A stretch of DNA of 64,000 nt, taken from an uncultured Candidatus Saccharibacteria bacterium (GTDB taxonomy: Bacteria > Patescibacteriota > Minisyncoccia > UBA9983). The position numbers were made by a program, and so were the translations under genes. The stretch covers positions 107,382 through 171,381 of the forward strand of contig CAYJQX010000001.1 of NCBI GenBank assembly GCA_964372755.1, written 5' to 3'. Below are positions 1 to 64,000 of this stretch, piece by piece; position 1 is the first letter of the stretch, and each line of letters starts with the position of its first letter. The notes under the pieces are model-generated. The model saw only the letters and a list, made by a program, of their open reading frames with translations. It ran no database searches and was not told where the DNA came from.

Positions 1-25
1 ACCCTCTCCAAAGAGGGTATTTTAT

Positions 26-328
26 TTAAGAGTTATTTATTTCCAGCACGAAATTTATTTTATCGCCCGCTTTTATTTTTTCTTTTTCGCGCACCTCTGA
101 TTTAAGGGGCAGAAGATAGCTTTGAGATTTTTTATCTCTAAAAATAGAAGTTTCCCATGATGTTTTACCTATGGTGGCTTTAACAGGGATCGAACCCCAC
201 CCTCTTATTTTTTCGCCAGAATTTTCTTTTATCTTTCCGGATTCTTTTTTTGGCAAAGTACAAAAATGCCAGCCGGACTTACCGGGGTAGAGCCAGACAC
301 GAGCTTTCATTTTATATTTTCTTAGCAA
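26..328 (-). CDS. DUF1905-like small protein
   Basis: 100-aa ORF with GKSGWHFCTLPK segment resembling DUF1905 proteins; assignment from memory of family pattern. Confidence 0.45.
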   Translation of the reverse strand: MLRKYKMKARVWLYPGKSGWHFCTLPKKESGKIKENSGEKIRGWGSIPVKATIGKTSWETSIFRDKKSQSYLLPLKSEVREKEKIKAGDKINFVLEINNS

Positions 329-430
329 AGAAATAAGTGATTTTTGATAATTATTATGATATCATCAAGATGATATCTTTCTCATCTTCTAATTGGCGAT
401 AACATTATATCAAAATTCAGGAAGTTTTTT

Positions 431-1726
431 ATGGAAAATATTCGCATGAAGAAAAATAAAGGCAGGCTTGTCCGCAAAGTTTATAAAGCAACAAATTCTT
501 TTTTTAGAGGGGTGCGCCGATTGTCTGAAGGGAAAAACAAAAACGATAAAAGGACGGAAAAAAATCTAAGAATCGCTTTTATTCACAATCAAAAGCGCAT
601 GTTAACCGGCGCTCATCAGGTAAATCAAACATTATCTAGCGCTATTGCAAAACACGGGATAAAAGTGCGGAATTTTTATCCTCGGGCGCAACTTTTAGAC
701 ACCCCGCTACATTTAAAAGGCATTACTAGTATTTTATTTTTTCACTCTTTACTTGAAAAAAAAGAGGAAATATTAAAACACCACATAATTCAAGGGACGA
801 CTTATACCACTCTACCTTTTCTTTCTTTCAACATACCGACAATAAGCCACTTTGGTTCTACTACGGCTGGATTTCTTAGTAAAACGCCTAAAAATTCAGT
901 CCTGCCTCCAGAAGAAAAAGAGGTTTGGCGAAGATTGCACCATCTTGGTATTGTTCCAAGTCTTACTCTGGAAACTTTCCGTCCTTTAGTGGATATTGCT
1001 GAAATAGAGAAACTGGTGGCTAACCGCGTGACTAAGTGTGTAGCCACTTCTGTAAAAGTAAAAGAAGAACTCCTTGCTGTTGGCGTTTCTTCGGAAAAAA
1101 TCAAAGTTATACATAATGCCTTGGAAGACTACTGGTTTGAACAGGAAAAACCTCACGTTGTTCAAACTCCTCACATTGTTTTTCTTGGAAGACTAGGCGG
1201 AGATGTTTTCACCCTTAAGCTCAAAGGATTGTCTAGACTAATTCGTCTTTACGAAGCTTTTCCAAATATTCCAAAAACAACAGTTTGTATGACAAATAAT
1301 AAGAAATTGAAAGAATGGTTGAAAGTTTCTTTTCCCTGTCATTATATGTATGTAAATCTAAAGAAAGATTTAATTCCTCGGGTTTTGTCCAAACTTTTCG
1401 GGAGTGTTATTTTCATACCTTCCCGATACGAAGGTTTTTCCTTGAGTCTTGTTGAGGGGATGTCTCAAGGGCTAGTGCCTATTTCTTATGATGTGGGAGT
1501 CGCGCCTGAAATCATAAAGAACGGTCATAATGGTTTTCTTGTTTCTTCTCATGAGGAAGCTTGCGATAAATTAAATTTTCTTCTTTCGGACGATAAAAGA
1601 AGGATTGCTATGGCCGAAGCCGCGCAGAAGAGCGCCTTAATTTTCCGCAGTGAGGAAATAGCGTCCAGTTTTATTGATTTATACAAGGAAACAAGAAGGG
1701 AATGGAAACAGTCTGGAAAAACATGA
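431..1726 (+). CDS. glycosyltransferase family 4 (GT-B fold)
   Basis: C-terminal FIPSRYEGFSLSLVEGMSQGLVPISYDVG...NGHNGFLV matches the conserved GT4 EX7E region. Confidence 0.8.
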   Translation: MENIRMKKNKGRLVRKVYKATNSFFRGVRRLSEGKNKNDKRTEKNLRIAFIHNQKRMLTGAHQVNQTLSSAIAKHGIKVRNFYPRAQLLDTPLHLKGITSILFFHSLLEKKEEILKHHIIQGTTYTTLPFLSFNIPTISHFGSTTAGFLSKTPKNSVLPPEEKEVWRRLHHLGIVPSLTLETFRPLVDIAEIEKLVANRVTKCVATSVKVKEELLAVGVSSEKIKVIHNALEDYWFEQEKPHVVQTPHIVFLGRLGGDVFTLKLKGLSRLIRLYEAFPNIPKTTVCMTNNKKLKEWLKVSFPCHYMYVNLKKDLIPRVLSKLFGSVIFIPSRYEGFSLSLVEGMSQGLVPISYDVGVAPEIIKNGHNGFLVSSHEEACDKLNFLLSDDKRRIAMAEAAQKSALIFRSEEIASSFIDLYKETRREWKQSGKT

Positions 1727-1868
1727 TATAATTACCGGCATGGCTAAAAGACCAAACCAAGGCATTAAAAACAAAAAATCTCGTTCCAGAAAAACGAAAA
1801 AACGTTTAGCAATCAAGAAAGAGATGCTCAAAAACCGCAAGAAGAAATAGTTCTCGAATTTCTTGCTG

Positions 1869-2840
1869 TTATTTCACGCGATTTAAATAGACGCTCCTGG
1901 AAATTTCTTGTATAAATTCTGACAAATGGACGGGATTTTCTCCTTTGGTCATGACGCACAAAAAATATGGTTTTTTCTCGTCATAGATTATCCCGCAATC
2001 ATGAAGCTCTTCTGTCACTCCTTTTTCTATGGGAGCGTCAAAACGCCTATGGCCGAATTTGTGAGCAATTATAATGTCCTTGTCTGACATGCCTCCGCGA
2101 AGACCTTGCTTGAATTCAGTCTTGGAAAGAACTTGAAGGGCGTATTGGGACATATCCCTATTTAGGTAAGTGGCACTATAGAGAATACGAAAGAATCTGG
2201 AAAAATCTTTGGCCGACATGGAGTCTCCAATCTCATCCGCTCTTGGCGGGGTGAGGCCTAGATCCGTGAAAACATTCCATACAGCGTCCAAAGGCACTAC
2301 CGTATGCAGAAGATTCTTCGCGTCATTATCGGAGAAAATAATTAACCTATCAATCAATTCCCTCACTTTGTATTTTTTCTGCGGTTCTAGGGGTTCGTGA
2401 TCCGGTTTTTCTTTTTCAATACTCCGATTAAAAAATATTTCTTTCTCCAGTAAGTTCGGCTCGTCCTCCGCTTTTTTTAAGATAGCAATCATTAAGACCA
2501 CTTTATAGAGGCTTGCCGGAGCATATTTCTCATTTTCATCAATACCGGTCCAATGACCCGAATTTACATCTCTGTAGTAAACACTAGCAGAAATAATTTT
2601 AGAGGTTCTTTTAAATAAATTCACAACTGATTGTATTTTTCCAAGGAGAGGTTCATACTCACTGAAATCTTTTTTGTCGCCCACTTCAACACCAATCAAA
2701 GGATTAATCAAAGGTCTCGACTCGTCGGCGTTTCTTATCGGGTAGGCATTACTGGTGGAGCTTAGTGAAAAATTTTTGCTCAAAATCCAACCCAAAAAAA
2801 ACGATAATGCGATTGCGATAAAAATCCAGACGTGTCTCAT
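1869..2840 (-). CDS. class A beta-lactamase-like serine hydrolase (signal-anchored)
   Basis: N-terminal TM; SLYK (SxxK-like) and SDN motifs; LLGKI...HWTGIDENEKYAPASLYK. Confidence 0.55.
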   Translation of the reverse strand: MRHVWIFIAIALSFFLGWILSKNFSLSSTSNAYPIRNADESRPLINPLIGVEVGDKKDFSEYEPLLGKIQSVVNLFKRTSKIISASVYYRDVNSGHWTGIDENEKYAPASLYKVVLMIAILKKAEDEPNLLEKEIFFNRSIEKEKPDHEPLEPQKKYKVRELIDRLIIFSDNDAKNLLHTVVPLDAVWNVFTDLGLTPPRADEIGDSMSAKDFSRFFRILYSATYLNRDMSQYALQVLSKTEFKQGLRGGMSDKDIIIAHKFGHRRFDAPIEKGVTEELHDCGIIYDEKKPYFLCVMTKGENPVHLSEFIQEISRSVYLNRVK

Positions 2841-2856
2841 TTTGTTTTACTACTAA

Positions 2857-3363
2857 TTAAAAATTTCCATTATCTTCTTTCTTTGATTGCCAAAATTTTC
2901 CCCACTCAAGAAGAAAATCCGAACTGCTCCAATCTTTTCTGAACCCTACTCCAGAAATTATTTCAATATTATTTTTTCTGCATATTTCCCACTCGGGAAT
3001 AGTTTGCGCATCTATCCTGTCGCCTCCTTTGGTAAAAATATGAGGCTTTATTTTTTCCAATGCCACGCAAACAGTCTGGTCGTTCTTTATCTCAAAAGGG
3101 ATCACGTAATCCACGCCTTTGACAAAAGAAATAATCTGACATCTGGTTTTTAAATCCATAAAAGATTTACCTTTCTTTTTTATTAAAAAATTATCCCCAT
3201 TTACTATGACAACGAGAGTTTGGCCATATTTTTTTGATTCTTGAATACAGGACATGTGTCCGGGATGAATAGGATCAAAACCGCCGGAGGTGCAAACTAT
3301 CTTGCCGAGGGTGCTTCTTAAATTCTCAAACTCTTCAAAGGAGACAATTTTGGCTGGTTCCAT
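2857..3363 (-). CDS. cytidylyltransferase-like nucleotidyltransferase (RfaE domain II-like heptose-1-P adenylyltransferase)
   Basis: TSGGFDPIHPGH (HxGH nucleotidyltransferase motif), 168 aa. Confidence 0.65.
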   Translation of the reverse strand: MEPAKIVSFEEFENLRSTLGKIVCTSGGFDPIHPGHMSCIQESKKYGQTLVVIVNGDNFLIKKKGKSFMDLKTRCQIISFVKGVDYVIPFEIKNDQTVCVALEKIKPHIFTKGGDRIDAQTIPEWEICRKNNIEIISGVGFRKDWSSSDFLLEWGKFWQSKKEDNGNF

Positions 3364-3513
3364 AGCTGGTTTTTTCTAGAACACTCTTATTCTAATATTA
3401 TTAACATTTAATCTTTCTAACCACAAGGAACTTTAGCTTGCTGGCTTTCTAGAGCAGAAGGTGTTATAATTGAGGACAGGTTTATAAGGATTACTAATTA
3501 AAAGAAAAAACAC

Positions 3514-3699
3514 ATGCAAGAAATGAAAGCTTTGTGCATGAAATGCAGAGATGGCAATAACAAGCCAACGATGCAGGTCATGAAAGATATGAAGGTGGAA
3601 GAGAAAAACAACCGCTTTTCCGCCAAGGGCAAATGCTCTACTTGCGGGGGGAATATGTTCAAATTCCTCTCCAGAGACGATGCGGAGAGGATGAAATAG
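3514..3699 (+). CDS. DUF5679-like zinc-ribbon small protein
   Basis: C.KC...NGR.A.KG.C..CGG.MFKF pattern; followed by strong terminator. Confidence 0.5.
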   Translation: MQEMKALCMKCRDGNNKPTMQVMKDMKVEEKNNRFSAKGKCSTCGGNMFKFLSRDDAERMK

Positions 3700-3714
3700 G
3701 ATGTCCCTAACATA

Positions 3715-3748
3715 AAAAGCTCTTTTGCTAACAAGCAAAAGAGCTTTT
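3715..3748. terminator. bidirectional rho-independent terminator (15-bp perfect stem AAAAGCTCTTTTGCT/loop AACA)
   Basis: perfect inverted repeat flanked by A-run and T-run. Confidence 0.7.
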
Positions 3749-3768
3749 TATGTTAGAATTATTAAGAA

Positions 3769-4398
3769 ATGAAAAGGGAGCTAAAAAATAAAAGACAAGT
3801 GGTGCTTATTCACGGGGGCACAACTTTTAGTTCCTATGAAAGCTACATCAAATATTTAACGGGTGGGGAAGTTACAGCCGAGAATTTTAAAAAAAGAAAA
3901 AGTTGGAAAGATCATTTTGAGGAAGATTTGGGAGAAAATTTTGAAGTTTTCCAGCCTAGAATGCCCAATGGCACGTATGCTCATTACGGTGAATGGAAAA
4001 TCTGGTTTGAAAAACTTTTTCTGTTTCTCCAAAACGAGCCCATTTTTATAGGCCACTCTTTGGGTGGGATTTTCCTTGCGAGATATTTTAGTGAAAACTT
4101 ATTTCCAAAAAAAATAAAAGCCGTGATTTTAATCGCCCCGCCGTTTGACGATGTAAGCAACGAGGAGGAGTTGAGCGATTTTTCTCTGCCGATGAATATA
4201 GAAAAATTTGGCGAGCAGGTAAAAGATGTTTATCTTATCCAAAGCAAGGACGATCCGGTGGTGCCGTTTGGAGAAATGGAAAAATACAAAAAGTTTTTGC
4301 CGGAGGCCAAAGAAATTGTTTTTGAGGACAGAGGGCATTTTAATTTAGAGTTTTTTCCCGAATTGATAGAGCTAATCAAGAAGATAAGCAAAGATTAA
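3769..4398 (+). CDS. alpha/beta hydrolase (YdeN/RBBP9-like serine hydrolase)
   Basis: VVLIHGG...GHSLGG nucleophile elbow, ~209 aa. Confidence 0.7.
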
Positions 4399-4402
4399 AC
4401 TC

Positions 4403-4648
4403 GTGTTTATGTATTATGTTTATCTTTTGGAGTGTGCCGATAAAACATTTTATGTGGGCAGTACAAAGGATTTAAGCAAACGCATTATCGCCCACAACAC
4501 AAAAAAATCTGGAGCTCATTACACAAAAATTCGCCGGCCGGTGGTTCTCAAGTATAAAGAGAAGGTCTCCACTTACTCGGAAGCGCGAAAGCGTGAGGCG
4601 GAAATAAAATCTCTTTCTAGAGAAGAGAAAAGAAGATTGTTTAAGTGA
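4403..4648 (+). CDS. GIY-YIG nuclease domain protein
   Basis: YYVYLLEC...FYVGST...R..HN pattern typical of stand-alone GIY-YIG. Confidence 0.8.
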
Positions 4649-5354
4649 TTTGCAATTCGGTTAAAAATTTTTTAAGCTCGTCTCCTTTAATCTGGCGGTA
4701 TGCTCCGGACTTTAGGAGTCCAAGCTCAATATTCATTATCCTTACTCGTTTAAGATCCATTACTTCGTTATGGAGCGCGGAAACCATACGCCTGATTTGG
4801 TGTTTTTTCCCTTCTGTCAGACAGACGGAAAATTTGTTTTTTCCTAAAATGGCCACTTTGCAAGGTTTTGTTTTATAACCTTCTATAAAGACACCGGTCT
4901 CCATTTTTTCCTTGAAGTTGTTTCTGATTTTTAATTTGGTCTCTACCTCGTATTCTTTTTCATGAGAGTTTTCCGGACTCAAGAGCTCTTCAGTGATCCG
5001 TCCATCGTTTGTGAGAATTATGAGTCCATGAGATTTTTTGTCCAACCGTCCCAAGGGGAAAGTGCCAGCTAGAGCCTCTATATTTTTTGTTTTACTCCCA
5101 ATGTCCCGTTCGCCATTTTTTGCCGAGTGGGATAATATTCCGACGGGTTTGCAATAAGCAAAATAAAGATAATTTTTCTTGTCGGGATTTTTTACTTCCA
5201 CCCGGTCTGTTTCTTTGACCATATCACTGGGTGTGGCCAATTTCCCGTTGAGAAAAACTTTGCCTTTGCGGATCAGCTCATCTCCCCCACGACGAGTGGA
5301 ATATTTTTTAAAAGCGAGATACCTGTTTATTCGCATCGGAAAATCCTTTTTCAT
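4641..5354 (-). CDS. pseudouridine synthase, RsuA/RluB family (S4 domain + catalytic domain)
   Basis: MRINRYLA...GKVFLNG (S4), [17 protein letters not shown] catalytic Asp motif; start may be the internal Met at 5336. Confidence 0.8.
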
Positions 5355-5776
5355 AAGCTATTGCAGTATAGCAAAAAGGGAATGCGTGAACATTTTTTAA
5401 AGATAAATGTTTCAAGGAGAAAAAATAAAACCTATCAAAAAATGATAGGTGGGCGGGGGCGGGAATTTCGGAGAAAAGAACGGGGTGGAAAATGAAATAA
5501 AAGAGAGGTAAGAAATGGAGATGTAGTAGTTTGTGGTTCACGTGCTTTAAAGGCATTGGTAAACTAAAAACTACATCTTCAAGTCATAGAGCTTCCTTTT
5601 ATTTCTAAATTCCTTCTGTTTTTTGAAACACAAGACGGGCAGACAAGGTAACAGGGATTTCTAATAAGTGGTGGATTGACTTTTCTCCTCTATTATATAC
5701 ATTGAGGGCGGTCTTGTTCTGACAGATTTTTTATATAGACATTCAAAAACTTTAAGTAGAAAGAGGGAGGCGAATA

Positions 5777-6088
5777 GTGTTGAGATACATGGTAGAAATT
5801 TGCGGATTTCCGGAAAGGCCGGATACGACGAACATTCTCCACTCGTTGGAGAACCAAATTCGCGGTATCAACGGTCTAGAAGAGACCGTTGTTCACTTTT
5901 ATCATCAACCTCTCCATGAAGGGAACTACACCAAATACAGAATAGTCCTGAAGTTCTACGGATTTCTGCATTTGGAAAAAAGGATAAATATGGTCCAAGC
6001 CCTAGTCTGGGAGAAGTTTCGTTCTCTTCCTGACTTGCCCTCTCCTTTGTCCATTTCCTCCATGATGATGGAGGGGGTATTTATCTAA
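5777..6088 (+). CDS. hypothetical protein
   Basis: 103-aa ORF followed by a terminator; no recognisable motif. Confidence 0.4.
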   Translation: MLRYMVEICGFPERPDTTNILHSLENQIRGINGLEETVVHFYHQPLHEGNYTKYRIVLKFYGFLHLEKRINMVQALVWEKFRSLPDLPSPLSISSMMMEGVFI

Positions 6089-6115
6089 AAACAGAAAGCT
6101 GTCCAGATATAACTG

Positions 6116-6155
6116 ACTGGGAGTTCGTGAAAGCGACTCCCAGTATTTTTTTTTG
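6116..6155 (+). terminator. rho-independent terminator
   Basis: ACTGGGAGT...ACTCCCAGT stem followed by T9. Confidence 0.7.
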
Positions 6156-6476
6156 GTAAAAAAATACTGGGAGATTCCTGTCTAATCAGAAAATACTTTA
6201 TTATTTTGTAAGAATCCCATAATCAAACAAAAATCTCTCATAGGGGGATTTTTAGCTGGTTTGTATACAAGATTTGACAAAAAAGATGGTCTGGTATATA
6301 ATAAGAGGGTACTTTGAATCTCAGCTAAGGTTTTTATTTCGAGGGTTTAACCCCTCTTTGGTGTTTGCAAACTTCTAGAGCCTCTCTAGGCTCGCATAAA
6401 AACCTCAAGTATAAGGCTCTTCTTAATTATAAAAAAGACATCAAGGGCTTGGAGAAAGAAAGGTTTTTAATAAAAT

Positions 6477-7715
6477 ATGTATACGAAAAAAGTAGAGAGT
6501 CGCGGTTTTGGCAAGCCATATAGAAAGCTGGCAGGAAGCCAGCCTTCTAGTTTTAGAAGAAGAGGATTAGGTAATTATAGACGCCAGCCAATAAAAAGAA
6601 CGCGAGGCGCGCAGTATATTGATCCGTCTAAATTTATAAACAAGGCGGTGATTACCGAAAGCGTGGAGCATTTTATTCCTGAACACCAATTTCAGGATTT
6701 TCGCATTGTTGAAAATTTAAAGAAAAAAATTGCTTCCAAGGGTTATATAACACCGACACCGATTCAAGACAGGGCTATCCCTCATATCTTGAAAGGGGCA
6801 GATTTGGTGGGTATTGCCAATACCGGTACAGGTAAAACAGGCGCTTTCCTTGTACCGCTTATAAATGCAGTTGTTTTGGACTCCAAGAAGCAAGTTCTTA
6901 TCATGGCTCCAACCAGAGAGCTGGCTATCCAGATTCAAGACGAGTTAAAAAGTTTTACCACGGGAATGAAGATTTTTTCGGTTTGTTGCGTCGGTGGAGC
7001 AAGTATCGGCAAACAAATTTCCGAATTGAGATACTTCAATAACTTTATTATCGGCACCCCGGGACGCCTAAAAGACTTGATAGAAAAAGGAAAAATAAAC
7101 CTTTCCCGATTCGGAATTTTGGTTTTGGATGAAGCTGACAGGATGCTGGATATGGGTTTTTTGCCTGATATGAGGCAAATTATTGCTTTGATGCCAAAAG
7201 AAAGACAGACACTATTTTTCTCGGCCACTATTTCTTTCGAAGTGGAAAAATTAATCAAAGATTTTCTTCGGGAACCTGTAAGGATTTCCGTTAAGACGGG
7301 AGATACTTCTAAAAATGTCCACCAGGATGTTGTGAGAATTCAAAAAGGAAAAGACAAGATCGATGTCTTGCACGAGCTTTTAAACCAAAAAGAGTTCAGC
7401 AAAGTATTGGTTTTTGGGCGGACTAAGCACGGAGTGGAAAAACTATCCGATATCCTTGTCAGAAGAGGCTTTAAGGCAGAGTCTATTCACGGCAACAAAA
7501 ATCAATACAAACGGCAAAAAGCTCTGGGACTTTTTAAAGACAACAGGGTGCAAGTATTGGTCGCAACTGACGTGGCAGCAAGGGGATTGGACATCAATGA
7601 CGTGAGCCATGTCATCAATTATGATTTACCGGCTACTTATGACGATTATGTGCATCGCATTGGGCGCACAGGCAGAGGCTCAAAATACGGCAAGGCGCTG
7701 ACTTTTATTGAATAA
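6477..7715 (+). CDS. DEAD-box ATP-dependent RNA helicase
   Basis: GTGKTGAF (motif I), DEAD, SAT, HRIGRTGR motifs; basic N-terminal extension. Confidence 0.9.
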   Translation: MYTKKVESRGFGKPYRKLAGSQPSSFRRRGLGNYRRQPIKRTRGAQYIDPSKFINKAVITESVEHFIPEHQFQDFRIVENLKKKIASKGYITPTPIQDRAIPHILKGADLVGIANTGTGKTGAFLVPLINAVVLDSKKQVLIMAPTRELAIQIQDELKSFTTGMKIFSVCCVGGASIGKQISELRYFNNFIIGTPGRLKDLIEKGKINLSRFGILVLDEADRMLDMGFLPDMRQIIALMPKERQTLFFSATISFEVEKLIKDFLREPVRISVKTGDTSKNVHQDVVRIQKGKDKIDVLHELLNQKEFSKVLVFGRTKHGVEKLSDILVRRGFKAESIHGNKNQYKRQKALGLFKDNRVQVLVATDVAARGLDINDVSHVINYDLPATYDDYVHRIGRTGRGSKYGKALTFIE

Positions 7716-7998
7716 ATTTTTCTTTCTTATGACCATGAAGCCAAACATTAAAATAAATTCCACCAGAACTTTCCAAAAAAACGGCAAATGGATAGAGAAG
7801 CCGTCAAAAACGGAGGTGGTTGTTTGTGCTTGCGGGGAGAAATATATTAAGACAAGGAGGGGGCAAACAAGCTGTCTTAAATGCATGAGAGACATTAATC
7901 TCAGAGGAAAATAAAATATATACAAATAAAAATCTGCTAGAGAAATTTTATCTAGGGGATTTTTGTGTATGCTAAAATGATAGTCTAGAGAAAAACTT

Positions 7999-9255
7999 AT
8001 GAATATTCTTGTTGTTGGGTCGGGAGGAAGAGAACATGCTTTGGTTTGGAAATTAAAACAATCTCCAAAAATCAAAAATATTTTTGTGGCACCCGGAAAT
8101 GCCGGCACTTCTTTGATTGCCACAAACTTGGATTTTTATAAGACGAAAGATATTTTAGAATGGGTTAAAAATAACAAAGTTGAGCTGGTGGTTGTTGGTC
8201 CTGATAATTATTTAGCAGAGGGCTTGGTTGATAAATTGCAAAAAATGGGAATTTCCGCGTTTGGTCCAACCAAAAAAGCCTCAGAGATTGAGTGGTCAAA
8301 ATCTTTTGCTAAAAATTTTATGAGAGAGGAAGGCATCCCTACCGCAAAGTTTGAAACTTTCAAGAGTTTTAAAAAAGCCAGAAAATATCTAGAGACCCAG
8401 AAATTTCCACTTGTTATTAAAGCGAACGGTTTAGCTTTCGGAAAAGGGGTTGTGATTGCTCTAAACTTGACGGAGGCAGAAAAATCTCTAAAACAGATAA
8501 TGAGAGATAAAATTTACGGAAAAGCTGGTCATGAGGTTCTTATAGAAGAATATTTGACAGGTAAAGAAATTTCTATTCACGCTTTTTGCGATGGGAAGAC
8601 AGCGATAATGTTTCCCGTTTCGGAAGATCATAAGAGGATTTTTGATGACGACTTGGGACCAAATACCGGGGGAATGGGTACTATTGCGCCAGTGCCGTGG
8701 GTTACTAAGCGACATTTAAAAGAAATAGAGGAAAAAATTATTACTCCAACTTTACAAGGGCTTAAAAGAAAAGGACGAATTTTTAAAGGAATTTTGTTTC
8801 CTGGAATTATGCTTACAAATTATGGTCCAAAAGTGATAGAATTCAACGCGCGTTTTGGCGACCCAGAAATTCAGTCTTATGTGCATCTTCTTGAAACGGA
8901 TCTGCTTGATATTCTGTTGGCTTGTGTCAAAGGCGACATTAAAAATTTGAAAATAAAATGGTCTAAATCTTTTGCTTGTTGCGTTGTTACTGCTTCAAAG
9001 GGTTATCCCATAAAATATGACAAAAACAAAGTCGTTAAAGGTTTGGAAAAAATTACAGATAAAAATATAGAAATTTTTCACTCAGGTACAAAGAAGGTAA
9101 ATAATAAAATACTGACAAACGGAGGGCGAGTCTTAGGTTTTACCGCTGTGGGCAGAGATCTTTCGCAAGCCGTATCTCGCGCATATAGAGCGGTTGATCA
9201 AGTGTCCTATGAGGGCAAGTATTTCAGAAAAGACATTGGTAAAAAGTCTTTATAA
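7999..9255 (+). CDS. purD: phosphoribosylamine--glycine ligase
   Basis: MNILVVGSGGREHALVWKL N-terminus and ATP-grasp region. Confidence 0.95.
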   Translation: MNILVVGSGGREHALVWKLKQSPKIKNIFVAPGNAGTSLIATNLDFYKTKDILEWVKNNKVELVVVGPDNYLAEGLVDKLQKMGISAFGPTKKASEIEWSKSFAKNFMREEGIPTAKFETFKSFKKARKYLETQKFPLVIKANGLAFGKGVVIALNLTEAEKSLKQIMRDKIYGKAGHEVLIEEYLTGKEISIHAFCDGKTAIMFPVSEDHKRIFDDDLGPNTGGMGTIAPVPWVTKRHLKEIEEKIITPTLQGLKRKGRIFKGILFPGIMLTNYGPKVIEFNARFGDPEIQSYVHLLETDLLDILLACVKGDIKNLKIKWSKSFACCVVTASKGYPIKYDKNKVVKGLEKITDKNIEIFHSGTKKVNNKILTNGGRVLGFTAVGRDLSQAVSRAYRAVDQVSYEGKYFRKDIGKKSL

Positions 9256-9271
9256 ATTATAAAATAAAATT

Positions 9272-9727
9272 ATGGACCATTGTATTTTTTGTGAAATAGT
9301 AAAGGGCGCGTTGCCATGTCACAAAGTTTGGGAGGATGATAAGCATTTGGCTTTTCTTTCTATTTTCCCAAACACGGAAGGCGTAACAGTGGTGGTGCCA
9401 AAAAATCACTATCCAAGCTATGCTTTTGATTTGGCCGACGAGGTTCTCGCAGAGCTTGTCTTGGCTACTAAAAAAGTGGCAAAAGTTTTGGATGCAAAAT
9501 TAGACGATGTCGGCCGAACAGCCATGGTGTTTGAAGGTTTCGGGGTAGACCACGTCCATGCCAAACTTTTTCCGATGCATGGGACAGAAAATATGAAAAA
9601 ATGGCGTCCAATAGAATCTGACAGAAATAAATATTTTGAAAAATACGAGGGTTATATTTCTTCTCATGATTACGAGCGAGCCGACGATGAGAAACTTGCT
9701 AGATTGGCGAAGAAACTGAGGGAATAA
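9272..9727 (+). CDS. HIT family hydrolase
   Basis: CIFCEI..., histidine triad VDHVHAKLFP. Confidence 0.85.
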   Translation: MDHCIFCEIVKGALPCHKVWEDDKHLAFLSIFPNTEGVTVVVPKNHYPSYAFDLADEVLAELVLATKKVAKVLDAKLDDVGRTAMVFEGFGVDHVHAKLFPMHGTENMKKWRPIESDRNKYFEKYEGYISSHDYERADDEKLARLAKKLRE

Positions 9728-9878
9728 TATTTTTTAGATGTCGAGCGATCTTGAGCCAAAAATCATGGTGTATGAATTATGAATCATGGCAGGAAAATCA
9801 TAATTCAAAATTCTTGATTCAAGTTTGTTAATACTTGCTAAAGAGATAAAAAAGCAGTATTATGTAGAAGTTAAATAA

Positions 9879-9904
9879 AGGCCATTTACGGCCTGTTTTT
9901 ATTC
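9879..9904 (+). terminator. short GC stem terminator
   Basis: AGGCC-ATTTAC-GGCCT then GTTTTTATT. Confidence 0.45.
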
Positions 9905-10066
9905 AAGGGATTAACATTTCTAAAATAATCTTCAGAACTTCCAGATTTGAGCGCAGTTTTAGGCGCGAGCGAGGCCTGTGACCAAGCCGTACTGGTGTAC
10001 CGCGTGGGAACAGAACGAGCGAAGCAACGACAAAATGTGCCAAAGATGGGAGTTCTGCCCCACCAT

Positions 10067-11857
10067 ATGGAAATAAGAAATATTGCCATCATCGCCCATG
10101 TTGATCATGGAAAGACCACGCTAACCGACGCTATTATGCGTTTAACTGGCGCGTCAAAAGAAGGCGTGTCTATGGATTCAAACGCTCTGGAAAAGGAGCG
10201 GGGCATTACCATTTATTCCAAAAATACTTCTGTTCGTTATAAAGACACTAAAATAAATATTTTAGATACTCCCGGCCACGCTGATTTTGGATCGGAAGTG
10301 GAGCGAGTATTGCGCTCCATAGATTCCGTTTTACTCGTGGTGGACGCGCAGGAAGGACCGATGCCTCAAACTCGATTTGTTTTGAAAAAATCATTAGAAC
10401 TTGGTTTGAAGCCCATTGTCGTCATTAACAAAATAGACAAACCGGCCGCCAATCCTAAAAGAACCGAGGGTCAAGTTCTGGATCTTTTTATAGAGTTAGG
10501 GGCAAATGACGAACAATTGGATTTTCCTGTTGTCTATGCCATCGGGCGGGAAGGCGTTGCCAAAAAAAAGCTTACCGATCACGCTGAAGATCTTTTCCCT
10601 CTGTTGCAGACAATTTTAGAAAAAGTGCCTTGCGCCTCTTCGGAAGAAAAAATAATGAGACCTCTCAAGGCCCAGCCTTTCAATCTTGCCTACGATGATT
10701 TCTTGGGAAGAATGGCGATTGTGCGCGTTTATGAAGGCGCGATAAAAGTCGGGCAAAATATTTTTGTAAAGAATAACAAAGGAGAAACGCGTTCGGCCAA
10801 AATCACCAAGATGTATTCTTTTGAAGGATTGGAGAGAAAAGAAACCGTTGAAGCTCTTGCGGGAGATATTGCCATGGTTGCTGGCATTAGCGATATCGGG
10901 ATAGGCGAGACTATTTTAGACAATATTCAAACTGAAGCTTTGCCGTCTATTGCCATAGATGAACCAACAATTTCTCTTTCTTTTTTGGTGAATAATTCTC
11001 CTTTTAGTGGCAGAGAAGGGAAATTTGTAACATCGCGTCAAATAAGGGATTATTTAGAACGTGAGCTAGAAGTGAATGTGGGACTGAAGGTGGATTTTAC
11101 TTCCGCGGATAATTTTCGTGTTTTCGGGAGGGGAGAACTTCATATCGGGATTTTGCTTGAAAACATGAGACGCGCCGGTTATGAGGTTCAGGTTTCTCAA
11201 CCGCAGGCTGTGGTGCGCGAAGAAAAAGGAATAAAAATGGAGCCTTTTGAAGAGGTCATCGTTGATTGTCCAGAAAAATACCAAGGAGCAGTTATAGAGA
11301 AATTAGGCGCTCGCACCTTTGTCCTTACTCTTGTTTCTCAAAGAGATGGGGCGGTCAGGCTTAATTTTGAAGGTCCAACGAGGGGACTTTTGGGATATCG
11401 CAATCAGTTTGTTATTGATACAAAGGGAGAGGGTATTATTTCTTCCCGCTTTGTCGGGTTTCGAGCTTATGCCGGGGAAATTCGCCGCCGTGTCACAGGC
11501 TCGATGATTTCTATGGCAGATGGCAAGGCGCTTGGTTACGCGTTGTGGAATTTGCAAGAGAGAGGTGTTTTATATATTGGGCCCGGCACGGAAGTGTTTG
11601 AAGGAATGGTAATCGGAAATACTATCAAAGGAGAGGAGATGACGGTCAATCCTACCAAAGGCAAACAGCTTACAAATATGCGCGCTTCCGGCTCCGATGA
11701 AGCTATTACTTTAGTCCCGCCATATGAGCTTACAATAGAAAGGGGCTTGGAAGTTATGGCGGAAGACGAGTATTTGGAAATTACTCCCAAAAGCGTTCGC
11801 CTGCGAAAACAATATCTTTCCGAAACAGAGCGGAACAAGGCCAAAAGACCAGTTTAA
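10067..11857 (+). CDS. typA: translational GTPase TypA/BipA
   Basis: [26 protein letters not shown]-motifs; start placed at MEIRN (10067), not the upstream ORF extension. Confidence 0.9.
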
Positions 11858-11917
11858 TCTTTTTTATTCCACACTTGTCTGATGTAACAATTCAGGAAAT
11901 GATATTATGATCTTAAT

Positions 11918-12337
11918 ATGAGATTTTTTGAGAGAACTTCTTTATTCGCTTTGCGTTTAGTTACTGGCTGGATGTTTTTTTATGCCGGTATTATCAAAAT
12001 ACTTGATTCAAACTGGACTTCGGCGGGTTATATCAAGGGAGCAAAAGTCTTGCCCGAAGTTTATTCTTTTTTTCTGCAACCAAACATCTTGCCTTTTGTT
12101 GATCTTGCCAACAAATGGGGCCTAACTCTTCTGGGAGTCTCTTTGATACTGGGAGTTTTTGTAAGATTCAGCGCCCCTTTAGGCATGGTTTTAATGGCGC
12201 TTTACTATATTCCGATTATGAATTTTCCCCATCCTAATCCGCATTCTTATATTGTAGACGAACACATTATTTATATCTGCGTCCTTTTTGTCCTTATGAT
12301 ATTTAGAGCCGATAGGGCTTGGGGTGTAGGCAGGTAA
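11918..12337 (+). CDS. DoxX family membrane protein
   Basis: RLVTGWMFFYAGIIKI pattern. Confidence 0.8.
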   Translation: MRFFERTSLFALRLVTGWMFFYAGIIKILDSNWTSAGYIKGAKVLPEVYSFFLQPNILPFVDLANKWGLTLLGVSLILGVFVRFSAPLGMVLMALYYIPIMNFPHPNPHSYIVDEHIIYICVLFVLMIFRADRAWGVGR

Positions 12338-12366
12338 GGGAATCGGTCGCTTGCTTGAAGATCTTC

Positions 12367-12421
12367 CTGAAACACAAAAATAAACTGCTCGAAATTTGAG
12401 CAGTTTATTTTTGTGTTTCAG
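12367..12421. terminator. 24-bp perfect palindrome, bidirectional terminator
   Basis: CTGAAACACAAAAATAAACTGCTC-GAAATT-GAGCAGTTTATTTTTGTGTTTCAG between convergent genes. Confidence 0.7.
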
Positions 12422-12433
12422 AATTAGGGAATA

Positions 12434-12583
12434 TTAATCACAACCGCAATCGCATGAGCCGTCTTCCTTGTGTGAGTGATCGCATTTCTCACAGCACATT
12501 TTTCTTTCTCCTCCACAGCAGTCTCCGGCTTCACCCATAGATTCGCTTCCGCAGTTTTCACACTTATATTTTTTGTCGTCCAT
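12434..12583 (-). CDS. small Cys-rich (metallothionein-like) protein, 49 aa
   Basis: manual translation: MDDKKYKCENCGSESMGEAGDCCGGERKMCCEKCDHSHKEDGSCDCGCD; the ORF track reports a different frame. Confidence 0.55.
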   Translation of the reverse strand: MDDKKYKCENCGSESMGEAGDCCGGERKMCCEKCDHSHKEDGSCDCGCD

Positions 12584-12657
12584 ATTAAGTTTTTATTTAA
12601 AACTAACAATATTCGACCAAATGAAAGCCGTTTTTATTATAACAGATTCGTTTGAGA

Positions 12658-12807
12658 TTACTTACAACCGCAATCGCATGAGCCGTCCTTATTGTGGGCG
12701 TGCTTGCATTTTTCACAGGCCTCTACCCTTTCTTCTTTGCAACAATTACCAGCTTTTTCCCTTGTCTCACTCCCACATTCTCGGCATTTGAATGTTTTTT
12801 CGTCCAT
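12658..12807 (-). CDS. small Cys-rich protein, paralog of 12434-12583, 49 aa
   Basis: manual translation: MDEKTFKCRECGSETREKAGNCCKEERVEACEKCKHAHNKDGSCDCGCK; shares KDGSCDCGC C-terminus. Confidence 0.55.
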   Translation of the reverse strand: MDEKTFKCRECGSETREKAGNCCKEERVEACEKCKHAHNKDGSCDCGCK

Positions 12808-12831
12808 TTTTTATTATATATCTTTTTAAGA

Positions 12832-13827
12832 TTAAACGATTAGGCCGATTTTGTTCTTCACCTCCGTTAAAATAACGGAGGATTTTTCCTCTGCTTTTTT
12901 TGAACCATTTTTCAAAACTGCCAAAATTTCTTCTGTATTTTTTATAAGCTCATCGAATTTATTTTGGATAGGAGAAAGATGGGCGATCACAATTTCCGCT
13001 ACAGCAGTTTTAAAATCGTTGTAAGTTTTCCCAGCAAATTCTTTTTCCAGTTCGGCGATTGTTTTGTCGCCCATAATGCTCGCCATTGAAAGAAGGTTTG
13101 AAATGCCGGGCTTTTTTTCCATATCAAATTTTATCTCGCTTCCCGAATCGGTGGTGGCGGATTTTATTTTTTTGCGTATAGTGTCGGCGTCGCCTGTCAG
13201 GGTAATATAGTTCATAGTGCTTGATGCGGACTTGGACATTTTTTTGGTCGGATCGTCTAACCCCATCACTCGCGCGCCTTGTTTGGTTAGCATTAGTTTC
13301 GGCACGACGAAAGTTTCGCCAAAGCGATTGTTGAATCTTTCGGCGATGGAGCGGGTGAGTTCTACATGTTGGGACTGATCTTCGCCAACTGGCACGTCAG
13401 TGGTGCCATAGAGAAGGATATCCGCGGCCATAAGGGTCGGGTAATTTAAAAGACCGGCCATCACGTTTGCTTGTTTTTGGGCTTTGTCCTTAAACTGGGT
13501 CATGCGTTCAAGTTCACCCAAAGGAGTCATGGTGTTCAATATCCAGCCGAGCTCGGCATGAGCGCTCACATGGCTTTGGACGAATACCAAAGATTTTTCG
13601 GGGTCTATTCCGCAGGCGAGATAGGTGGCCACGGCGCGCAAGGTGTTTTCTCGGAGCTCTTTTGGATCCTGCGGGACGGTGATGGCGTGCTCGTCCACCA
13701 CGCAAAAAATCGTTTCTGCTTCACTTGTGTTCTGGAGCTCCACCCATTGTTTTATGGCGCCTAAATAATTGCCGATATGGATCACTCCCGAAGGTTGGAT
13801 ACCGCTGAAGATCACTTTTTTAGACAT
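12832..13827 (-). CDS. trpS: tryptophan--tRNA ligase
   Basis: class I HIGN-like N-terminus (VIHIGNYLG), KMSKS. Confidence 0.95.
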   Translation of the reverse strand: MSKKVIFSGIQPSGVIHIGNYLGAIKQWVELQNTSEAETIFCVVDEHAITVPQDPKELRENTLRAVATYLACGIDPEKSLVFVQSHVSAHAELGWILNTMTPLGELERMTQFKDKAQKQANVMAGLLNYPTLMAADILLYGTTDVPVGEDQSQHVELTRSIAERFNNRFGETFVVPKLMLTKQGARVMGLDDPTKKMSKSASSTMNYITLTGDADTIRKKIKSATTDSGSEIKFDMEKKPGISNLLSMASIMGDKTIAELEKEFAGKTYNDFKTAVAEIVIAHLSPIQNKFDELIKNTEEILAVLKNGSKKAEEKSSVILTEVKNKIGLIV

Positions 13828-13936
13828 AAGCGTAATACGAATCTACGAATGCGCACGAATTTAGAAAAGTTATAATTTGATATTACATTAACATTAGTGT
13901 CATTAGCGAACATTTGCGTATTTGCGTCGAGTTTAA

Positions 13937-15784
13937 TTATACCTCAATTATCACCGGCAAAACCATCGGCTTGCGTTTGGTTTTCTGGAAAAGGAATTTC
14001 GTCACTTTTTCCCGAAGAGATTCTCGGACATAAGCCATATTGATGGGATTCATCTTGCTCGTCATTTCTTCTATGGATTTTCTGATGATATATCTTGTTT
14101 GCTTTAGGAGCTCTTGGGATTCTCGGAGATAAATAAATCCGCGCGAGATAATATCCGGCGAATTTAGAACCTTGCCTGTTTTTGTCTCCACTGTGGCTAC
14201 AACCACAAAAATTCCGTCTTCGGCTAAGGCTTGTCTGTCTCGCAAAACCACTTCTTTAACATCGCCTACGCCGGAGCCGTCCACTACCACCAAGCTTGAA
14301 GGAGCCATTTCTTTGATTGGACTGATAGTTTTTCCGTCTGTTTCTATAATAACGCCGTTCCTGTCAGGCACGGCGACACTTGTCTCAGGCATGCCCGTTT
14401 CTTTGGCTAATTCGCCATTCATGGCAAGGCGGTAATAGTTGCCGTGAACAGGAATAAAAAATTTGGATCGCATGACGCGATGAAGAATGCGGAGCTCTTC
14501 GCGATAGGCGTGGCCGGAGGAATGAATGGCTTCTATGCCGTAATGAATAACTTTGGCTCCTTGGCGCGTAAGATCATCTTTCAGTTTATCAATACTTTTC
14601 TCGTTTCCCGGAATTGCCGAGGCAGAAAGATAGACAGTGTCGCCTTTGTGAATCTTGATATGCTTGTGGCGTTTATCGGCAGTGCGCATCAAAACGGCGT
14701 TTTCTTCTCCTTGGGCGCCCGTTACGATGGCTAAAATTTTCTCTGGAGGAAAGGTCTCAAATTCTTCAATAGGCACAAAAGTGCCTTTTTTGAATTTAGC
14801 AATACCCAGCTCTGTCGCTATTTCCAAGTTAACTTTGATGCTTCGCCCGTCTATGGCCACTTTACGCCCCAGTTTTTCCGCAATACGCACCACTTCAATA
14901 ATCCTTTCTAAAAGAGAAGCAAATGTGGCAATGATAATCCTTCCCTTTGTTTCTCGGAATAATCTTTCCAGATTTTTGTGCACCTCGGCTTCAGTGAAGG
15001 AAAAACCGGGTCGTTCCACATTGGTGGATTCAAGCATTAAGACAAGATTGTTTTCTTTGCCTAATTTTTCAAATAGAACCAACTCCGATTCCGAAGGATT
15101 GCCCTTGCCGTCGTGATTGATCTTGAAGTCTCCCGGATAAATAACATTTCCAAGATCTGTTTCCAAAATAATACCAACGGCGTCTGGAATAGTGTGCGTG
15201 ATGTCAAAAAATCGCGCGCGCAGATTTTTCCCCAAAGGAATAACGTCTTTTGAAGTGATTTCTACGATATTTACTCTCGGGAGATGGGGAAATTCCTCGT
15301 TGCGTTTTAGAATCATGGCTTTGGAAAGGCGGGTGGCGTAAATTGGAGGATTGCCGATCCTATCGATGATGTAGGGAATTCCACCCACGTGATCAAGATG
15401 GCCGTGGCTGATAATTATTCCCCTGATTTTATCTTTTCTCATTTCCAGATATTTAGTATTGGGGATGATATAGCTGATGCCGGGATGCTCTTCGCCGGGG
15501 AATTGTAATCCGGCATCAATAATGACGATGTCTCCCTTATATTCAATAGCGGTCATATTTCTGCCTACTTCCTCAACGCCACCTAGAGGGATAATGCGGA
15601 GATTGTCGCTTTGGGTTATGGGGCCATAGGATTCTTCCTGAGACCCATTTGAAAATGGCCGAACAGGTTTATTGTTTCTGTCCCTGAAATTATTTCTCAT
15701 GGAGGGCCTCCTCTGAGATTGTCTTCTTCTGCTATCTCTTTTCTTCGGCGAACTCGAATCGGTTCTTATTTCTTTTGCTTCCAT
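13937..15784 (-). CDS. rnj: ribonuclease J
   Basis: metallo-beta-lactamase HGHLDHVGG, beta-CASP, RNase J C-terminal domain; Arg/Ser-rich N-terminal tail. Confidence 0.9.
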   Translation of the reverse strand: MEAKEIRTDSSSPKKRDSRRRQSQRRPSMRNNFRDRNNKPVRPFSNGSQEESYGPITQSDNLRIIPLGGVEEVGRNMTAIEYKGDIVIIDAGLQFPGEEHPGISYIIPNTKYLEMRKDKIRGIIISHGHLDHVGGIPYIIDRIGNPPIYATRLSKAMILKRNEEFPHLPRVNIVEITSKDVIPLGKNLRARFFDITHTIPDAVGIILETDLGNVIYPGDFKINHDGKGNPSESELVLFEKLGKENNLVLMLESTNVERPGFSFTEAEVHKNLERLFRETKGRIIIATFASLLERIIEVVRIAEKLGRKVAIDGRSIKVNLEIATELGIAKFKKGTFVPIEEFETFPPEKILAIVTGAQGEENAVLMRTADKRHKHIKIHKGDTVYLSASAIPGNEKSIDKLKDDLTRQGAKVIHYGIEAIHSSGHAYREELRILHRVMRSKFFIPVHGNYYRLAMNGELAKETGMPETSVAVPDRNGVIIETDGKTISPIKEMAPSSLVVVDGSGVGDVKEVVLRDRQALAEDGIFVVVATVETKTGKVLNSPDIISRGFIYLRESQELLKQTRYIIRKSIEEMTSKMNPINMAYVRESLREKVTKFLFQKTKRKPMVLPVIIEV

Positions 15785-15972
15785 ATTCTTTAATTTATCT
15801 TGAGACGGCCACTGCTCATCTTTCTTAAAAGATTTTTAAAAGACCGCATTGGTTCAAGTTTTGTAATATTCTTATTTGTTATTCTAATAATTAATAAACT
15901 TTTGTTTCTCCTTCAACGAGCTTTGGCAAAAGCCAATAAAATATTTTCAAAGGTTTTTTGTTTTTGTTATTT

Positions 15973-17862
15973 TTAATCGGCGAAAGTTTTCCAAACGCGC
16001 TCCGTATTTTTATACCAATTATGAACTTGAGAAAATCTTTCTGAAGGAGTGGTGATGTTTAAAATTGGAGCGCCGGTCTTAAGGTCGCTGGGCTGAATAT
16101 AGATAAATTTAGGCGTGTATAGAAAAATAGCCGGTGTATCTTTTGCGACTTCTTGCGAAAAACTTTGATAAAGTTTCTTTCTTTCCTCTCTGTCTCCCGT
16201 AATTCGAGCAGTTTCAAGAATTTTGTCCACCGCGGAGTTGGCATAGGAGGCAATATTCAAGCCGGGATCATTTTTTTGGGAGGAGTGCCAAAAGGCAAAA
16301 GGATCGGGATCACGGCCGGTAACTAAGCCAAAAAGCAAAGCGTTGTATTTTCTTGTTCTGATGACGTTTTGGTTCAAGTCTCCGGTTTCAAAAATTTTGA
16401 GATTTACTTCCGCGCCAAATTCACTCCATTTTTGTTTTATTATTTCCGCTGTATTTTTTAACTCAGGCACATCGGATGTTTCTATGGAAAAAGAAAGTTT
16501 GGTTGTTTCTTTGCCTTTTTTCTTCTCCCATATTTTTTCTTCATCATTATAAGACCAGCCGGCTGTCACAAGAATGCTCGAGGCTTTAGCAAAATTTTCT
16601 GTGCCACTAGGTTGTTCTATTTGCCCAGCAGGCGCCTCTTCTCCGAAAGTGCCGACAGGAATGGGAGAGTTTAACGGTGTCGCATATCCTTTGAGCACCT
16701 CATTGATAATGAGGTTTTTGTCCAAGAGAATCTCCAGTGCCTTTCTCACTGCCTTATCGGCAAAAACAGGATTTTCGTTCTGATTGAAAAAGACACCAAA
16801 CACTCTGGGGAGGTTTATATCCATTATGATTTTGTTTTCTAGAGGAATTTTTTCCAAAGTTTCAGGAGTAATTCCGCTCATACTATCTATCTCTCCGGCT
16901 TTGTAAGCTGAAACCAAGGCTTCTTTGGAAGGATAAAACTTAAGGTTTATTTTTGTGATATACGGAGAACCTTTTACAAAATATGGGTTTTGCACGAGGG
17001 AGTAAGAGCTTACAATGCCGGAGGAATTTCGCTTGATATCTTTTATTTTATAAGGGCCGGAGCCTTTTGCGGAAATATTAAAATCGCTAAAAGTCATTTG
17101 TTCGGCGGAAGCGTCTTGCCACAGATGTTTTGGCAAAATACCTAAAGTGGTATTTTCAAGAAAAGGAGCATATGGTTTTTTTAAGGTGAAGCGAACGGTT
17201 CTTTCATCTATCTTTTCTATTCCCACTCCTTCCCAACTTGCTCGACGGGGACTTTTTAAAGCGGGATGAGTAGTTTGATTAACAGTGAATATTATATCAT
17301 CGGAGGTGATTTTTTCCTTATCGCTCCAGAGGAGATTTTCTTTCAGGGTAAAATCGTAAGATAAGCCGTCTTCGGAGATGGTATAAGATTCGGCAAGATC
17401 TGGTTCTAGGCCACCTTGCCCATCTGGTCTCATAAGACCGGAATAAACAAGAGCGGTGACATCTCTGTCCGCGTCAGAAATTGCAAGAATAGGGTTGACA
17501 AAACGGGGCGTGCCCACAATACCTTCCGTGATGGTGCCCCCATGTGAAGGAACAGTGACCATAAAAATATTATTTAATTTGTTGAGGAAAAGTAATCCAG
17601 CGATAATCCCCAAGGCGGATATGCCAAGGATAATATTTTTTTCCTTTAAAGAAAGCATCCTGAAAACGTAAAGAACTTCTCTGAATTTCACGAGCTTGGA
17701 AAAACGCAACCAAATTTCTTTGAGAAAGAAAAAAGGCGACCTTTTTGTGTATAAAGATTGAGAACGAGTATCTATTTCTTTTATGAAAGGAGAATGAGGA
17801 TCTATATCCACGGTATGTTTTTTGATAGATTTAATTTTTTGGGAGAAAACAATGTTATTCAA
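15973..17862 (-). CDS. ABC transporter substrate-binding protein, family 5 (peptide/nickel type), membrane-anchored
   Basis: SBP_bac_5-like length and composition; true start may be the internal Met near 17658. Confidence 0.65.
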   Translation of the reverse strand: MNNIVFSQKIKSIKKHTVDIDPHSPFIKEIDTRSQSLYTKRSPFFFLKEIWLRFSKLVKFREVLYVFRMLSLKEKNIILGISALGIIAGLLFLNKLNNIFMVTVPSHGGTITEGIVGTPRFVNPILAISDADRDVTALVYSGLMRPDGQGGLEPDLAESYTISEDGLSYDFTLKENLLWSDKEKITSDDIIFTVNQTTHPALKSPRRASWEGVGIEKIDERTVRFTLKKPYAPFLENTTLGILPKHLWQDASAEQMTFSDFNISAKGSGPYKIKDIKRNSSGIVSSYSLVQNPYFVKGSPYITKINLKFYPSKEALVSAYKAGEIDSMSGITPETLEKIPLENKIIMDINLPRVFGVFFNQNENPVFADKAVRKALEILLDKNLIINEVLKGYATPLNSPIPVGTFGEEAPAGQIEQPSGTENFAKASSILVTAGWSYNDEEKIWEKKKGKETTKLSFSIETSDVPELKNTAEIIKQKWSEFGAEVNLKIFETGDLNQNVIRTRKYNALLFGLVTGRDPDPFAFWHSSQKNDPGLNIASYANSAVDKILETARITGDREERKKLYQSFSQEVAKDTPAIFLYTPKFIYIQPSDLKTGAPILNITTPSERFSQVHNWYKNTERVWKTFAD

Positions 17863-17941
17863 ACGGTCTTTCTTGGGCGTGTTTTCGCAATAACCCAGAG
17901 CTTTAATTTATCCAGAGAAACGAGGAATAAAGATATCTTGT

Positions 17942-18169
17942 TTATCTTATCACGAGAGCTAGAATAGCGGAAATAGCGAAAAGGATAGCGATAACAATAG
18001 TACCGATATACAGGCTTTTTTCCAAACCCCGCTTGGTGTGAAAGGAGCCTCCGCCAGTCCCCATGATTCCCGCGGAAAGACCGCCTCCTTTTTGCTGGAG
18101 GAGAATGGCGGAAACAAGAATCACACTCAAGATTATCTGCAAAGCAGAAATGATTACAGAAAATTCCAT
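17942..18169 (-). CDS. secG: preprotein translocase subunit SecG
   Basis: two TM helices plus LLQQKGGGLSAGIMGTGGG glycine-rich loop. Confidence 0.8.
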   Translation of the reverse strand: MEFSVIISALQIILSVILVSAILLQQKGGGLSAGIMGTGGGSFHTKRGLEKSLYIGTIVIAILFAISAILALVIR

Positions 18170-18214
18170 CGGGGACACTTTATCATAACGCTTGAAGAAA
18201 AGCAAAAACGGAGC

Positions 18215-18242
18215 TTGACAAGGAGTTTTTTTTCATTACAAT
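18215..18242 (+). promoter_or_regulatory. sigma70-like promoter upstream of groES (TTGACA-16-TACAAT)
   Basis: consensus -35 and near-consensus -10 with 16-nt spacer; no CIRCE inverted repeat seen. Confidence 0.5.
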
Positions 18243-18293
18243 TAGGTATCAAATACAAAATTTATTATTAGTTTTAATCTTTTAAATGTAGCC

Positions 18294-18587
18294 ATGAAAA
18301 ATATAAAACCTTTGGGCAACCACGTTTTGATTGAAGTGATAAGCCAAGATAAGAAAACCAAATCAGGCATTTATATTCCAGAGACGGTGGATAAGGAAAA
18401 ACCGGATCAGGGCACGGTTGTGGCAGTTGGCCCCGGCAAAAGAGACGAAGCGGGGAAAACTATCCCGATGCAAGTGAAAAAAGGAGATCTGGTCGTTTTT
18501 TCCAAATATTCTCCCGACGAGATAAATATAGATAATAAGAAATATTTTGTTATAAGCGAAGACAATATATTAGCCATAATTAATTAG
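18294..18587 (+). CDS. groES: co-chaperonin GroES
   Basis: IKPLGNHVLIE...KSGIYIPE...GTVVAVGPG. Confidence 0.95.
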   Translation: MKNIKPLGNHVLIEVISQDKKTKSGIYIPETVDKEKPDQGTVVAVGPGKRDEAGKTIPMQVKKGDLVVFSKYSPDEINIDNKKYFVISEDNILAIIN

Positions 18588-18650
18588 CACTGAGTTCTTA
18601 ACAGAATATCTAATTTAAAATTAAATCAGATTTAAAAGTTTTTAACCTAA

Positions 18651-20348
<1,698 letters not shown>

Positions 20349-20437
20349 TATTTCTTAACCGATTAAACCCAAAAAAAATTAGAAAAACCATTCAGGTATT
20401 GAGTGGTTTTTCTTTGTTTATTTGATATATTTCTTAT

Positions 20438-20962
20438 ATGTCTATAACCCTGATTATTTTCTTAGCCTTTGTTTTGGTTATTGTTGTTTTTTGGTCTGTT
20501 GCTTCCAAAAAAAACTTGCGGAGAAAAAATGCTTTGATTGAGGAAGTTTGGACCGATGCGGATCTGCTGATGAAAAAAAGATACGACCTAATCCCAGAAG
20601 TAGCTGCTATTTTAAGCGGTTATGCTTCGCACGAAAGAGAGGCTTTAAAAAACTTATCCGAGAGCAGGCTAAAAGCCATGGTGGTTACGCGTCCCACGGA
20701 AAGAGCTTACGCGGAGAGAAATTTGTCTTCAACCATCAGAGTTTTTTTTGGAGTCGCGGACAATTACCCGCAATTTAAAACCAATGACAGGTTTTTAGAA
20801 ATCCAAAGAGACCTTATTTCAAGCGAAGAAAAACTGGACGATTATATGCGAGAATACAACGACAGAGTGAGAGCTTTTAACACCAAAATCGGTTCTTACC
20901 CCGCTAAATTTATCGCGGATATTTTAAAAATAAAAAAGAAAGAATTTTTTCAATCGGAATAA
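20438..20962 (+). CDS. LemA family protein
   Basis: N-terminal TM, RYDLIPEV..., ADNYPQFK LemA signature. Confidence 0.85.
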   Translation: MSITLIIFLAFVLVIVVFWSVASKKNLRRKNALIEEVWTDADLLMKKRYDLIPEVAAILSGYASHEREALKNLSESRLKAMVVTRPTERAYAERNLSSTIRVFFGVADNYPQFKTNDRFLEIQRDLISSEEKLDDYMREYNDRVRAFNTKIGSYPAKFIADILKIKKKEFFQSE

Positions 20963-21025
20963 GGCCTTAAATTTTCATTCGGCGTCTATTTTTAATTCTC
21001 TTAAGGGAAAGTTTTGGGGAAATTA

Positions 21026-21053
21026 TTGACAAAAATGAAGTTAGGTATATAAT
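21026..21053 (+). promoter_or_regulatory. consensus sigma70 promoter (TTGACA-16-TATAAT) with -10 ending 6 nt before ATG: leaderless transcript likely
   Basis: perfect -35/-10 hexamers; ATG at 21060. Confidence 0.5.
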
Positions 21054-21059
21054 AAGGGC

Positions 21060-21614
21060 ATGAAAAGATCTACATATATTGTTTTGGGCGTTATTGCCAT
21101 TATTGTTGTTTATTTTTGGTCTTCTTACAACGGTTTGATTTCTACAAACGAATCCGTAGATACGCAATGGGCGCAGGTGGAGACTCAATATCAGAGGCGT
21201 TTTGACCTTATTCCAAATCTGGTGGAATCCGTGAAAGGTATAATGGCCCAAGAACAAGCGGTTTTTGGCGCTTTGGCGGAAGCTAGAAGCCGTTATGCCG
21301 GCGCGACAAATAATAACGACAAAGCGAGAGCCGCAGGCGAACTTGAGGGCGCTCTCTCAAGACTTTTGGTGGTAATGGAGGCTTATCCTCAATTAAAATC
21401 CAGCGAAAATGTTTTGTCTCTGCAGAACGAACTTGCCGGCACGGAAAACAGGGTAAGCGTGGAGAGAAAGCGATATAATGACGCCGTCCGCAACTATAAT
21501 TTGAACGTAAAAAGATTTCCTAAAAACTTAATCGCCTCTCTTTTTGGTTTTGGAGAAAAAACTTATTTTGAATCGGTGGAAGGTTCTGAAAACGCTCCTA
21601 AAGTAGATTTTTAA
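21060..21614 (+). CDS. LemA family protein (paralog)
   Basis: RRFDLIPNLVE..., MEAYPQLK LemA signature. Confidence 0.85.
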   Translation: MKRSTYIVLGVIAIIVVYFWSSYNGLISTNESVDTQWAQVETQYQRRFDLIPNLVESVKGIMAQEQAVFGALAEARSRYAGATNNNDKARAAGELEGALSRLLVVMEAYPQLKSSENVLSLQNELAGTENRVSVERKRYNDAVRNYNLNVKRFPKNLIASLFGFGEKTYFESVEGSENAPKVDF

Positions 21615-21626
21615 AAAAACAAACTA

Positions 21627-22514
21627 ATGCGCCGGATTTTAATTCTCCTTGTTTTAGGAGTTTTCCTTGCTCCTTTTGTCTCTTTGGCTGAACTGGATTT
21701 CAAAAAACCCTTGGGTTTCTTTAACGACCAAGCTGGTCTTCTGTCTCCAAAGTCAGCTCCGGTCATAGAATCCCTTCTTGGCGCTTACGAAAAAGAAACA
21801 GGAAACGAGATAGGCGTTTTGATTATTCCAAGCTTGGAAGGCGAACCGATTGAAGATGTGGCGATAGATATTTTCCAAAAATGGGGGATTGGAAAGAAAG
21901 GGAAAGACAATGGAATATTGCTTCTGATCTCAAAAGAGGACAGGGAAGCAAGAATAGAGGTTGGTTATGGCCTGGAGCCGGAATTAACCGATGGCGAAGC
22001 CGGAGCGATTATTCGAAATGTTCTAACTCCCGCCTTCAAAGAGGGAAGATACGATGAAGGCGTGGGTTTGGTGATAGAGGCGATAATAAAAGGTGTTGGG
22101 GGAACTCTGTTGAGTGAAGAAGAGATCCCAAGGAGGCCAGAAAATTTTTGGACGAAACTCCTTTCCGATTATTTGTTTTTATTATTTTTTGCGGTTGTAT
22201 GGATAGTAAGTGTTTTAGGCCGATCTAAATCTTGGTGGCTTGGAGGGGTTTTGGGAGGGCTTATTGGCGCGGGAGTAGGTTTTTGGACCGGAGTTTTACT
22301 GACCGGAATTTTTTGGTTCCTCGGTCTTGGATTTCTCGGGTTGCTCTTTGATTTTTTTGTCTCCAAAGCTTACGCCAAAAGCAAAATGAATGGAGGCACT
22401 CCGCCGTGGTGGATAGGTGGAGGCGGTTTTGGCGGAGGCGGTTTCGGTGGTGGAGGGTTCGGCGGTTTTGGCGGAGGTTCTTCAGGTGGTGGGGGATCAA
22501 GTGGGAGGTGGTAA
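21627..22514 (+). CDS. TPM domain protein (DUF477/TPM phosphatase-like) with C-terminal TM region and Gly-rich tail
   Basis: GVLIIPSLEGEPIEDVA...GILLLISKEDREARIEVGYGLE; LemA-TPM gene pairing is typical. Confidence 0.8.
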   Translation: MRRILILLVLGVFLAPFVSLAELDFKKPLGFFNDQAGLLSPKSAPVIESLLGAYEKETGNEIGVLIIPSLEGEPIEDVAIDIFQKWGIGKKGKDNGILLLISKEDREARIEVGYGLEPELTDGEAGAIIRNVLTPAFKEGRYDEGVGLVIEAIIKGVGGTLLSEEEIPRRPENFWTKLLSDYLFLLFFAVVWIVSVLGRSKSWWLGGVLGGLIGAGVGFWTGVLLTGIFWFLGLGFLGLLFDFFVSKAYAKSKMNGGTPPWWIGGGGFGGGGFGGGGFGGFGGGSSGGGGSSGRW

Positions 22515-22547
22515 AAATCTTTCTTTGAAATATAATTCTAATAAAGT

Positions 22548-22913
22548 ATGAAAATCATCATAATCAAAGAAAAAGCAGACCCAAAGGAACTTTTGGAAGT
22601 TGTAAAAGATAGTTATGACACGATGGTAAAAATCGCAGTTGATATTAACAAAAGGATTGCAACAGCAGGGGGCGAGTGGCACTCCGAGGGTCAAGATATT
22701 CTAGTCAAAGAGGCCGGATCATTGGGGGTGGATGTTTGGGGCTGTAATTTATATCCTTGGAACGAGCCAGAAAAAAGAATCGAATATGTCTCTTTAATTA
22801 ACATTAAACCAGCTATAGGACATAAAAATATGGAAATTGAAAATAAAGAGATAAGGCACAAAATAAAATCCATCGTGGAGGATTTAATAATCGGCCCGAC
22901 GGAAACTATTTAA
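22548..22913 (+). CDS. hypothetical protein
   Basis: 121-aa ORF, no motif recognised. Confidence 0.4.
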   Translation: MKIIIIKEKADPKELLEVVKDSYDTMVKIAVDINKRIATAGGEWHSEGQDILVKEAGSLGVDVWGCNLYPWNEPEKRIEYVSLINIKPAIGHKNMEIENKEIRHKIKSIVEDLIIGPTETI

Positions 22914-22920
22914 AGAGTCT

Positions 22921-23226
22921 ATGGCTATATCCAGAGAAAAGTGGTTTGCTATGTCAAAAGAAATTCGTCTTCGCCATATGGCGACAGAGCTTAAACGCGC
23001 CGAGAAAGCCAGCGAAAGAAAAGAAAAGGATATGCTTGCCGGCGCCTATGAGAGAATTTTAGATATGCTGGATGCGACAGTGGAAGATAAAAACTGGGGC
23101 GATAAAAAAGATATTTTTGCTTTAAGAGACGCAATAGCGACGCTCTATTCTGGCGAAAACCACTCCGCCTTAAGCCGGTTTTTTGCCTCAAGCCTTCTTA
23201 AAGAAGCCGACACACTTTCTTCTTGA
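22921..23226 (+). CDS. hypothetical protein
   Basis: 101-aa ORF. Confidence 0.35.
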   Translation: MAISREKWFAMSKEIRLRHMATELKRAEKASERKEKDMLAGAYERILDMLDATVEDKNWGDKKDIFALRDAIATLYSGENHSALSRFFASSLLKEADTLSS

Positions 23227-23315
23227 ATCTTGCCTCCCCTCTACTAGACAAAAATCCCCTATATGGGAGAGTTCGTATAGTGGTCTAGTGCCAAAATAAG
23301 AAGTAATGTGGTAAG

Positions 23316-24002
23316 ATGTATGTCATGGTCGATGTTGGGGGTTTAAGATACCCAAAAAAGAGTCATCGAAAACAAGTAATCTTGCCTAAATTTTCAGTAC
23401 GACTGTCAGAGTTTTTTGGAATTATGATGGGTGATGGTGGTATAAATAATCTTTGGCAAGCAAATATCACACTGAATTCAATCAAAGACGCTGAATATTC
23501 CAAGCATGTTTCTGTTTTATGTAAGAAACTTTTCGGTATTACGCCGGCCATACGGAAAAGAAAGACAAGTAACACGTTGGTAGTATCAATTACTAGTACG
23601 TCTGTAGTAGATTTTTTGGTTAATAATGGTCTTGTTCGAGGCAATAAACTCAAGGCTGGGTTGAGGATTCCAAAATGGATTTTGAAAAAACCATCATACA
23701 AAAAAGCATGCGTTCGCGGACTTGTAGATACTGACGGATGTATTTTTGTTCATTCTCATAGAGTAGACGGTAAGGCTTACAGAAATGTCGGCCTTTGTTT
23801 TACAAGTTACTCACCGGAGTTAATTATGGAAGTGGCGGATATTCTTGCTGAGTTTGGAATCACAGCACATATTAATAAGCGGAGGCGAAATATTTACTTG
23901 TATCAAGAAAGAATCGTGAGGGAGTATTTAAAGATATTCGGTACTTCAAATAACCGTATAGGGTCTGTGTATAGTAATTGGAGAGATGCGAGAGCGGTTT
24001 AA
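23316..24002 (+). CDS. LAGLIDADG homing endonuclease (double-motif), free-standing
   Basis: two LAGLIDADG-like motifs: FFGIMMGDGGIN and RGLVDTDGCIF; last 7 codons overlap tRNA-Ser. Confidence 0.75.
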   Translation: MYVMVDVGGLRYPKKSHRKQVILPKFSVRLSEFFGIMMGDGGINNLWQANITLNSIKDAEYSKHVSVLCKKLFGITPAIRKRKTSNTLVVSITSTSVVDFLVNNGLVRGNKLKAGLRIPKWILKKPSYKKACVRGLVDTDGCIFVHSHRVDGKAYRNVGLCFTSYSPELIMEVADILAEFGITAHINKRRRNIYLYQERIVREYLKIFGTSNNRIGSVYSNWRDARAV

Positions 24003-24069
24003 TCGGCAGACCTGGAAAGTCTGTGTGCTAGAAATGGCACCGAGGGTTCGAATCCCTCTCTCTCCGCCA
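23980..24069 (+). tRNA. tRNA-Ser (anticodon GGA), type II with long variable arm, CCA encoded
   Basis: manual fold: acceptor GGAGAGA/TCTCTCC, 3-bp D-stem, anticodon arm CAGAC-CTGGAAA-GTCTG, variable arm GTGC...GCAC, T-arm GAGGG-TTCGAAT-CCCTC. Confidence 0.85.
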
Positions 24070-24102
24070 AAATTGAGAGTCCGAATCGGAAGCTGAAATA
24101 TT

Positions 24103-24127
24103 GTTAGACACTCGGTGTCTAACAGGT
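24103..24127. repeat. palindrome GTTAGACACTCGGTGTCTAAC, copy 1 of 2 (second at 40866)
   Basis: perfect inverted repeat in a promoter-like region upstream of the methyltransferase gene. Confidence 0.6.
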
Positions 24128-24179
24128 GTATCGAGTTAACATAAGTGTTGAGTAAAATTCTAACTTTCTTGTCGGCGAT

Positions 24180-24830
24180 TTGAAGGAGGCAAGGTATCTC
24201 TATAAATTTCTTATGAACTCACAAACTCTTTATTCAAAAATCTCATGTTTATATGATCTTGGACTTTGGCTAAATGGTTACAAAAGGGCTACTGGTTTTA
24301 TCGTTAGGAATTTGCCGTTTGAGGCCAACGACAAAATCAAGGTTTTGGATGCTGGTTGCGGTTCTGGTTTATATTCAATAGCGATTTTAAAGAATTTTCC
24401 GAATGCACGAATAATCGCTTTCGATCTCAACCAAGCAATGACGGAAAAAATGAAAGCGAACATTGCGCGATTAGGCTATGAGAATCGCGCGGACATTTTT
24501 GTTGGCAATGTTCTTGAAAACATCAGCAGCGAGCGAGATTTTGATTTGGTTATTACTGGTGGTGTGCTTGAGTATGTAGCTATAGAAAAGGCGGTACAAA
24601 ATCTCGCTCGCTATGTAGGAAATAGCGGTTATTTTCTAAATTCTCCTGTTCAAGATAATTGGTTAGGAAGGCTCCTGGCAAAATTTTTCGGTTTTACACC
24701 GCATTCATCACAAGAAAATATTTCGGCATTTGAGCGAAATGGGTTAAAGTTATATGAATCGGTAAAAATACCATGGCGTTTTTTCCCGATTAATTTAGTA
24801 AAGGAAGCTTATATTTTCAAAAAACTATAA
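24180..24830 (+). CDS. class I SAM-dependent methyltransferase
   Basis: VLDAGCGSGLYS (motif I) ... IIAFDLN (motif II). Confidence 0.8.
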   Translation: MKEARYLYKFLMNSQTLYSKISCLYDLGLWLNGYKRATGFIVRNLPFEANDKIKVLDAGCGSGLYSIAILKNFPNARIIAFDLNQAMTEKMKANIARLGYENRADIFVGNVLENISSERDFDLVITGGVLEYVAIEKAVQNLARYVGNSGYFLNSPVQDNWLGRLLAKFFGFTPHSSQENISAFERNGLKLYESVKIPWRFFPINLVKEAYIFKKL

Positions 24831-24861
24831 TAACTCAAAAATTTAAAAGCAGTTTTGTTTT

Positions 24862-26406
24862 CTACTTTTTTTCGTAGATTGGAAGAGTAAACCAAAAACG
24901 GCTTCCTTGGCCAAGACCTTCGGATTCCACTCGTATTTTCCCGCCCTGGCGTTTGATAAGGTTGCGAGACATAAACAGGGCAAGACCAGTGCCCTCTGTT
25001 TCTGTCTTGAGGGCGTCTTGTCCGCGGAAAAATTTTTCAAAGATTTTTTCTGTGTCTTCTTTGGAAATACCGATACCGGTATCTTTGATAGACCAGATTA
25101 CATCATTTTTGTCGCTTGAAATATCAATGTTTATCTTGCCGTAATTGGGAGTGTAGATAATAGCGTTTTCTGTGAGGGATTGAATAACAAATTGAGTGCT
25201 CTTTTCGTACCCTTCCGCCAAAGGCAGATTTTCCGAGGCGCTGAAACTAATTTCTAAATTTTTGTCGCGCGCCAAAATATGGACATTTTTTAGAACCCGT
25301 TCGGTGATAAATTTTAAATCAATGGAGTTGAACTCGTATTTTTCAGATTGGTTTTGGAGATTTGTGACATCGAGGAGTTTGTTGACAAGATTTATCAGAA
25401 GGTCATTTGATTCTTTGAGATTGGCAACTAAGAGATCTGTTTCCTCTTTGGTTTTGGCGTTCTTTAGCTCGTCCGCGATATAGCGGATATGCGTAAGGGG
25501 AGTTCTTAGTTTATGCGCGGCGATAGTGATAAATTCTTGTTTGGCTCGATCGGCCGCTCTTGAATTTTCCAAGAAAAGATAAATAAGGTAAACGGCTATA
25601 ATTCCGGCAAAAACAGGGGCGATCCACGCGTCCAAACCAAATTTTTCTTGTAACAGGCCATTTACGGCGCCGATTCCTCCGATACCCCAAGCGATTACTC
25701 CGACCAAGACAGCCGAGACAAAAGCCTTTTTTATGAAAATGAAGATATCAAAAAGACCGTGTTTTATTACGGCATAAGCCATTATAAACGGATAGACGAC
25801 TACCAGGTAGTTTGTCCAAGGATAAATATTTAACCCGAAAGCGACAGAGAAATCGTGCACGCCACCTAAGTAACCAATGGTAGAAGCCAGGATAAAGTAT
25901 TTTATCTGATTCTGGCGCTCCTTGGGCATTTTCTTGGAGTCTTTATACAATTTGGTGTGGCTGTAACCGGTAACAATAAACCACCAAGCGGCCAAGATGT
26001 AGAAGGTGATGCCGGGACGAGCGTAATAGAAGGAATCAAAAACCAATTCAACTTTGGGGATGTAATAAGGAGTGGCGGCAGAGATGGCTAAAATGGCGGT
26101 GATTACATAACAAAAAACCAGACGCTTTTTTTCTTTCCACGGCGCATAAAGGTAAGCAAAATGATAAAAGAGCACGGGCATCCAGATAATGCCAAAACCC
26201 ATGGCAACCCGCCAAAAAAGAAGAGCGCGATCGGGATTTATCGTGATGCCGATTAGCGTTCCAAAAAGTCCCCACATGGCAAGGGCGATGGAATAAAGGA
26301 GCCAGAGTCGGTTTGTCCATTGTTTTTTGTTTTGGCTGTAGACAAAGTAGCCAAGTGGCAGGCAGGTGAAGAATATGAGGAGACAGGAGAGTGCGAAAGG
26401 GTTCAT
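24862..26406 (-). CDS. sensor histidine kinase, polytopic membrane N-terminal domain
   Basis: HisKA H-box AHKLRTPLT, HATPase D/G boxes DTGIGIS...GTGLAL. Confidence 0.85.
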   Translation of the reverse strand: MNPFALSCLLIFFTCLPLGYFVYSQNKKQWTNRLWLLYSIALAMWGLFGTLIGITINPDRALLFWRVAMGFGIIWMPVLFYHFAYLYAPWKEKKRLVFCYVITAILAISAATPYYIPKVELVFDSFYYARPGITFYILAAWWFIVTGYSHTKLYKDSKKMPKERQNQIKYFILASTIGYLGGVHDFSVAFGLNIYPWTNYLVVVYPFIMAYAVIKHGLFDIFIFIKKAFVSAVLVGVIAWGIGGIGAVNGLLQEKFGLDAWIAPVFAGIIAVYLIYLFLENSRAADRAKQEFITIAAHKLRTPLTHIRYIADELKNAKTKEETDLLVANLKESNDLLINLVNKLLDVTNLQNQSEKYEFNSIDLKFITERVLKNVHILARDKNLEISFSASENLPLAEGYEKSTQFVIQSLTENAIIYTPNYGKINIDISSDKNDVIWSIKDTGIGISKEDTEKIFEKFFRGQDALKTETEGTGLALFMSRNLIKRQGGKIRVESEGLGQGSRFWFTLPIYEKK

Positions 26407-26407
26407 T

Positions 26408-26776
26408 TTAGGAGAGTATCTTTTTAACTTTCTCCACTACTTCATCCGGAGAGAAAGTGGCTTTGATCAAATATTCGGTAGCTCCCAAATCCATCGCTTC
26501 TTGCACTTCTTCTTTTGAACCAAGATTGCTGAAGACAACAACAGGGATAGATTTTGTTTTTGGGTCGGATTTAAGGCGCTTTAAAAGCTCAATCCCGTTT
26601 ACTTGAGGCAGAATAATATCAAGCAAAATAAGATCCGGAGTATTTTTCTCTAAAACTTGCTCAGCTTCTCTGGCATCTTTGGCTGAAGATACTTCCAAGC
26701 CGTTTTTTTTGAGCTTATCGGAGATGGTTTTTGAAATAAAAAGGTCGTCCTCAATAATTAAAATAGTTTTGGGCAT
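26408..26776 (-). CDS. response regulator, stand-alone receiver domain
   Basis: ILIIEDD...LILLDIILP..., conserved Asp/Lys positions; start chosen at MPKTILII (the ORF extends to 26869). Confidence 0.8.
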   Translation of the reverse strand: MPKTILIIEDDLFISKTISDKLKKNGLEVSSAKDAREAEQVLEKNTPDLILLDIILPQVNGIELLKRLKSDPKTKSIPVVVFSNLGSKEEVQEAMDLGATEYLIKATFSPDEVVEKVKKILS

Positions 26777-27030
26777 CTGTGGACTAATAATAGCACAAGC
26801 TTTTTTCTCTTGTCTCAAGGAAATCAAAAAAGGTGTTGATTTTTTGTCGGGAGAAAATTTTTTTGGCAAAAAATCCTTATTTTTATGTCTTATTTCGCTT
26901 CAAAAATTTACAAATCCCCATTTTTTAATTATCGCTGGGTTTTTTCTCTATCCACAGGTACACATTGTAAGTATTGGAGTAGAATAATGAGACCCATACA
27001 TTATTAGCTAATATTTTTTGCCAAAAAATT

Positions 27031-29334
27031 ATGCCAGAAGATTTAAAAGATCGCGTTGGTGCGGGAAAAATTGCAAACCAAACCATCACAAGAGTAAGAA
27101 AACGTGACGGGAGAGTTGTGAGTTTTGAAGTGGGAAGAATTGTTGGCGCTGTAAGCAAGGCAATGCAGGCGGCGGAGGAGGGTGGTGAAAATCAGGCAAA
27201 AGAAGTAGCTAATAAAGTGTATCAATCTCTTTTGAAGATGCAGACTCGGGAAAGAAATTTTGTGCCAACGGTGGAGGGGATACAGGATGCGGTGGAAAAA
27301 GAGCTTATTTTAGGGGGTTTTGTAAAGACTTCCAAAGCCTATATTCTCTATCGGGAAGAACACAGCCGACTTCGTGAAGTTAAAGAAAAGGAAGAAAGAC
27401 AAATTCCAGAGAAAATTCGCAAGCTTTCTTCTGAAAGTAAAAAATATTTCAGAAACCAGCTGTCTGAGTTTGTTTACTATACAACCTATTCCAAATGGAT
27501 ACCGGAGGAAGGACGTCGAGAAACATGGCTTGAAACAGTTTCCAGATATGTGGATTTTATGCAGGAAAACCTTGGCGATAAGCTTACTAAGGCTGAATAC
27601 GACGAAGTGAAAGAATATATGCTTAGAATGAAAACCATGGGTTCGATGAGGCTTCTCTGGGGATCGGGCAAAGCGGCTCGAGCAACCAATGTTTGTGCAT
27701 ACAACTGTTCTTTTATAGCGCCAAAAGAATGGAGAGATTTTGGCGAAATAATGTATGTTTTGATGTGCGGAACAGGTTGCGGATACTCCGTAGAGCACCA
27801 AAACGTGGAAGCATTGCCCATGGTTCAGAGACAAAAAGGAATAAAATTGGAAACGCATGTGGTAGAAGACAGCAAAGAAGGGTGGGCGGAAGCTTTTATC
27901 TTGGGCCTTAGCACATGGTCTGAAGGCAAAGATATAGAATTTGACTACTCTAAAGTCCGTCCACAGGGCGCCCGACTTTCCACTATGGGAGGTAGAGCTT
28001 CGGGGCCGGATCCGCTGAGGTCTCTGCTTAATTTTACTCGCGATAAGATGTTCAACCGACAAGGTAGGAGGCTTACTACGGTGGATGTCCACGATATAAT
28101 TTGCAAAACCGGAGAAGTGGTTGTTATGGGAGGAGTGAGGAGAAGCGCCCTTATTTCTTTGTCTGATTTGGATGATGAAGGAATGAGAAATGCCAAAAAT
28201 GGCCAGTTCTACCTGACACATCCAGAGAGGAGTATGGCCAATAATTCAGCCGTTTATGACGAAAAACCCACTGTTTCTCAATTTCTGGAAGAATGGGTGA
28301 ATTTGGTGCGATCAGGTTCTGGAGAGCGCGGTATTTTCAACCGTGGCAGTCTTAAACAACAGCTTCCGGCAAGACGCTGGCCGTTGTTTAAAGACGGCGC
28401 TTGGCAATCCGGAACTAATCCATGCGGAGAAATAGTTCTAAAATCAAAACAATTTTGCAACCTTACCGAAGTAGTGGCGAGAGAAGACGATACAGAAGAA
28501 ACATTAATGGAGAAAGTGAGAGTGGCTACTGTGCTGGGAACATATCAAGCTTCTTTGGTGAATTTTCCTTTTCTTTCTTCCGAATGGAAGAAAAATTGTG
28601 AGGAAGAGGCTTTGCTCGGCGTGTCTATTACCGGCCAATGGGATTGCCCGGCTTTAAGGAACCCGGGGACATTTAGGAAACTTAAAGAGGTGGCTATTGA
28701 AACGAATCGTGTTTATGCTTCTCGTTTTGGCATTAACCCATCCACTTGTATCACTTGCGTTAAGCCGTCCGGCAATGGTTCTCAGCTTTTCGATTCTTCT
28801 TCCGGAATGCATCCAAGACACGCTAAATATTATATTCGCCGAGTGCGCATAGAAAGCCATAGCCCTATTTTTATGATGTTGAAAGACATGGGTGTGCCTT
28901 ATCATCCGGAGGTGGGACAGAATCCAGAAACGGCCACTACTTTTGTGCTTGAATTCCCGATCAAAGCTCCTGAAGGTTCTATTTTTAAGGACGATTTAAC
29001 TGCTGAAGAACAGCTTGAATATTGGAAGATGGTAAAGGTTCATTACACAGAACATAACCCCTCGGTGACAGTTTCGGTTGGAGAAAACGAATGGCTTGAG
29101 GTAGGGAATTGGATATATGAAAACTGGGATATTATAGGAGGACTTTCCTTTTTGCCTCGCTCGGAACATGTTTACAGGCTTGCTCCATATGAGGCTATCG
29201 ACGAGGCAAGATACAATGAGCTTGTAAGTAAATTTCCGGCCATAGATTTTTCTCGAATTGTTTTGTACGAATACGATGACGAGACAAAGGGGTCCAAGGA
29301 ATTGGCGTGTGTGGCTGGGGTTTGCGAGATATAA
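27031..29334 (+). CDS. nrdJ: adenosylcobalamin-dependent ribonucleoside-triphosphate reductase (class II RNR) with N-terminal ATP-cone
   Basis: ATP-cone VRKRDGRVVSFEVGRIVGAV; active-site NPCGEI..CNL motif; ~767 aa monomeric class II size. Confidence 0.8.
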   Translation: MPEDLKDRVGAGKIANQTITRVRKRDGRVVSFEVGRIVGAVSKAMQAAEEGGENQAKEVANKVYQSLLKMQTRERNFVPTVEGIQDAVEKELILGGFVKTSKAYILYREEHSRLREVKEKEERQIPEKIRKLSSESKKYFRNQLSEFVYYTTYSKWIPEEGRRETWLETVSRYVDFMQENLGDKLTKAEYDEVKEYMLRMKTMGSMRLLWGSGKAARATNVCAYNCSFIAPKEWRDFGEIMYVLMCGTGCGYSVEHQNVEALPMVQRQKGIKLETHVVEDSKEGWAEAFILGLSTWSEGKDIEFDYSKVRPQGARLSTMGGRASGPDPLRSLLNFTRDKMFNRQGRRLTTVDVHDIICKTGEVVVMGGVRRSALISLSDLDDEGMRNAKNGQFYLTHPERSMANNSAVYDEKPTVSQFLEEWVNLVRSGSGERGIFNRGSLKQQLPARRWPLFKDGAWQSGTNPCGEIVLKSKQFCNLTEVVAREDDTEETLMEKVRVATVLGTYQASLVNFPFLSSEWKKNCEEEALLGVSITGQWDCPALRNPGTFRKLKEVAIETNRVYASRFGINPSTCITCVKPSGNGSQLFDSSSGMHPRHAKYYIRRVRIESHSPIFMMLKDMGVPYHPEVGQNPETATTFVLEFPIKAPEGSIFKDDLTAEEQLEYWKMVKVHYTEHNPSVTVSVGENEWLEVGNWIYENWDIIGGLSFLPRSEHVYRLAPYEAIDEARYNELVSKFPAIDFSRIVLYEYDDETKGSKELACVAGVCEI

Positions 29335-29426
29335 ATATAACACTAATCTACGCTTGCCCGCCTGAAGCTTTCTTAAGCGGAGGAGGGAATAACTTCGACG
29401 AATGCCACGAATTAAAAAACAAAAGG

Positions 29427-29456
29427 AAAAATCCTTCGCGTTTGCGAAGGATTTTT
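29427..29456. terminator. bidirectional terminator (AAAAATCCTTCGC-GTTT-GCGAAGGATTTTT)
   Basis: perfect stem with A-run and T-run flanks between nrdJ (+) and rnpB (-). Confidence 0.75.
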
Positions 29457-29475
29457 CATACATTGTCGGTTTCTG

Positions 29476-29948
29476 TATTGTGGTCTATAAGCCGAATTCT
29501 GTCCCCGATTTTAACGTCGGGGCGCGATCATTTATCTTGTTCCGCTTCTCGCGAAACGGAATCCTTGCGGCACATCCGCCGATGAGGCGGATACGGCCTT
29601 GCACCGGGTAGGGTTTACCACTCTTTTCTGTTGCCAAAAAAGAGACTGCGATAGCTTTTAGATTTCTCTCAAAAACATTCGCAAACTTTTCACCTTTCAT
29701 TTCGCGTAGCGAAATGACCCTGAGCGAGACCAACTTCAGGTTGGCACAGTCGAAGGGTATCTCTCGCTCGGGATAATTTCGCTACGCGAAATTAGTATTG
29801 TCTCTGTGACACTTTCCCTCCCTCAGAGATTGCCCTCCGAGGTGACAGGTGTTACCTGTTGCCCATATCTTTTATTGATTACTCAAAAAAGATGGTGTTC
29901 GGACTTTCCTCCCCTCGACAAAGCTCGGGGCGATCACGCGACCACATT
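29476..29948 (-). ncRNA. rnpB: RNase P RNA (bacterial type A-like); boundaries approximate
   Basis: minus-strand matches to universally conserved blocks: GGGAGGAAAGTCCGAACACC (P4 5' strand, CR-I), GGTAAACCCTACCCGGTGCAAGGCC (cf. E. coli GGUAAACUCCACCCGGAGCAAGGCC), ACAGAATTCGGCTTAT (P4 3' strand, cf. ACAGAACCCGGCUUAU); P3 hairpin CCCCGAGC...TCGAGGGG. Confidence 0.8.
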
Positions 29949-29979
29949 AAAGAAACCTAAGTCAATTCTACTACATTAT

Positions 29980-30198
29980 TTATTCTTCGTCAACCTTGCG
30001 AATAGTAATTTTTCGAGGCTGGTTTTTGTCTATTTTTTTTAAGAAAAATCTGATGTCTTCAAGACGATAAACCCTGTAGTTGTTAGCTGGGTGCCTATGG
30101 GCTACCAGCTTGCCTTTTTTATCCCAATTTCGAAGAGTTAGAGCGGTTACGCCTATAAGCTCGGAAGCTTCTTTGATAGTTAGGTATTTTTTCCACAT
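29980..30198 (-). CDS. MerR/excisionase-like HTH DNA-binding protein
   Basis: LTIKEASELIGVTALTLRNWDKKGKL, 72 aa. Confidence 0.5.
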   Translation of the reverse strand: MWKKYLTIKEASELIGVTALTLRNWDKKGKLVAHRHPANNYRVYRLEDIRFFLKKIDKNQPRKITIRKVDEE

Positions 30199-30280
30199 AT
30201 TCTTGAAAAGGTTTTCTTAATGGCTTATATCATATATAATTGAAATGCATTAAAAAAGCTAATTTAATTTTTTTTAAAAA

Positions 30281-32662
30281 ATGGAAAAAGAAAGCAAAAG
30301 ATCTCGATCGGAGGTGGCTATCAGTTTAATTTTTTATGTTTTAGTCTTTGCTTTGCCCTTTTTTGTTTTGTCGCTAGGACAAAATTTTCATTCTTTCGGC
30401 AAAGCTATTTTGATCTATTCTTCGGTTTTAGTGGCTTTGCTAATTTGGCTAGTTTCAAAATTAAAGACAGGAAAATTATCGATACCTAAAAGTCCTATTC
30501 TTCTTGCTTTGCTTGGAGTAATTGTGGTCTGGACGGTTTCTTCTTTTCTTTCTTTGAATATACCGCTTTCTTTGATGGGTACAGGACACGAAATTGGTAC
30601 CACGGCCTTTTTCTTATTTCTTGGCCTAGCTCTTTTTTTTGCCTCCATTGTTTTTTCAGATGAAGTTAAAGCGTCTATTTTTTATTTTCTTATTTTTACA
30701 TCAGGCTTCTTGGTTTTACTTATTCAGATAGCGCACACGATTTTTAATCTCCCTCTGCCGTATCTTGATTCTGTTTTAATAGGCAAAACTGGTAATTTAA
30801 TCGGCGGTTGGAATGATTTCGGTATATTTTTCGGATTCCTAGGCATATCGGCGCTCTCTCTTTACGAGCTTCTTTCTCCAAAATTTTCGGGAGAAGCTTC
30901 TAGGGAAAAAACAAAACCCGTAAGAACGGCGCTTCTTATTTATACAATATTATCTTTTCTTATATTGGCGCTTGTTAATTTTAAGGTCTTAAGCTATATC
31001 TTTGGTTTTTCCGTTCTTGTTCTTCTTGTTTATCTTTTCTCTCGATCTTTTTTTGATCATCACGAAGAAAATCATAAGAAAAAAGAGTCGTCGCCCTTGT
31101 TTACATCCTTCTTTGTTCTTTTGGCTGTTTTTATGTTGATAATTGCTTCTAATTTTGCTTCATACTTTTCAGCTTATTTAGGAACAGCTTCTCTTGACGT
31201 TCGGCCTTCTCTTGAAACAAGCGCTAGTATTGCTCGGCAGGTCCTATCAGAAAACCCTGTGTTTGGCTCCGGTCCGGCCACTTTTATTTACGATTGGCTT
31301 GCTCTGAAACCACAAGCGGTTAACGCCACCCTTTTTTGGAATTCTCGTTTCGATGCTGGTATCAGCCATTTGGTTACTATTTTTACAACGGCTGGCTTGC
31401 TTGGCGGATTGGCTGTTCTTGTTTTTTACGGAGCTTTTATTTCTCAAGGACTTAAAGCTATTACCTATTCTCAAAACCATAAAATAAGAACCATGCTGAT
31501 TACCTCTTTCATTGGTTCTCTCTATCTATGGACAATGACAATTTTCTATTCTTCAGGTTTTTTTGCTTACGCGCTGGCCTTTATATCCACCGGAGTTTTC
31601 CTGGGACTGCTTGTCCATTCGGGTAAAACAAAGACAATAGAAATTTCTTTTTTAGACAATCCGAAAGTTGGATTTCTCTCGACTTTAATTACTATCATTC
31701 TTATCATTTCTTCATTGTCGGGAATATATTTAATTTTTCAGAAAACATGGGCATCTTATGCTTATGCCAAAGGAGTTGAAACGGTAAACAAGGAAGGGAA
31801 CATTGATAAAGCCAAAGAATATTTTCTACGGGCTGTGTCTTTTGATAAGCAAGATTTTTACTTGCGCGGTCTCACGGAGGTGAATATTCTTGAAATCCAA
31901 AGAGTGCTCAATCGGACGGATTTGAATCCAGAAGAAGCTCGGGCTCAATTTCAAACAGCTTTGGGCACGGCGATCCAGAATGCTCGAGAGGCCACAAGAG
32001 TCAATAATCTTGATCCGTTAAACTGGTTTCAATTGGCCAGGGTTTACGAATTGATTGTTCCGCTTAAGATAGAAAGAGCTGATGAGGCTTCCATAGAAGC
32101 TAATATGGAAGCTCAAAAAAGATCGCCTTTCGATCCCAACGTCTATCTTTCTTCCGCTCGAGTTAAGATTCAATCTGGCAAAATTGACGAAGCAAGAGAG
32201 TATATTGCTAAAGCGCTCGGATTAAAAAATGATTTTGCGCAAGCTATCTTTCTTTTGGCCCAATTGGAAAATCAAAGTGGTAATGCAGAAGCGGCTATTT
32301 TTAGATTGGAACAAGTAGCGACGCTGGCCCCCAATGACGTAGGAGTTCTTTTTCAATTAGGCCTTCTTCAATATCAAAATAAGAATTATGAAAGAGCAAG
32401 GCAGGCTTTTGAACGAGCCGTTGCTCTAAATTCAAATTATGCCAACGCGCGATATTTTCTCGGTCTTATTTATGAAAGACAAGATCGTGTGAATGACGCA
32501 ATTATTCAATTTGAAAAAATATTGGAAACAAATCCGGACAATGCCGAAGTAAGAGGTATTTTAAAAAACTTAACCGCCAATCGTTCGGCTCTAGAGAATA
32601 TTTCCCCTCCCCTGGAGAGTCCGGAAGAAAGAGATGCTCCGCCGGTGAAAGAAAGTCGTTAG
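30281..32662 (+). CDS. O-antigen ligase-like polytopic membrane protein with C-terminal TPR repeats
   Basis: ~12 TM helices then repeated TPR-like A..Y/F..A motifs (LFQLGLLQYQNKNYERARQAFERAVAL...). Confidence 0.7.
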   Translation: MEKESKRSRSEVAISLIFYVLVFALPFFVLSLGQNFHSFGKAILIYSSVLVALLIWLVSKLKTGKLSIPKSPILLALLGVIVVWTVSSFLSLNIPLSLMGTGHEIGTTAFFLFLGLALFFASIVFSDEVKASIFYFLIFTSGFLVLLIQIAHTIFNLPLPYLDSVLIGKTGNLIGGWNDFGIFFGFLGISALSLYELLSPKFSGEASREKTKPVRTALLIYTILSFLILALVNFKVLSYIFGFSVLVLLVYLFSRSFFDHHEENHKKKESSPLFTSFFVLLAVFMLIIASNFASYFSAYLGTASLDVRPSLETSASIARQVLSENPVFGSGPATFIYDWLALKPQAVNATLFWNSRFDAGISHLVTIFTTAGLLGGLAVLVFYGAFISQGLKAITYSQNHKIRTMLITSFIGSLYLWTMTIFYSSGFFAYALAFISTGVFLGLLVHSGKTKTIEISFLDNPKVGFLSTLITIILIISSLSGIYLIFQKTWASYAYAKGVETVNKEGNIDKAKEYFLRAVSFDKQDFYLRGLTEVNILEIQRVLNRTDLNPEEARAQFQTALGTAIQNAREATRVNNLDPLNWFQLARVYELIVPLKIERADEASIEANMEAQKRSPFDPNVYLSSARVKIQSGKIDEAREYIAKALGLKNDFAQAIFLLAQLENQSGNAEAAIFRLEQVATLAPNDVGVLFQLGLLQYQNKNYERARQAFERAVALNSNYANARYFLGLIYERQDRVNDAIIQFEKILETNPDNAEVRGILKNLTANRSALENISPPLESPEERDAPPVKESR

Positions 32663-32693
32663 AAAGATTTTTTTCTATCAAAAAATTAAATAG

Positions 32694-34373
32694 GTGGTAA
32701 AAAGAATTATCAAATCTTTTGGAAAAGATGAAGCAAGTATACATGGCGCGGCTCTTTTGCTTGCCATCTCTTTTCTCGTTTCAGGTTTATTAGGTCTCTT
32801 AAGAGATAGGTTGCTGGCCGGAAAATTTGGAGCAGGAGAGCTTCTGGATATTTACTATGCCTCTTTCAGACTTCCAGATTTTTTGTACGCTATTTCTATT
32901 TCCTTGGTGTCAGTAACAGTTCTTATTCCTCTTTTTTTGAAAAAAAAACGCCACTCTAGCGCAGAAGCTAAAAAACTTTTGGATGGGATATTTACTGTTT
33001 TTTCTCTGGGCCTCGTTTTTTCTTCTTTGCTTTTGTATTTTTTTATTCCAGTTTTGAATTTATATCTAGCCCCCGGTTTTGACGCGGGGAAGCAATCGAC
33101 CTTGTCTTTCCTTTCCAGGATTTTATTGCTGTCGCCATTTTTTCTAGGTCTTTCTAATCTTGTTTCCAGTGTTACTCAGGCAAACAGGCGTTTTATGGTT
33201 TATGCTCTTTCGCCACTGGTTTACAACTTAAGCATTATTTTCGGCGTCGTATCACTTTCTCCGATTTTTGGTATTCATGGTGTTGTCTATGGAGTTGTCT
33301 TTGGCTCCGTCCTTCATTTGGCGGTGCAGCTACCGAGCATCAGAAATTTGGGATTTCTCCCCAGATTATCTTTCAGTATTCGCTATAAAGACATTAAGGA
33401 AATTATATGGTTTTCTTTTCCTAGAAGTTTAGGCTTAACCGTTAACCAGTTGGTTCTTTCCGTTATGACAGCTTTGGCTTCTTTGTTTTCTATTGGTGGA
33501 ATTGCCATTTTTAACTTGGCCTATAATTTACAGTCGGTGGCTGTCGGGGTGATTGGCATGAGTTTCAGCGTGGCCGCTTTTCCGATTCTCTCCGGAGTAG
33601 ATATAGAGAAAGAAAAAAATGTTTTTGTCGGTCATTTTCGTCAGACGACAAAAACTATTATTTTTTACGCTTTACCCATAACAATGCTCTTTATTGTTTT
33701 ACGGGCTCAGATTGTGCGTGTTATTTTCGGATATCAAAATTTTGGCTGGACAGATACTCGCCTTACTTCGGCGGCCTTGGCTCTCTTTTCATTTTCTATT
33801 TTGGCGCAGATGCTTGTTCTTTTTTTTTCTCGGGTTTTTTATTCCGCGCATAAAACTTTAAAGCCCGTTTTGATAAATTTATTATCGGCTGTTTTTATTA
33901 TTGCCCTGTCTTTTTGGCTGGCTGTATTTTTTGTTGATTATGCTACTTATGCAAGTATTTTTGAGAAAATATTGAGAGTGGAAAATGTTCCCGGCACTAA
34001 AGCTCTTATCTTGCCACTGGCTTTCAGTATCGGCATGACAATTAATGCTCTGCTTTTGTATTTTGAGATAAAGAAAACTTTCAATCTCTCAAAAAAATTT
34101 TTACGGGAAACGCTTGGTCAGAGCTTCATCGCCTCTCTTTTTATGGCTTTTGTGGTTTATAGTTCTCTTAATGTTTTGGATAAATTTTTTGATATTTACA
34201 CCTCTTTAGGTATTTTTGCCCAAGGATTTTTCTCGGCTTTTGTAGGATTGGCTGTTTGGGGCACTTTGCTCCATCGATTAAAAAACGAGGAATTTTTAGA
34301 GCTTCTTTATTCTCTTAAACAAAAATTTTGGAAAACAAATGTTGTTATTCCGGAGCCACAGAAATTGCCTTAG
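32694..34373 (+). CDS. murJ: lipid II flippase MurJ (MviN)
   Basis: N-terminal LLRDRLLAGKFGAGELLDIYYASFRLPDFLY and 14-TM architecture. Confidence 0.85.
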   Translation: MVKRIIKSFGKDEASIHGAALLLAISFLVSGLLGLLRDRLLAGKFGAGELLDIYYASFRLPDFLYAISISLVSVTVLIPLFLKKKRHSSAEAKKLLDGIFTVFSLGLVFSSLLLYFFIPVLNLYLAPGFDAGKQSTLSFLSRILLLSPFFLGLSNLVSSVTQANRRFMVYALSPLVYNLSIIFGVVSLSPIFGIHGVVYGVVFGSVLHLAVQLPSIRNLGFLPRLSFSIRYKDIKEIIWFSFPRSLGLTVNQLVLSVMTALASLFSIGGIAIFNLAYNLQSVAVGVIGMSFSVAAFPILSGVDIEKEKNVFVGHFRQTTKTIIFYALPITMLFIVLRAQIVRVIFGYQNFGWTDTRLTSAALALFSFSILAQMLVLFFSRVFYSAHKTLKPVLINLLSAVFIIALSFWLAVFFVDYATYASIFEKILRVENVPGTKALILPLAFSIGMTINALLLYFEIKKTFNLSKKFLRETLGQSFIASLFMAFVVYSSLNVLDKFFDIYTSLGIFAQGFFSAFVGLAVWGTLLHRLKNEEFLELLYSLKQKFWKTNVVIPEPQKLP

Positions 34374-34463
34374 AGCTAAATTACCGACATTCTATTGCGG
34401 ATTTTAGCCCGTAATCTTTTTTCTGGAAAAGTCTTTTAAATTAAGCTAGAATGGGCTTCTGAA

Positions 34464-36266
34464 ATGAAGGAGTCTCTTATTAGAAATTTTGTTATTATAG
34501 CCCACATAGACCACGGCAAATCTACTCTTGCCGATCGGCTTCTTGAAGCTACCAACACAATTGAAAAGAGAAAAATGAAGGAGCAAGTATTAGACCAAAT
34601 GGAACTTGAGCGTGAAAAAGGCATTACTATCAAAATGCAACCCGTTCGAATGAGCTACACGCAACATTCCGCGCACTATATTTTAAATCTAATAGATACT
34701 CCCGGACACATTGATTTTTCTTATGAAGTTTCGCGAGCCTTAAAAGCGGTGGAGGGCGCTGTTTTGTTGGTGGATGCCACTCAAGGAGTACAAGCTCAAA
34801 CTATTACGAACGTAGAGTTGGCCAAAGAGGCTGGTCTGGTTATTATTCCGGTTGTAAACAAGATTGACCTGTCTTCGGCTGATGTGGAAGGCACAAAAAC
34901 GGAGATAATGAAATTGGTAAATTGCAATAAGGAAGATATTTTATCGGTATCCGCAAAGACTGGCGCGGGCGTGGGTGGTCTTCTGGAAAAAATCGTAGAA
35001 AAAGTTCCTGCACCAAAAGAAGATAATAATGGCTTGTTACAAGCTTTGGTTTTTGATTTTAGTTATTCCCAACACAGGGGTGTTACGGTTTATGCTCGTC
35101 TGGTGAATGGACAGGTAAAAGCCGGAGACGATTTAATTTTTGCTGGTTCTGGACAAAGATTTACGGCTAGCGAGGTGGGTATTTTTCATCCAGCCGAAGA
35201 AGCTAGAAAAAATTTATCATCGGGAGAAATTGGTTATATTGTCACAAGTATAAAAAAACCGAATGTGGCCACCGTGGGAGACACCATCACTGCTTTTCTT
35301 AAGCCAGCATCGCCTCTTCCGGGGTATATGCAACCTAAACCTGTTGTTTGGGCCAGCGTTTACCCTGTTTCTGCCGATGATTTCGTGGCGATGAAAAAAG
35401 CTTTGGACGTTTTGCATTTATCCGATAGTTCTTTGGCGTACGAAGAAGAAACCAGCGGAGCTTTAGGGCGAGGATTCCGTTGCGGTTTTTTGGGCATGCT
35501 TCATCTAGAAATTATTTTGGAAAGGTTAAAAAGGGAATTTTCTCTAAATCTGGTAACTGCCTCGCCAACCATTACTTATAAGATAGAACTCACCAATGGA
35601 GAAAAAATAGAAATTTATTCACCGCCTCTTTTTCCTGAAGACCATAACATAAAGAAAATATATGAGCCGTGGATAGAGGCGCGCATTATCACTCCGCCAG
35701 AGGGGATTGGCTCCATTATGGCTCTTCTTTACGATCATGAAGCGGAAGTATTGTCCACCGATCAATTCGGAGGCTCTAGAATGGTTATAGAAGTTTTGAT
35801 GCCTCTTAGAGAGTTAATGAGAGGTTTTTTTGAGGCATTAAAAAGTATAAGCGCCGGTTATGCTTCACTGAGCTATAAAATTGTTGGAGACAGAGAGGTT
35901 CCTCACGGGGCGATTACGCGCCTTGATATTTTAGTGGCGGAAGAGCCAGTGCCGGCTTTTTCCCGCATTGTTAGTAAAAGCCGAATAGAAAGAGAAGCGG
36001 AAAGTTCCGTGGAAAAATTGAAAGATCTGATTCCCCGAGCCCTTTTTGTCATAAAAGTTCAAGCAAAGGGTTTGGGAAGAATCATTGCCTCTCGGAGTAT
36101 TTCTGCTCTAAAAAAGGATGTTACGGGGCATTTGTATGGTGGAGACAGGACTAGAAAAATGAAATTATGGGAAAAACAAAAAAAGGGAAAAGCCAGAATG
36201 AAAGCCTCGGGAAAAGTGGAAATCCCCAACGACGTTTTCATTAAAATGATGCAAGATCAGAATTAA
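34464..36266 (+). CDS. lepA: elongation factor 4
   Basis: IRNFVIIAHIDHGKSTL, DTPGHIDF, LepA C-terminal domain. Confidence 0.95.
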   Translation: MKESLIRNFVIIAHIDHGKSTLADRLLEATNTIEKRKMKEQVLDQMELEREKGITIKMQPVRMSYTQHSAHYILNLIDTPGHIDFSYEVSRALKAVEGAVLLVDATQGVQAQTITNVELAKEAGLVIIPVVNKIDLSSADVEGTKTEIMKLVNCNKEDILSVSAKTGAGVGGLLEKIVEKVPAPKEDNNGLLQALVFDFSYSQHRGVTVYARLVNGQVKAGDDLIFAGSGQRFTASEVGIFHPAEEARKNLSSGEIGYIVTSIKKPNVATVGDTITAFLKPASPLPGYMQPKPVVWASVYPVSADDFVAMKKALDVLHLSDSSLAYEEETSGALGRGFRCGFLGMLHLEIILERLKREFSLNLVTASPTITYKIELTNGEKIEIYSPPLFPEDHNIKKIYEPWIEARIITPPEGIGSIMALLYDHEAEVLSTDQFGGSRMVIEVLMPLRELMRGFFEALKSISAGYASLSYKIVGDREVPHGAITRLDILVAEEPVPAFSRIVSKSRIEREAESSVEKLKDLIPRALFVIKVQAKGLGRIIASRSISALKKDVTGHLYGGDRTRKMKLWEKQKKGKARMKASGKVEIPNDVFIKMMQDQN

Positions 36267-36393
36267 TAAAAAGCTGGCGCCACAAGAAAAAGAACCATGC
36301 CGATGGTGGCAAAGATTGTGATGATAAGCCAAATGACTTGATATTTTTTTTGCCGAGAAACTTTTGCCATATATGATTATAATAACCTAAACA

Positions 36394-36786
36394 ATGCGAG
36401 AATATCAAGATAAAAAAAGAAGGAGAAAGATAATTTACTCTGGCCCGGTACTCACGGGTCTTTTGGTCGTGCTGGTTTTTTTGCTTATAAGTTTGTGGGG
36501 GATTTTTCAAAAAAGCCGAGAAGCCTTGCGTTTAAAAAACGAGAGCCTGGAAGAAAAACGTGAACTTGATTCAAGAAGCGCTAGTCTTAAAGAGGAGGTG
36601 GATCGTTTGGCATCTGACGCGGGGAAAGAAGAAGCCATCAGAAAAAGATTTAGCGTTAAAAAGCCCGGGGAAGAGGTGCTCGTGATTATTCAAAATGATA
36701 AGAAGGAAGAAGGAGATGGAGACACGGAGGCTGGTTTTTTCAACAAAATCTGGCAAGGGGTTAGAAATTTTTTCATTACGGAGTAG
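36394..36786 (+). CDS. FtsB/DivIC-like septum formation initiator (tentative)
   Basis: single N-terminal TM followed by coiled-coil-like KNESLEEKRELD... Confidence 0.4.
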   Translation: MREYQDKKRRRKIIYSGPVLTGLLVVLVFLLISLWGIFQKSREALRLKNESLEEKRELDSRSASLKEEVDRLASDAGKEEAIRKRFSVKKPGEEVLVIIQNDKKEEGDGDTEAGFFNKIWQGVRNFFITE

Positions 36787-36797
36787 TTTGTTTTTAT

Positions 36798-36868
36798 GCG
36801 GGTGTAGTTTAGTGGTATGACACGACCTTCCCAAGGTTGAAACGCGGGTTCGATTCCCGCCATCCGCA
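36798..36868 (+). tRNA. tRNA-Gly (anticodon CCC)
   Basis: manual fold: acceptor GCGGGTG/CATCCGC, anticodon loop TTCCCAA, T-arm GCGGG-TTCGATT-CCCGC. Confidence 0.85.
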
Positions 36869-37137
36869 AAAATTGACTTTAGTTATGTTGTTTGTTAGGA
36901 ATAGACATAGGTTATTTTTGGTTCGGAGAAGCCTTCGGGTAATGGTCCCCAGTTCGCCAGTTCAATTCTGGGAAGGTACAGGAATCGCGGTTCATTTTTT
37001 ATGGATCTTCGGGGCGCAGTAATAGGTGGGAGATTTTGAAGCCTTGCCTCTGGGTAAGGTGGAGTCGCCAGTGAGATACCACCCTCCGAAAGATTTTGAA
37101 TCACTAAGACCTAGAGAGACAAGTTTTTAGTGCCATA

Positions 37138-37190
37138 GGTTCCCCTCCGAACCTTTTTTGTCCGCTTGCCAATATCGGAAGCGGTTTTTT
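37138..37190 (+). terminator. two tandem rho-independent terminators (GGTTC-CCCTCC-GAACC-T6; CCGCTT...AAGCGG-T6)
   Basis: GC stems each followed by a T6 run, ending a ~270-nt non-coding region after tRNA-Gly. Confidence 0.6.
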
Positions 37191-37211
37191 GTTTGAAAAA
37201 AGGCTAAAAAA

Positions 37212-38588
37212 TTGCTATTCTTAACACACTTTATGGCTGACTATAAAAACTATTTCAAGGGTAAAAAGATAACCCTCATGGGTTTGGGGCTTTTGGGGCG
37301 TGGGGTAGGGGATGCTCAGTTTCTCTCCGAATGTGGGGCGGATTTGATAGTGACGGACTTAAAAACCGCCAAAGATTTAGCGCCGTCGTTGAAAAAACTT
37401 TCTAAATTTAAAAACATCAAGTTTGTTTTGGGCGAGCACCGAATGGAAGATTTTAAAAATCGCGACATGATTATAAAAGCTGCTGGCGTGCCCCTTGATT
37501 CTGTCTTTATCGCGGAGGCAAAAAAAAATAAAATTCCGATAGAAATGGATTCTTCTCTTTTTTTAAAAATGGCTCCACCACGTATCCTTACTATTGGAGT
37601 AACAGGTACAAGGGGAAAATCTACGGTTACCCAATTAATCTATGAGATAATTAAACTCTCAAAAAGAAGAATTCATTTAGGAGGGAATATTCGTGGTTTG
37701 GCTACTTTGCCCATGTTGAAGAAAATAAAATCCGGAGACATTGTTTTGATGGAGCTTGATTCATGGCAACTTCAAGGTTTTGGGGAGATAAAAATCAGTC
37801 CTCATATCGCTGTTTTTACCAGTTTCCTTTCCGACCATTTGAATTATTATGGAGGCGACACGAAGAGATATTTTTTAGACAAGGCTAATATCTTTCTTTA
37901 TCAAAAAAGGGAAGATTATTTGGTGACTAACACGGAAACTTTACGGAAAATAAAAAAATACAAAGCCGATATTCCAAAAAATAACGTCATATTGCGTGAC
38001 GGAAAAAATTTGTCAAAATCATTGAAGCCGAAACTGCTTGGAGAACACAACAAATCTAATCTTGTTTTAGCTATAGCCGTCGGAGAAATTTTAAGAATAC
38101 CCTATCCTCTCATAAAAAAAGTAACGGAAAATTTCTCTGGTGTGCCGGGGCGGCTTGAAAAAGTATTATCCCTAAAAGGAGTGGATTATTACAACGATAC
38201 GACAGCTACCACTCCGGATGGGGCGATTGCCGCTCTTAAATCATTAGAAAATTTGTACAAAGGGATTATTTTAATTGCTGGCGGAAAAGATAAAAATCTG
38301 GATTACAAAATATTTGTTAAAGAAGTTAAAAAAAGGGTTAAAACTTTAATTCTTTTGCAAGATGCAACAACTACCGCTACCGACAAAATAATCGCAGGTT
38401 TAGGCAAAAAATCGAGTCTTACGCTTATTAAAATCCCCAGCATAAAAGAAGCTGTCCTTGAGGCGAAAAAACTTGCCAAGAAAGGGGATGTGGTGCTTTT
38501 ATCACCCGCTTCAGCTAGTTTCGGCATGTTTAAAAATGAATTTGACCGCGGGGATCAATTTACAAAACTTGTCAAAAAACTGAAATAG
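37212..38588 (+). CDS. murD: UDP-N-acetylmuramoylalanine--D-glutamate ligase
   Basis: Mur ligase P-loop GVTGTRGKSTV, MurD-like N-terminal GLGLLGRG; start possibly at MADYK (37236). Confidence 0.8.
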   Translation: MLFLTHFMADYKNYFKGKKITLMGLGLLGRGVGDAQFLSECGADLIVTDLKTAKDLAPSLKKLSKFKNIKFVLGEHRMEDFKNRDMIIKAAGVPLDSVFIAEAKKNKIPIEMDSSLFLKMAPPRILTIGVTGTRGKSTVTQLIYEIIKLSKRRIHLGGNIRGLATLPMLKKIKSGDIVLMELDSWQLQGFGEIKISPHIAVFTSFLSDHLNYYGGDTKRYFLDKANIFLYQKREDYLVTNTETLRKIKKYKADIPKNNVILRDGKNLSKSLKPKLLGEHNKSNLVLAIAVGEILRIPYPLIKKVTENFSGVPGRLEKVLSLKGVDYYNDTTATTPDGAIAALKSLENLYKGIILIAGGKDKNLDYKIFVKEVKKRVKTLILLQDATTTATDKIIAGLGKKSSLTLIKIPSIKEAVLEAKKLAKKGDVVLLSPASASFGMFKNEFDRGDQFTKLVKKLK

Positions 38589-38665
38589 AAACTTAAACAC
38601 AAAAACTGAAATAAAAATTTAAATAGAAATTAAATTAGAAACTAAAACTAAAACAAAAATAACCC

Positions 38666-38713
38666 CAGTGAGTAATCCTGACATATGTCAAAATTACTCA
38701 CTGGGGTAGAAAA
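38666..38713. repeat. long palindrome CCCCAGTGAGTAATCCTGACATATGTCAAAATTACTCACTGGGG (copy 1; terminator for the minus-strand gene)
   Basis: 14-bp outer stem plus inner TGACATATGTCA palindrome; T-rich run after it on the minus strand. Confidence 0.6.
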
Positions 38714-38753
38714 AAAGAAAGGATGTCAAACTAACAAAAGCTAACAAAAGTTT

Positions 38754-39365
38754 TTATTTACGAACAGAATTATTTCCAAAAAACAGTTTTTCAATTTGTT
38801 GGCCGTGAATAATTTTTTCCACCGTCAATATTTCCACATATTTTTCCACACCAAAAAGATTGGCAATAAAAAGAATCTCATCTTCAAATTTATAAGGATA
38901 TATCCAAACACTTTTTTGTAATTGACGAAAGCCTAAATCTTTAACTTTTTCTTGTAAGGCCTTGCGAGCAGATGTGTGAGTGTTTGGTATGTCAAAGATA
39001 AGGATGTGCCATTTTTTGTCCCAGTTTTTTGGTTTAGGTATTGTTAATCCTTCAAGACTAAATTTTTTCAATTGAGAGCGTCCTTTATTTGTAAGTTCCA
39101 ACTTGATCTGATTGTCTCTTTTTTTACTAACCGAAATATAGCCATTTCTGTTTAAGTAACGAAGATTGTCTTGATGTTGTCGGCCCGAATACTTCTTTCC
39201 TTGCTTGCTTTTTCCAAATATCTGAAAAATATTTGGAGCAGTGGCGGCGACAAGGACAACCCCACTCAAAGCAAGTGTTGCTAGTATGATTCTTGAGATT
39301 TTTGCTGTCTTGTTGTCTGAATCAAGAAAATTCTCGATCTGCCTAAAGTTCAATTCTTTGAGCAT
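38754..39365 (-). CDS. hypothetical membrane-anchored protein; C-terminal region with Cas2/VapD-like beta-alpha pattern (speculative)
   Basis: N-terminal TM; WHILIFDIPNTHTSARKALQEKVKDLGFRQLQKSVWIYPY; flanked by two copies of a long palindrome. Confidence 0.4.
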   Translation of the reverse strand: MLKELNFRQIENFLDSDNKTAKISRIILATLALSGVVLVAATAPNIFQIFGKSKQGKKYSGRQHQDNLRYLNRNGYISVSKKRDNQIKLELTNKGRSQLKKFSLEGLTIPKPKNWDKKWHILIFDIPNTHTSARKALQEKVKDLGFRQLQKSVWIYPYKFEDEILFIANLFGVEKYVEILTVEKIIHGQQIEKLFFGNNSVRK

Positions 39366-39427
39366 TTTTGAGGATATTTAAATTAATATTTTTCTATATC
39401 TAAATAGTAGCATAAATGAATCTTAAA

Positions 39428-39465
39428 GTGAGTAATTATGACATATGTCAGGATTACTCACTGAA
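39428..39465. repeat. long palindrome AGTGAGTAATTATGACATATGTCAGGATTACTCACT (copy 2, in the divergent promoter region)
   Basis: near-identical (reverse-complement) copy of the 38666-38713 element. Confidence 0.55.
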
Positions 39466-39528
39466 GGAGGAGGGGCTCTAAAGACGGTGCTTTTATTCGG
39501 AGATAAAAGAAGTTATGATGGTTGTACG

Positions 39529-40848
39529 ATGAAGGAAGAATTAAAAAAAGGAGAAAATGTTCTTAAAGAAGCCAAGGCCATTCATTTTATCGGTATTGGC
39601 GGCATAGGTATTTCGGCCGTGGCGAGAATGATGATACTGGAAGGTAAAAATGTCTCTGGTTCAGACGCGAGTGAATCTATAGTGACAAAAGAGCTAAAGA
39701 AACTTGGCGCAAAGATATACAAGAGTCATAATCCGAAAAATATTTCAAAAAATATTGATCTCGTTATCTACTCTAAAGCTATTCAGGAAACTAACCCGGA
39801 GTTTGAGGAAGCGAAAAAGAGGGGACTTGCCATTATCTCTTACCCAGAATCGCTAAAAATAATTTCTAAAGATAAATACACAATTGCTATTGCTGGCACC
39901 CATGGTAAGACGACCACGACAGCTATGGTGGGCAAAATTTTGGAAGACGCAAAATTCAAGCCCACAATAATCGTGGGTAGCCTCCTCAAATCCTCCGGTA
40001 GCAATCTAAAAGTTGGCAAAAGTAAATATTTTGTGGTGGAAGCGGATGAATACAAACGGGCTTTTTTGAATCTCACGCCAAAAATTTTAATAATTACAAA
40101 TATCGAAGCCGACCACCTAGATTACTACAAAGATTTGGAAGATGTGCAAAGCGCGTTTAGGGAGCTTGTAGGAAAAATGGATAAGGATACGGTGTTGATT
40201 TGCAATACGCAAATGAAAAGTCTCCAGCCGATTATAAAAATTGCAAAATGCAAAATTTTTCACTATGGCGACGTCGGAATAGATTTACCCATAAAGGTTA
40301 TGGGTAAGCATAATTTGGAAAATGCCAAAGCTGCTTGTGCTGTTGGTATGACCTTAAATATTTCGAAAGATAAGATAGTTAAGTCATTAAAAAATTTTTC
40401 TGGCACATGGCGCAGACAAGAATATCTGGGTAAAGCCTTGTCGGGAGCGTTTGTTTACGACGATTATGCTCATCATCCAACGGAGATTGAGGCTACCCTT
40501 AACGCTTTTCGCGAGAAATTTCCCAAGAATAAAATCACGGCCGTTTTTATGCCCCATCTTTTTTCAAGGACGAAGCAGTTTTTGAAAGAATTTGGCACGA
40601 GTTTTAAGGAAGCGAGTCAGGTTGTTTTAGCTGATATTTTCCCCGCTCGCGAGGTAGACGACGGTACCATCCATTCTAAAGATTTGTTGGAAGAAATAAA
40701 ACAGTATGTGGCGGAGACTTTTTATATCGGGGATATGAGGGAAATAGAGAAATTTCTCAAAAAATATGCTAAAAAGGGAGATGTGATTTTGACCATGGGC
40801 GCGGGAGATATATATAAGGTGGCGGAGAGGTTGGTGAAAAGAAAGTAA
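39529..40848 (+). CDS. murC: UDP-N-acetylmuramate--L-alanine ligase
   Basis: IHFIGIGGIGISAVARMM N-terminus, GTHGKTTTT P-loop; the ORF extends upstream to 39445 but the start is placed at MKEEL. Confidence 0.85.
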   Translation: MKEELKKGENVLKEAKAIHFIGIGGIGISAVARMMILEGKNVSGSDASESIVTKELKKLGAKIYKSHNPKNISKNIDLVIYSKAIQETNPEFEEAKKRGLAIISYPESLKIISKDKYTIAIAGTHGKTTTTAMVGKILEDAKFKPTIIVGSLLKSSGSNLKVGKSKYFVVEADEYKRAFLNLTPKILIITNIEADHLDYYKDLEDVQSAFRELVGKMDKDTVLICNTQMKSLQPIIKIAKCKIFHYGDVGIDLPIKVMGKHNLENAKAACAVGMTLNISKDKIVKSLKNFSGTWRRQEYLGKALSGAFVYDDYAHHPTEIEATLNAFREKFPKNKITAVFMPHLFSRTKQFLKEFGTSFKEASQVVLADIFPAREVDDGTIHSKDLLEEIKQYVAETFYIGDMREIEKFLKKYAKKGDVILTMGAGDIYKVAERLVKRK

Positions 40849-40865
40849 CTTTGTTAGACATTTTG

Positions 40866-40890
40866 TTAGACACTCGGTGTTTAACAATTA
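40866..40890. repeat. palindrome GTTAGACACTCGGTGTTTAAC (copy 2), preceded by a direct TTGTTAGACA repeat; overlaps the -35 region of the tRNA promoter
   Basis: same element as 24103-24127; TATAAT lies 12 nt upstream of tRNA-Arg. Confidence 0.55.
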
Positions 40891-40909
40891 ACAAAAGTTA
40901 TAATGGTTG

Positions 40910-40981
40910 ACGCCCTCATAGTTCAATGGATAGAACAGTCCCGTCCTAAGGGATAGATGTAGGTTCGATTCCTACTGCGGG
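40910..40981 (+). tRNA. tRNA-Arg (anticodon CCT)
   Basis: manual fold: D-arm GTTC/GAAC, anticodon arm GTCCC-GTCCTAA-GGGAT, T-arm GTAGG-TTCGATT-CCTAC; one acceptor mismatch. Confidence 0.8.
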
Positions 40982-40997
40982 CATGGAGATGTTGATA

Positions 40998-41068
40998 GCG
41001 GGCCTATAGTTCAACGGTAGAATGCCTCCATGGCATGGAGGAGGTTGGAGTTCGATTCTCCATAGGTC
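40998..41068 (+). tRNA. tRNA-Ala (anticodon GGC) with G3:U70
   Basis: manual fold: acceptor GGGCCTA/TAGGTCC, anticodon arm CCTCC-ATGGCAT-GGAGG, T-arm TGGAG-TTCGATT-CTCCA. Confidence 0.85.
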
Positions 41069-41103
41069 CAACCAGATAAGAACTTTTATTTGCAATAACT
41101 TTA

Positions 41104-41517
41104 ATGAATAAAAGAAAAAAAACCATAGGATTGATATTTGGAGTTATCATTTTTTATTACGTCCTCCAATATGCTTCAAGCGCCGTTCATTATAATTGCG
41201 CGATCATTAAAGATGACTGTGTTCCGCCGATTAATGGCGCGAGTGAACTTATATATAGGGCAATTGTTCAACCGCCGTGGCTGGATCAATTTGAAATTAA
41301 ACCGACGACGTATCCTTTTAAGGATGGAAAATTCAGTTTTTGGGAAGGGGAAGTAGATGGAAAAACGGTGGTTATTAGAGTGCCTGAGGATGGTAGCCCG
41401 GTACTGCAGTGGATATTTGAAGAAGGATTACCGGGAGGAGTTCAGATTCGTCATGCTCACGGCGATCATGTTATAAAATGGTTTGAAACTCACCCCGAAT
41501 ATAAATTAGGTGGATGA
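41104..41517 (+). CDS. hypothetical membrane-anchored/secreted protein
   Basis: N-terminal TM then soluble domain, 137 aa. Confidence 0.4.
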   Translation: MNKRKKTIGLIFGVIIFYYVLQYASSAVHYNCAIIKDDCVPPINGASELIYRAIVQPPWLDQFEIKPTTYPFKDGKFSFWEGEVDGKTVVIRVPEDGSPVLQWIFEEGLPGGVQIRHAHGDHVIKWFETHPEYKLGG

Positions 41518-41640
41518 GTATTTGGACTAACTTCTAAATCCGGCTAACATATTTTAAAGTAAAGCTTTTTATTTAGTTGTGTAAAGGCAATAATCGTCTA
41601 TTATGTAAGTAATAAGAAGCCAGCTAAAACTTTTATTTTT

Positions 41641-44367
41641 TTGAATAATTCAATATCAAAGATTGACAAAGTTTTTTGGTACAGGGAAACAATCCCAAGA
41701 GTTTTAGAAATTCTTAATTCATACGAAAAAGGTTTATCTAATGAAGAAGCGCAAAGACGCCTCCGGATTTATGGACAAAACAAACTTCCAGAAGTAAAAA
41801 CCGATAGTTACTTTTTGATTTTTTTGAGGCAATTCCAAAATCCCCTCATTTATATCCTCTTTTTTGCTGCCGGTATAATTTTTGCAATCGGAGAGATCAC
41901 TGACGGCTTCATTATTTTCACGGTGCTTATTTTTAATGCGATTGTAGGTAGTATTCAGGAAGGAAAAGCTCAAAATACTTTGCTGGCCTTGAAGAAATTT
42001 ACGGAAACTTCAGCGACTGTTTTAAGGGAAGGAAAAGAAATTATAATTTCTGATACAGAAATTGTGCCCGGGGACATTATTCTTCTCCAAGAAGGAGAAA
42101 AGATTCCATCTGACGCCAGAATTATTTTTACAAACACCTTGAAAATTGACGAAGCCAGTTTGACCGGCGAATCTGGACCGGTTTCTAAGACAGAAACAAT
42201 TTTATCGTCAATAAACTCCTCATCTAAAGAGTCTATTATTCCAGTTTCTGATCAAAGAAATATGGTTTTTAAAGGAACTAACGTGTTGAGTGGCCATGGC
42301 ACTGCTTTGGTTGTGGCCACAGGCGTTAATACTGAAATTGGTAAAATAGCCAAAAAAATAAGCAAAATCGACACGGAAATACCGCTTAAAACAAATATCC
42401 GTTATCTCTCACGCATTATTATCATTACGGTGGTTGTAATTAGTCTGATATTGATTGGCTTAGGACTTTCCTCTGGTGAAAGCATAAAGGAAATGTTTAA
42501 AACAGTAGTTGCTTTGTCCGTTTCTATAATTCCCGAAGGTTTACCGATTGTGATGACATTGGTTTTGGCAACAGGCGTAAGAAGAATGTCCAAGAGAAAT
42601 GTTTTAGTGAAAAGATTACAGGCAGTAGAGGCGCTGGGGCAGACTAAGATCATTGCTGTCGATAAAACAGGCACTTTAACCAAAAATGAAATGGTTATAC
42701 AGCGTGTTTTTGTTGATGGTAAAAATTATGAAATTGGCGGAAGTGGTTATGAACCAAAGGGGGATGTTTTTTTGAATGGCGAGATAATTGACCCATTGAG
42801 CCATAATGGTTTGGTTTTAAGCGCAAAAGTGGCCGGATTTTTTACAGGAGCCAAACTTTCCTTTCTGGAATCAGAAGGAATTTGGAAGATTGCTGGTGAT
42901 CCCACGGAAGCGGCTCTTCAAGTTTTTTCCGAGAAAGTGGGATTTCAGAGAGATTTGCTGGAAAAAGAATTGCCAAAAGTTTTTGAAATCCCTTTTGACT
43001 ATAAGAAAAAATTCCATTCGGTGATTCGGCAAATGAAAGGAGAAAATTTTTTGGCTGTTACAGGCGCGCCTGAAAAAGTTTTAGATCTTTGTAAAAATAT
43101 TTGGCATGAAAAAGGGCAGGAACTATTGAATGAGGAAAAAAGAAAGGAATTAGAAATATTTTTTGATGAAATGGCCGGAAAAGGTTTTCGTCTTGTAGCT
43201 TGCGCTATAAATTCTCAAATGAAGGAAAACATAGACCTTGAAGACATTCCACCCCTTAGTTTTCTGGGACTCTTTGGGATGAAAGACGCAGTTCGTTCGG
43301 AGGTAAAAGAAGCCATACAAAAAGTACGAGAAGCAGGTATGCGTCTTGTAATGATCACGGGAGATCATCGTCTTACCGCTTATGCTGTCGCCAGAGAAGC
43401 CGGTCTTTGGCGAGAAGGAGAAAATATTTTAACTGGCGAAGAAATAGACACGATGACTGGTGAGGAACTGAAAGAAAAAATTGCTAAAACAACAGTGTTT
43501 GCCAGAGTTACCCCTGATCATAAATTAAAAATTATTCAAGCTTATCGTAATAGAGGCGAGATAGTGGCAATGACAGGGGACGGGGTAAATGATGCTCCGT
43601 CTCTTGTTGCGGCTGATCTTGGCGTGGCAATGGGTAAGATTGGCACCGAAGTAACAAAAGAGGCTTCTGATATTGTGCTTTTGGATGATAATTTTGCCAG
43701 TATTATTTCCGCGGCGGAAGAGGGGAGGGGTATATACAAAACAATAAAAAAAGTGATGCTCTATCTTTTTTCTACGAGTATGGGCGAAGTTCTTGTGATT
43801 GCCGGCTCTATTCTCTTGGATTTTCCACTCCCGCTTATTGCGGCACAGATCATATGGCTTAATTTTGTAACGGATGGCTTTCTTGATGTTGCTCTAGCGA
43901 TGGAACCAAAAGAAGAAGGATTGATGAGAGGAAAATTTGAAAAACCAAAAAAATGGATAATAGACAACTTAATGGTCAAAAGAATGTTCTTGATGTCTTT
44001 ACCGATGGCTATAGGCACTCTTTTTCTTTTTTCGAAATATTTTGAGAGCGACCTCACGAAGGCTTGGACAATTTCGCTTACAACCTTGGCTGTTTTTCAA
44101 TGGTTCAATGCTTGGAATTGTCGATCGGAGAGGGAGTCTATTTTCAGGATGAATCCCTTTTCTAATAAGTTTCTTTTAGGAGCGACATTTGTGGTAATAT
44201 CTTTGCAGATAATGGCTTTGCACCTTCCCTTTTTGCAAAGAATTTTGCATACTAAGCCACTCCTGTTGTCTGAATGGGTCGCCATTGCTTTAATAGCCAC
44301 ATCAGTTATTCTAATAGAAGAGATAAGAAAAATTTTCTCAAGAAGGAATGTCTTCAAAACTTTTTAA
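41641..44367 (+). CDS. P-type ATPase, P2-type cation (Ca2+/Mg2+-like) transporter
   Basis: DKTGTLT phosphorylation motif, TGDGVNDAPSL, 10-TM architecture, PEGLP. Confidence 0.85.
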   Translation: MNNSISKIDKVFWYRETIPRVLEILNSYEKGLSNEEAQRRLRIYGQNKLPEVKTDSYFLIFLRQFQNPLIYILFFAAGIIFAIGEITDGFIIFTVLIFNAIVGSIQEGKAQNTLLALKKFTETSATVLREGKEIIISDTEIVPGDIILLQEGEKIPSDARIIFTNTLKIDEASLTGESGPVSKTETILSSINSSSKESIIPVSDQRNMVFKGTNVLSGHGTALVVATGVNTEIGKIAKKISKIDTEIPLKTNIRYLSRIIIITVVVISLILIGLGLSSGESIKEMFKTVVALSVSIIPEGLPIVMTLVLATGVRRMSKRNVLVKRLQAVEALGQTKIIAVDKTGTLTKNEMVIQRVFVDGKNYEIGGSGYEPKGDVFLNGEIIDPLSHNGLVLSAKVAGFFTGAKLSFLESEGIWKIAGDPTEAALQVFSEKVGFQRDLLEKELPKVFEIPFDYKKKFHSVIRQMKGENFLAVTGAPEKVLDLCKNIWHEKGQELLNEEKRKELEIFFDEMAGKGFRLVACAINSQMKENIDLEDIPPLSFLGLFGMKDAVRSEVKEAIQKVREAGMRLVMITGDHRLTAYAVAREAGLWREGENILTGEEIDTMTGEELKEKIAKTTVFARVTPDHKLKIIQAYRNRGEIVAMTGDGVNDAPSLVAADLGVAMGKIGTEVTKEASDIVLLDDNFASIISAAEEGRGIYKTIKKVMLYLFSTSMGEVLVIAGSILLDFPLPLIAAQIIWLNFVTDGFLDVALAMEPKEEGLMRGKFEKPKKWIIDNLMVKRMFLMSLPMAIGTLFLFSKYFESDLTKAWTISLTTLAVFQWFNAWNCRSERESIFRMNPFSNKFLLGATFVVISLQIMALHLPFLQRILHTKPLLLSEWVAIALIATSVILIEEIRKIFSRRNVFKTF

Positions 44368-44560
44368 AGATCTCAAGCATTATGTCTCTAGCCGACCTAA
44401 AACCAGAAAAACAGTCGGAATTTTTCTGGTTGTCGTAGGTTTTTTGGCTCTCGTGACACCTCTTACTCCCGGCTCGTGGCTTATTTTTGTAGGCTTTGAG
44501 TTGCTGGGTATTCGATTCTTGTTTTTGGAAAAAATTAGAAAATGGAGAACAAAAAATTAG
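44348..44560 (+). CDS. small membrane protein (tentative)
   Basis: 70-aa ORF with two hydrophobic segments; overlaps ends of neighbours. Confidence 0.3.
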   Translation: MSSKLFKDLKHYVSSRPKTRKTVGIFLVVVGFLALVTPLTPGSWLIFVGFELLGIRFLFLEKIRKWRTKN

Positions 44561-45591
44561 AAATATATTTTCTCGCTTTTCTTATCTTGGGTGTGGCAAC
44601 ACTTTTCTTTTTTGTTTTTACGCCATTTCTTTATTCCCTTGTAATGGCTGTTGTTTTCTTTAATGTTTTTAGCCCCTTGCATCAAAAAATCCTGTCTTTT
44701 TTTAGAAACCAAGAAGGAACTTCCGCTTTTTTATCCACGATGCTTGTTTTTCTTATTGTGATAACGCCACTTTTTTTCATTTTCTTCCAGATTTTCAAGG
44801 AGGCAAGCGAACTTTATTTTTTCTTAATACAAAAAGGTGGAGCAGAGCGTTTTTCTGAAAATCTCGGCCAACACACTTTAAATTTTTTAAAAACTTTGCC
44901 TTATTCCGAAAAAATATTTCTAGACATTAATTCTTTCCTGAAAGAGGGATTGGCCTCACTTCTTTCAGGTTTAGGATCAATTTTCGCGGATGTGGCAAAA
45001 AAAACTTTAAGTCTAATCATCTCTCTTTTCGTTTTTCTCGTTACCCTTTATTATCTTTTTAAAGACGGTTCAAAACTTAAAAAATTTATTCTTCGCCTAA
45101 GCCCTCTTCACGATATTCACGACAATACTATATTCGACAAATTATCTTTAGCGATTAACTCGGTAATAAAAGGAAGCCTCGTGGTGGCTCTTGCTCAAGG
45201 TTTTCTAACCGCTCTTGGTTTTTTTATTTTCGGTGTTCCAAACTTTGTTCTCTGGGGAAGCGTCGCTTCTGTGGCGGCTTTAATTCCCGGAGTGGGTACC
45301 TCTTTGGTGATTCTTCCGGCTGTGGTCTTCTTATATTTCAAAGGCGGTTTGTTTCTTTCTCTGGGTTTGTTTCTTTGGGGGATTTTAGCTGTGGGCTTGA
45401 TTGATAATTTCTTGGGGCCAAAACTTGTGGGGAGAGGAACTCGCCTCCATCCCCTGCTGGTTCTTTTTTCGGTATTAGGTGGAGTAGCTTTTTTCGGACC
45501 TTTAGGATTTTTGCTAGGACCCCTTGTGACAAGCCTCCTTTTTGCTTTACTTGATGTTTATTTTTCTTTAAGGAATGATATTAAAACTTAA
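44542..45591 (+). CDS. AI-2E family transporter (UPF0118/PerM)
   Basis: 8-TM protein with GPKLVGRGTRLHPLLVLFSVLGG...GPLGFLLGP. Confidence 0.8.
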   Translation: MENKKLEIYFLAFLILGVATLFFFVFTPFLYSLVMAVVFFNVFSPLHQKILSFFRNQEGTSAFLSTMLVFLIVITPLFFIFFQIFKEASELYFFLIQKGGAERFSENLGQHTLNFLKTLPYSEKIFLDINSFLKEGLASLLSGLGSIFADVAKKTLSLIISLFVFLVTLYYLFKDGSKLKKFILRLSPLHDIHDNTIFDKLSLAINSVIKGSLVVALAQGFLTALGFFIFGVPNFVLWGSVASVAALIPGVGTSLVILPAVVFLYFKGGLFLSLGLFLWGILAVGLIDNFLGPKLVGRGTRLHPLLVLFSVLGGVAFFGPLGFLLGPLVTSLLFALLDVYFSLRNDIKT

Positions 45592-45710
45592 ATAATCAGG
45601 GTTCTTGAAAAAGAAAAATGTGGGTGTTAGGATAGCGAAGTCTGGTTTTTATAAATTTTGTTGATATAAAAAGTTACTAACTGTTTGCTTTTTCCGTTCT
45701 ACATATAGAA

Positions 45711-46454
45711 ATGCCAGAGAGAGATAAAAATTTTTCCAATAAAGATAATCTGCCAAAACACATTGCCATCATTCCAGATGGCAACAGACGTTGGGCAAAG
45801 ACTTTGGGCAAAGGCTCCTCTTTTGGACACGAAAAAGGAGTAGAAATTTTGGAGAAAATTACCAATGAGGCCTTTAGTTTAGGCATTACCCATCTTACTG
45901 CCTGGGGTTGTTCTGTTTCGAACATTTCGGGCAGACCCAAGGCAGAAGTTGTTTTCCTCTATAGACTTTTCAAAAGAATGTTTGGCGAGCTCTTAAAAGA
46001 AAAAAAGATAGACGAAAATGAGACAAGGGTGGAAATTTTAGGAAGATGGCGGGAAAAATTCCCCAAACCTCTTGTCAGCGTAATGGAGAAAGTCATAAAA
46101 AAAACTGCCCGATACTCCAAAAAAAGACTAACTTATTTGATGGCCTATGATGGAAGGGATGAAATGGCGGAAGCAATAAAGAAAATCTCACGGCAATATT
46201 TGAAAGCTTTTAAATCTTCACCGAATATCTCTTATGACTCAATTAAACAAAATCTCTGGACTCACGATTTGCCTCCAGTTGATTTAGTTATCAGGACAGG
46301 AGGTGAGCCCCATTGGTCGGCTGGTTTTATGATGTGGGATACGGCCGAATCGCAATTTTATTTTACGGAAAAATACTGGCCGGAATTTGAAGTGGCGGAA
46401 TTTCATAAGGCGCTTCACTCTTATGCACAGAGAGAAAGACGGATGGGTAAATAA
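45711..46454 (+). CDS. uppS: isoprenyl transferase (undecaprenyl diphosphate synthase)
   Basis: HIAIIPDGNRRWAK, cis-IPPS fold motifs. Confidence 0.9.
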   Translation: MPERDKNFSNKDNLPKHIAIIPDGNRRWAKTLGKGSSFGHEKGVEILEKITNEAFSLGITHLTAWGCSVSNISGRPKAEVVFLYRLFKRMFGELLKEKKIDENETRVEILGRWREKFPKPLVSVMEKVIKKTARYSKKRLTYLMAYDGRDEMAEAIKKISRQYLKAFKSSPNISYDSIKQNLWTHDLPPVDLVIRTGGEPHWSAGFMMWDTAESQFYFTEKYWPEFEVAEFHKALHSYAQRERRMGK

Positions 46455-46793
46455 TTGTTAGGATTAAAAATCATGGATGAAGAACTAAAGGCGTTGATGA
46501 AAAGAGATGTGGAAATCTCCGAAGAGTCTCTCAAAATCTTGCGGTCTATGCGCCGAGCCCAAAGGATTGGCACTATTTTTACGGCGATAAAATGGGTATT
46601 TATCATTGCTGTAACCGTGGGTTCTTATTACATTGTCCAACCATTTCTTGAAAAAGGGCTGGAGGCGATAGTTGATCCGGCCGGACTCCTAAATTCTCAA
46701 GGGCAAGGAATTTTAAACCCGAGCAGTCTGAATGCTGATACATTGGAGAAATTGAAGGAGGTTCTTTTGAAGAATGGAAATCTAGGACGTTGA
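46455..46793 (+). CDS. hypothetical membrane protein
   Basis: 112 aa, one TM. Confidence 0.4.
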   Translation: MLGLKIMDEELKALMKRDVEISEESLKILRSMRRAQRIGTIFTAIKWVFIIAVTVGSYYIVQPFLEKGLEAIVDPAGLLNSQGQGILNPSSLNADTLEKLKEVLLKNGNLGR

Positions 46794-46820
46794 CCGAAGA
46801 TACTTTTTTGGGCTATGATT

Positions 46821-46845
46821 AAGGCCGGGTAGGGCCTTTTTGTTT
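46821..46845 (+). terminator. rho-independent terminator (AAGGCC-GGGTAG-GGCCTT-T5GTTTT)
   Basis: GC stem plus T-run. Confidence 0.6.
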
Positions 46846-46864
46846 TGTGGGGAAGTAATTTTTA

Positions 46865-46925
46865 GCCATGGTAGCTCAGTGGTACCCGCCCGAACGACTG
46901 AAGTCGTTCAGTCGGGCGGGGAGCG
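46865..46925 (+). pseudogene. tRNA-Phe 5' fragment (positions 1-26) carrying a 36-nt GC-rich hairpin in the D-loop
   Basis: GCCATGGTAGCTCAGTGGTA identical to the 5' end of the intact tRNA-Phe at 47180, then CCCGCCCG-AACGACTGAAGTCGTTCAGT-CGGGCGGG, then GAGCG; no anticodon arm follows. Confidence 0.6.
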
Positions 46926-47179
46926 TGCCCTTACACTCTTGCATATATATACGGTGTACGTCTTGAGTGATAATATCGGCAAACTGTACAAGGGGATGGA
47001 CCCATGGGCCTTGCGCGGCGGCTCCGTGAACACCGCCACTGGGCGCACAAGAACAACGGCTCAGATGACAGGTTTGAGGGTCATTCACAAGGAGATTTCC
47101 TCCTCTGTTCGAGAGGCCTCGCGCAAGAGAAAAGTACCTTGAGACAGCAGCGGGGCTAAAAGTTTTTGGAAAAAATTTT

Positions 47180-47254
47180 GCCATGGTAGCTCAGTGGTAG
47201 AGCGCATCCCTGAAGAGGATGGCGTCGGGTGTTCGATTCACCCCCGTGGCACCA
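47180..47254 (+). tRNA. tRNA-Phe (anticodon GAA), CCA encoded
   Basis: manual fold: GCCATGG-TA-GCTC-AGTGGTA-GAGC-G-CATCC-CTGAAGA-GGATG-GCGTC-GGGTG-TTCGATT-CACCC-CCGTGGC-A-CCA. Confidence 0.9.
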
Positions 47255-47256
47255 AG

Positions 47257-47335
47257 CCTGAAGAGGATGGCGTCGGGTGTTCCCCGCCCGCATGACTCGC
47301 GTCAGCGTGTCGGGCGGGGATTCACCCCCGTGGCA
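47257..47335 (+). repeat. partial direct duplicate of tRNA-Phe (positions ~30-73) with a 38-nt GC-rich hairpin inserted in the T-loop
   Basis: CCTGAAGAGGATGGCGTCGGGTGTT-[CCCCGCCCG...CGGGCGGGG]-ATTCACCCCCGTGGCA immediately after the intact tRNA. Confidence 0.65.
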
Positions 47336-47354
47336 TTTTGTTTATTATTAATAT

Positions 47355-47390
47355 CAAAAAAGACCAATTTTTAGGTTGGTCTTTTTTGGT
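47355..47390. terminator. bidirectional terminator (AAAGACCAA-loop-TTGGTCTTT)
   Basis: 9-bp stem flanked by A- and T-runs between the tRNA-Phe cluster (+) and hsp20 (-). Confidence 0.65.
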
Positions 47391-47846
47391 TTATTCATTT
47401 TTTATTTTTAGTCTTTGCACTCTTTCTTTGTCCAGTTTTTGCACTCGCACGGTAAGCATGCCGTTTTTCATGGTTGCCTCGGCTTCATCGGGGTCTACTT
47501 CTTGAGGCAGAAGAAGGGTTCGTCCAAAATTTCCCCAATAGAGTTCCCTTTCAAAAAAATCGCCGTCGTCCACCCTTCGAGTGTCCATCCTTTTGCCTTT
47601 TATAGTTACCATATCTTGAGTGATTGAGACATCCAAATCTTCCATTCTGGCGCCTGCCACCATGGCTTGCACAACTATCTCTGTTGCTGTTTGATATGCG
47701 TCCACCGAAAGCTGGCCTTCTTCCAAATCTTCTTCGGCCTCTTTAAGGAGAGATCGCTCTCCTTTTTTCATAGGGGTTAATTCTTCTTCTGGTTCTTCTC
47801 TGTAGCTTCCTGTCAAACGCTCAAAAAAAGATCTTTTTTCTTTCAT
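47391..47846 (-). CDS. Hsp20/alpha-crystallin family small heat-shock protein
   Basis: alpha-crystallin domain ...GKRMDTRR...GMLTVRVQK; start placed at MKEKRSFF. Confidence 0.85.
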   Translation of the reverse strand: MKEKRSFFERLTGSYREEPEEELTPMKKGERSLLKEAEEDLEEGQLSVDAYQTATEIVVQAMVAGARMEDLDVSITQDMVTIKGKRMDTRRVDDGDFFERELYWGNFGRTLLLPQEVDPDEAEATMKNGMLTVRVQKLDKERVQRLKIKNE

Positions 47847-48535
47847 GTTTTTATTCTTTTTATTTTTTCGTATAAAAAGATGATAACAACAATAAAGACC
47901 CAAAGGGGGATCAAAATTTTTAAGATATCATCTGGTTCGCTATTAAGTATAAGGAAATTAAAACAGAAGTGCAAAGCTGTGGATAGAACAAGACCGCCCA
48001 AAACATTGCGAATCATTTTTTCTTTATGGAAAAAAGCATAAGCAATGCTGGCTCCTAAGATGCTTGAGGCAACCACATGGAGAAGGGTGGCACCGAGAAA
48101 GCGAAGATTTCCTGTAACAATAGTAGCTATCGTGCCAGAAGTGCCAAAAGCTTTTAAAAGAAACAAGATATTTTCAGCGGAAGCAAAACCGAGTGCCGCA
48201 GTGGTCATATAAACAAGAGCGTCTATGGGTTCGTCAAAAGCTTTTTTATTCAAGCCGGATTTTCGCGCCGCTAAATATTTAAAAATCTCTTCAATTAAAG
48301 ACCAGGACAGGAGCAAAGCTATAATATTCCCCGTGATAAGTTTTACAGAATACTCAAAAGGGATAGCCAAAATGGCGGCAATTATTCCATAGACAAAAGC
48401 AAGGAAAATAAGCTTTTTAGGTTCCGGACGAGCGTCTTCACGGAGCCAAAACCATAGCCAAAAAAGAGGAGGGAGAAAACCGAAAATCAAAGAAAGCCAA
48501 AGACCACTGCTGGTGATACTTTCTAAATAGGCCAT
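47843..48535 (-). CDS. PrsW-family intramembrane metalloprotease (tentative)
   Basis: polytopic; EE..K, FASAEN and H...S motifs characteristic of PrsW. Confidence 0.6.
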   Translation of the reverse strand: MAYLESITSSGLWLSLIFGFLPPLFWLWFWLREDARPEPKKLIFLAFVYGIIAAILAIPFEYSVKLITGNIIALLLSWSLIEEIFKYLAARKSGLNKKAFDEPIDALVYMTTAALGFASAENILFLLKAFGTSGTIATIVTGNLRFLGATLLHVVASSILGASIAYAFFHKEKMIRNVLGGLVLSTALHFCFNFLILNSEPDDILKILIPLWVFIVVIIFLYEKIKRIKT

Positions 48536-50661
48536 TTTTCTATGATAAGGGGATTATTTTTTTCTATTGGTAACATACTCCATATTTCTTCAGTGATGAA
48601 GGGCATAAAAGGATGAAGCATTATCGTTAGATTTTTTAAAATATGAACATTTAACCATTTGCGGGATTTTTTTTCTTCATCACTTCCATCTTTAAAAACC
48701 GATTTTGATTCTTCTATTATTTTATCAGCAAAAGTGTGCCAGAAGTAGTGGTAGAGCTTCTCTGCTCCAAGATAAAAACGAAAATTTTCCATATCAAGAG
48801 TGACATCTTTTACTAGATTCTCAAATTTTTCCAGACTCTCTTTGTCTTTCTCTGTGATGTTTGATTCGTCATACTGGTTAATTTTCTCTTGCGTGTTTTC
48901 CAAAACAAATCGTGAGGCGTTCCAAACTTTATTGGCAAAATGTTTATAAGCTTTTATTTTATCTTCTGACAAAGCAAGAGATGTTCCTGGAGTGTTGCCC
49001 ACGATAAGACCCATGCGCAAAGCATCGGTGCCAAATTTTTCAATAAGGTCGAGAGGGTTTATGACATTGCCCTTGCTTTTGCTCATTTTCTGCCCTTTGC
49101 CATCTAAGACGAGGCCGTGGAGATAAACAGCGCGAAAGGGGACTTTTTCTGTGCGATAAAGACCCAGCATGATCATTCGCGAAACCCAAAAGAAAATAAT
49201 GTCGCCGGAGGTTTCCATTACATTTGTCGGGTAGAAATCTTTGTAGTCTTTGCTATTTGGAAAACCGAGTGTGGCAAAAGGCCATTGGCCGGAGGAAAAC
49301 CATGTGTCAAAGGTATCCGGATCGGCGTGCATTTCGCTACCGCACTCATCACATTTGTTTATTTTGTTTTCAATATCAACTACGGCGTGGTTGCATTTGT
49401 TGCAAAGTTTGGCGGGAATAGGAATACCCCAGACGATTTGGCGGGAAATGTTCCAGTCACGAATATTTTTTAGCCATTCTAAGGAAATTTTTTTGTAATA
49501 ATCTGGAATATATTGAATTTCTTCTTTTTCTATTGCCTCGATTGCTTTTTTGGCCAGTGGCGCCATTTTTATAAACCATTGGGGCATTACTCGGGGCTCT
49601 AGGATGCGGGAGCATTTGTAGCAAACAGAAACATTATGCAAGTAATCCGCGTCTATCTTTTCTATGAGATTTTTTTCCTGCATATCGGAGACTACCTTTT
49701 TTCTGGCTTCTTCTATCGACAATCCAGCATATGGTCCGCAATTTTCGTTCAATTTTCCATTTTTGTCTATTACCTCTTTCACTGCCAAATTATGTCGCAG
49801 ACCCATTTCAAAATCGTTTGGGTCGTGAGCGGGCGTTACTTTCACCACGCCGGTGCCAAATGCCATATCTACCGCTTCGTCGGCGATTACTTTTAACTTT
49901 GCTTTGCCGATAAGAGTGTCAATTTCTATTTCCTTGCCGATATAATCTTTGTAACGGGGATCGTTTGGATTAACAGCCACAGCTGTGTCGCCAAATTTTG
50001 TCTCGGGTCGAACTGTAGCCAAAACAAACGGACCATATTTCATATAATAAAGAGGATCTTTGCGTTCAATATGTTCTACCTCCAAATCGGAAAAAGCGGT
50101 TTGATGTTTGGTGCACCAATTAACAATGCGATTGCCTCTATAGACCAAGCCATCGGCGGATAATTTTTGGAAAGTGTCGTAAACTACTTTTTTAATATCG
50201 TCATCCAGCGTGAATTTTTCGCGAGACCAATCGCAAGAAGCACCGAGTTTGCGAATTTCTGATTCCATATGCACCTTGTTTTCCTTGGTGAAGGCCATAA
50301 TTTCTTTGTAGAGTTCTTTGGCGTCCACGCCAAAACGCGATCGGCCTTCTTTTTCCAACTTTTTTTCGTAAACCACTTGTGTCTCAAAACCGGCGTGGTC
50401 TGCGCCTGGAAGCCATAGTGTTTTATGGCCACGCATTCTTTTGTACCGCGTCATAATGTCTTCAACGGCAATTACCAGAGCATGGCCAGCGTGAAGATGG
50501 CCATTGGCATTTGGCGGAGGCATAATTATGGAGAAAGTTTCGCCTTGTTTCGCTTTGAGATTATCGGGGTTAAAGTAACCACTCTCCTCCCACATTTTGT
50601 AAATGACTCCCTCGGTTTCTTTCGGGCTGTATGGTTTTTTAAGTTTTTCCGGAATTTCCAT
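48523..50661 (-). CDS. valS: valine--tRNA ligase (short form lacking C-terminal coiled coil)
   Basis: class I HIGH (PPPNANGHLHAGHAL) and KMSKS; ValRS-like N-terminal alignment (TLWLPGADHAG); 712 aa. Confidence 0.7.
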   Translation of the reverse strand: MEIPEKLKKPYSPKETEGVIYKMWEESGYFNPDNLKAKQGETFSIIMPPPNANGHLHAGHALVIAVEDIMTRYKRMRGHKTLWLPGADHAGFETQVVYEKKLEKEGRSRFGVDAKELYKEIMAFTKENKVHMESEIRKLGASCDWSREKFTLDDDIKKVVYDTFQKLSADGLVYRGNRIVNWCTKHQTAFSDLEVEHIERKDPLYYMKYGPFVLATVRPETKFGDTAVAVNPNDPRYKDYIGKEIEIDTLIGKAKLKVIADEAVDMAFGTGVVKVTPAHDPNDFEMGLRHNLAVKEVIDKNGKLNENCGPYAGLSIEEARKKVVSDMQEKNLIEKIDADYLHNVSVCYKCSRILEPRVMPQWFIKMAPLAKKAIEAIEKEEIQYIPDYYKKISLEWLKNIRDWNISRQIVWGIPIPAKLCNKCNHAVVDIENKINKCDECGSEMHADPDTFDTWFSSGQWPFATLGFPNSKDYKDFYPTNVMETSGDIIFFWVSRMIMLGLYRTEKVPFRAVYLHGLVLDGKGQKMSKSKGNVINPLDLIEKFGTDALRMGLIVGNTPGTSLALSEDKIKAYKHFANKVWNASRFVLENTQEKINQYDESNITEKDKESLEKFENLVKDVTLDMENFRFYLGAEKLYHYFWHTFADKIIEESKSVFKDGSDEEKKSRKWLNVHILKNLTIMLHPFMPFITEEIWSMLPIEKNNPLIIEKWPI

Positions 50662-50717
50662 GGAGTAAATGTTACCAGATTATAAGCCATTAGACCATTT
50701 CAGCCTCATTTTATTTT

Positions 50718-51950
50718 TTATTTACTCTCTAGTCTTAGGTTGCCAACAGCCCGCAAAGAATTCATATTTTTTACATGTTCATTTCTGAAGGCTCGAAAAT
50801 AGCCTGCCGAGCCGATCATGGCGCCATTGTCGGTGGTGTAGGACAGATGTGGAATGTGGAGCGTTGTGTGTGGCGAAGATTTTAAAACAGATTCCGCAAG
50901 AGAAGTTTGTAAAAGTTTATTATTTGCCACGCCTCCTGCCAAAATTAACGATTTTGCGTTATATTCTTTTACCGCCCGAATTGTTTTTGCGACCAAAGTT
51001 TCCACTATCGCGTTTTGAAACTCATGAGCCAATTCAGGTACAAGGTCGGAAATATTTTCACTCTCTCTAACTTTTCGAATATCGCGAATCAAATAAAGCA
51101 AAGCGGTTTTTAGCCCGGAAAAAGAAAAATCATAATCTTTGCTGTGGATCATTGGACGAGGCAGAGTTAAGTCCGAAGCACTAAATTCGAAATCCGAAAC
51201 AATTTCTGAATTTTTTAAATTTTTTCGAATTTCGCTTGCCTGTCGAAGCCTTGGCGAAGGTGGGCGTTTCGAATTTCGCGCTTTTTCAGCTTCCATGGAA
51301 ATAAGCGGTCCTCCGGGGTAGCCAAGCCCCAGCATTCGCGCCGCTTTGTCAAAAGCTTCGCCAGAGGCGTCGTCCCTTGTTTCTCCGATTATTTTGTAAT
51401 CCAACCATTTTTTAATCAACACAATTTCAGTGTGTCCACCGGAAACAAGTAAGGCGATAGCGGGGAATTGCACTTTGTTTTTTGTTGTTTGAGATTTGGT
51501 ACTTCCAGTGTTTTGCCCCAACAAAACACTGGCGATATGTCCTTCCATATGATTAACAGCCACAAGAGGCTTGTCCCATTTTTTTGCCAAATCTTTGGCG
51601 AATTCAATTCCTGTCCAAAGCGCTGGCTCCAACCCCGGCCCCACTGTTACTGCGATTATATCAATATTTAAATCACTAAATTCTAAATGATTGACGTCCG
51701 ACGTCAATCCATTAAGCCTTAGAGTTTTTTTTGCGGTTTTGAGAGCTTCGTCAAGGACGAGTGGGAGGTTTTTGAGATGTTCGCGTTTGGCGAGAGTTGG
51801 GAAGATCCCGCCATATTCAGCGTGAAGATCGGCTTGTGAAGAAACGATATTGGCAAGCACGCGAAAGTTCGGTGATTCAAAACCTCCTTCGGCATCTATT
51901 ATTGCGACAGATGTTTCGTCGCAAGATGTTTCGATGGCTAATATTCGCAT
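50718..51950 (-). CDS. tsaD: tRNA N6-adenosine threonylcarbamoyltransferase TsaD (Kae1/YgjD family) with internal insertions
   Basis: MRILAIETSCDETSVAIID N-terminus; the ORF extends to 51989; contains a ~45-aa low-complexity insertion encoded by a repeat-bearing segment. Confidence 0.85.
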   Translation of the reverse strand: MRILAIETSCDETSVAIIDAEGGFESPNFRVLANIVSSQADLHAEYGGIFPTLAKREHLKNLPLVLDEALKTAKKTLRLNGLTSDVNHLEFSDLNIDIIAVTVGPGLEPALWTGIEFAKDLAKKWDKPLVAVNHMEGHIASVLLGQNTGSTKSQTTKNKVQFPAIALLVSGGHTEIVLIKKWLDYKIIGETRDDASGEAFDKAARMLGLGYPGGPLISMEAEKARNSKRPPSPRLRQASEIRKNLKNSEIVSDFEFSASDLTLPRPMIHSKDYDFSFSGLKTALLYLIRDIRKVRESENISDLVPELAHEFQNAIVETLVAKTIRAVKEYNAKSLILAGGVANNKLLQTSLAESVLKSSPHTTLHIPHLSYTTDNGAMIGSAGYFRAFRNEHVKNMNSLRAVGNLRLESK

Positions 51951-52024
51951 ATTAATAATAAGGATTATTTTTATAAAAAATTGCCACACAACTCGGTTCT
52001 ACATAAGATTGTGTGGCAATTATA

Positions 52025-52465
52025 TCAATTATTCGCTACGTCATTTCTTAAACGGTATTTCCCTTCGTAATATGGGTGTAATCCACACACCCATTTTTTT
52101 AGGTCGGAAAATTTTTTTTCAGCCTCTTCCCCAAAAAATCCATCAGGCTTTAAAAGCAGTTCACCAAAAAAGTGACAAAATGCCTCTGCATAAAATTCCG
52201 GGCAATTTCTAAAAAATAATTTTATTTCCATAATCTCATTCAAAATTCTTCTTGAGTATTTAATTGCCAATTCCTCAGCTTCTGCGTTTCTGTTCACTCC
52301 AAGAAATTTCCATTTTTCAAGAACCAATTCCGTGAAAACTGCCAAAGAATGTGTCATTAATTCGGCACGCACCCCACTTGTTATTTCTATGAAAAATGGT
52401 TTTTCTATAGTCTTGGTGGTGTTGACGTCAATGATCATCGTAAACAGTTCATGTAGATGAGACAT
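52025..52465 (-). CDS. hypothetical protein
   Basis: 146-aa ORF. Confidence 0.35.
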   Translation of the reverse strand: MSHLHELFTMIIDVNTTKTIEKPFFIEITSGVRAELMTHSLAVFTELVLEKWKFLGVNRNAEAEELAIKYSRRILNEIMEIKLFFRNCPEFYAEAFCHFFGELLLKPDGFFGEEAEKKFSDLKKWVCGLHPYYEGKYRLRNDVANN

Positions 52466-52700
52466 TATCTACCCCTTCCCTTGGCTTTATTGTTGTCTTG
52501 TTTCTGTCTGGGTATCCTCATATAAATAAACATAAAGAAGTAAAAAAAGCAAATTTTTTTAGATCGCATATAAAAAGTTTTTTATTCCCAAATAAAATTT
52601 ACTTTTTACATTTTCGGCAAAATTTGATATATTTTAGCCGTTGTTTTATAAATGAAAGTGACTTATCATACGAAGCTTTGAGCGTGGAAATGATAAATGG

Positions 52701-52772
52701 GGCCCCATCGTCTAATGGTTAGGACAGCGGGTTTTCAATCCGTTAACCGGAGTTCGACTCTCCGTGGGGTCA
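52701..52772 (+). tRNA. tRNA-Glu (anticodon TTC)
   Basis: manual fold: acceptor GGCCCCA/TGGGGTC, anticodon arm GCGGG-TTTTCAA-TCCGT, T-arm CGGAG-TTCGACT-CTCCG. Confidence 0.75.
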
Positions 52773-53067
52773 AAAAGCGTTAAAAAAATATAAACTGCTT
52801 TATATTTTTAGCTTTTTGATAGCGGACCCCGCCACGGCGGGGGAGCTGGGGTCGCGGGTACTTACATTTTTTGCGAATTTTGTGAAGCAAAAAATTTAGT
52901 AACCCGTGACCAAAAGATTAAACCATAGTTGCGAGGGGCGGGCTGCGAAAATTTTGAGTGACGACGAAAAATTATTTGTAGCCAAGAAGCGTTAATGTTC
53001 GTCAAAATTTGCTAATTTTGACATGATTTTGCCCTATCTCTATTTTTTATGATATAATCTTTATATT

Positions 53068-53781
53068 ATGGAAGAAAAAAATAAATCATTGGCAGTGCCT
53101 ATAGCCATTATTGTAGCGGGGCTTTTGATAGCAGGAACAATTCTTTATACAAATATTAAGTCGGACAAAAAAGGGGTTGAGGTAGGTGATCAGGGAAAAT
53201 TTGCTCCCGTTGATATTAAAATTCGTCCCGTGGATGAAACGGATCATCTAATAGGCGATCCGAACGCTCTAGTCAAAGTGATTGAGTATTCGGATTTTGA
53301 ATGTCCTTTTTGCAAAGTTTTCCATGGCACTATGCAAGCTATCATGCAGAGCGAACTTGGACGAAGCGGGAAAGTGGCTTGGGTTTTTAGAAATTTCCCC
53401 ATTGTTCGCCTTCATTCCAAAGCGATGGAAGAGGCGGAAGCGGCGGAGTGCGCGGGGAAAATTGGAGGCAATCTTAAATTTTGGGAGTATGCCAATAAGA
53501 TTTTTGAGATAACTCCGTCAAATAATCAACTGGACTTGGCTGAACTGCCAAAGATCGCCGAACAAATAGGGTTGGACAAGACGCAATTTCAAGCCTGTAT
53601 GAATTCCGATGAGACATTGGAGAGAATTAAGAAAGATTTGGCGGATGCGGTGGAAGGAGGGGGCGCGGGCACTCCTTGGACGGTGGTTACCACGCAAAAC
53701 GGCAAAACTTATGTCATAAACGGAGCCGAACCATATCAAACCTCTTTAAAAATTATCCAGACGGCGGTAGATTCCCAATAG
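53068..53781 (+). CDS. DsbA-family thiol:disulfide oxidoreductase, membrane-anchored
   Basis: N-terminal TM; CPFC active site in a thioredoxin fold. Confidence 0.8.
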   Translation: MEEKNKSLAVPIAIIVAGLLIAGTILYTNIKSDKKGVEVGDQGKFAPVDIKIRPVDETDHLIGDPNALVKVIEYSDFECPFCKVFHGTMQAIMQSELGRSGKVAWVFRNFPIVRLHSKAMEEAEAAECAGKIGGNLKFWEYANKIFEITPSNNQLDLAELPKIAEQIGLDKTQFQACMNSDETLERIKKDLADAVEGGGAGTPWTVVTTQNGKTYVINGAEPYQTSLKIIQTAVDSQ

Positions 53782-53808
53782 TTATTATTTAATCTAAAAA
53801 ACAAAAAC

Positions 53809-54042
53809 ATGAAAAACGTAAAAATTTACTCGACTCCAACTTGTACTTTTTGCAGGGCGGCCAAAGATTTTTTTAAAGCTAATAATGTTGAGTATACAGA
53901 AATAGACGTAGCTCAAGATGAAGAGGCGAGAAAAAATATGTTTGAAATCTCGAAGCAAATGGGGGTGCCGGTGATAGACATCGAGGGGGAAATTATTGTG
54001 GGTTTTAACAAGCCGAAACTTGTTCAAATTCTAGGCCTTTAA
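53809..54042 (+). CDS. glutaredoxin-like protein (NrdH/Grx family)
   Basis: KIYSTPTCTFC CxxC, 77 aa. Confidence 0.8.
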   Translation: MKNVKIYSTPTCTFCRAAKDFFKANNVEYTEIDVAQDEEARKNMFEISKQMGVPVIDIEGEIIVGFNKPKLVQILGL

Positions 54043-54060
54043 TTTTTTTATTTTAATTCA

Positions 54061-55041
54061 ATGTACGATTTTATCATCATCGGCGGAGGACCAGCTGGTG
54101 CTGGCGCGGCCGTTTATGCGGCTAGGAAAAAACTGAAAACTTTGCTAATTACCGAGAGTTTCGGTGGCCAATCTATAGTTTCTGACAATATAGAAAACTG
54201 GATAGGCACGGTAAAAATCTCCGGATATGATTTGGCGCAAGCCTTTGAAAACCACGTGAGGGCTTATCCTCATGACGTGGAAATAAAAATGCCTGAAAAA
54301 GCAGTAGGCATAAAAGAGGCAGAGGGAGGTTTTGAGGTGGAAACAGAAACAGGGGGAAAATACATCGGCAAAATGCTAATGATTGCTTCCGGCGGAAGAA
54401 GACGCAGGCTCGGTGTTCCTGGAGAGGATAAATATGATGGCAAAGGTGTCGCATTTTGCGCCACTTGCGACGCGCCGCTTTTTAAGGGCAAAGAAGTCAT
54501 TGTGGTGGGTTCTGGAAATTCCGCCTTGGAATCGGTAGTCGATCTTTTTCCTTATGCCTCAAAAATCACTCTTCTTATGAGAGGAGAAGAAATGAAAGGA
54601 GATCCGGCTACTCAAGAACACATTACTGAACGAGGAGATATGGTGACAATTTTGAAAAACACGGAAGTGACAGAAGTTTTCGGAGAAGATTTTGTGACCG
54701 GAGTCAAAATTAAAAATAACAAGACGGGAGAAACTGGAGAGATAAAAGCAGGGGGTCTTTTTGTAGAAATCGGTTCTGTGCCGAATTCAGAAATTGTAAA
54801 AGATCTAGTGGAATTAAATAATTTCGGTGAAATCGTCATTGACCACAAGCTTGGCACAACGTCTAAGTCTGGTATTTTTGCCGCCGGAGATGTGACAGAT
54901 GAAGTTTATAAACAAAATAATATCTCAGTAGGAAACGCGGTGATAGCGACGCTCTCAGCATACAATTATTTCTTGAAGACAAGAAAACTCGACCCTAATA
55001 CACGAATTAACTCGAATGATACTAATAGTGTTAAGTCCTAA
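54061..55041 (+). CDS. trxB: thioredoxin-disulfide reductase
   Basis: FAD GGGPAG, redox CATCD, NADPH GSGNSA motifs. Confidence 0.9.
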   Translation: MYDFIIIGGGPAGAGAAVYAARKKLKTLLITESFGGQSIVSDNIENWIGTVKISGYDLAQAFENHVRAYPHDVEIKMPEKAVGIKEAEGGFEVETETGGKYIGKMLMIASGGRRRRLGVPGEDKYDGKGVAFCATCDAPLFKGKEVIVVGSGNSALESVVDLFPYASKITLLMRGEEMKGDPATQEHITERGDMVTILKNTEVTEVFGEDFVTGVKIKNNKTGETGEIKAGGLFVEIGSVPNSEIVKDLVELNNFGEIVIDHKLGTTSKSGIFAAGDVTDEVYKQNNISVGNAVIATLSAYNYFLKTRKLDPNTRINSNDTNSVKS

Positions 55042-55129
55042 CTTCTTTTATTAGCGACATTCGCGCGTATTATTTGCGTATTGGCGTCGGGTAAAAATCA
55101 CCAAATTAATAATTAATAAAATTTTTGTT

Positions 55130-55801
55130 ATGAAATACACCCTTCCAAGTTTGCCATACGCTTATAACGCCCTCGAGCCTTATATAGACGAGGCGACGAT
55201 GACCATTCATCACACGAAGCATCACCAAGCTTATATTGATAAATTAAATGGCGCGCTCACGAAGCATCCCGAAATTGCCGAAACGCCGATTGAAGAATTA
55301 CTCAAAAATTTAGGCAGTGTGCCGGAGGATATTCGTGGGCAAATAAAAAATCATGGCGGGGGATATTTGAATCACTCGTTGTTTTGGGAAATCTTGGCGC
55401 CAGAGGGTGACGCGCAAAAAATGCCGAGTGGGGAATTGGCGGAAGCGATAAACAAATCTTTCGGCAGCTTTGACGCGTTTAAAGAGCAATTTACAAATGC
55501 TTCGTTAAATCATTTTGGCAGTGGCTGGGCATGGCTTGCCCTGAGCGAAGTCGATTTATCCCGAGCGGAGTCGAGGGGAGGGTTGAAAGTCTATAGTCTC
55601 CCTAACCAAGACAGTCCGTTGAGCCTCGCCCCGCGAAGCCTTGGCGAAGTGGGGAAAAATGACAGGCCTCTTATAGGCTTGGACGTTTGGGAGCACGCTT
55701 ATTATTTGAAATATCAAAACAAACGCGCCGATTACATCACGGCGTTTTGGAGTGTCTTGGATTGGAAGAAGGTAGGAGAACTGTATGCCGTTAATAAATG
55801 A
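55130..55801 (+). CDS. sodA: Fe/Mn superoxide dismutase with internal insertions
   Basis: HHTKHHQAY, DVWEHAYYLKYQN; ~25 extra residues between WAWL and PLIGLDVWEH encoded by repeat-like DNA. Confidence 0.9.
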   Translation: MKYTLPSLPYAYNALEPYIDEATMTIHHTKHHQAYIDKLNGALTKHPEIAETPIEELLKNLGSVPEDIRGQIKNHGGGYLNHSLFWEILAPEGDAQKMPSGELAEAINKSFGSFDAFKEQFTNASLNHFGSGWAWLALSEVDLSRAESRGGLKVYSLPNQDSPLSLAPRSLGEVGKNDRPLIGLDVWEHAYYLKYQNKRADYITAFWSVLDWKKVGELYAVNK

Positions 55802-55952
55802 AAGCCCTTCGACTTTGCTCAGGGCAACTCTTCTCCTTGGCGACCAAGTCGAAGAGTTGAACAAAACTACAAAAAGGCGTTAGGATAGCTGTAACCTAGG
55901 TATTATTTGCTTGTGGGGCCCGCCCCGCGCTTTGCCATGCCGTAGCTATCCG

Positions 55953-57590
55953 TTAGCGAAGGCTGGAAGCCTTGGCGAAGTGGGGAAAGGTGGCCGAGAG
56001 GTTGAAGGCGCGGCTCTCGAAAAGCCGTATACCGGAAACGGTATCGAGGGTTCGAATCCCTCCCTTTCCGCCAGATTGGCAACTTTGAACCTTAGTCACG
56101 GCAAGGGTTTTTGAGCCCTTGCCACCGGCTTTTGGGGGTTCGAAATTGCTAGAGTTTAAGTCCATAAGAACATCAAAGACTGGCGTCCATATCGGCGTCA
56201 GTTTTTGATTTTGTACAGTAAAGCCTTCGAAGCATAGCTTCACCAATGTACGCTTTTGATTCATACCACTGGTCTGGAATACCTTATCTGCGTGATCCGT
56301 GAAGTCGAGTATCTCATTAAACTTTTGCACGAATTTGTCAGACTTACCCTCAAGGATCGATAGACGTTCCTGATACATCTCCTTCTCCTTTAAGAGCTCG
56401 TCCTGAATCTTTATAAACACATCTGCGTCTATGATGCGTTTTGAGCGATCCACGACAATATTGCGGATCTGTTGCTGGACTCTTACCAGCTCCTGCTTGA
56501 GAGTCTTTCGTTCCTTTTCCTCCTGATTTATTCGCTCTTTGGCGAAGTGCTGGAAATAAGCGTCCAAGACCTTCTTGAACCGATCCGGTAACTGCACCCT
56601 TGAGAGATGCATTGCGACCTGTTCCTCAACTGACTCCCAACGGATGTATTTGCGTTCGGTACACTTGCGATCGTTCCAATGGGTGCATGCGTAGTAGAGA
56701 TGACCTTTTTGCGTCTGTCCGCAGAGCGTAGAACCACAGACCGCACATCGCATGAATCCGGCCATTGGATACGAATGCTTGCGAGAACGATCGGCTGAGT
56801 GATTGTGTTGTTGGATGATTTCCTGAACGTCGTCAAAAAGCTTCTTGGTGATAAGTGTTGGAAAGCTTGCCTGACACGTTGCAGATCGAGTTTTGATGAG
56901 GCCGTAATAGATCGGATTCATCAGAATGTGCTCGATCGATGTTCGCTTCACCAAATTGCCGTATTTGCTCTTAAAGCCACGCTTAGCGAGTTCCTTTGCC
57001 AGCGAAAGATAGCTGTACTTACCGGTCGCATAGAGCTCAAAAGCCATTTTAACGAATGGTGCGCGCACGGGATCAACGATGAGAGACTTTGTCTTCTTAT
57101 CGTTTAAATAGCCGGTAGGTGCGTATCCGGGGAACCTGCCACGCTCTACGGCCTCTTTAAGACCCTTCCTGACCTCCCAGCTGATGTTCTGGGACGTCCA
57201 CTGGGCAATTGAGGACATAATGTTCTCGACAAGTTCTCCGGAGAAAGACTCGTCGAATTGCTCGACCACCGAGATCAACCGGACGTCGTGCTTTTTGAGC
57301 ATCATCTTTATTGCGGCGTAATCCGCAACGTTGCGACACATGCGGTCCAACTTGTGCATCAAAATGACATCAATCTTGCCGTCAGTTTTTGCCCGGTGAA
57401 GCATTTTCTGAAGCTGTGGACGTTCGACTGTTCGAGCCGATTCACCCTTTTCCTCGTAGACACCATCCGGTGCGAGAGTCCAGTTATGATCCATGCCGTA
57501 CTTTTGGCACGCTTTGACCTGCGCTGGGATACTCAGTTCTCGTTCGGCCTGACGAGAGGTAGAGACACGTCCGTAGATTAAATAATTCAT
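55953..57590 (-). CDS. large serine recombinase (resolvase N-domain + recombinase domain + zinc ribbon)
   Basis: YGRVSTSRQ catalytic Ser region, recombinase domain, CxxC...C...C zinc ribbon; the ORF has no stop until 55953, so the C-terminal ~40 codons are antisense to tRNA-Ser. Confidence 0.85.
   Translation of the reverse strand: MNYLIYGRVSTSRQAERELSIPAQVKACQKYGMDHNWTLAPDGVYEEKGESARTVERPQLQKMLHRAKTDGKIDVILMHKLDRMCRNVADYAAIKMMLKKHDVRLISVVEQFDESFSGELVENIMSSIAQWTSQNISWEVRKGLKEAVERGRFPGYAPTGYLNDKKTKSLIVDPVRAPFVKMAFELYATGKYSYLSLAKELAKRGFKSKYGNLVKRTSIEHILMNPIYYGLIKTRSATCQASFPTLITKKLFDDVQEIIQQHNHSADRSRKHSYPMAGFMRCAVCGSTLCGQTQKGHLYYACTHWNDRKCTERKYIRWESVEEQVAMHLSRVQLPDRFKKVLDAYFQHFAKERINQEEKERKTLKQELVRVQQQIRNIVVDRSKRIIDADVFIKIQDELLKEKEMYQERLSILEGKSDKFVQKFNEILDFTDHADKVFQTSGMNQKRTLVKLCFEGFTVQNQKLTPIWTPVFDVLMDLNSSNFEPPKAGGKGSKTLAVTKVQSCQSGGKGGIRTLDTVSGIRLFESRAFNLSATFPHFAKASSLR
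55984..56073 (+). tRNA. tRNA-Ser (anticodon CGA), type II, CCA encoded
   Basis: manual fold: GGAAAGG-TG-GCC-GAGAGGTTGAA-GGC-G-CGGCT-CTCGAAA-AGCCG-long arm-GAGGG-TTCGAAT-CCCTC-CCTTTCC-G-CCA. Confidence 0.85.
56100..56123. terminator. hairpin GGCAAGGG-TTTTTGAG-CCCTTGCC downstream of tRNA-Ser
   Basis: 8-bp GC-rich stem; weak T-run. Confidence 0.4.
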
Positions 57591-57641
57591 AAATTGTTTG
57601 TTAGATAGCTTGAGGGCTCTCCGTTTGGAGAGCCCTGGCGA

Positions 57642-58367
57642 TTAATATTTTTTTACGTGGTATACCAGCCGACCTATCATCTTGCTCTCCTTGAGAGGGT
57701 AGGTCTTTTTGAAGCCTTCTCTCTCTGGCCGGAGCTCGAGGTGATCACCTCGTTCGTGGTAATAACTCATCACCAGACCGTCCGGAGTCCTTATGATCGC
57801 TATGTCGCCGTTTTTTGGAGGAACGTCGGCATCGAGAATGATGAAGTCGTCGGTGACAATGCCGGCATCTGGAAGTGTGAGATCGGATACACGAAGTCCG
57901 AATACACGATGACCGGGTACAACATTATCCTTTGGAAGCAAAACAAAATCGCTCGTTCGGCTCAAATGCCCGTCGAGATCATCAATTGGGATCGCCACAA
58001 GCACCGGCAACTTGAAATGACCGCCGTCGGTCGAAAAACTCCTCTTCAGTTCTTCCAGCCCCTGCTCGAGCTTACTTGTGGCCTCCTGAACACGCTTCTC
58101 TCCGACCTCTTTAATATCAAATTTATAATTGCTGTCCTTGCTTACCTGATGAATCTTTCCCTCTGCCCAGTGCTTTCTGACTTCCTCCTCCTGAAGCTCA
58201 TATGCCTTAGCAAGGGTCGCCAGCTGTTTCTGGGAAGGGATGCGTGTGCCGTTTTCCAGCTGGCTGATATAGCTCGATGAAAAGCCAAGCCGTTCGGCAA
58301 GCTCTTTAATACTCCATTTTTTGAATTCTCTTTGCTGTCTTAGATATGAACCAAATGACATATTCAT
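57642..58367 (-). CDS. XRE-family HTH + S24 (LexA/cI-like) peptidase domain repressor
   Basis: N-terminal WSIKELAERLGFSSSYISQLENG HTH; C-terminal S24-like beta domain. Confidence 0.75.
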   Translation of the reverse strand: MNMSFGSYLRQQREFKKWSIKELAERLGFSSSYISQLENGTRIPSQKQLATLAKAYELQEEEVRKHWAEGKIHQVSKDSNYKFDIKEVGEKRVQEATSKLEQGLEELKRSFSTDGGHFKLPVLVAIPIDDLDGHLSRTSDFVLLPKDNVVPGHRVFGLRVSDLTLPDAGIVTDDFIILDADVPPKNGDIAIIRTPDGLVMSYYHERGDHLELRPEREGFKKTYPLKESKMIGRLVYHVKKY

Positions 58368-58517
58368 AGATTTTGCTTAATCGGTTAACTGCGACCTTGT
58401 TGCCTAAATGATAGCAAATTAGTAAAGATTAAGCAACTTTGCTTATCCACAAGCCAGAATATTGACCAGTTAAGCAATTTTGCTTAATATGACTATAGAG
58501 GTCTAAAAGTTAACGAT

Positions 58518-58724
58518 ATGAACAAATCACCAGTGAATATAAAACTCCGTGACCTTCGAATCAAGAAGGGGCTAACGCAATACCAGCTAGCCCGAATTCT
58601 TGGTTTTAAGCACAACACAGCGATCAGCCGGTACGAGACCGGCCGGAAGCGGCCGAATCTCGACACAGCCCAGCGGATCGCTTTGGCTCTCGGGGTCAGA
58701 GTAGAGGAAGTTTTCTTGCCTTAG
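58518..58724 (+). CDS. XRE-family HTH protein (Cro-like), divergent from the repressor
   Basis: LTQYQLARILGFKHNTAISRYETG HTH, 68 aa. Confidence 0.75.
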   Translation: MNKSPVNIKLRDLRIKKGLTQYQLARILGFKHNTAISRYETGRKRPNLDTAQRIALALGVRVEEVFLP

Positions 58725-58777
58725 GCAAGGTGGGGTCAATAAAAGTGTGAGGTCACTTCTATGAACCAAACCACCGC

Positions 58778-59056
58778 ATGTCCAAACCAGATAAAGATGA
58801 GGAAGCTCTTGTTGAGCTCACTCGCAACGCACTCGCCGACGTACTCGGACGAGAGCCGTCCCGACAAGAAGTTTGGAAAGTCCACGCTGGCTTTAAGCGT
58901 ATGGCGTTCATGCTTTTGGATCACATGAATCACATCAAAAAACATGAGAACGAAAATCCTGATCAAGAGACTTATCCGGAGGATATGGACACGGATGACT
59001 CGGAAGCCGCCGACAAGGAAGGAACTTCTTTGGAGACGGGAGAGCCTCTTACGTAA
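58778..59056 (+). CDS. hypothetical acidic protein
   Basis: 92-aa ORF in the island. Confidence 0.35.
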   Translation: MSKPDKDEEALVELTRNALADVLGREPSRQEVWKVHAGFKRMAFMLLDHMNHIKKHENENPDQETYPEDMDTDDSEAADKEGTSLETGEPLT

Positions 59057-59180
59057 CTTCAACATCCGGGAACTTGAAAATCCAATTACACGAAGAGATT
59101 TCTGCCGAGCGATGGATAACATCGATCGAGCTCTTCCCAAGGCCAGAGAGTGGTAAAGACCGAGCCTTACTCTCCCCTCA

Positions 59181-59786
59181 ATGACGCCAGACGTGATGGG
59201 AGGAATAAGGCCCGGTCTTGGTCGACTCCGCGCCTTAGTTTTTTCATGTATGCCGGATAAACAAATCGCAATCAGAGATCTTCGCAAAGGAGACTGGTAC
59301 TGGATCAGCAAAGTTCTCCTCGACGAGTACGGAAGCACGATCAAACCGATTGGCATCGCCGTTTATAACTGCCTGGCGGAGCATGCTAACCAGGAGGGTT
59401 TTTGCTTTCCTTCGCACAAACACATCGCCGACAAAATCGGCGCGAGTATTTCGAGTGTGCAAAGAGGCATACGGCAACTGATAAAGCTCGGCATCATCCG
59501 GAAAAGCCGGCGACGCTATCACAATGTGTACTACCTGTTGAAACTAGACCGGTCATACAGACCGAACTCAAACAAGACCGGTCAGTCAGACTTGCACATC
59601 GGTCAGAGAGACCGGTCAGATCAGTCAGTGGGAACTACTAACAAGAATAAAGAAAAAGAATTAATTAATAAGAATTCCGAACGTGATCAAAAAACTGGGG
59701 ATAACTTGCACGAATTGAAATCTGCGCTCGTTGAAAAGATGTCTATGAGTAGCTCAAAGAGGAGGACGGCGATGGATGACAGCTGA
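59181..59786 (+). CDS. HTH-domain protein, putative replication initiator / phage regulatory protein
   Basis: HIADKIGASISSVQRGIRQLIKLGII winged-helix-like; iteron-like repeats inside the 3' coding region. Confidence 0.45.
   Translation: MTPDVMGGIRPGLGRLRALVFSCMPDKQIAIRDLRKGDWYWISKVLLDEYGSTIKPIGIAVYNCLAEHANQEGFCFPSHKHIADKIGASISSVQRGIRQLIKLGIIRKSRRRYHNVYYLLKLDRSYRPNSNKTGQSDLHIGQRDRSDQSVGTTNKNKEKELINKNSERDQKTGDNLHELKSALVEKMSMSSSKRRTAMDDS
59546..59618. repeat. three direct copies of AGACCGGTCA (palindromic core GACCGGTC) at 59546, 59575 and 59609: iteron-like
   Basis: read directly; ~29-34 nt spacing. Confidence 0.45.
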
Positions 59787-59909
59787 TCATCGTTGGCCGT
59801 CCGGGAAATGGTCGAACCCCGGTCTGAAATATTATTAACTAATCCATGATCGAGGATTTCTGAAAGCCAATATCAGCAATACCAGCCCAAGAAACCTCCA
59901 ACGCTACCT

Positions 59910-60194
59910 ATGGATCAAGATCAATTAAATATAGGCAATTGCCCTCATTGCACTAAGATCATCTTCAAGAACGGAGCATTCAACTCGAACGCTTCGTTTA
60001 CGATGCGTTGCCCGAGCTGTCAGAAACTCCTTGAAATAGAGATAAGGACAAAGATTGAGATCATCATAAAACCAGCTGAAAGATATCTATCAGAGAAAAA
60101 ACCAAAGTTTGGGAAATTGCCTGTGCTATTTCTGATTCCCACACCTTCTTGCTCTTATGCAATTTGTATCTGTGTAATCAATTGTCTTTGCTGA
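59910..60194 (+). CDS. zinc-ribbon hypothetical protein
   Basis: CPHC...CPSC pairs. Confidence 0.35.
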   Translation: MDQDQLNIGNCPHCTKIIFKNGAFNSNASFTMRCPSCQKLLEIEIRTKIEIIIKPAERYLSEKKPKFGKLPVLFLIPTPSCSYAICICVINCLC

Positions 60195-60267
60195 AGTTCC
60201 ATACTCGTTATACAAAAAGGAGCTACATTAGCCCCTTTTTGCCCTTTGTTTGCCCCTGTGGCGAGCT

Positions 60268-61875
60268 TTATTCGACCTTGAAGCCAAACATCATGCTGGC
60301 CTCCAAATGCTCCGCAATGTGACAGTGTGCCATCCACTCGCCGGGATTGGTCATTTCGACGAGAATCTCAACATTGTCGCCATTTTGAATAAGCGTAGTA
60401 TCTTTCCAGACGAGGTTATCATTCGGTTTGCCATTCGTACTCAACACCAAGAATCGCTGACCGTGGAAGTGGATCGGGTGTTGCATTGGATGCATGGAAT
60501 TCGGGTCGTTGGTGATTTTGATTTTCACCTTGTCACCAACTTTAAATTTCCAGTCGATGTCCATATTTTTATTACCGGTGTCTTCGTCTTCTATAACCCA
60601 CTTCATCATCTCCGGATTGGACATTGCATTCATCATGGTATTACTGTCTTCCCACTCAATCGGATTGTCGCTTGCCATCATCGATCCATTCGACATGCTC
60701 TGGCCGTTGCCCATCATGTGCATGTTGTGACCGCCGGTCTCTTCCTGTTGCATCATGCCCTGCATATCCATACCCATATCAATGGACAACTTCAGACGCT
60801 TGTCTACCGGTTTATTGAACGACGACCTGAAGGCATCAATCTCAGATTGTATGTCTTTGTTTGAGCGCAATACTGCAAACTCTTTCTCAAAAGAAATGGC
60901 GATTTTTTCACTCGCAATGGTAATTGTTCCGAGCGTATAGGTACGTTCAGGAGTTTTGTGCTCAAGTTTATACGACCCAGCGTTAGCAAACAACACTTCA
61001 ACAATGACTCGTTCGGAGGGACTCAAGATAACGCCATCGCTCCATGTTTCGCGTTCGTATTTGCCGCCGTCAGCACCCACAAGCTTCATCTTTGCGCCAG
61101 GAATAGAGAGATTGAATGTTCTGGTATTGGCGGAGTTCGTGATATAGAAACGAATCACTTCTCCGGCATTTGCTTGAAGTGTGTAATCCGTCTCACCGTT
61201 TACGAGCATGGTATTACCAAACCTGCCCATGAGAGTATGGTCAGCAGATGCTTTGCTGAATACTGCGATCTTGCCATTTTCCATGAGGATATCGTCTACA
61301 AAGAGAGCGACTTCGCGGTTGACCGGAGACCAGTAGTTCGGATCATTGGGAACGACAAGGTAATTGCCGTAGAGACCAAGCTCCTGTGCATAGTCTTCTC
61401 GAATGTGTGGATGATACCAATACATGCCCTCGTCGGGGAACTTGACCTTGTAGGTGAAAGATTCGCCCGGCCTAACCTCCTTCTGTGTCACATCTGGTAC
61501 GCCATCGAATTTATTCTCCAGCCGTACACCGTGCGAGTGAATCGTGGTATCGACATCAGTGTTATTAGTGAAATTCAAAGTAACTTCTGCACCTTGCTCA
61601 ACCTTGATCATGGGTCCCGGTATCATGCCGTTATATGCGAGCATTTTAACCACGCTGTTACCGATCGTTTTCTTTACGATAGACGCCGTGAGGTTGTATG
61701 TATCACCGTTCTTAAGCTCGACTATCTCGCTCTGCTTGGCTTCCACAAGGCCGGTGATATCGGTAGAAAAACTACCAGCCAATACTGTATTACCTGTGTC
61801 TGTCTGTCGTAGTAAAGCGATTCCGCCGACCACGATCACGACTGCAATGATTCCAATGATTAGTTTATTTTTCAT
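60268..61875 (-). CDS. multicopper oxidase (CueO/CopA-type) with signal peptide and Met-rich insert
   Basis: HxH copper sites (WYHPH, HPIHFHG), HCHIAEHLEASMM type-1 Cu site, Met-rich MGMDMQGMMQQ...MHMMGNG segment. Confidence 0.85.
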   Translation of the reverse strand: MKNKLIIGIIAVVIVVGGIALLRQTDTGNTVLAGSFSTDITGLVEAKQSEIVELKNGDTYNLTASIVKKTIGNSVVKMLAYNGMIPGPMIKVEQGAEVTLNFTNNTDVDTTIHSHGVRLENKFDGVPDVTQKEVRPGESFTYKVKFPDEGMYWYHPHIREDYAQELGLYGNYLVVPNDPNYWSPVNREVALFVDDILMENGKIAVFSKASADHTLMGRFGNTMLVNGETDYTLQANAGEVIRFYITNSANTRTFNLSIPGAKMKLVGADGGKYERETWSDGVILSPSERVIVEVLFANAGSYKLEHKTPERTYTLGTITIASEKIAISFEKEFAVLRSNKDIQSEIDAFRSSFNKPVDKRLKLSIDMGMDMQGMMQQEETGGHNMHMMGNGQSMSNGSMMASDNPIEWEDSNTMMNAMSNPEMMKWVIEDEDTGNKNMDIDWKFKVGDKVKIKITNDPNSMHPMQHPIHFHGQRFLVLSTNGKPNDNLVWKDTTLIQNGDNVEILVEMTNPGEWMAHCHIAEHLEASMMFGFKVE

Positions 61876-61894
61876 ATATTTATTGGTCGGTTAA

Positions 61895-64000
61895 TTATAA
61901 TTCACGCCTTCGTAGAAGGACGGCGTTAATTGCAACAATAACCGTGCTTGCCGACATAAACACGGCGGCTACTGCCGGATCAAGAATGATTCCCTTGAAT
62001 GCAAGTGCGCCGGCCGCAAGAGGCAGTGCTACCACGTTATAGCCGGTTGCCCAAAACAGGTTCTGGATCATCTTTGTATAGGTCATCTGCGACAATCGCA
62101 CAATCTTCACGATATCCCGAGGATCGTTCCGAACAAGAATGATACCGGCCGATTCAATGGCGACATTTGTACCTGCACCTATTGCAATGCCGAGATCGGC
62201 CTGTGTCAGAGCCGGAGCATCATTGATACCATCGCCGACCATAGCAACTTTGAGACCTCGCTCTTGAAGCGCTTTTACCTTTTCTGATTTCTCCGACGGG
62301 AGTACCCTAGCGAAATACTCATCTATGCCAAGCTCGGAGGCAACCCACTTGGCAACATCTTCGGAGTCGCCGGTGATCATTGCTGTTTTCACACCCCTTT
62401 CTTTGAGCGACTTAATGGCTTCTCGTGACTCTTCGCGGATGATGTCGGCAAGAGCAATGGCACCGAGGAGCTTTTTATCCTTTACCGTAAAGACAACGGT
62501 CTGTCCTTTTTTTCCAGCATCCTGAACCTGATTGGAGATTTCATTGGGGACGGTAAGTCCAAGACCCTCAAGAAGTGCCGGTCCACCAACCATAATCTCC
62601 TGCTCGCCGATCATTGCTTTCACGCCTTTACCTTTGATCGCTTCAAATTTCTTAGGATCTTTGAGTGACAATTTTTGTTCTTTTGCTTTTGCGACAACAG
62701 CACGAGCGATCGGATGTTCCGACAGGGTATCAAGTGAAGCGGCTAATTCTACAACCTCGTCTTTAGTATGTCCGCTAGTGTTCCAAACTTCCACTACTCC
62801 GAATTCTCCCTTGGTTAGTGTTCCTGTTTTATCAAATAACACTGTGTCAATAGTTCGAGCGGCTTCAAGAGCAAGACGCTGTTTTACCAAAAAGCCGTTC
62901 TGTGCCGCTTTGGTTGTAGAGATTGATGCAACAAGCGGCACTGCCAGACCAAGTGCGTGCGGACAGGCAATGACAAGTACGGCTACAAGCCGAGCCACCG
63001 CAAAACCGACGTCAGCTCCGACCATAAGCCATGCAATGAGCGTAATTATGCCTCCACCGACTGCGACTATTGTGAGATAAAGGGCGGCTCGGTCGGAAAG
63101 AATCTGCAAACGCGACTTGGAAGCTTGAGCTTCGGCGACTAAACGCATAACACCAGCAAGAAAGGTTTTCTCGCCGATTTGTGCAACCTTAATTTTCAGT
63201 GCACCATCACCATTTATAGTGCCAGCGATAACTGCGTCACCCTGCTTCTTGGAAACTGGTTTCGACTCTCCAGTAACCATCGACTCGTTTACATCGGAAT
63301 CTCCGTCAATGATCGAGCCGTCTGCAGGAATCTTCGTTCCGGGTTTTACGAGCACAACATCGTTCTCTCGAAGCTCGGAAAGCGAAATAGTTGTTGTTAC
63401 ACTATTACGGATTACTTCTGCAGTATCAGGAAGGAGCTTTGAAAGCTCCTTAAGCGCACCTTGTGCTCCGGAAACTGCACGCATCTCGAGCCAGTGCCCA
63501 AGAAGCATAATGGTGATAAGCGTTGTAAGCTCCCAAAAAAGAGCTTCAGCACCTGCAAAAACCGCATACACACTCCAGAGGTAAGCGGCAGAAATAGCGA
63601 TAGCGATCAGGGTCATCATGCCCGGCAGTCGTCCTTTGATTTCACGCCATGCACCAGCAAGGAATACCCAGCCACCATAGAAAAAGACGATCGATCCTAA
63701 GATCAAAGGGAGATAGTCCGAACCGGGAAAAGTAGGCGGTGACCACTTGAAAATAGTCTCTACGACCTTAGCGTAGAGCACAACTGGAATAGTTAAAATG
63801 AGGCTTATCCAAAACTTTCTAAAAAACATCTTGGTCGAATGACCTGCGTGTTTATCATGATCCTCGTGTCCGACTGATCCCTTTTTCTTTGTAGGCACCA
63901 GCCGCATACCGCATTCAGGGCACATACCAGGATTGTCCTGCATCACCTCTGGATGCATAGGGCAGGTGTACAGATCTTTTGTGTGTTCGTGATGAGTCAT
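61895..64000 (-). CDS. copper-transporting P1B-type ATPase, CPH-motif (CopB/P1B-3-like); start coincides with the window edge
   Basis: TM6 CPH (ACPHALGLAVP), DKTGTLT, GDGINDAPAL, HP dipeptide; His-rich N-terminus with CPMHPE...CPECG metal-binding zinc ribbon. Confidence 0.85.
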   Translation of the reverse strand: MTHHEHTKDLYTCPMHPEVMQDNPGMCPECGMRLVPTKKKGSVGHEDHDKHAGHSTKMFFRKFWISLILTIPVVLYAKVVETIFKWSPPTFPGSDYLPLILGSIVFFYGGWVFLAGAWREIKGRLPGMMTLIAIAISAAYLWSVYAVFAGAEALFWELTTLITIMLLGHWLEMRAVSGAQGALKELSKLLPDTAEVIRNSVTTTISLSELRENDVVLVKPGTKIPADGSIIDGDSDVNESMVTGESKPVSKKQGDAVIAGTINGDGALKIKVAQIGEKTFLAGVMRLVAEAQASKSRLQILSDRAALYLTIVAVGGGIITLIAWLMVGADVGFAVARLVAVLVIACPHALGLAVPLVASISTTKAAQNGFLVKQRLALEAARTIDTVLFDKTGTLTKGEFGVVEVWNTSGHTKDEVVELAASLDTLSEHPIARAVVAKAKEQKLSLKDPKKFEAIKGKGVKAMIGEQEIMVGGPALLEGLGLTVPNEISNQVQDAGKKGQTVVFTVKDKKLLGAIALADIIREESREAIKSLKERGVKTAMITGDSEDVAKWVASELGIDEYFARVLPSEKSEKVKALQERGLKVAMVGDGINDAPALTQADLGIAIGAGTNVAIESAGIILVRNDPRDIVKIVRLSQMTYTKMIQNLFWATGYNVVALPLAAGALAFKGIILDPAVAAVFMSASTVIVAINAVLLRRREL

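Follow-up and report, generated by a model that had tools for sequence, protein, structure and literature searches.

The window, that is the whole stretch of 64,000 nucleotides from an uncultured Candidatus Saccharibacteria bacterium analysed here, contains two short reading frames of unusually high cysteine content between trpS and a gene for a DoxX-family membrane protein. The locus raises the question whether these frames, which we call orfA and orfB, are genes at all and, if so, what kind of protein they encode. Both start with ATG and are arranged in tandem on the minus strand, with the DoxX gene running towards them (Table 1).

Two tandem genes between trpS and DoxX

The pair is present exactly as transcribed in the initial annotation, which had described two tandem 49-residue minus-strand paralogs, co-directional with trpS and directly downstream of it: orfA starts 24 nt past the trpS stop codon and is separated from orfB by a spacer of 74 nt. 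The cysteine count given there, 11–12 each, was too high, as the actual numbers are 10 for orfB and 9 for orfA. The cysteine fractions of the pair, 20.4% and 18.4%, are the highest among the 411 window ORFs with a length of 40 aa or more (mean 2.2%, 99th percentile 12%), which sets both frames far from chance. Each protein has a single Tyr or Phe and two His, and judged by sequence both are acidic to neutral in net character and have no basic nucleic-acid-binding surface. The two proteins are identical at 29 of 48 positions (60%, BLASTP E 3e-19).

Table 1. Features of the orfA/orfB locus in window coordinates
Feature	Position	Strand	Basis and remarks
DoxX-family membrane protein gene	11918..12337	+	Pfam DoxX 30.1 bits, cutoff 23.6; convergent neighbour
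Inverted repeat/hairpin	12367..12421	.	27-nt arms, 96% complementary; between convergent orfB and DoxX
orfB	12434..12583	-	49 aa, downstream paralog, 10 Cys + 2 His; MDDKKYKCENCGSESMGEAGDCCGGERKMCCEKCDHSHKEDGSCDCGCD
orfB C module	12440..12493	-	motif scan; CEKCDHSHKEDGSCDCGC
orfB N-module core	12515..12562	-	motif scan; CENCGSESMGEAGDCC
Extended -10-like element (putative)	12636..12644	-	sequence reading; TGTTATAAT; in the orfA-orfB spacer, 52 nt before the orfB ATG
orfA	12658..12807	-	49 aa, upstream paralog, 9 Cys + 2 His; MDEKTFKCRECGSETREKAGNCCKEERVEACEKCKHAHNKDGSCDCGCK
orfA C module	12664..12717	-	motif scan; 5 Cys + 2 His; CEKCKHAHNKDGSCDCGC
orfA N-module core	12739..12786	-	motif scan; CxxC, 10 residues, CC; CRECGSETREKAGNCC
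TATAAT hexamer	12813..12818	-	sequence reading; ends 5 nt before the orfA ATG
trpS	12832..13827	-	Pfam tRNA-synt_1b E 1e-76; co-directional, upstream

Two competing frames, one of 61 aa (12424..12609, minus strand) and one of 72 aa (12573..12791, plus strand), do exist here as had been pointed out. Gene callers have mostly skipped the pair itself. The exact orfA sequence is absent from a collection of 15 billion proteins, which means that it has escaped every gene caller, and orfB is identical to a protein (P0001) called only in one Logan assembly. A look for ribosome-binding sites, suggested in the initial annotation as a check, found a Shine-Dalgarno motif at neither frame. These two observations would suit the reading that orfA and orfB are chance open frames or untranslated remnants, to which we give next to no credence. 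The absence of a Shine-Dalgarno motif is normal for this genome, since only 3 of the 39 genes checked in the window carry one.

The substitution pattern speaks directly against chance frames. Between orfA and orfB the differences at the three codon positions number 13/10/23 (pN 0.23, pS 0.73), between orfA and its closest relative P0002 (loci L027/L032) 6/8/26 (pN 0.14, pS 0.88), and between orfB and P0003 (locus L026), which are 76% identical, 9/8/21; over the three gene comparisons pN is 0.14–0.23 against a pS of 0.73–0.88. For each of the two genes the closer relative is a single-copy gene elsewhere in a trpS...X<-DoxX arrangement, and both the synteny with trpS and the convergent DoxX gene are kept in L026 and L032. 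The initial annotation had made its proposal depend on whether frame and cysteine pattern persist in related genomes; both are conserved in about 125 short relatives. Together with the extreme cysteine content and a strong terminator hairpin directly 3′ of the pair, these data leave the chance-frame reading effectively refuted by selection pattern and conservation: orfA and orfB are genuine genes under purifying selection.

The hairpin (arms 12367-12393 and 12395-12421) folds into a 26-bp stem with a 7-nt loop at -37.7 kcal/mol (z = -11.6), and none of 200 shuffled sequences was as stable. It had been described as a perfect 24-bp palindromic terminator at the end of the pair; a strong hairpin is indeed there, but the stem is longer and its arms are not perfectly complementary. 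Its GC core is flanked by an A-tract and a U-tract, and its position where orfB and DoxX converge would let it terminate transcription from both sides. We regard it as a likely bidirectional intrinsic terminator. On the upstream side, the TATAAT hexamer is so placed that a leaderless or very short-leader orfA transcript would be compatible with it, and TGTTATAAT is a putative extended -10-like promoter element for orfB. A consensus promoter scan, which requires a -35 element too, returned no minus-strand promoter in the orfA-orfB region.

A modular family of cysteine/histidine proteins in Patescibacteria

A single-sequence search with orfB matched only orfB itself, and the relatives were recovered by exhaustive profile and alignment-seeded searches. 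The profile search yielded 23 representatives at 50% clustering, while the alignment-seeded searches gave 55 clusters with an N-type and 71 clusters with a C-type query. The family is found almost only in assemblies of Patescibacteria (CPR), where it spans many lineages, and most relatives are single copy. In our alignment (A4) Cys8, Cys11, Cys22, Cys23, and Cys46 are invariant and Cys31, Cys34, and Cys44 are at least 90% conserved. In three loci (L040, L042, and L043) an in-frame TGA is aligned with a conserved Gly. The possibility that this reflects genetic code 25 finds no support in five neighbouring conserved genes, which are without in-frame TGA; a comparison of ORF lengths did not discriminate.

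As seen from the sequences the family is modular, with Cys/His modules shuffled between its members. The N module, [YF]xCxxCGSxSxxxxGxCCGxER, comprises 22 residues, and its spacer between CxxC and CC is exactly 10 residues long in all 69 N-module proteins. The C module, CxxCxHxHKxDGxCDCGC, packs five Cys and two His into 18 residues. Beyond the ligands, S (99%), G (97%), and R (90%) are conserved in the N module and K (82%), D (90%), G (90%), D (88%), and G (95%) in the C module, the latter values being taken from 78 eighteen-residue modules of the 95 found with a collecting pattern that was defined by the Cys and His residues. N and C modules are combined as in orfA and orfB, C modules occur alone (24–35 aa) or doubled, and either module may be joined to CMACSCPCxMHKEHNHP or VCVACxTGKGEHTH. 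In addition there are His-rich N-terminal stretches (P0077, P0104) and natural poly-His tails (...CDCGCDHAHHHHHQ in L029, ...GHDHHHHH in L036). The 125 proteins have a median length of 56 aa with 14.8% Cys, 5.9% His, and only 1.3% aromatic residues.

The family is undescribed: neither Pfam nor NCBIfam has a model for it, and it was not found in the literature searched. In Pfam no family exceeded its threshold for orfA, orfB, or the 27 members scanned, and NCBIfam gave no match for orfA and orfB. The profile of the bacterial metallothioneins (PF02069) was absent for the pair and for the 27 relatives in hmmscan with E values up to 10.

Fold, gene neighbourhood and possible function

Metal binding by the two proteins we infer from the four conserved ligands of the N module and the seven of the C module. 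Module shuffling, His-rich stretches and poly-His tails are typical of metal binders, and orfA and orfB have the composition by which metallothioneins are operationally defined (low mass, high Cys content, few aromatics). With moderate confidence we therefore favour metallothionein- or metallochaperone-like metal–thiolate proteins belonging to a thiol/metal stress system. orfA and orfB would then be expressed paralogs for soluble 49-residue proteins, each with two ligand modules. The N module, a Cys4 knuckle resembling a shortened desulforedoxin site, should hold one metal ion, and the seven ligands of the C module might accommodate another one or two by means of a bridging thiolate. As to metal and role, we infer as most likely that the proteins bind and buffer metals of soft or borderline character (Zn, Cu, Cd, possibly Hg) and act as a protein thiol sink during metal or oxidative/thiol stress beside a DoxX-centred membrane redox system. 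The non-ligand positions are conserved to a degree unusual for a metallothionein, which argues for a defined fold or a partner surface and not for a simple metal sponge.

The structural analysis brings in the main rival to this reading, namely that the proteins are iron-containing electron carriers of the desulforedoxin/rubredoxin type. The N module would then be an Fe(Cys)4 centre that carries electrons between a flavoprotein (TrxB-like or NDH-2) and either the membrane oxidoreductase DoxX or thiol reductases encoded in the cluster, with a second metal site, redox-active or structural, in the C module. We think this doubtful. An AF2 model of orfB (mean pLDDT 82, pTM 0.56, with blocks over residues 11–30 at 88–91) predicts a small three-stranded sheet, and the best Foldseek match of this model in the PDB is desulforedoxin (1dxg_A; probability 0.97, TM 0.64 on target and 0.48 on query, rmsd 2.4 over 32 columns, 31% identity), ahead of the desulforedoxin-like domain of superoxide reductases; the E value of 0.31 is, however, not significant on its own. 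By hhalign (E 6.6e-4) the motif YKCxxCG...CCGE is matched, and C8, C11, C22, and C23 of the family fall on Cys9, Cys12, Cys28, and Cys29 of desulforedoxin (sequence verified against 1dxg/1cfw), but a gap of five residues is needed. This closest structural analogue of the N module is an iron redox centre and not a storage protein, which is a point against the metallothionein-like reading, and a fixed spacer along with strong non-ligand conservation is what one would expect of a defined redox centre. On the other hand, that spacer differs from the one in desulforedoxin, and the profile Desulfoferrod_N (PF06397) does not match orfA or orfB at E values up to 10 and touches only one of the 27 members (E 0.25). 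Poly-His tails, His-rich stretches, and interchangeable tails rich in Cys, His, and Met would also be unusual for such carriers. The C module is modelled with a pLDDT of 71, and its PDB matches are fragments of 12–13 residues with E values of 5.9 or worse.

In another interpretation the proteins are small zinc-ribbon adaptors or regulators, mini-domains folded by structural Zn sites that bind nucleic acid or a protein partner such as DoxX or the PTP-like protein and do not handle metals. Weak matches to zinc-ribbon or rubredoxin knuckles in Pfam (Zn_ribbon_LapB, best E 0.0092; Zn_Ribbon) are found in 14 of the 27 members, the surface residues are highly conserved and DoxX is a close and conserved neighbour, all of which would fit an adaptor. 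All these profile matches are, however, below the family thresholds, and seven ligands within 18 residues, doubled C modules, and poly-His tails surpass what a structural site needs. Acidic to neutral proteins lacking a basic surface are not what nucleic-acid binding would call for either, and we consider this interpretation improbable. A rubredoxin or zinc ribbon with two CxxC pairs was rejected for the same sub-threshold matches and because the second pair is CC. A C2H2 zinc finger was rejected as well: the PDB matches to PRDM9 and ZNF568 align only query residues 3–20, that is the 'EKxYxCxxCG' linker and first knuckle, summed over tandem fingers.

The gene neighbourhood of the relatives connects the family with a recurrent, ArsR-headed cluster of thiol-redox and metal-handling genes, namely those for ArsR, glutaredoxin, CcdA, TlpA, DUF3179, DoxX, and a PTP-like protein, sometimes with a MerT-like or TrxB-like gene. 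DoxX is the most constant neighbour, lying at most 700 bp from the small gene in 11 of the 23 N-type contexts, many of which are on short contigs. Within 6 kb of the small gene DUF3179 is present in 14 of these contexts, CcdA, TlpA, and the PTP-like gene in 10 each, and ArsR in 9. A MerT-like membrane protein with CC in its first helix is encoded in the same operon in three of the 23, and genes for P1B-ATPases are near the family in a few contexts. Of these genes DoxX alone adjoins the pair in the window, a point against the metallothionein-like reading. A search for the redox operon gave no ArsR, DUF3179, CcdA, TlpA, or PTP-like gene there, only a glutaredoxin and TrxB-like gene pair at a distance of 41 kb (53809-55041) and genes for P-type ATPases at 41641-44367 and 61895-64000.

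Some of these contexts would suit an electron carrier. In L005–L007 a distance of 28 nt separates the family gene from a preceding Pyr_redox_2 flavoprotein gene, and a redoxin gene comes right behind it; L008 shows the order X, DoxX, NDH-2, and standalone C modules adjoin MsrA, MsrB, and glutamate dehydrogenase. The flavoprotein of the cluster is thioredoxin-reductase-like (323 aa, CVTC motif). An adjacent flavoprotein is, however, present in just one or two of the 23 contexts. The ArsR protein of the cluster might respond to a thiol oxidant and not to a metal. One may speculate that the family consists of interchangeable mini metal-centre modules, a desulforedoxin-like Cys4 knuckle with the 10-residue spacer and a new Cys5His2 module (HxHKxDGxCDCGC), which, as a dedicated cytoplasmic partner of DoxX membrane proteins, relay electrons, persulfide, or soft metals between thioredoxin or glutaredoxin and the membrane; we hold this to be rather unlikely.

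The initial annotation had offered three possibilities, a metallothionein-like binder, a redox protein, or a peptide precursor pair. The first two fit the ligands, the modules, the likeness to desulforedoxin, and the DoxX/ArsR contexts. The third, precursors of a ribosomally synthesised, post-translationally modified Cys-rich natural product, would be in line with tandem short Cys-rich ORFs, which are typical of precursor arrays, and with a Peptidase_C39 gene about 2.8 kb away at the P0032 locus. We judge it very improbable, as no gene for a maturase (radical SAM, YcaO, lanthipeptide, cyclodehydratase) was seen up to about 8 kb from the pair or at those loci of relatives that were annotated with Pfam, and the NCBIfam precursor families are unmatched. 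Furthermore there is no variable leader, the N terminus being the most conserved, folded part of the protein, most relatives have a single copy, and the neighbours are redox and metal genes.

Whichever function applies, these short conserved genes are skipped by standard gene calling and represent a protein class overlooked by annotation pipelines, tied to a recurrent uncharacterised operon. A literature search covering metallothioneins, desulforedoxins, and DUF3179 found no description of the family or of the DoxX/ArsR/glutaredoxin/CcdA operon, and the only mentions of DUF3179 itself were in listings of families of selenoproteins, where it has a UxxC/T motif. Should the metal-binding role be true, this would be the first metallothionein- or metallochaperone-like system proposed for the ultra-small, mostly uncultured Patescibacteria and would offer a handle on the function of the operon and of DoxX in these bacteria. 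If instead a relay with DoxX is operating, it would amount to a protein-based thiol/metal buffer in bacteria whose metabolism is very reduced, with the C module as a metal-binding fold that has no counterpart among solved structures. As compact conserved ligand arrays, the C and N modules could also interest metalloprotein chemists.

Comparison with known systems

Desulforedoxin and the N-terminal domain of desulfoferrodoxin (PF06397; 1dxg, 1dfx) share with the N module the ligand set of CxxC and vicinal CC, the flanking signature [YF]KCxxCG ... CCGE and a similar module size. They differ in the spacer, which has 15 residues in desulforedoxin, and in that the PF06397 profile leaves orfA and orfB unmatched and further Cys/His modules are always present in the family. 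Desulforedoxin binds Fe in a distorted tetrahedral site and forms a homodimer. With the knuckles of rubredoxins and zinc ribbons (Zn_ribbon_LapB) the family has in common the first knuckle [YF]xCxxCG on a beta hairpin, but their second pair is CPxCG instead of a vicinal CC, and they have no counterpart of the Cys5His2 module.

The thiol relay of the Mer system, with the vicinal Cys pair of MerT, NmerA, and the C-terminal CC of MerA, invites a comparison because the CC and CxxC of the family likewise suit the hand-off of soft metals. The family has neither the HMA fold nor the GMTCxxC motif, however; its loci contain no MerA, and a MerT-like gene is missing from most contexts and from the window.

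In the bacterial metallothionein SmtA four Zn are bound, and the fold is that of a zinc finger (PMC10612145). The family shows no sequence similarity to the BmtA/SmtA proteins (PF02069), has another order of Cys and His and, unlike them, is modular. Still it resembles them in being small and cytoplasmic, with about 9 Cys and 2 His and almost no aromatics, and a folded, zinc-finger-like rather than floppy character would be common to both. Relatives, though not the window pair with no ArsR gene nearby, are encoded in operons headed by a regulator of the ArsR/SmtB family (HTH_5). Likewise in smtB-smtA a regulator of the ArsR/SmtB type heads an operon with a small Cys/His protein, which parallels the operons of this family.

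Two cysteine-rich reading frames downstream of trpS

The minus strand of positions 12434-12807 carries two reading frames, orfA and orfB, whose translations are exactly those of the initial annotation, which had also placed them downstream of trpS: 24 nt lie between the trpS TAA and the start of orfA, and a spacer of 74 nt separates orfA from orfB. The products are identical at 29 of 48 positions (E 3e-19), and their Cys fractions (20.4% and 18.4%) are the top two among the 411 window ORFs of 40 aa or more (mean 2.2%). The 11-12 Cys attributed to each, however, have to be lowered to the counts in the table, and the terminator described as a perfect 24-bp palindrome is a hairpin 3′ of orfB with 27-nt arms of 96% complementarity, forming a 26-bp stem closed by a 7-nt loop (folding energy -37.7 kcal/mol, z = -11.6). 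Since orfB and the DoxX gene converge on it, it would terminate both. A TATAAT ends 5 nt upstream of the orfA ATG and TGTTATAAT is found 52 nt upstream of the orfB ATG; both may drive expression.

Features of the window and of loci (L numbers) carrying relatives
Feature	Position	Strand	Remarks
orfA	12658-12807	-	ATG start, 49 codons, 9 Cys + 2 His
orfB	12434-12583	-	ATG start, 49 codons, 10 Cys + 2 His
trpS	12832-13827	-	Pfam tRNA-synt_1b, E 1e-76
DoxX gene	11918-12337	convergent with orfB	Pfam DoxX
Glutaredoxin (Grx) + thioredoxin-reductase-like (TrxB-like) pair	53809-55041	+	
P-type ATPase gene	41641-44367	+	
P-type ATPase gene	61895-64000	-	
RNase P RNA	29472-29949	-	class A bacterial, 139.6 bits
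Seven tRNA genes	23980, 36798, 40912, 41000, 47180, 52701, 55984		
Example operons	L005:247-7491; L010:4042-11845; L012:2416-8761; L029:2204-7415; L039:1939-6648		
Standalone C-module genes	L019:3578-3727; L020:7962-8063; L024:7938-8066; L049:1737-1790		~30 codons, e.g. MAEGEKGEGTCESCGHMHKEDGTCDCGCSG
Poly-His C-terminal ends	L029:6001-6141; L036:2307-2429		...CDCGCDHAHHHHHQ; ...CDCGCGHDHHHHH
Member with in-frame TGA	L040:943-1086; L042:150-293; L043:6001-6144		metagenome contigs; MNNQNDQQKTYVCASCGSKAK*EAGTCCG...
Insert between trpS and the family gene	L032:600-1600		~1 kb, opposite-strand NUDIX-like ORF (by eye)

Comparison of orfA with orfB gave pN 0.23 and pS 0.73 (Nei-Gojobori), with 13, 10 and 23 differences at the three codon positions. 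The pattern was sharper for orfB against the gene of P0003 (9/8/21) and for orfA against that of P0002 (6/8/26), the nearest relatives of the two outside the window. This third-position excess identifies the Cys-rich frame as the one under selection, rather than those of the 61-aa and 72-aa ORFs that overlap it in the track. A Shine-Dalgarno-like motif precedes 3 of the 39 window genes checked and its absence at orfA and orfB is therefore uninformative; the start regions of these 39 genes are A/T-rich upstream, which suggests that initiation in the window may be independent of Shine-Dalgarno pairing, or leaderless. The ORF track had missed the pair, and a look-up in a large protein collection showed that gene callers likewise largely overlooked both: orfB came from a single source, one Logan assembly (P0001), in which a 56-aa ORF is called on the opposite strand at the position of orfA, and the exact orfA sequence had no copy, while the genome's own TrpS, DoxX and PurD do occur there (NCBI contig). 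That the pair might not be genes is extremely improbable, and we conclude that orfA and orfB are real, unannotated genes.

Modules and predicted structure

Pfam and NCBIfam scans of orfA and orfB gave no match. Searched exhaustively with a profile, 1.84 billion representatives yielded 23 family proteins, and alignment-seeded searches of a 5.8-billion-cluster collection retrieved 55 clusters with an N-type and 71 with a C-type query, each type referring to one of the two ligand-residue modules; the members from the latter searches (27-85 aa) are without Pfam domain and are nameless or called 'hypothetical protein'. The N module reads [YF]xCxxCGSxSxxxxGxCCGxER, with exactly 10 residues between CxxC and CC in 69 of 69 examples and strong conservation of non-ligand residues (S 99%, G 97%, R 90%). 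The C module, CxxCxHxHKxDGxCDCGC, has 18 residues in 78 of 95 examples. Extra cassettes are CMACSCPCxMHKEHNHP, VCVACxTGKGEHTH, a Met/His-rich tail (...MEHNHKEGETCxVCSAK), His-rich N-terminal stretches and natural poly-His tails; P0077, P0104 and P0070 start His/Asp-rich. The modules occur as N+C (the window pair), C alone (24-35 aa), C+C, N+V+C, M+C and N alone. In one member the in-frame TGA sits where relatives carry Gly. A whole-genome UGA=Gly code is unsupported, as five conserved neighbouring genes contain no in-frame TGA, and the gene may be a pseudogene, be recoded locally or give a split product.

The AF2 model of orfB (27-sequence alignment; mean pLDDT 82, pTM 0.56) has three short strands. 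Its nearest PDB fold is desulforedoxin 1dxg (probability 0.97, target-normalised TM 0.64, 31% identity, E 0.31), followed by desulforedoxin-like domains of superoxide reductases. With the desulforedoxin sequence, confirmed identical to 1dxg, hhalign aligned YKCxxCG and CCGE to the family profile (E 6.6e-4), a 5-residue deletion being needed, and Pfam Desulfoferrod_N did not match the family. Thus the N module resembles a shortened desulforedoxin site and its mode of binding is probably similar; membership in the desulforedoxin family was rejected on spacing and profile. The isolated C module was modelled with pLDDT 71 and no PDB counterpart was found for it.

Gene neighbourhood and distribution

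The trpS-to-DoxX slot is conserved. In L026, of higher GC, trpS is followed by one family gene (P0003, 76% identical to orfB) and a convergent DoxX; L032, a close relative, has a near-identical TrpS, one family gene (P0002, ~73% identical to orfA) and a convergent DoxX fragment. The window has both paralog types and these relatives one each. The window's counterpart of the L032 insert slot is occupied by the second paralog.

For distant relatives we used Pfam-annotated contigs and another 50 loci on which reference proteins were placed with phmmer. The recurring operon order is ArsR-family HTH_5, glutaredoxin, CcdA (DsbD_TM), TlpA-type redoxin, DUF7128-like zinc-ribbon protein, DUF3179, DoxX, the family gene, in some cases redoxin, MerT-like and TrxB-like genes, and a PTP/DSPc-like protein. 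Neighbours were counted in 23 N-type contexts, of which many come from short contigs and a few are redundant: DoxX lies within 700 bp of the family gene in 11, and within 6 kb are found DUF3179 (14), CcdA, TlpA and PTP-like (10 each), ArsR (9) and Grx (8). The MerT-like proteins retain a vicinal CC in the first helix. A literature search found no description of this recurrent Patescibacteria operon (ArsR, Grx, CcdA, TlpA, DUF7128-like, DUF3179, DoxX, PTP/DSPc-like). Standalone C-module genes occur inside it (L016, L021, L022, L050, L052, L054) and beside or between MsrA, MsrB and glutamate dehydrogenase genes (the four in the table); at ~30 codons, most gene callers would miss them. Of the redox-operon genes sought across the window, DoxX alone adjoins the pair. 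In L008 the family gene is flanked by a heavy-metal P-type ATPase/DUF305 region and by DoxX + NDH-2; this ATPase closely resembles the second one of the window (975 bits), and L008 may thus derive from a close relative.

Named assemblies with the family belong to Saccharibacteria, Liptonbacteria, Kaiserbacteria, Andersenbacteria, Azambacteria, Minisyncoccia and 'Patescibacteria group', and three MAGs bear an automatic 'Gammaproteobacteria' label; the GTDB representatives that were matched do not include the species of the window. The family constitutes undescribed, modular Cys/His mini-proteins of Patescibacteria.

Probable metal binding and possible redox function

The N module has four invariant Cys and the C module contributes five Cys and two His, a set with which the family proteins very likely bind metal. 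Of the three roles proposed initially, a ribosomal peptide precursor is unsupported and highly improbable, as no annotated context, in the window or on the relatives' Pfam-annotated contigs, contains a maturase gene. A redox role as an iron-containing electron carrier, which we consider rather unlikely, is kept alive by several observations. The companion genes (Grx, TrxB, TlpA, CcdA, Msr) are of thiol-redox type and the non-ligand residues are strongly conserved. DoxX, too, is linked to thiols: Nambi et al. in 2015 reportedly described a complex of SseA, DoxX-family proteins and SodA in thiol homeostasis. PMC11614215 cites SseA and the DoxX-family proteins of Mycobacterium tuberculosis as oxidoreductases associated with the membrane, and PMC9312934 lists the neighbour DUF3179 among selenoprotein families, giving it a redox-type UxxC/T motif. 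A structural zinc adaptor is still less probable.

We somewhat favour a metal-thiolate buffer or chaperone in a DoxX-linked thiol/metal stress system, and leave open a combined role as redox-linked thiol/metal buffer. A metallothionein- or metallochaperone-like role is favoured by the composition, rich in Cys and His and poor in aromatics (family averages of 14.8%, 5.9% and 1.3%), the freely shuffled Cys/His/Met-rich cassettes, the poly-His tails and the ArsR/SmtB-family regulator heading the operon. This last arrangement in the relatives parallels smtB-smtA, where SmtA is a folded bacterial metallothionein with 4 Zn bound (PMC10612145).

Follow-up and report, generated by a model that had tools for sequence, protein, structure and literature searches.

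A LAGLIDADG endonuclease gene and the tRNA-Ser(GGA) gene that overlaps its 3' end probably form a two-gene selfish module (with a probability of roughly 0.6). In this module the endonuclease gene would be accompanied by its own tRNA, allowing intronless homing with a built-in rescue copy. Both genes are located in the window, which is the complete stretch of 64,000 nucleotides of DNA analyzed here and comes from an ultra-small (CPR) bacterium. The evidence comes from the relic of a second tRNA gene upstream of the endonuclease gene and from the comparison of related loci with and without the endonuclease.

The endonuclease gene and its overlap with a tRNA gene

The list of open reading frames contains an ORF of 228 aa at positions 23316..24002 (+), which the sequence-only reading had taken as the complete gene. 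This ORF is present, but the start codon is likely the ATG at 23325, resulting in a gene of 225 aa plus stop (23325..24002, +), because an extended -10 promoter box (23309-23317) overlaps the ATG at 23316 and 225 aa is the length typical for the family. Altogether, 524 homologues were found, most of them with 225 aa. A Pfam profile search with the ORF protein detected LAGLIDADG_3 (E 1.7e-13) as well as LAGLIDADG_2 and the WhiA-type LAGLIDADG domain. The ORF encodes two LAGLIDADG motifs (..FFGIMMGDGGIN.. and ..VRGLVDTDGCIF..). Motif 1 (GIMMGDGG) ends at D40 (codon 23433-23435, +), motif 2 (GLVDTDGC) at D140 (codon 23733-23735, +), and both acidic residues are invariant in an alignment of 20 homologues. 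The AlphaFold model (pLDDT 87.3, pTM 0.84) shows the alpha-beta-beta-alpha-beta-beta-alpha fold twice, each time with its elements in the order typical for the two domains that make up the DNA-binding saddle of these enzymes. The top PDB match found by Foldseek is the homing endonuclease I-Tsp061I (E 5.8e-13, TM 0.69/0.76), other best matches are intein endonucleases, I-AniI and I-DmoI, and the LAGLIDADG-derived regulator WhiA is also among the matches. Judged by its motifs and predicted fold, the gene product is a homing endonuclease of the single-chain (two-motif) LAGLIDADG type, confirming the earlier description of a free-standing gene for such an enzyme.

The tRNA gene is a complete class II tRNA-Ser(GGA) including the CCA (23980..24069, +), its sequence beginning with GGAGAGATGCGAGAGCGGTTTAATCGGC. 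ARAGORN reports it as intact and without intron, and it scores 53.6 bits with the Rfam tRNA model (gathering score 29). ORF and tRNA gene overlap by 23 nt (23980..24002, +), such that nt 1-23 of the tRNA encode (W)RDARAV and the TAA stop codon, which falls in the D loop. The sequence-only reading, which had described an intact tRNA whose acceptor stem and D arm supply the last codons of the endonuclease, was thus right on both counts. Most close loci have an overlap of 23 nt or 14 nt, and WRDAR[AV]V is nearly invariant in the homologue alignment. Nearly identical tRNAs follow the endonuclease gene in loci L002, L004, L007, L044 and L061.

The tRNA-like 5' piece found upstream of the ORF could be seen as the 5' exon of a tRNA gene that is interrupted by a group I or archaeal-type intron encoding the endonuclease, and LAGLIDADG-encoding introns are known from CPR rRNA genes (PMC11270868). 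However, the downstream tRNA is complete and contiguous, the upstream piece in most loci lacks complementarity to the 3' part of the tRNA, and neither group I nor group II intron models matched between 22500 and 24700 even at E<=10, where Rfam returned the tRNA and noise only. An intein or host protein frame around the ORF is likewise absent. The contiguous tRNA and the lack of a ribozyme match refute the intron-encoded endonuclease, to which we assign a negligible probability; the ORF is located outside any intron, as initially proposed.

The upstream fragment is a relic of a native tRNA-Ser gene

The fragment GGAGAGTTCGTATAGTGGTCTAGTGC at 23266..23291 (+) comprises the 5' strand of an acceptor stem, a 3-bp D stem and an 11-nt D loop. 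Local alignment against a panel of tRNA-Ser 5' ends yielded a score of 22, which is beyond chance: control alignments with the reverse strand over 80 loci had a mean of 10.7 and a maximum of 15. The D arm of the fragment is identical to the native consensus TCGCATAGTGGTCTAGTGC at 18/19 positions, compared with 10/19 for the tRNA located after the ORF. Its D-arm motif TCGCATAGYGGTCTAGTGC had 121 matches in a metagenome sample, 117 of which are intact tRNA-Ser genes; 66 of these are GGA genes without an endonuclease gene nearby, and since the endonuclease-free tRNAs were fetched with the relic motif itself, these counts refer to motif-bearing genes and not to a share of CPR tRNA-Ser(GGA). According to local alignment and D-arm identity, the fragment is a real relic, namely nt 1-26 of an ordinary native CPR tRNA-Ser. 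The previously noted tRNA-like character of this region is therefore upheld, but its extent had to be corrected to 23266-23291.

Equivalent relics are located 37-87 nt 5' of the start codon in L001, L004, L005, L006, L009, L010, L012, L022, L023, L038, L040, L048, L062 and L143. The D arms of relic and linked tRNA differ in every locus compared (6-15/19 identical), and many loci share the tRNA position at which the relic breaks off. The acceptor strand of the relic is mostly unable to pair with the 3' strand of the linked tRNA, as seen in L022 (GGAGGCG versus CCTCTCC). In L012, a matching pair of 5' relic (GGAGACG..) and 3' relic (..CGTCTCCGCCA) flanks the endonuclease gene together with a complete, different tRNA; this is the only locus in which a true 3' relic was found.

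A conserved putative promoter box and an inverted repeat precede the gene

The extended -10 box TGGTAAGAT (23309..23317, +) ends 7 nt before the ATG at 23325. Comparison across loci showed that the motif TGnTAnnnT ends 6-8 nt ahead of the family start codon in approximately 35 of 58 close loci. This conservation suggests that the box acts as a promoter, and its distance from the start codon predicts a leaderless mRNA. The promoter call is based on the conservation across loci and not on a sigma-70 consensus scan, in which promoters and terminators of the region were no more numerous than in shuffled sequences.

Directly 5' of this promoter, a conserved inverted repeat is present on the relic, with GGTCTAGTGC as one arm and its inverse GCACTAGACC as the other, separated by 12-14 bp. 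The repeat may serve as a protein operator, but given this spacing and a few compensatory changes in the arms, it can be read equally well as a hairpin of RNA or DNA.

Endonuclease genes are linked to tRNA-Ser and variably present at syntenic loci

We compared 80 related loci from Patescibacteria and a few Omnitrophota. In about 75 of them a tRNA-Ser gene on the same strand begins at or inside the 3' end of the endonuclease ORF; the exceptions are contig ends. The anticodon of the linked tRNA is GGA in relatives with more than 46% identity, and GCT, TGA or CGA in relatives with 36-45% identity. If the endonuclease had its target elsewhere, the linkage could simply stem from a recombination hot spot or from the use of a strongly transcribed tRNA unit, and some linked tRNAs do keep the native D arm. 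Yet the partner is specifically a tRNA-Ser in every lineage, with clade-specific anticodons, the relics share their breakpoint, and no other neighbour common to the endonuclease loci was found, all of which makes a target outside of the tRNA-Ser genes quite improbable. An integrase-mediated tRNA island, which would have a tyrosine or serine integrase and a direct repeat of the 3' end of the tRNA, was rejected, as the LAGLIDADG gene is the sole ORF between the flanks and the repeated part is the 5' end of the tRNA, not the 3' end.

Syntenic loci are present in both states, with and without the endonuclease gene, and with common flanks. The endonuclease-bearing loci L016, L019, L020, L022, L023, L026, L031, L033 and L062 share the upstream gene htpX with the endonuclease-free loci L132, L123 and L114, the htpX flanks being 70-78% identical over 450-615 nt. 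Downstream flanks match as well (L019/L132 84%, L022/L114 87%, L024/L097 86%). In the alignment, the endonuclease-bearing allele follows the native sequence over nt 1-26, including a relic acceptor (GGAGGCG) that is the same as in the endonuclease-free relatives, and departs from it thereafter with the start of the cassette. The tRNA behind the ORF differs from the native syntenic tRNA in acceptor stem, D arm, anticodon stem, variable arm and T stem; an example of a native-type tRNA-Ser(GGA) gene is that of L132 (GGAGGCGTCGCATAGCGGTCTAGTGCGCACGCTTGGAAAGCGTG...). By sequence comparison, the two tRNAs are not orthologous. A cassette that ends at nt 26 of the tRNA and leaves a native 3' part was rejected: relic and linked tRNA do not agree in their acceptor stems, and the tRNA is unlike the native allele over its entire length. 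In the endonuclease-free L114, a stretch of 850 additional nt that separates htpX from the tRNA was considered as an endonuclease remnant, but it is a GGDEF-like gene.

Downstream of the tRNA, the window contains a 3' trailer (24070..24123, +) consisting of AAATTGAGAGTCCGAATCGGAAGCTGAAAT and the hairpin GTTAGACAC-TCGG-TGTCTAAC. It is identical at 25/30 positions to the trailer of the native tRNA-Ser(GGA) in the endonuclease-free loci L097, L132 and L144, where a hairpin is also found. Because of this match, the trailer is regarded as host-derived and outside of the element, and the right end of the element is placed at the 3' end of the tRNA. The sequence GAGAGTCCGAATCGG just 3' of the tRNA was likewise rejected as a T-arm relic, since it belongs to the host trailer and also follows endonuclease-free tRNA-Ser(GGA) genes.

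These comparisons support the mobile behaviour proposed in the sequence-only reading, but not its proposal of an insertion right at the 5' edge of a tRNA gene. In such a model the endonuclease gene alone would have been inserted just 5' of a resident, native tRNA-Ser, and the upstream fragment would be a small target duplication. Insertion at the 5' edge would agree with an ORF ending inside the tRNA, with the host-like trailer, and with L033, L034, L035 and L057, four loci without a visible relic whose linked tRNAs are native-like in the D arm. It is disfavoured by the relic, which ends at nt 26 and not at nt 1, by the linked tRNA, which over its whole length is unlike the native allele of syntenic endonuclease-free relatives, by the usually unpaired relic acceptor (L022) and by the matching relics on both sides of endonuclease gene and tRNA in L012. 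We consider this model improbable. Since the relic is native-type over nt 1-26 and the linked tRNA is unlike the native one throughout, the tRNA seems to belong to the incoming element. With an incoming tRNA and a relic that stops at nt 26, the native gene would have been broken at approximately nt 26/27 and replaced from there onward.

Co-conversion of a flanking marker is visible in that the entire linked tRNA is unlike the native allele, and close hosts carry different pairs of endonuclease gene and tRNA. L022 and L062 have flanks with 82% identity and HtpX proteins with 88.7% identity, yet their endonuclease genes are only 67% and their linked tRNAs 75% identical. The pairwise identities of HtpX and endonuclease are uncorrelated (r about 0 over 91 pairs), a comparison that covers 14 loci only, including the frameshifted L062, and is uninformative save for the L022/L062 contrast.

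A different explanation for the conservation of the gene is domestication, i.e. an immobile, vertically inherited LAGLIDADG host gene, for instance a regulator or a tRNA-Ser expression factor, that is kept beside the tRNA by shared transcription; the relic would then be a single ancient scar. The ORF is uninterrupted in about 55 of 62 close loci, and the endonuclease is about as conserved as its neighbour HtpX (mean 58% versus 64% aa identity). The identity of the endonucleases roughly tracks taxonomy: it amounts to 60-76% within Paceibacteria-like genomes and to about 50% in other CPR classes, and this drop in identity to the window protein with taxonomic distance fits long vertical inheritance under host-level selection. 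The conserved inverted repeat at the promoter and the Foldseek match to WhiA point in the same direction. WhiA, however, has not retained the catalytic Asp residues, whereas both are invariant here, and neither Pfam nor AlphaFold detected a C-terminal HTH in the 225-aa protein, which sets it apart from WhiA-like regulators. Domestication is further contradicted by the frequent endonuclease-free syntenic loci, by non-orthologous modules in close hosts and by decayed copies (frameshifts in L059 and L062, a pseudogene in L082). In addition, the acceptor stems of the relics agree with the native allele found locally, so that repeated insertion at the individual loci is more plausible than one ancient scar. 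Overall, we regard a domesticated host gene as unlikely.

A model for intronless homing with a rescue tRNA

LAGLIDADG homing endonucleases make site-specific double-strand cuts in targets of 14-40 bp. In the module that we favour, the endonuclease would have its target in native CPR tRNA-Ser(GGA) genes, near the point where the D arm meets the anticodon stem. A putative target of roughly GGTCTAGTGC|GCACGCTTGGAA, which includes the anticodon and would be cut near nt 26/27, was deduced from the relic breakpoint only. The module-bearing allele would serve as the template for break repair, leaving the native nt 1-26 as a dead relic, while spacer, promoter, endonuclease ORF and module tRNA-Ser would take the place of the remaining native gene. 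Having a different D arm, the module tRNA would not be a target, and it would restore the essential tRNA function lost by cutting. The rescue copy would thereby fill the place that a self-splicing intron or intein holds for other homing endonucleases. Cleavage of the native tRNA-Ser and immunity of the linked copy are predictions of this model. The D-arm difference cannot be the whole explanation of immunity, since linked tRNAs with a native-like D arm (2-3 changes) are found in L012, L033, L034/L057, L035 and L048, and the linked tRNA of the distant relative L079 carries the exact native motif.

The conserved extended -10 promoter would yield a leaderless mRNA running on into the tRNA. RNase P, whose RNA gene is present within the window, would cut this transcript at the 5' end of the tRNA, freeing the tRNA and depriving the mRNA of its stop codon together with the seven codons before it. 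This truncation should keep endonuclease levels low. Alternatively, the tRNA may be transcribed from an internal promoter inside the 3' end of the ORF.

The endonuclease superfamily is large, with a minimum of 387 clusters (50% identity), and an extra N-terminal HTH-like domain is present in most of these. Tentatively, the module may be described as a natural 'cleave-and-rescue' system, in which the native tRNA-Ser(GGA) is destroyed and rescued by an uncuttable tRNA-Ser whose overlap with the endonuclease ORF makes the two inseparable, RNase P takes over the role of splicing and throttles the enzyme, and the superfamily acts likewise at all four tRNA-Ser isoacceptors.

Comparison with known systems and implications

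The closest known parallels include free-standing endonucleases. SegB of phage T4 recognizes a conserved motif of tRNA genes and drives itself and the adjacent tRNA genes into genomes lacking it (PMC2330249). As in the intronless homing of Seg and Mob proteins, the endonuclease gene analyzed here is free-standing among tRNA genes, and the donor allele may remain uncut owing to a sequence difference. In contrast, SegB is a GIY-YIG enzyme of a phage, is encoded by a separate gene and acts on the T-psi-C stem-loop region, whereas the window contains a LAGLIDADG gene on a CPR chromosome, with an ORF that overlaps the tRNA; only a 26-nt relic is left of the native gene, and the one visible replacement copy is that of the module.

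Free-standing endonuclease ORFs in organelles (e.g. at fungal mitochondrial atp6/cox) enter the ends of genes and bring along a duplicate of the displaced segment. There, too, the duplicated segment keeps the host gene working, the ORF is continuous with the reading frame of the host gene and the piece that was displaced degenerates, but these cases involve protein-coding genes and 3'-terminal duplications, compared with a tRNA gene, a 5' relic and the exchange of a whole tRNA in the window. I-TevI represses itself by binding an operator that resembles its homing site and lies over its own promoter. The inverted repeat on the relic would be comparable, since it places a partial copy of the putative homing site directly 5' of the endonuclease promoter; its arms are spaced apart, and the hairpin reading is equally good. 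In synthetic 'cleave and rescue' drives, carriers survive the nuclease attack on an essential gene thanks to a tightly linked copy of that gene that cannot be cut. The logic is the same as proposed here, but those drives are based on engineered Cas9 in diploid animals, while this module would occur naturally in bacteria and rely on homologous repair for its spread.

LAGLIDADG endonucleases are also encoded by group I introns in CPR 16S and 23S rRNA genes (PMC11270868; PMC11809585). They belong to the same superfamily, occur in the same host phylum and likewise target a conserved structural RNA gene; they restore the RNA by splicing, whereas the window has no intron and would rely on a duplicated gene copy and presumably on RNase P. 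In our search of the literature on LAGLIDADG proteins and tRNA in CPR, Parcubacteria or Patescibacteria, only the rRNA-intron cases were found and no published description of the arrangement reported here; the text of PMC11270868 mentions tRNA 0 times. The module would thus be a form of intronless homing that is new to the literature covered by this search.

The arrangement bears on how such elements are maintained. Homing endonucleases are thought to persist in essential genes inside self-splicing introns or inteins or, in phages, between genes. The module would represent a third solution in a cellular genome, in which a replacement of the target RNA gene is fused to the ORF and ordinary 5' processing of the tRNA takes care of removal. 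It would be a natural counterpart of the synthetic cleave-and-rescue drives. An mRNA whose stop codon is located inside a tRNA provides a defined case for competition between RNase P and translation and possibly for trans-translation. For meganuclease engineering, the family offers natural LAGLIDADG scaffolds by the hundreds, whose targets should be predictable (tRNA-Ser genes of defined anticodon). The module would also account for part of the odd diversity of tRNA-Ser and its horizontal replacement in CPR bacteria, and if the model is true at all four isoacceptors, these elements would be among the main causes of the replacement of tRNA-Ser genes in this group.

The endonuclease gene ends within an intact tRNA-Ser(GGA) gene

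The endonuclease reading frame is located at positions 23316-24002 of the forward strand and encodes 228 amino acids as called. Pfam searches matched LAGLIDADG_3 (E 1.7e-13), LAGLIDADG_2 and the WhiA-type LAGLIDADG domain, and the acidic residues of the two motifs, D40 and D140, do not vary among 20 aligned homologues. An AlphaFold model built from this alignment is confident (pLDDT 87.3, pTM 0.84) and shows two alpha-beta-beta-alpha-beta-beta-alpha units. The top solved structure found with Foldseek is I-Tsp061I, an archaeal intron endonuclease (E 5.8e-13, TM 0.69/0.76), followed by intein endonucleases, I-AniI and I-DmoI, with WhiA further down; sequence profiles matched only intein-associated endonucleases in the PDB (E about 2e-5).

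ARAGORN found an intact, intron-free tRNA-Ser(GGA) gene at 23980-24069 on the same strand, in agreement with Rfam (53.6 bits, gathering score 29), which detected no intron or other RNA family in 22500-24700 even at E<=10. The last seven codons of the reading frame and its TAA stop are nucleotides 1-23 of this tRNA. Thus, the sequence-only reading, which had described a LAGLIDADG gene running into an intact tRNA gene, was correct in each of these points.

Linkage to tRNA-Ser is found throughout the family

Database searches yielded 524 relatives of the protein, nearly all of 225 amino acids and 63-76% identical, from metagenome-assembled genomes of Patescibacteria; the C-terminus WRDAR[AV]V is almost invariant. 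A scan with one genome per species found 310 related loci, 80 of which were fetched (L001-L080). The close relatives (L001-L062 and L074, >46% identity to the window protein) are linked to tRNA-Ser(GGA), the distant ones (L063-L080, 36-45%) to tRNA-Ser with anticodon GCT, TGA or CGA. In about 75 of the 80 loci, ARAGORN placed the start of a same-strand tRNA-Ser at or within the endonuclease gene's 3' end; the exceptions are cut by a contig end. The overlap in the close family is usually 23 nt, with the stop codon located in the D loop, or else 14 nt. Linkage to tRNA-Ser is therefore a property of the whole family.

The distant proteins (about 330-350 amino acids) carry an additional N-terminal region of about 125 amino acids with an HTH-like motif that stays below the Pfam threshold. 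This region (..S.RTLRDWRREK..) is joined to the LAGLIDADG core by a GG..YG.PGT.EGR.KGG linker, for example in L071 (1611-2630) and L075 (2587-3642). When 1.84 billion representatives clustered at 50% identity were searched with an HMM, 387 clusters matched at E<=1e-30, the majority being of this long type.

A remnant of the native tRNA-Ser gene lies upstream

In many loci, a sequence close to GGAGGCGTCGCATAGTGGTCTAGTGC precedes the start codon by 37-87 nt; it consists of an acceptor 5' strand, then a D stem of 3 bp and a D loop of 11 nt. When aligned locally to a panel of 5' ends of tRNA-Ser genes, 14 loci scored 17-25; the fragment in the window (23266-23291), which the sequence-only reading had described as tRNA-like, scores 22 and clearly exceeds the reverse-strand control (mean 10.7, maximum 15).

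Other parts of the fetched loci contain intact tRNA-Ser genes with the D-arm motif of this relic. A scan of metagenomes for TCGCATAGYGGTCTAGTGC gave hits on at least 120 contigs. The 121 matches listed comprise intact tRNA-Ser genes with anticodons GGA (66), GCT (29), CGA (13), TGA (8) and ACT (1), three genes cut by a contig end and one relic followed by an endonuclease gene (L143). None of the 66 GGA genes among them has a neighbouring endonuclease gene, showing that the relic corresponds to the 5' part of an ordinary native tRNA-Ser of these ultra-small bacteria (CPR). In the window, the relic D arm is identical to the native consensus at 18 of 19 positions and to the tRNA after the reading frame at 10 of 19.

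ARAGORN also reported anticodon ACT together with the native D arm in L094 (about 12210-12300) and L110 (about 613 nt after a GGA gene); A34 is unusual for a bacterial tRNA-Ser.

The mobile unit comprises the endonuclease gene and its own tRNA

Flanks of endonuclease-bearing loci were compared with the metagenome loci using blastn, and this comparison, proposed by the sequence-only reading, revealed syntenic loci with and without the gene. An upstream htpX gene is common to endonuclease-bearing L016, L019, L020, L022, L023, L026, L031, L033 and L062 and endonuclease-free L132, L123 and L114 (70-78% nucleotide identity over 450-615 nt). Downstream flanks are 84% (L019/L132), 87% (L022/L114) and 86% (L024/L097, over 240 nt) identical. 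The order in the endonuclease-free allele, as shown by multiple alignment, is flank, GGAGGCGTCGCATAGCGGTCTAGTGCGCACGC...CGCCTCCGCCA, trailer, whereas that in L022 and L062 is flank, GGAGGCGTCGCATAGTGGTCTAGTGC, aaaa, promoter, reading frame, GGAGAGGTGCCTGAG...CCCTCTCCGCC. Thus, the acceptor strand of the relic is that of the local native allele, the break follows nucleotide 26, and the tRNA downstream of the reading frame differs from the native one in every stem.

L012 has two relics that pair with each other, one 5' (GGAGACG...) and one 3' (...CGTCTCCGCCA), on either side of the endonuclease gene and a complete, different tRNA. L022 and L062 have flanks 82% identical and HtpX proteins 88.7% identical, but their endonuclease genes are 67% and their linked tRNAs 75% identical, too low in such close hosts for these tRNAs to be orthologous. 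In the window, 25 of the 30 nt following the tRNA are identical to the trailer of endonuclease-free L097, L132 and L144, placing the end of the element at the tRNA 3' end. Taken together, these data identify the mobile unit as the endonuclease gene plus its own tRNA-Ser, with the native gene apparently replaced from about nucleotide 27 onward.

The 26/27 break is found repeatedly, in loci where the relic agrees with the native allele of that locus, and this favours site-specific insertion where the D arm meets the anticodon stem. If the site were 22 bp long and centred there, it would take in the anticodon, and the isoacceptor specificity of the clades would be explained. The breakpoint reads GTGC|GCAC in 15 of 66 native genes (G27 in 49, C28 in 58). 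This small palindrome resembles those across which LAGLIDADG enzymes cut, which is suggestive only. In every case, relic and linked tRNA have different D arms, which would be expected if the linked copy had to avoid being cut. Such immunity is putative: some linked D arms deviate from the native motif at only 2-3 positions, and the linked tRNA of the distant L079 carries the exact native motif, so that D-arm differences could account for it only in part. The differences in L033 and L035 are compensatory exchanges of D-stem base pairs.

About 55 of 62 close loci have an intact reading frame and identity roughly tracks taxonomy, as would be the case if the endonuclease gene had been domesticated; set beside the decayed copies in L059, L062 and L082, we consider domestication unlikely.

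Sequence context of the tRNA-Ser locus

Gene order around the tRNA-Ser(GGA) locus is conserved. Directly upstream of it, most related loci carry htpX (M48 peptidase) or a TPM-domain gene. The window has LemA and TPM-domain genes upstream (21060-22514), separated from the element by DUF5674 and a 101-aa reading frame. L048 (about 3640-3760) shows three layers: a 5' relic upstream, a decayed module tRNA after the endonuclease gene (C-terminus WMSTRTV*), and an intact native-type tRNA-Ser(GGA) about 76 nt beyond, for which simple replacement accounts incompletely.

The trailer after tRNA-Ser(GGA) consists of AAATTGAAAATCGGAATCGGAAGCCGAAAT and a GC-rich hairpin (GGGGTCGCGCCGAAGGCGCGAC) and is common to endonuclease-bearing and endonuclease-free loci (window 24070-24123, L097, L132, L144, L009, L019, L025); no Rfam family matched it. 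L097 contains it twice in inverted orientation (about 9337-9432 and 10877-10963), and contigs L014, L023, L025 and L059 end within it. A second conserved motif, TATCGGAG..GACCCGAGTGCC(T)TA, lies in the first 30-80 nt after tRNA-Ser in endonuclease-bearing L022, L026, L027, L032 and L061 and endonuclease-free L114; Rfam found no family at gathering score in L022 or L027.

Expression signals and a conserved inverted repeat

About 35 of 58 close loci have an extended -10 box (TGnTAnnnT) that ends 6-8 nt upstream of the family start codon. In the window this cross-locus motif is TGGTAAGAT (23309-23317), 7 nt before the ATG at 23325 and overlapping the ATG at 23316, a placement that predicts a leaderless mRNA and a 225-aa product. 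In the distant L071, L075 and L067, the start codon lies at relic nucleotides 7-9 and a -10 box directly 5' of the relic. A generic promoter and terminator scan was uninformative. The tRNA shows no convincing promoter of its own, so that co-transcription of both genes would be the simplest reading. RNase P RNA is encoded in the window, and if RNase P cut at the 5' end of the tRNA, the mRNA would lose its last seven codons and the stop, which may limit endonuclease production. The RNase P RNA gene (29472-29949, reverse strand; bacterial class A, 139.6 bits) is 478 nt long where the model has 367 positions and thus probably contains one or more insertions.

The D-loop segment GGTCTAGTGC of the relic has an inverse copy, GCACTAGACC, 12-14 nt downstream, ending about 2 nt before the -10 box. 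The arms are found in 24-25 of 64 close loci each, versus 2-3.5% of control windows; 16 close loci have both at constant spacing, and L143 has a perfect 10-bp pair. The D-loop arm is kept in many loci whose relic acceptor part has decayed, and there are a few compensatory changes (GCTCTAG/CTAGAGC in L032, GTGT/ACAC in L005 and L024), so that the repeat looks selected. It could be an operator mimicking half of the homing site, as reportedly used by I-TevI, or could equally form a hairpin in read-through transcripts. The window has the relic arm and lacks the inverse arm, which fits an older insertion.

Relation to known systems

The nearest functional counterpart is phage T4 SegB. This GIY-YIG endonuclease is free-standing within a cluster of tRNA genes, recognises a motif in tRNA genes and promotes its own spread along with that of neighbouring tRNA genes (PMC2330249). 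In enzyme family and host, the nearest counterparts are LAGLIDADG genes located in group I introns within the rRNA genes of CPR bacteria (PMC11270868, PMC11809585). In contrast to both, the module is chromosomal and cellular, has no intron, has a reading frame overlapping the RNA gene that it is proposed to rescue, leaves the native gene as a 26-nt stump and occurs in hundreds of lineages with all four tRNA-Ser isoacceptors. No published account of it was found in the literature searched, which lay outside subscription journals. We class the module as probable free-standing LAGLIDADG homing with a linked rescue copy. Two tandem tRNA-Ser(GGA) genes 236 nt apart without an endonuclease gene, present in L083, bear on how such a rescue copy might first have arisen.

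Follow-up and report, generated by a model that had tools for sequence, protein, structure and literature searches.

A probable decayed GIY-YIG nuclease cassette with GC-rich hairpins at a tRNA-Phe gene of an uncultured Saccharibacteria bacterium

We report a tRNA-Phe locus of an uncultured Candidatus Saccharibacteria bacterium that is probably a decayed, tRNA-associated selfish cassette, similar to those of homing endonucleases and built around a minimal GIY-YIG nuclease (~80 aa). The window, i.e., the whole stretch of DNA analysed (64,000 nt of contig CAYJQX010000001.1), comes from a bacterium, as judged by its class A RNase P. At this locus, an intact tRNA-Phe gene lies between two partial copies, each interrupted by a hairpin, and the spacer between the first two pieces is homologous to a nuclease gene. 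The same architecture recurs across phyla, the syntenic site of a relative is empty, and the hairpins are dispersed insertions in DNA.

The tRNA-Phe locus and its nuclease pseudogene

Three pieces derived from tRNA-Phe and both hairpins occupy positions 46865–47335, exactly where the sequence-only reading had placed them, with the intact gene in the middle and the inserts in the D-loop and at T-loop position 56/57. All of these features are on the plus strand, as is a sigma-70-like promoter (TTGACC-18-TATGAT, 46790..46819) that is predicted from its match to the consensus and whose position is orthologous to that of the relative L123 in the alignment of upstream regions. Piece 1 (46865–46925) starts with 20 nt corresponding to positions 1–21 of the ancestral tRNA-Phe (46865..46884; the 5' strand of the acceptor, the D-stem, and the D-loop) and identical to 47180–47199. 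It continues with hairpin A (46885..46920), a GC-rich palindrome of 36 bp, CCCGCCCG-AACGACTGAAGTCGTTCAGT-CGGGCGGG, situated between D-loop positions 21 and 22 and folding as DNA at -15.3 kcal/mol (z = -6.2), and ends with GAGCG (46921..46925), tRNA positions 22–26. In the leader, which runs from there to 46944, the string TGCCCT is similar to CTGCC-CT in the anticodon stem of the relative's tRNA-Phe, a likeness weakly suggesting that the remnant extends as far as U33.

The nuclease pseudogene (46945..47175) is followed by an intact and presumably functional tRNA-Phe(GAA) with encoded CCA (47180..47254; detected by ARAGORN and scoring 65.1 bits with the Rfam tRNA model). Only 2 nt separate it from piece 3, a 3' remnant that consists of tRNA positions 31–56 (47257..47282; 100% identical to 47209–47234), hairpin B (47283..47318; CCCGCCCG-CATGACTCGCGTCAGCGTGT-CGGGCGGG, 36 bp, between T-loop positions 56 and 57, with the same allele in L008, L054, and L082), and positions 57–73 (47319..47335), which repeat the intact copy without CCA. 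Piece 3 is followed by ATCAAAAAA and a terminator, as is the single tRNA-Phe of L123 in the alignment, and it occupies the ancestral 3' position. The predicted intrinsic-terminator-like hairpin (47353..47390, no strand assigned) would serve the tRNA locus as well as Hsp20, which converges on it. The AG dinucleotide after the encoded CCA of the inner tRNA and the mismatch of piece 1 (TGCCCT) with piece 3 (GGATG) are left unaccounted for by the cassette reading.

Compared to the intact tRNA-Phe, both hairpins are exact 36-bp insertions lacking a target-site duplication, and filled and empty insertion sites, in the remnants and in the intact gene, respectively, coexist inside the window. The pattern CCGCCCG-N(10-40)-CGGGCGG has two matches in the 64-kb window and none in 100 shuffles. 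The two inserts had been described as near-identical; this holds for the common 8-bp stem, whereas approximately half of the 20 interior positions differ, and hairpins A and B represent distinct alleles, both common, of a single family. Hairpin A is the most frequent allele (16/114 copies among the matches listed).

The spacer of ~250 nt between pieces 1 and 2 is, by homology, a frameshifted pseudogene of a UPF0213-like GIY-YIG nuclease of ~80 aa. A tblastn search with the L079 protein against the spacer yielded E = 6e-16 at 43% identity, and the spacer aligns with equal-length spacers of L019, L079, and L060. The homology surfaced only at the protein level, once these equal-length spacers were lined up, and blastn with the spacer against all fetched loci and against phage genomes produced no match. 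The gene is considered dead for three reasons. Firstly, its conserved residues are scattered over three reading frames: the match to the family HMM (E = 7e-15) is in frame 0, while LARRLREH is in frame 2 and REKYLETAAG is in frame 1, and hence no single ORF contains the catalytic Tyr, Arg, and Glu. Secondly, it has ATA at 46945, where its homologs have the ATG start. Thirdly, there is an in-frame stop at 47140–47142. Intact homologs L079 and L019 match Pfam PF01541 (GIY-YIG) at 42.5 and 45.3 bits, respectively (cut-off 22.6; E = 1e-11), whereas single-frame ORFs of the spacer do not match Pfam because of the frameshifts. This pseudogene is a key component of the locus that the sequence-only reading overlooked. 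In that reading, the spacer was a GC-rich sequence with long-range complementarity; its RNA fold is in fact no better than that of shuffled sequence (z = -1.16), and the complementarity falls in two Arg-rich coding motifs of the pseudogene.

The nuclease family comprises 120 close homologs of ~77–111 aa, which are annotated as 'GIY-YIG nuclease family protein' and come chiefly from the ultra-small bacteria of the CPR. At E <= 1e-3, it is matched by 2640 clusters (50% identity). Its alignment contains invariant Y, G, Y, E, R, E, Y, and K columns. The closest solved structures, by sequence, are the UPF0213 proteins 1ywl (EF2693, E = 2e-6) and 1zg2 (BH0048, E = 5e-6), and a canonical member of the UPF0213 type is encoded elsewhere in the window (4410–4648). 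The conserved C-terminal motif REVYFKTAAGRRFLKK distinguishes the cassette subfamily from UPF0213. In over-called N-termini of family representatives, 'SGGER' peptides were observed, which are translated CGGGCGGG-GAGCG. Searches of PHROGs and PADLOC with the protein family found no matches, and a scan of viral contigs found one distant match; the tie to known phage homing endonucleases is therefore limited to fold and architecture.

The window neighbors of the locus, identified by inspection of the ORF list, are UppS, a small membrane ORF, Hsp20, ValRS, and TsaD. In the relatives L123/L124, whose UppS is 66% identical to that of the window, the order is UppS, a small ORF, a single tRNA-Phe, a terminator, and Hsp20. 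Comparison with relatives has thus revealed a syntenic site free of the cassette, and its presence or absence at the same conserved target is polymorphic among relatives, as for homing endonucleases.

Cassettes and hairpins in other genomes

A hairpin-bearing 5' tRNA remnant, a GIY-YIG ORF, and an intact cognate tRNA in this order, or the mirror form of tRNA, ORF, and 3' remnant with a T-loop hairpin, were found at more than 20 loci in CPR, Bacteroidota, Ignavibacteria, and Marinimicrobia. When genomic contexts were fetched by protein, with no use of the hairpin pattern, all seven independent cassettes (L130/131, L136, L137–139, L140–145, L147, L148, and L146) had a hairpin-bearing remnant, the ORF, and an intact tRNA, the hairpin of L146 belonging to another family. 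At least 17 of the loci fetched by hairpin have a family ORF within ~260 nt of it. Among the matches listed, 16 of 22 D-loop remnants are followed on the same strand by an intact tRNA at a distance of 18–300 nt, and 5 of 6 T-loop remnants are preceded by one at 93–454 nt. In 5'-type cassettes, the ORF stop codon is usually within the first 10 nt of the functional tRNA.

Ten amino acids are represented among the tRNA genes that carry cassettes (Val, Ile, Ala, Arg, Thr, Asp, Met, Ser, Leu, and Phe), with the remnant hairpin at D-loop 21/22, at 9/10, at T-loop 56/57, or at anticodon 35/36. In element-bearing genomes, the remnant is broken by the hairpin and the regenerated tRNA has intact D- and T-loops; in the window, L019, L079, and L120, the anticodon stem of the remnant is not the same as that of the intact copy. 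Two paralogous cassettes from one MAG, L023 and L060, adjoin different tRNA-Val genes and share a block of ~100% identity extending from the hairpin over almost the entire ORF, in locus-specific flanks. This near-identity is the sole indirect hint of site-specific cleavage of cassette-free alleles and of gene conversion into them.

The suggestion that a novel hairpin element targets tRNA loops was supported by a search for further copies, which detected the family at no fewer than 119 loci, so that the hairpins are not confined to this locus. The hairpin, 36 bp in length, is carried by MAGs of the CPR, Bacteroidota, Ignavibacteria, and Planctomycetota and by Chlorobi-type MAGs. D-loop 21/22 and T-loop 56/57 are its hot spots. 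Family members fold as DNA at -14 to -17 kcal/mol, and compensatory changes support both alternative upper helices. In conserved proteins, e.g., RecG and a FemAB-like protein, hairpins are exact 12-aa insertions compared to homologs. Their occurrence in both orientations and as 12 in-frame codons of conserved proteins identifies them as insertions at the DNA level and not RNA motifs; multi-copy, hairpin-forming, and inserted relative to homologs including proteins, they have the hallmarks of selfish palindromic repeats. A-type hairpins were observed in D-loops and B-type hairpins in T-loops, but most T-loop cases come from FCB-group genomes, and because of this taxonomic confounding nothing is claimed from the pattern.

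Could the hairpins be independent selfish palindromic mini-elements, to which the GIY-YIG cassette merely supplies dead tRNA copies, the link being incidental? Such elements, comparable to those of Rickettsia or to yeast mitochondrial GC clusters, would favor TA|G or TC|G junctions of the tRNA kind and would be retained in dead copies alone. We consider this rather unlikely, although much about the hairpins agrees with it. They are dispersed, with 26 of 106 in-frame within long ORFs and others intergenic, and randomly oriented at the same sites (6:6 and 3:3), and the TA|GA insertion junction is enriched 39-fold, all among the matches listed. The site varies among related cassettes (9/10, 21/22, 35/36, 56/57), and old remnants (L015, L068, L109) hold several different hairpins. 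In 8-kb neighborhoods of the matches listed, 1053 ORFs with a length of 90 aa or more, when clustered, formed housekeeping families only, with no recurrent transposase and, besides family ORFs near tRNA-context hairpins, no recurrent protein family; this cut-off left out the ~80-aa nuclease itself. Neither was an IS200/IS605-like Y1 transposase flanked by repeats, as in REP/REPIN-RAYT systems, found in these neighborhoods. On the other hand, the ORFs near the listed hairpins provide no other candidate for a mobilizing enzyme, a hairpin is present in the remnants of 7/7 protein-sampled cassettes, and that of L023 and L060 lies inside the ~100%-identity block. Besides, one tRNA position, which represents a vanishingly small share of the genome, accounts for approximately 20% of the listed hairpins.

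Other explanations of the locus

A direct repeat from the anticodon region to the 3' end of a tRNA is the classic footprint of tRNA-targeting integrases, and piece 3 is such a repeat. The sequence-only reading accordingly considered an excision scar, i.e., attL/attR-type footprints of a tyrosine-integrase element that entered the tRNA-Phe anticodon loop and was later lost. This is now very improbable. Inspection of the ORF list at 43–51 kb revealed no integrase- or recombinase-like ORF within ~4 kb, the tRNA and piece 3 nearly abut, and the DNA in between the pieces is a GIY-YIG gene; moreover, among the matches listed, remnants more often derive from the 5' part and lie immediately upstream of the tRNA.

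Equally poor are the prospects of a device acting at the RNA level, either a processed split, permuted, or intron-containing tRNA-like RNA or a spacer that is a ribozyme or group I intron. The outer acceptor strands do pair in the minimum-free-energy fold, group I introns are known in tRNA-Phe of Patescibacteria at 33/34 (PMC13011429), and the outer tRNA-Ile of L098, when freed of its two insertions, folds into a perfect cloverleaf. However, the Rfam scan proposed for the region (46700–47500, E <= 10) matched only tRNA, as did Rfam at gathering thresholds, and no Rfam model accounts for the whole of it. The spacer is coding and folds in an ordinary way, and the hairpins occur in both orientations and are read through as 12 codons in proteins. 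A group I intron is contradicted both by the lack of a covariance match in 46700–47500 and by the complete tRNA, starting from position 1, that follows the insert; an archaeal-type split or permuted tRNA, by the bacterial host and by the absence of positions 27–30 between the pieces, pieces 1 and 3 forming a tRNA-Phe only with CATC borrowed from the inner copy. Among the matches listed, in-silico deletion of the hairpin restored a tRNA in only 1 of 115 cases. An outer 'tRNA-Val' called by ARAGORN in the hairpin-free window with introns allowed was rejected as an artifact, and the same procedure on other hairpin-free loci yielded nothing.

Finally, an assembly artifact at repeated sequence has a negligible chance of being the explanation: although the source is a metagenome-assembled genome whose 24–26 nt repeats and hairpins could mislead assembly graphs, an independent Logan assembly of run ERR4904390 recovers the intact tRNA, AG, piece 3 with hairpin B, and the terminator, the architecture is present in more than 20 genomes from many studies, including the closed chromosome CP181398 (L057) and a single-cell genome (L114), and substitutions among hairpin variants are compensatory. 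The contigs L140 and L144, which part exactly at the hairpin edge and could reflect either recombination there or an assembly chimera, are not counted as evidence. A metagenome scan with the junction of tRNA and piece 3 found one chance match in a non-tRNA context, and viral contigs scanned with the hairpin pattern contained one GC-rich chance match.

Proposed cassette cycle, known systems, and implications

Intact elements elsewhere consist of an ORF between a dead, hairpin-bearing partial tRNA and a complete functional copy of the same tRNA. Under the cassette explanation, a 5'-type cassette of the window would have lost its nuclease to frameshifts, leaving piece 1, hairpin A, and the pseudogene, whereas piece 3 with hairpin B would be a 3'-type remnant whose ORF is wholly gone; the latter origin is suggested by analogy with L148, L107, and L096, as piece 3 retains no trace of an ORF. 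The single working tRNA-Phe would thus sit between two wrecks, one of the 5' type and one of the 3' type. The nuclease would act as a free-standing homing endonuclease, cf. T4 SegB in the T4 tRNA cluster, cutting cassette-free tRNA genes, with repair from the cassette-bearing copy installing the ORF, and the partial duplication would keep an essential single-copy tRNA working after invasion. The hairpin might be a terminal or cis element of the cassette, or it might disable the remnant by providing immunity from cleavage, breaking repeat homology, or protecting the mRNA end.

This scheme has its difficulties. An 80-aa catalytic domain devoid of a DNA-binding domain is unlikely to be a sequence-specific homing enzyme by itself. 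If the junction in the D-loop or T-loop is what is cut, the site persists in the regenerated tRNA, and so immunity of the cassette lacks an explanation. Counting against linkage, some hairpins, in ORFs and in DNA between genes, have no GIY-YIG gene anywhere near them, and hairpin sites vary between related cassettes; their presence in remnants could be opportunistic.

It is possible, and we propose it tentatively, that the small GIY-YIG protein belongs together with the 36-bp GC hairpin in an unrecognized kind of mobile element. The nuclease would recognize or cut the hairpin or a cruciform, or the conserved tRNA junctions GGTTA|GAGC and GGTTC|GA; the element would install itself beside an essential tRNA, regenerated by partial duplication; and solo hairpins would be moved by it, in trans, to proteins and RNA genes of both CPR and FCB-group bacteria. 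Literature searches (the hairpin sequence; palindromic or MITE elements of CPR; GIY-YIG with tRNA or CPR) found no description of the arrangement.

The closest parallels are free-standing GIY-YIG homing endonucleases of T-even phages, including SegB in the tRNA gene cluster of T4 (PMC2988022, PMC13096335). As with Seg genes, a GIY-YIG nuclease gene is lodged among or against tRNA genes and varies in presence between relatives, and the frameshifted copy of the window is consistent with a selfish element that invades, decays, and is eventually lost. DNA-binding domains are present in Seg proteins and I-TevI, whereas the cassette proteins, of ~80 aa, consist of the catalytic domain only. Furthermore, the cassettes are chromosomal, in CPR and FCB-group bacteria, with no PHROGs match and next to none in viral contigs, and they include a partial tRNA duplication and a GC hairpin in the remnant, neither of which has, to our knowledge, been described for Seg genes. 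The cassette proteins share their size and single-domain architecture with UPF0213/YhbQ proteins (1ywl, 1zg2), a widespread group for which we know of no assigned function and no reported linkage to tRNA.

Selfish palindromic insertions are exemplified by GC clusters of yeast mitochondria (PMC4478555) and repetitive hairpin-forming elements of sponge mitochondria (PMC2800124). Like these and the Rickettsia palindromic elements, the present hairpins are short GC-rich repeats with many copies in AT-rich or reduced genomes, found in-frame in conserved protein genes and also in RNA genes; they differ in being 36 bp long, unrelated in sequence, spread across phyla, sharply concentrated in tRNA D- and T-loops, and linked to a nuclease gene. 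Non-intron insertion sequences encoding GIY-YIG proteins are known in rRNA genes of CPR (PMC11270868), and they too place such ORFs in conserved RNA genes with no recognizable intron; however, they are inside rRNA genes, and tRNA genes, partial duplication, and hairpins are absent from that report. Elements with tRNA-targeting tyrosine integrases likewise restore the disrupted tRNA by a brought or duplicated part and leave an orphan fragment as a direct repeat, whereas here there is no integrase, the unit is ~0.3 kb, both 5' and 3' parts are duplicated, and the orphan fragments contain hairpins. Group I introns of Patescibacteria tRNAs (PMC13011429) have the same hosts, targets including tRNA-Phe, and an insert of ~250 nt, but the present insert has no covariance-model match, is protein-coding, and is followed by a complete tRNA instead of a 3' exon.

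A subfamily joined to tRNA genes, with presence or absence between relatives and with decay, leads to a testable hypothesis that UPF0213-like proteins are selfish tRNA-targeting nucleases. The cassette is apparently a new way into an essential single-copy RNA gene, one that uses no intron and regenerates the gene by partial duplication. For annotation, the hairpins add 12 codons to RecG and Tgt and create pseudo-tRNAs, which bears on the tRNA sets and proteins of CPR and on MAG quality. Cassette elements common to CPR and to Bacteroidota and Ignavibacteria MAGs hint at transfer across phyla. If the nuclease and the hairpin do form one element, this would be the first biological role for a part of the UPF0213/YhbQ family and would explain hairpin insertions in conserved protein genes of CPR.

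Structure and ancestry of the tRNA-Phe locus

The three tRNA-Phe-derived pieces and two hairpins that the sequence-only reading placed at 46865-47335 are present as described. The intact tRNA-Phe(GAA) lies at 47180-47254 (ARAGORN; Rfam, 65.1 bits). Upstream, tRNA positions 1-21 are repeated at 46865-46884, followed by a 36-nt insert (hairpin A, 46885-46920) and by GAGCG, i.e., positions 22-26. Downstream, after the dinucleotide AG, positions 31-56 are repeated at 47257-47282, followed by a second 36-nt insert (hairpin B, 47283-47318) and positions 57-73 without CCA (47319-47335). Compared with the intact tRNA-Phe, both inserts are exact 36-bp insertions lacking target duplication, at the junctions GGTA/GAGC in the D-loop (hairpin A) and GTTC/GATT in the T-loop (hairpin B). 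The hairpin pattern occurs twice in the 64-kb window, both times at this locus, and in 0/100 shuffles.

The spacer between the 5' remnant and the intact tRNA holds a degraded gene. When remnants were lined up with their downstream tRNAs, mutually alignable spacers of 253-260 nt were found at four loci, namely, the window and loci L019, L079, and L060 of other genomes. In the latter three, the spacer is an ORF of ~80 aa that starts just 3' of the remnant and whose stop codon overlaps the 5' end of the intact tRNA. Pfam GIY-YIG is matched by the proteins of L019 (E = 1e-11) and L079 (E = 8e-11), their nearest solved relatives being the UPF0213 proteins 1ywl and 1zg2. The window copy (46945-47175; E = 6e-16 against the L079 protein) is a pseudogene, since its start codon is replaced by ATA, an in-frame stop is situated at 47140-47142, and the conserved motifs fall in three frames (YTVYVL...GKLYKG and GRTRTT in frame 0, LARRLREH in frame 2, REKYLETAAG in frame 1). 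The long-range GC-rich complementarity noticed earlier in the spacer is located in two Arg-rich coding motifs. The spacer RNA folds no better than shuffled sequence. Thus, the locus comprises a 5' remnant with hairpin A, a GIY-YIG pseudogene, a working tRNA-Phe, and a 3' remnant with hairpin B.

In L123/L124, the closest syntenic relative of sufficient sequence length (UppS 66% identical), UppS is followed by a small ORF, a single plain tRNA-Phe that lacks CCA, a terminator, and, on the opposite strand, Hsp20. In the window, the 5' remnant comes after a promoter region orthologous to that of L123, and the 3' remnant, where CCA is absent too, precedes the orthologous ATCAAAAAA-terminator context. 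Hence, the outer pieces mark the ancestral gene position, and the pseudogene and the CCA-bearing tRNA-Phe are located between them. In the closest relative overall (L122, 2140-2348; UppS 70% identical), the tRNA-Phe is inverted relative to UppS. After it come a piece of the T-arm, likewise inverted, then other hairpins spanning ~100 nt, and finally a 3' remnant. The tRNA-Phe locus is a hot spot in this lineage.

Several further features were observed in the window. The inner tRNA-Phe has an encoded CCA followed by AG (47252-47256); encoded CCA is absent from the 3' remnant, the orthologous L123 gene, and 4/7 tRNAs of the window. The tRNA-Arg(CCU) and tRNA-Ala(GGC) genes found ~150 nt upstream of UppS in L123 (98-404) are ~4.6 kb from UppS in the window (40912-45710), with a P-type ATPase and two membrane-protein ORFs between. 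The class A RNase P RNA (29472-29949, minus strand) has 478 nt for a 367-position model and therefore contains sizeable insertions, in which the CCCGCCCG stem was not found. A second small GIY-YIG ORF (4410-4648, plus strand) is of the canonical UPF0213/YhbQ type (cassette-family HMM, E = 8.5e-12), with no tRNA or hairpin beside it.

A recurrent GIY-YIG cassette

The cassette protein has 120 close homologues of ~77-111 aa, annotated as "GIY-YIG nuclease family protein", the majority of them in CPR; 2640 clusters (50% identity) match the family at E <= 1e-3. Seven independent cassettes were retrieved via the protein alone, independently of the hairpin pattern, and all seven combine a tRNA remnant with a GC hairpin at a loop junction, the ORF, and an intact tRNA, the latter being the cognate of the remnant wherever remnant identity is readable. 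In the 5'-type, the hairpin precedes the ORF and occupies D 21/22 or 9/10 (L130/131, L136, L137-139, L140-145, L147). The mirror 3'-type (L148, L146) begins with the tRNA and the ORF and ends in a 3' remnant whose T-loop carries the hairpin; that of L146 belongs to a different hairpin family. The family ORF also lies within ~260 nt of the hairpin at no fewer than 17 (>=17) hairpin-ascertained loci, FCB-group MAGs among them. Where the N-termini of family representatives were called too far upstream, they often finish with ...SGGER, which is translated CGGGCGGG-GAGCG; therefore the hairpin and D-stem are directly upstream of the ORF.

Cassettes were observed at tRNA genes of ten amino-acid specificities (Val, Ile, Ala, Arg, Thr, Asp, Met, Ser, Leu, and Phe). 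One MAG contains two, L023 and L060, at tRNA-Val(GAC) and tRNA-Val(UAC); they are ~100% identical from the hairpin to ~20 nt short of the tRNA, while the first 13 nt of the remnant and the tRNA are locus-specific. The window locus is thus shown to be a decayed copy of a cassette that is recurrent, polymorphic, and present in multiple copies.

The metagenomic variants L140 and L144 are 100% identical rightwards from the hairpin and unrelated leftwards. On that side, L144 has another GIY-YIG ORF, and its hairpin is directly adjoined by the 5' portion of a different tRNA. Either the two variants recombined precisely at the hairpin, or assembly produced a chimera at the repeat.

The hairpin family and its tRNA contexts

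A genome-collection scan with the stem and six interior bases fixed yielded at least 119 loci. Among the matches listed, once GC-rich chance matches were left out, the hosts are MAGs from many CPR/Patescibacteria lineages as well as Bacteroidota, Ignavibacteria, Chlorobi-type bacteria, Planctomycetota, and others, together with one closed chromosome and one single-cell genome; interior positions left free by the pattern are strongly conserved, and hairpin A is the commonest allele (16/114 copies), hairpin B being recurrent as well. The 36-mer has two alternative upper helices, each with compensatory changes, and the TA/GA junction is 39-fold enriched among insertion sites.

Both orientations occur at the same tRNA positions (6:6 in D-loops, 3:3 in T-loops, among the matches listed), and 26/106 listed hairpins lie in-frame within long ORFs, forming exact 12-residue insertions relative to homologues, e.g., in RecG and a FemAB-like protein. 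For these two reasons an RNA motif or intron is ruled out: the hairpins are DNA-level palindromic insertions of a large family. We class them among the selfish palindromes, alongside Rickettsia palindromic elements and the GC clusters of yeast mitochondria (PMC4478555, PMC2800124). The translated inserts in conserved proteins (L100, L064, L011, L021, L111) include PARTTxVVxSGG, PARPDDxGxSGG, and SPPERPESSGRAG; that of RecG sits between DEQHRFG and TATPIPRT, and a tRNA-guanine transglycosylase also has a 12-residue insert.

The tRNA contexts of hairpins are remnants adjoining an intact cognate tRNA. In tRNA sense, an intact same-strand tRNA lies 18-300 nt downstream of 16/22 D-loop-hairpin fragments and 93-454 nt upstream of 5/6 T-loop-hairpin fragments. 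An intron or split tRNA is further rejected because Rfam detects nothing but tRNA at 46700-47500, even at E <= 10, in silico hairpin deletion gives back a tRNA in only 1/115 cases, and the joined window pieces yield tRNA-Phe only with CATC supplied from the inner copy. An integrase footprint is likewise rejected as a reading of the direct repeat: there is no recombinase among the ORFs at 43-51 kb, a 2-nt gap separates the tRNA from the 3' remnant, and 5' remnants predominate. An assembly artefact is rejected in view of the family's spread across many genomes, the compensatory variation, and an independent Logan assembly (run ERR4904390) reproducing the tRNA-Phe, AG, the 3' remnant with its hairpin, and the terminator.

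More complex arrangements were also seen. Tandem near-identical 5' fragments, each with a D-loop hairpin, occur in L130 (~1040-1880), L025 (4358-4511), and L103 (294-434); the L130 array has up to seven, around and after a GIY-YIG ORF whose stop codon is inside a hairpin. Older pseudo-tRNAs carry 2-3 different GC hairpins (L015, 4520-4680; L068, minus strand, 400-760; L109, 1350-1530; L057, 3900-3990), including a recurrent second family, CCTGCC...GGCAGG, in the D-stem and a 14-nt hairpin replacing the 5' anticodon strand up to position 35. L098 (6100-6450, minus strand) contains a "tRNA within a tRNA": an outer tRNA-Ile(GAU) with a D-loop hairpin is split at anticodon 35/36 by ~130 nt of mutually complementary GC-rich and AT-rich arms around a different intact tRNA-Ile(GAU), with no ORF. 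Removal of both inserts leaves a perfect cloverleaf.

A proposed cycle of invasion, decay, and loss

[quoted passage not shown] In the literature searched, mostly outside subscription journals, we found no account of a minimal GIY-YIG gene that is fused to a tRNA gene and accompanied by a partial tRNA duplicate tagged with a hairpin, and none of the 36-bp hairpin family or its sequence.

The hairpin may be a terminal or cis element of the cassette; in L117 and the L023/L060 identity block it lies where cassette DNA meets the orphaned end of the tRNA. Alternatively, it may disable the remnant, either through immunity to cleavage or by dividing the repeat into stretches too short to recombine. 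It may also shield the nuclease mRNA at its distal end, or dead tRNA copies may be colonised by hairpins opportunistically.

By analogy with T4 SegB, a free-standing homing endonuclease in the T4 tRNA cluster (PMC2988022, PMC13096335), the nuclease would behave as a free-standing homing endonuclease. Two observations argue against a simple homing model: the cassette protein lacks a DNA-binding domain, and the loop junctions are kept in the regenerated tRNA. The window copy itself is a dead relic. With one ORF frameshifted and a 3' remnant without an ORF, as in L096, it would represent a late stage of an invasion-decay-loss cycle, in which the partial tRNA duplication would let an essential single-copy tRNA survive invasion.
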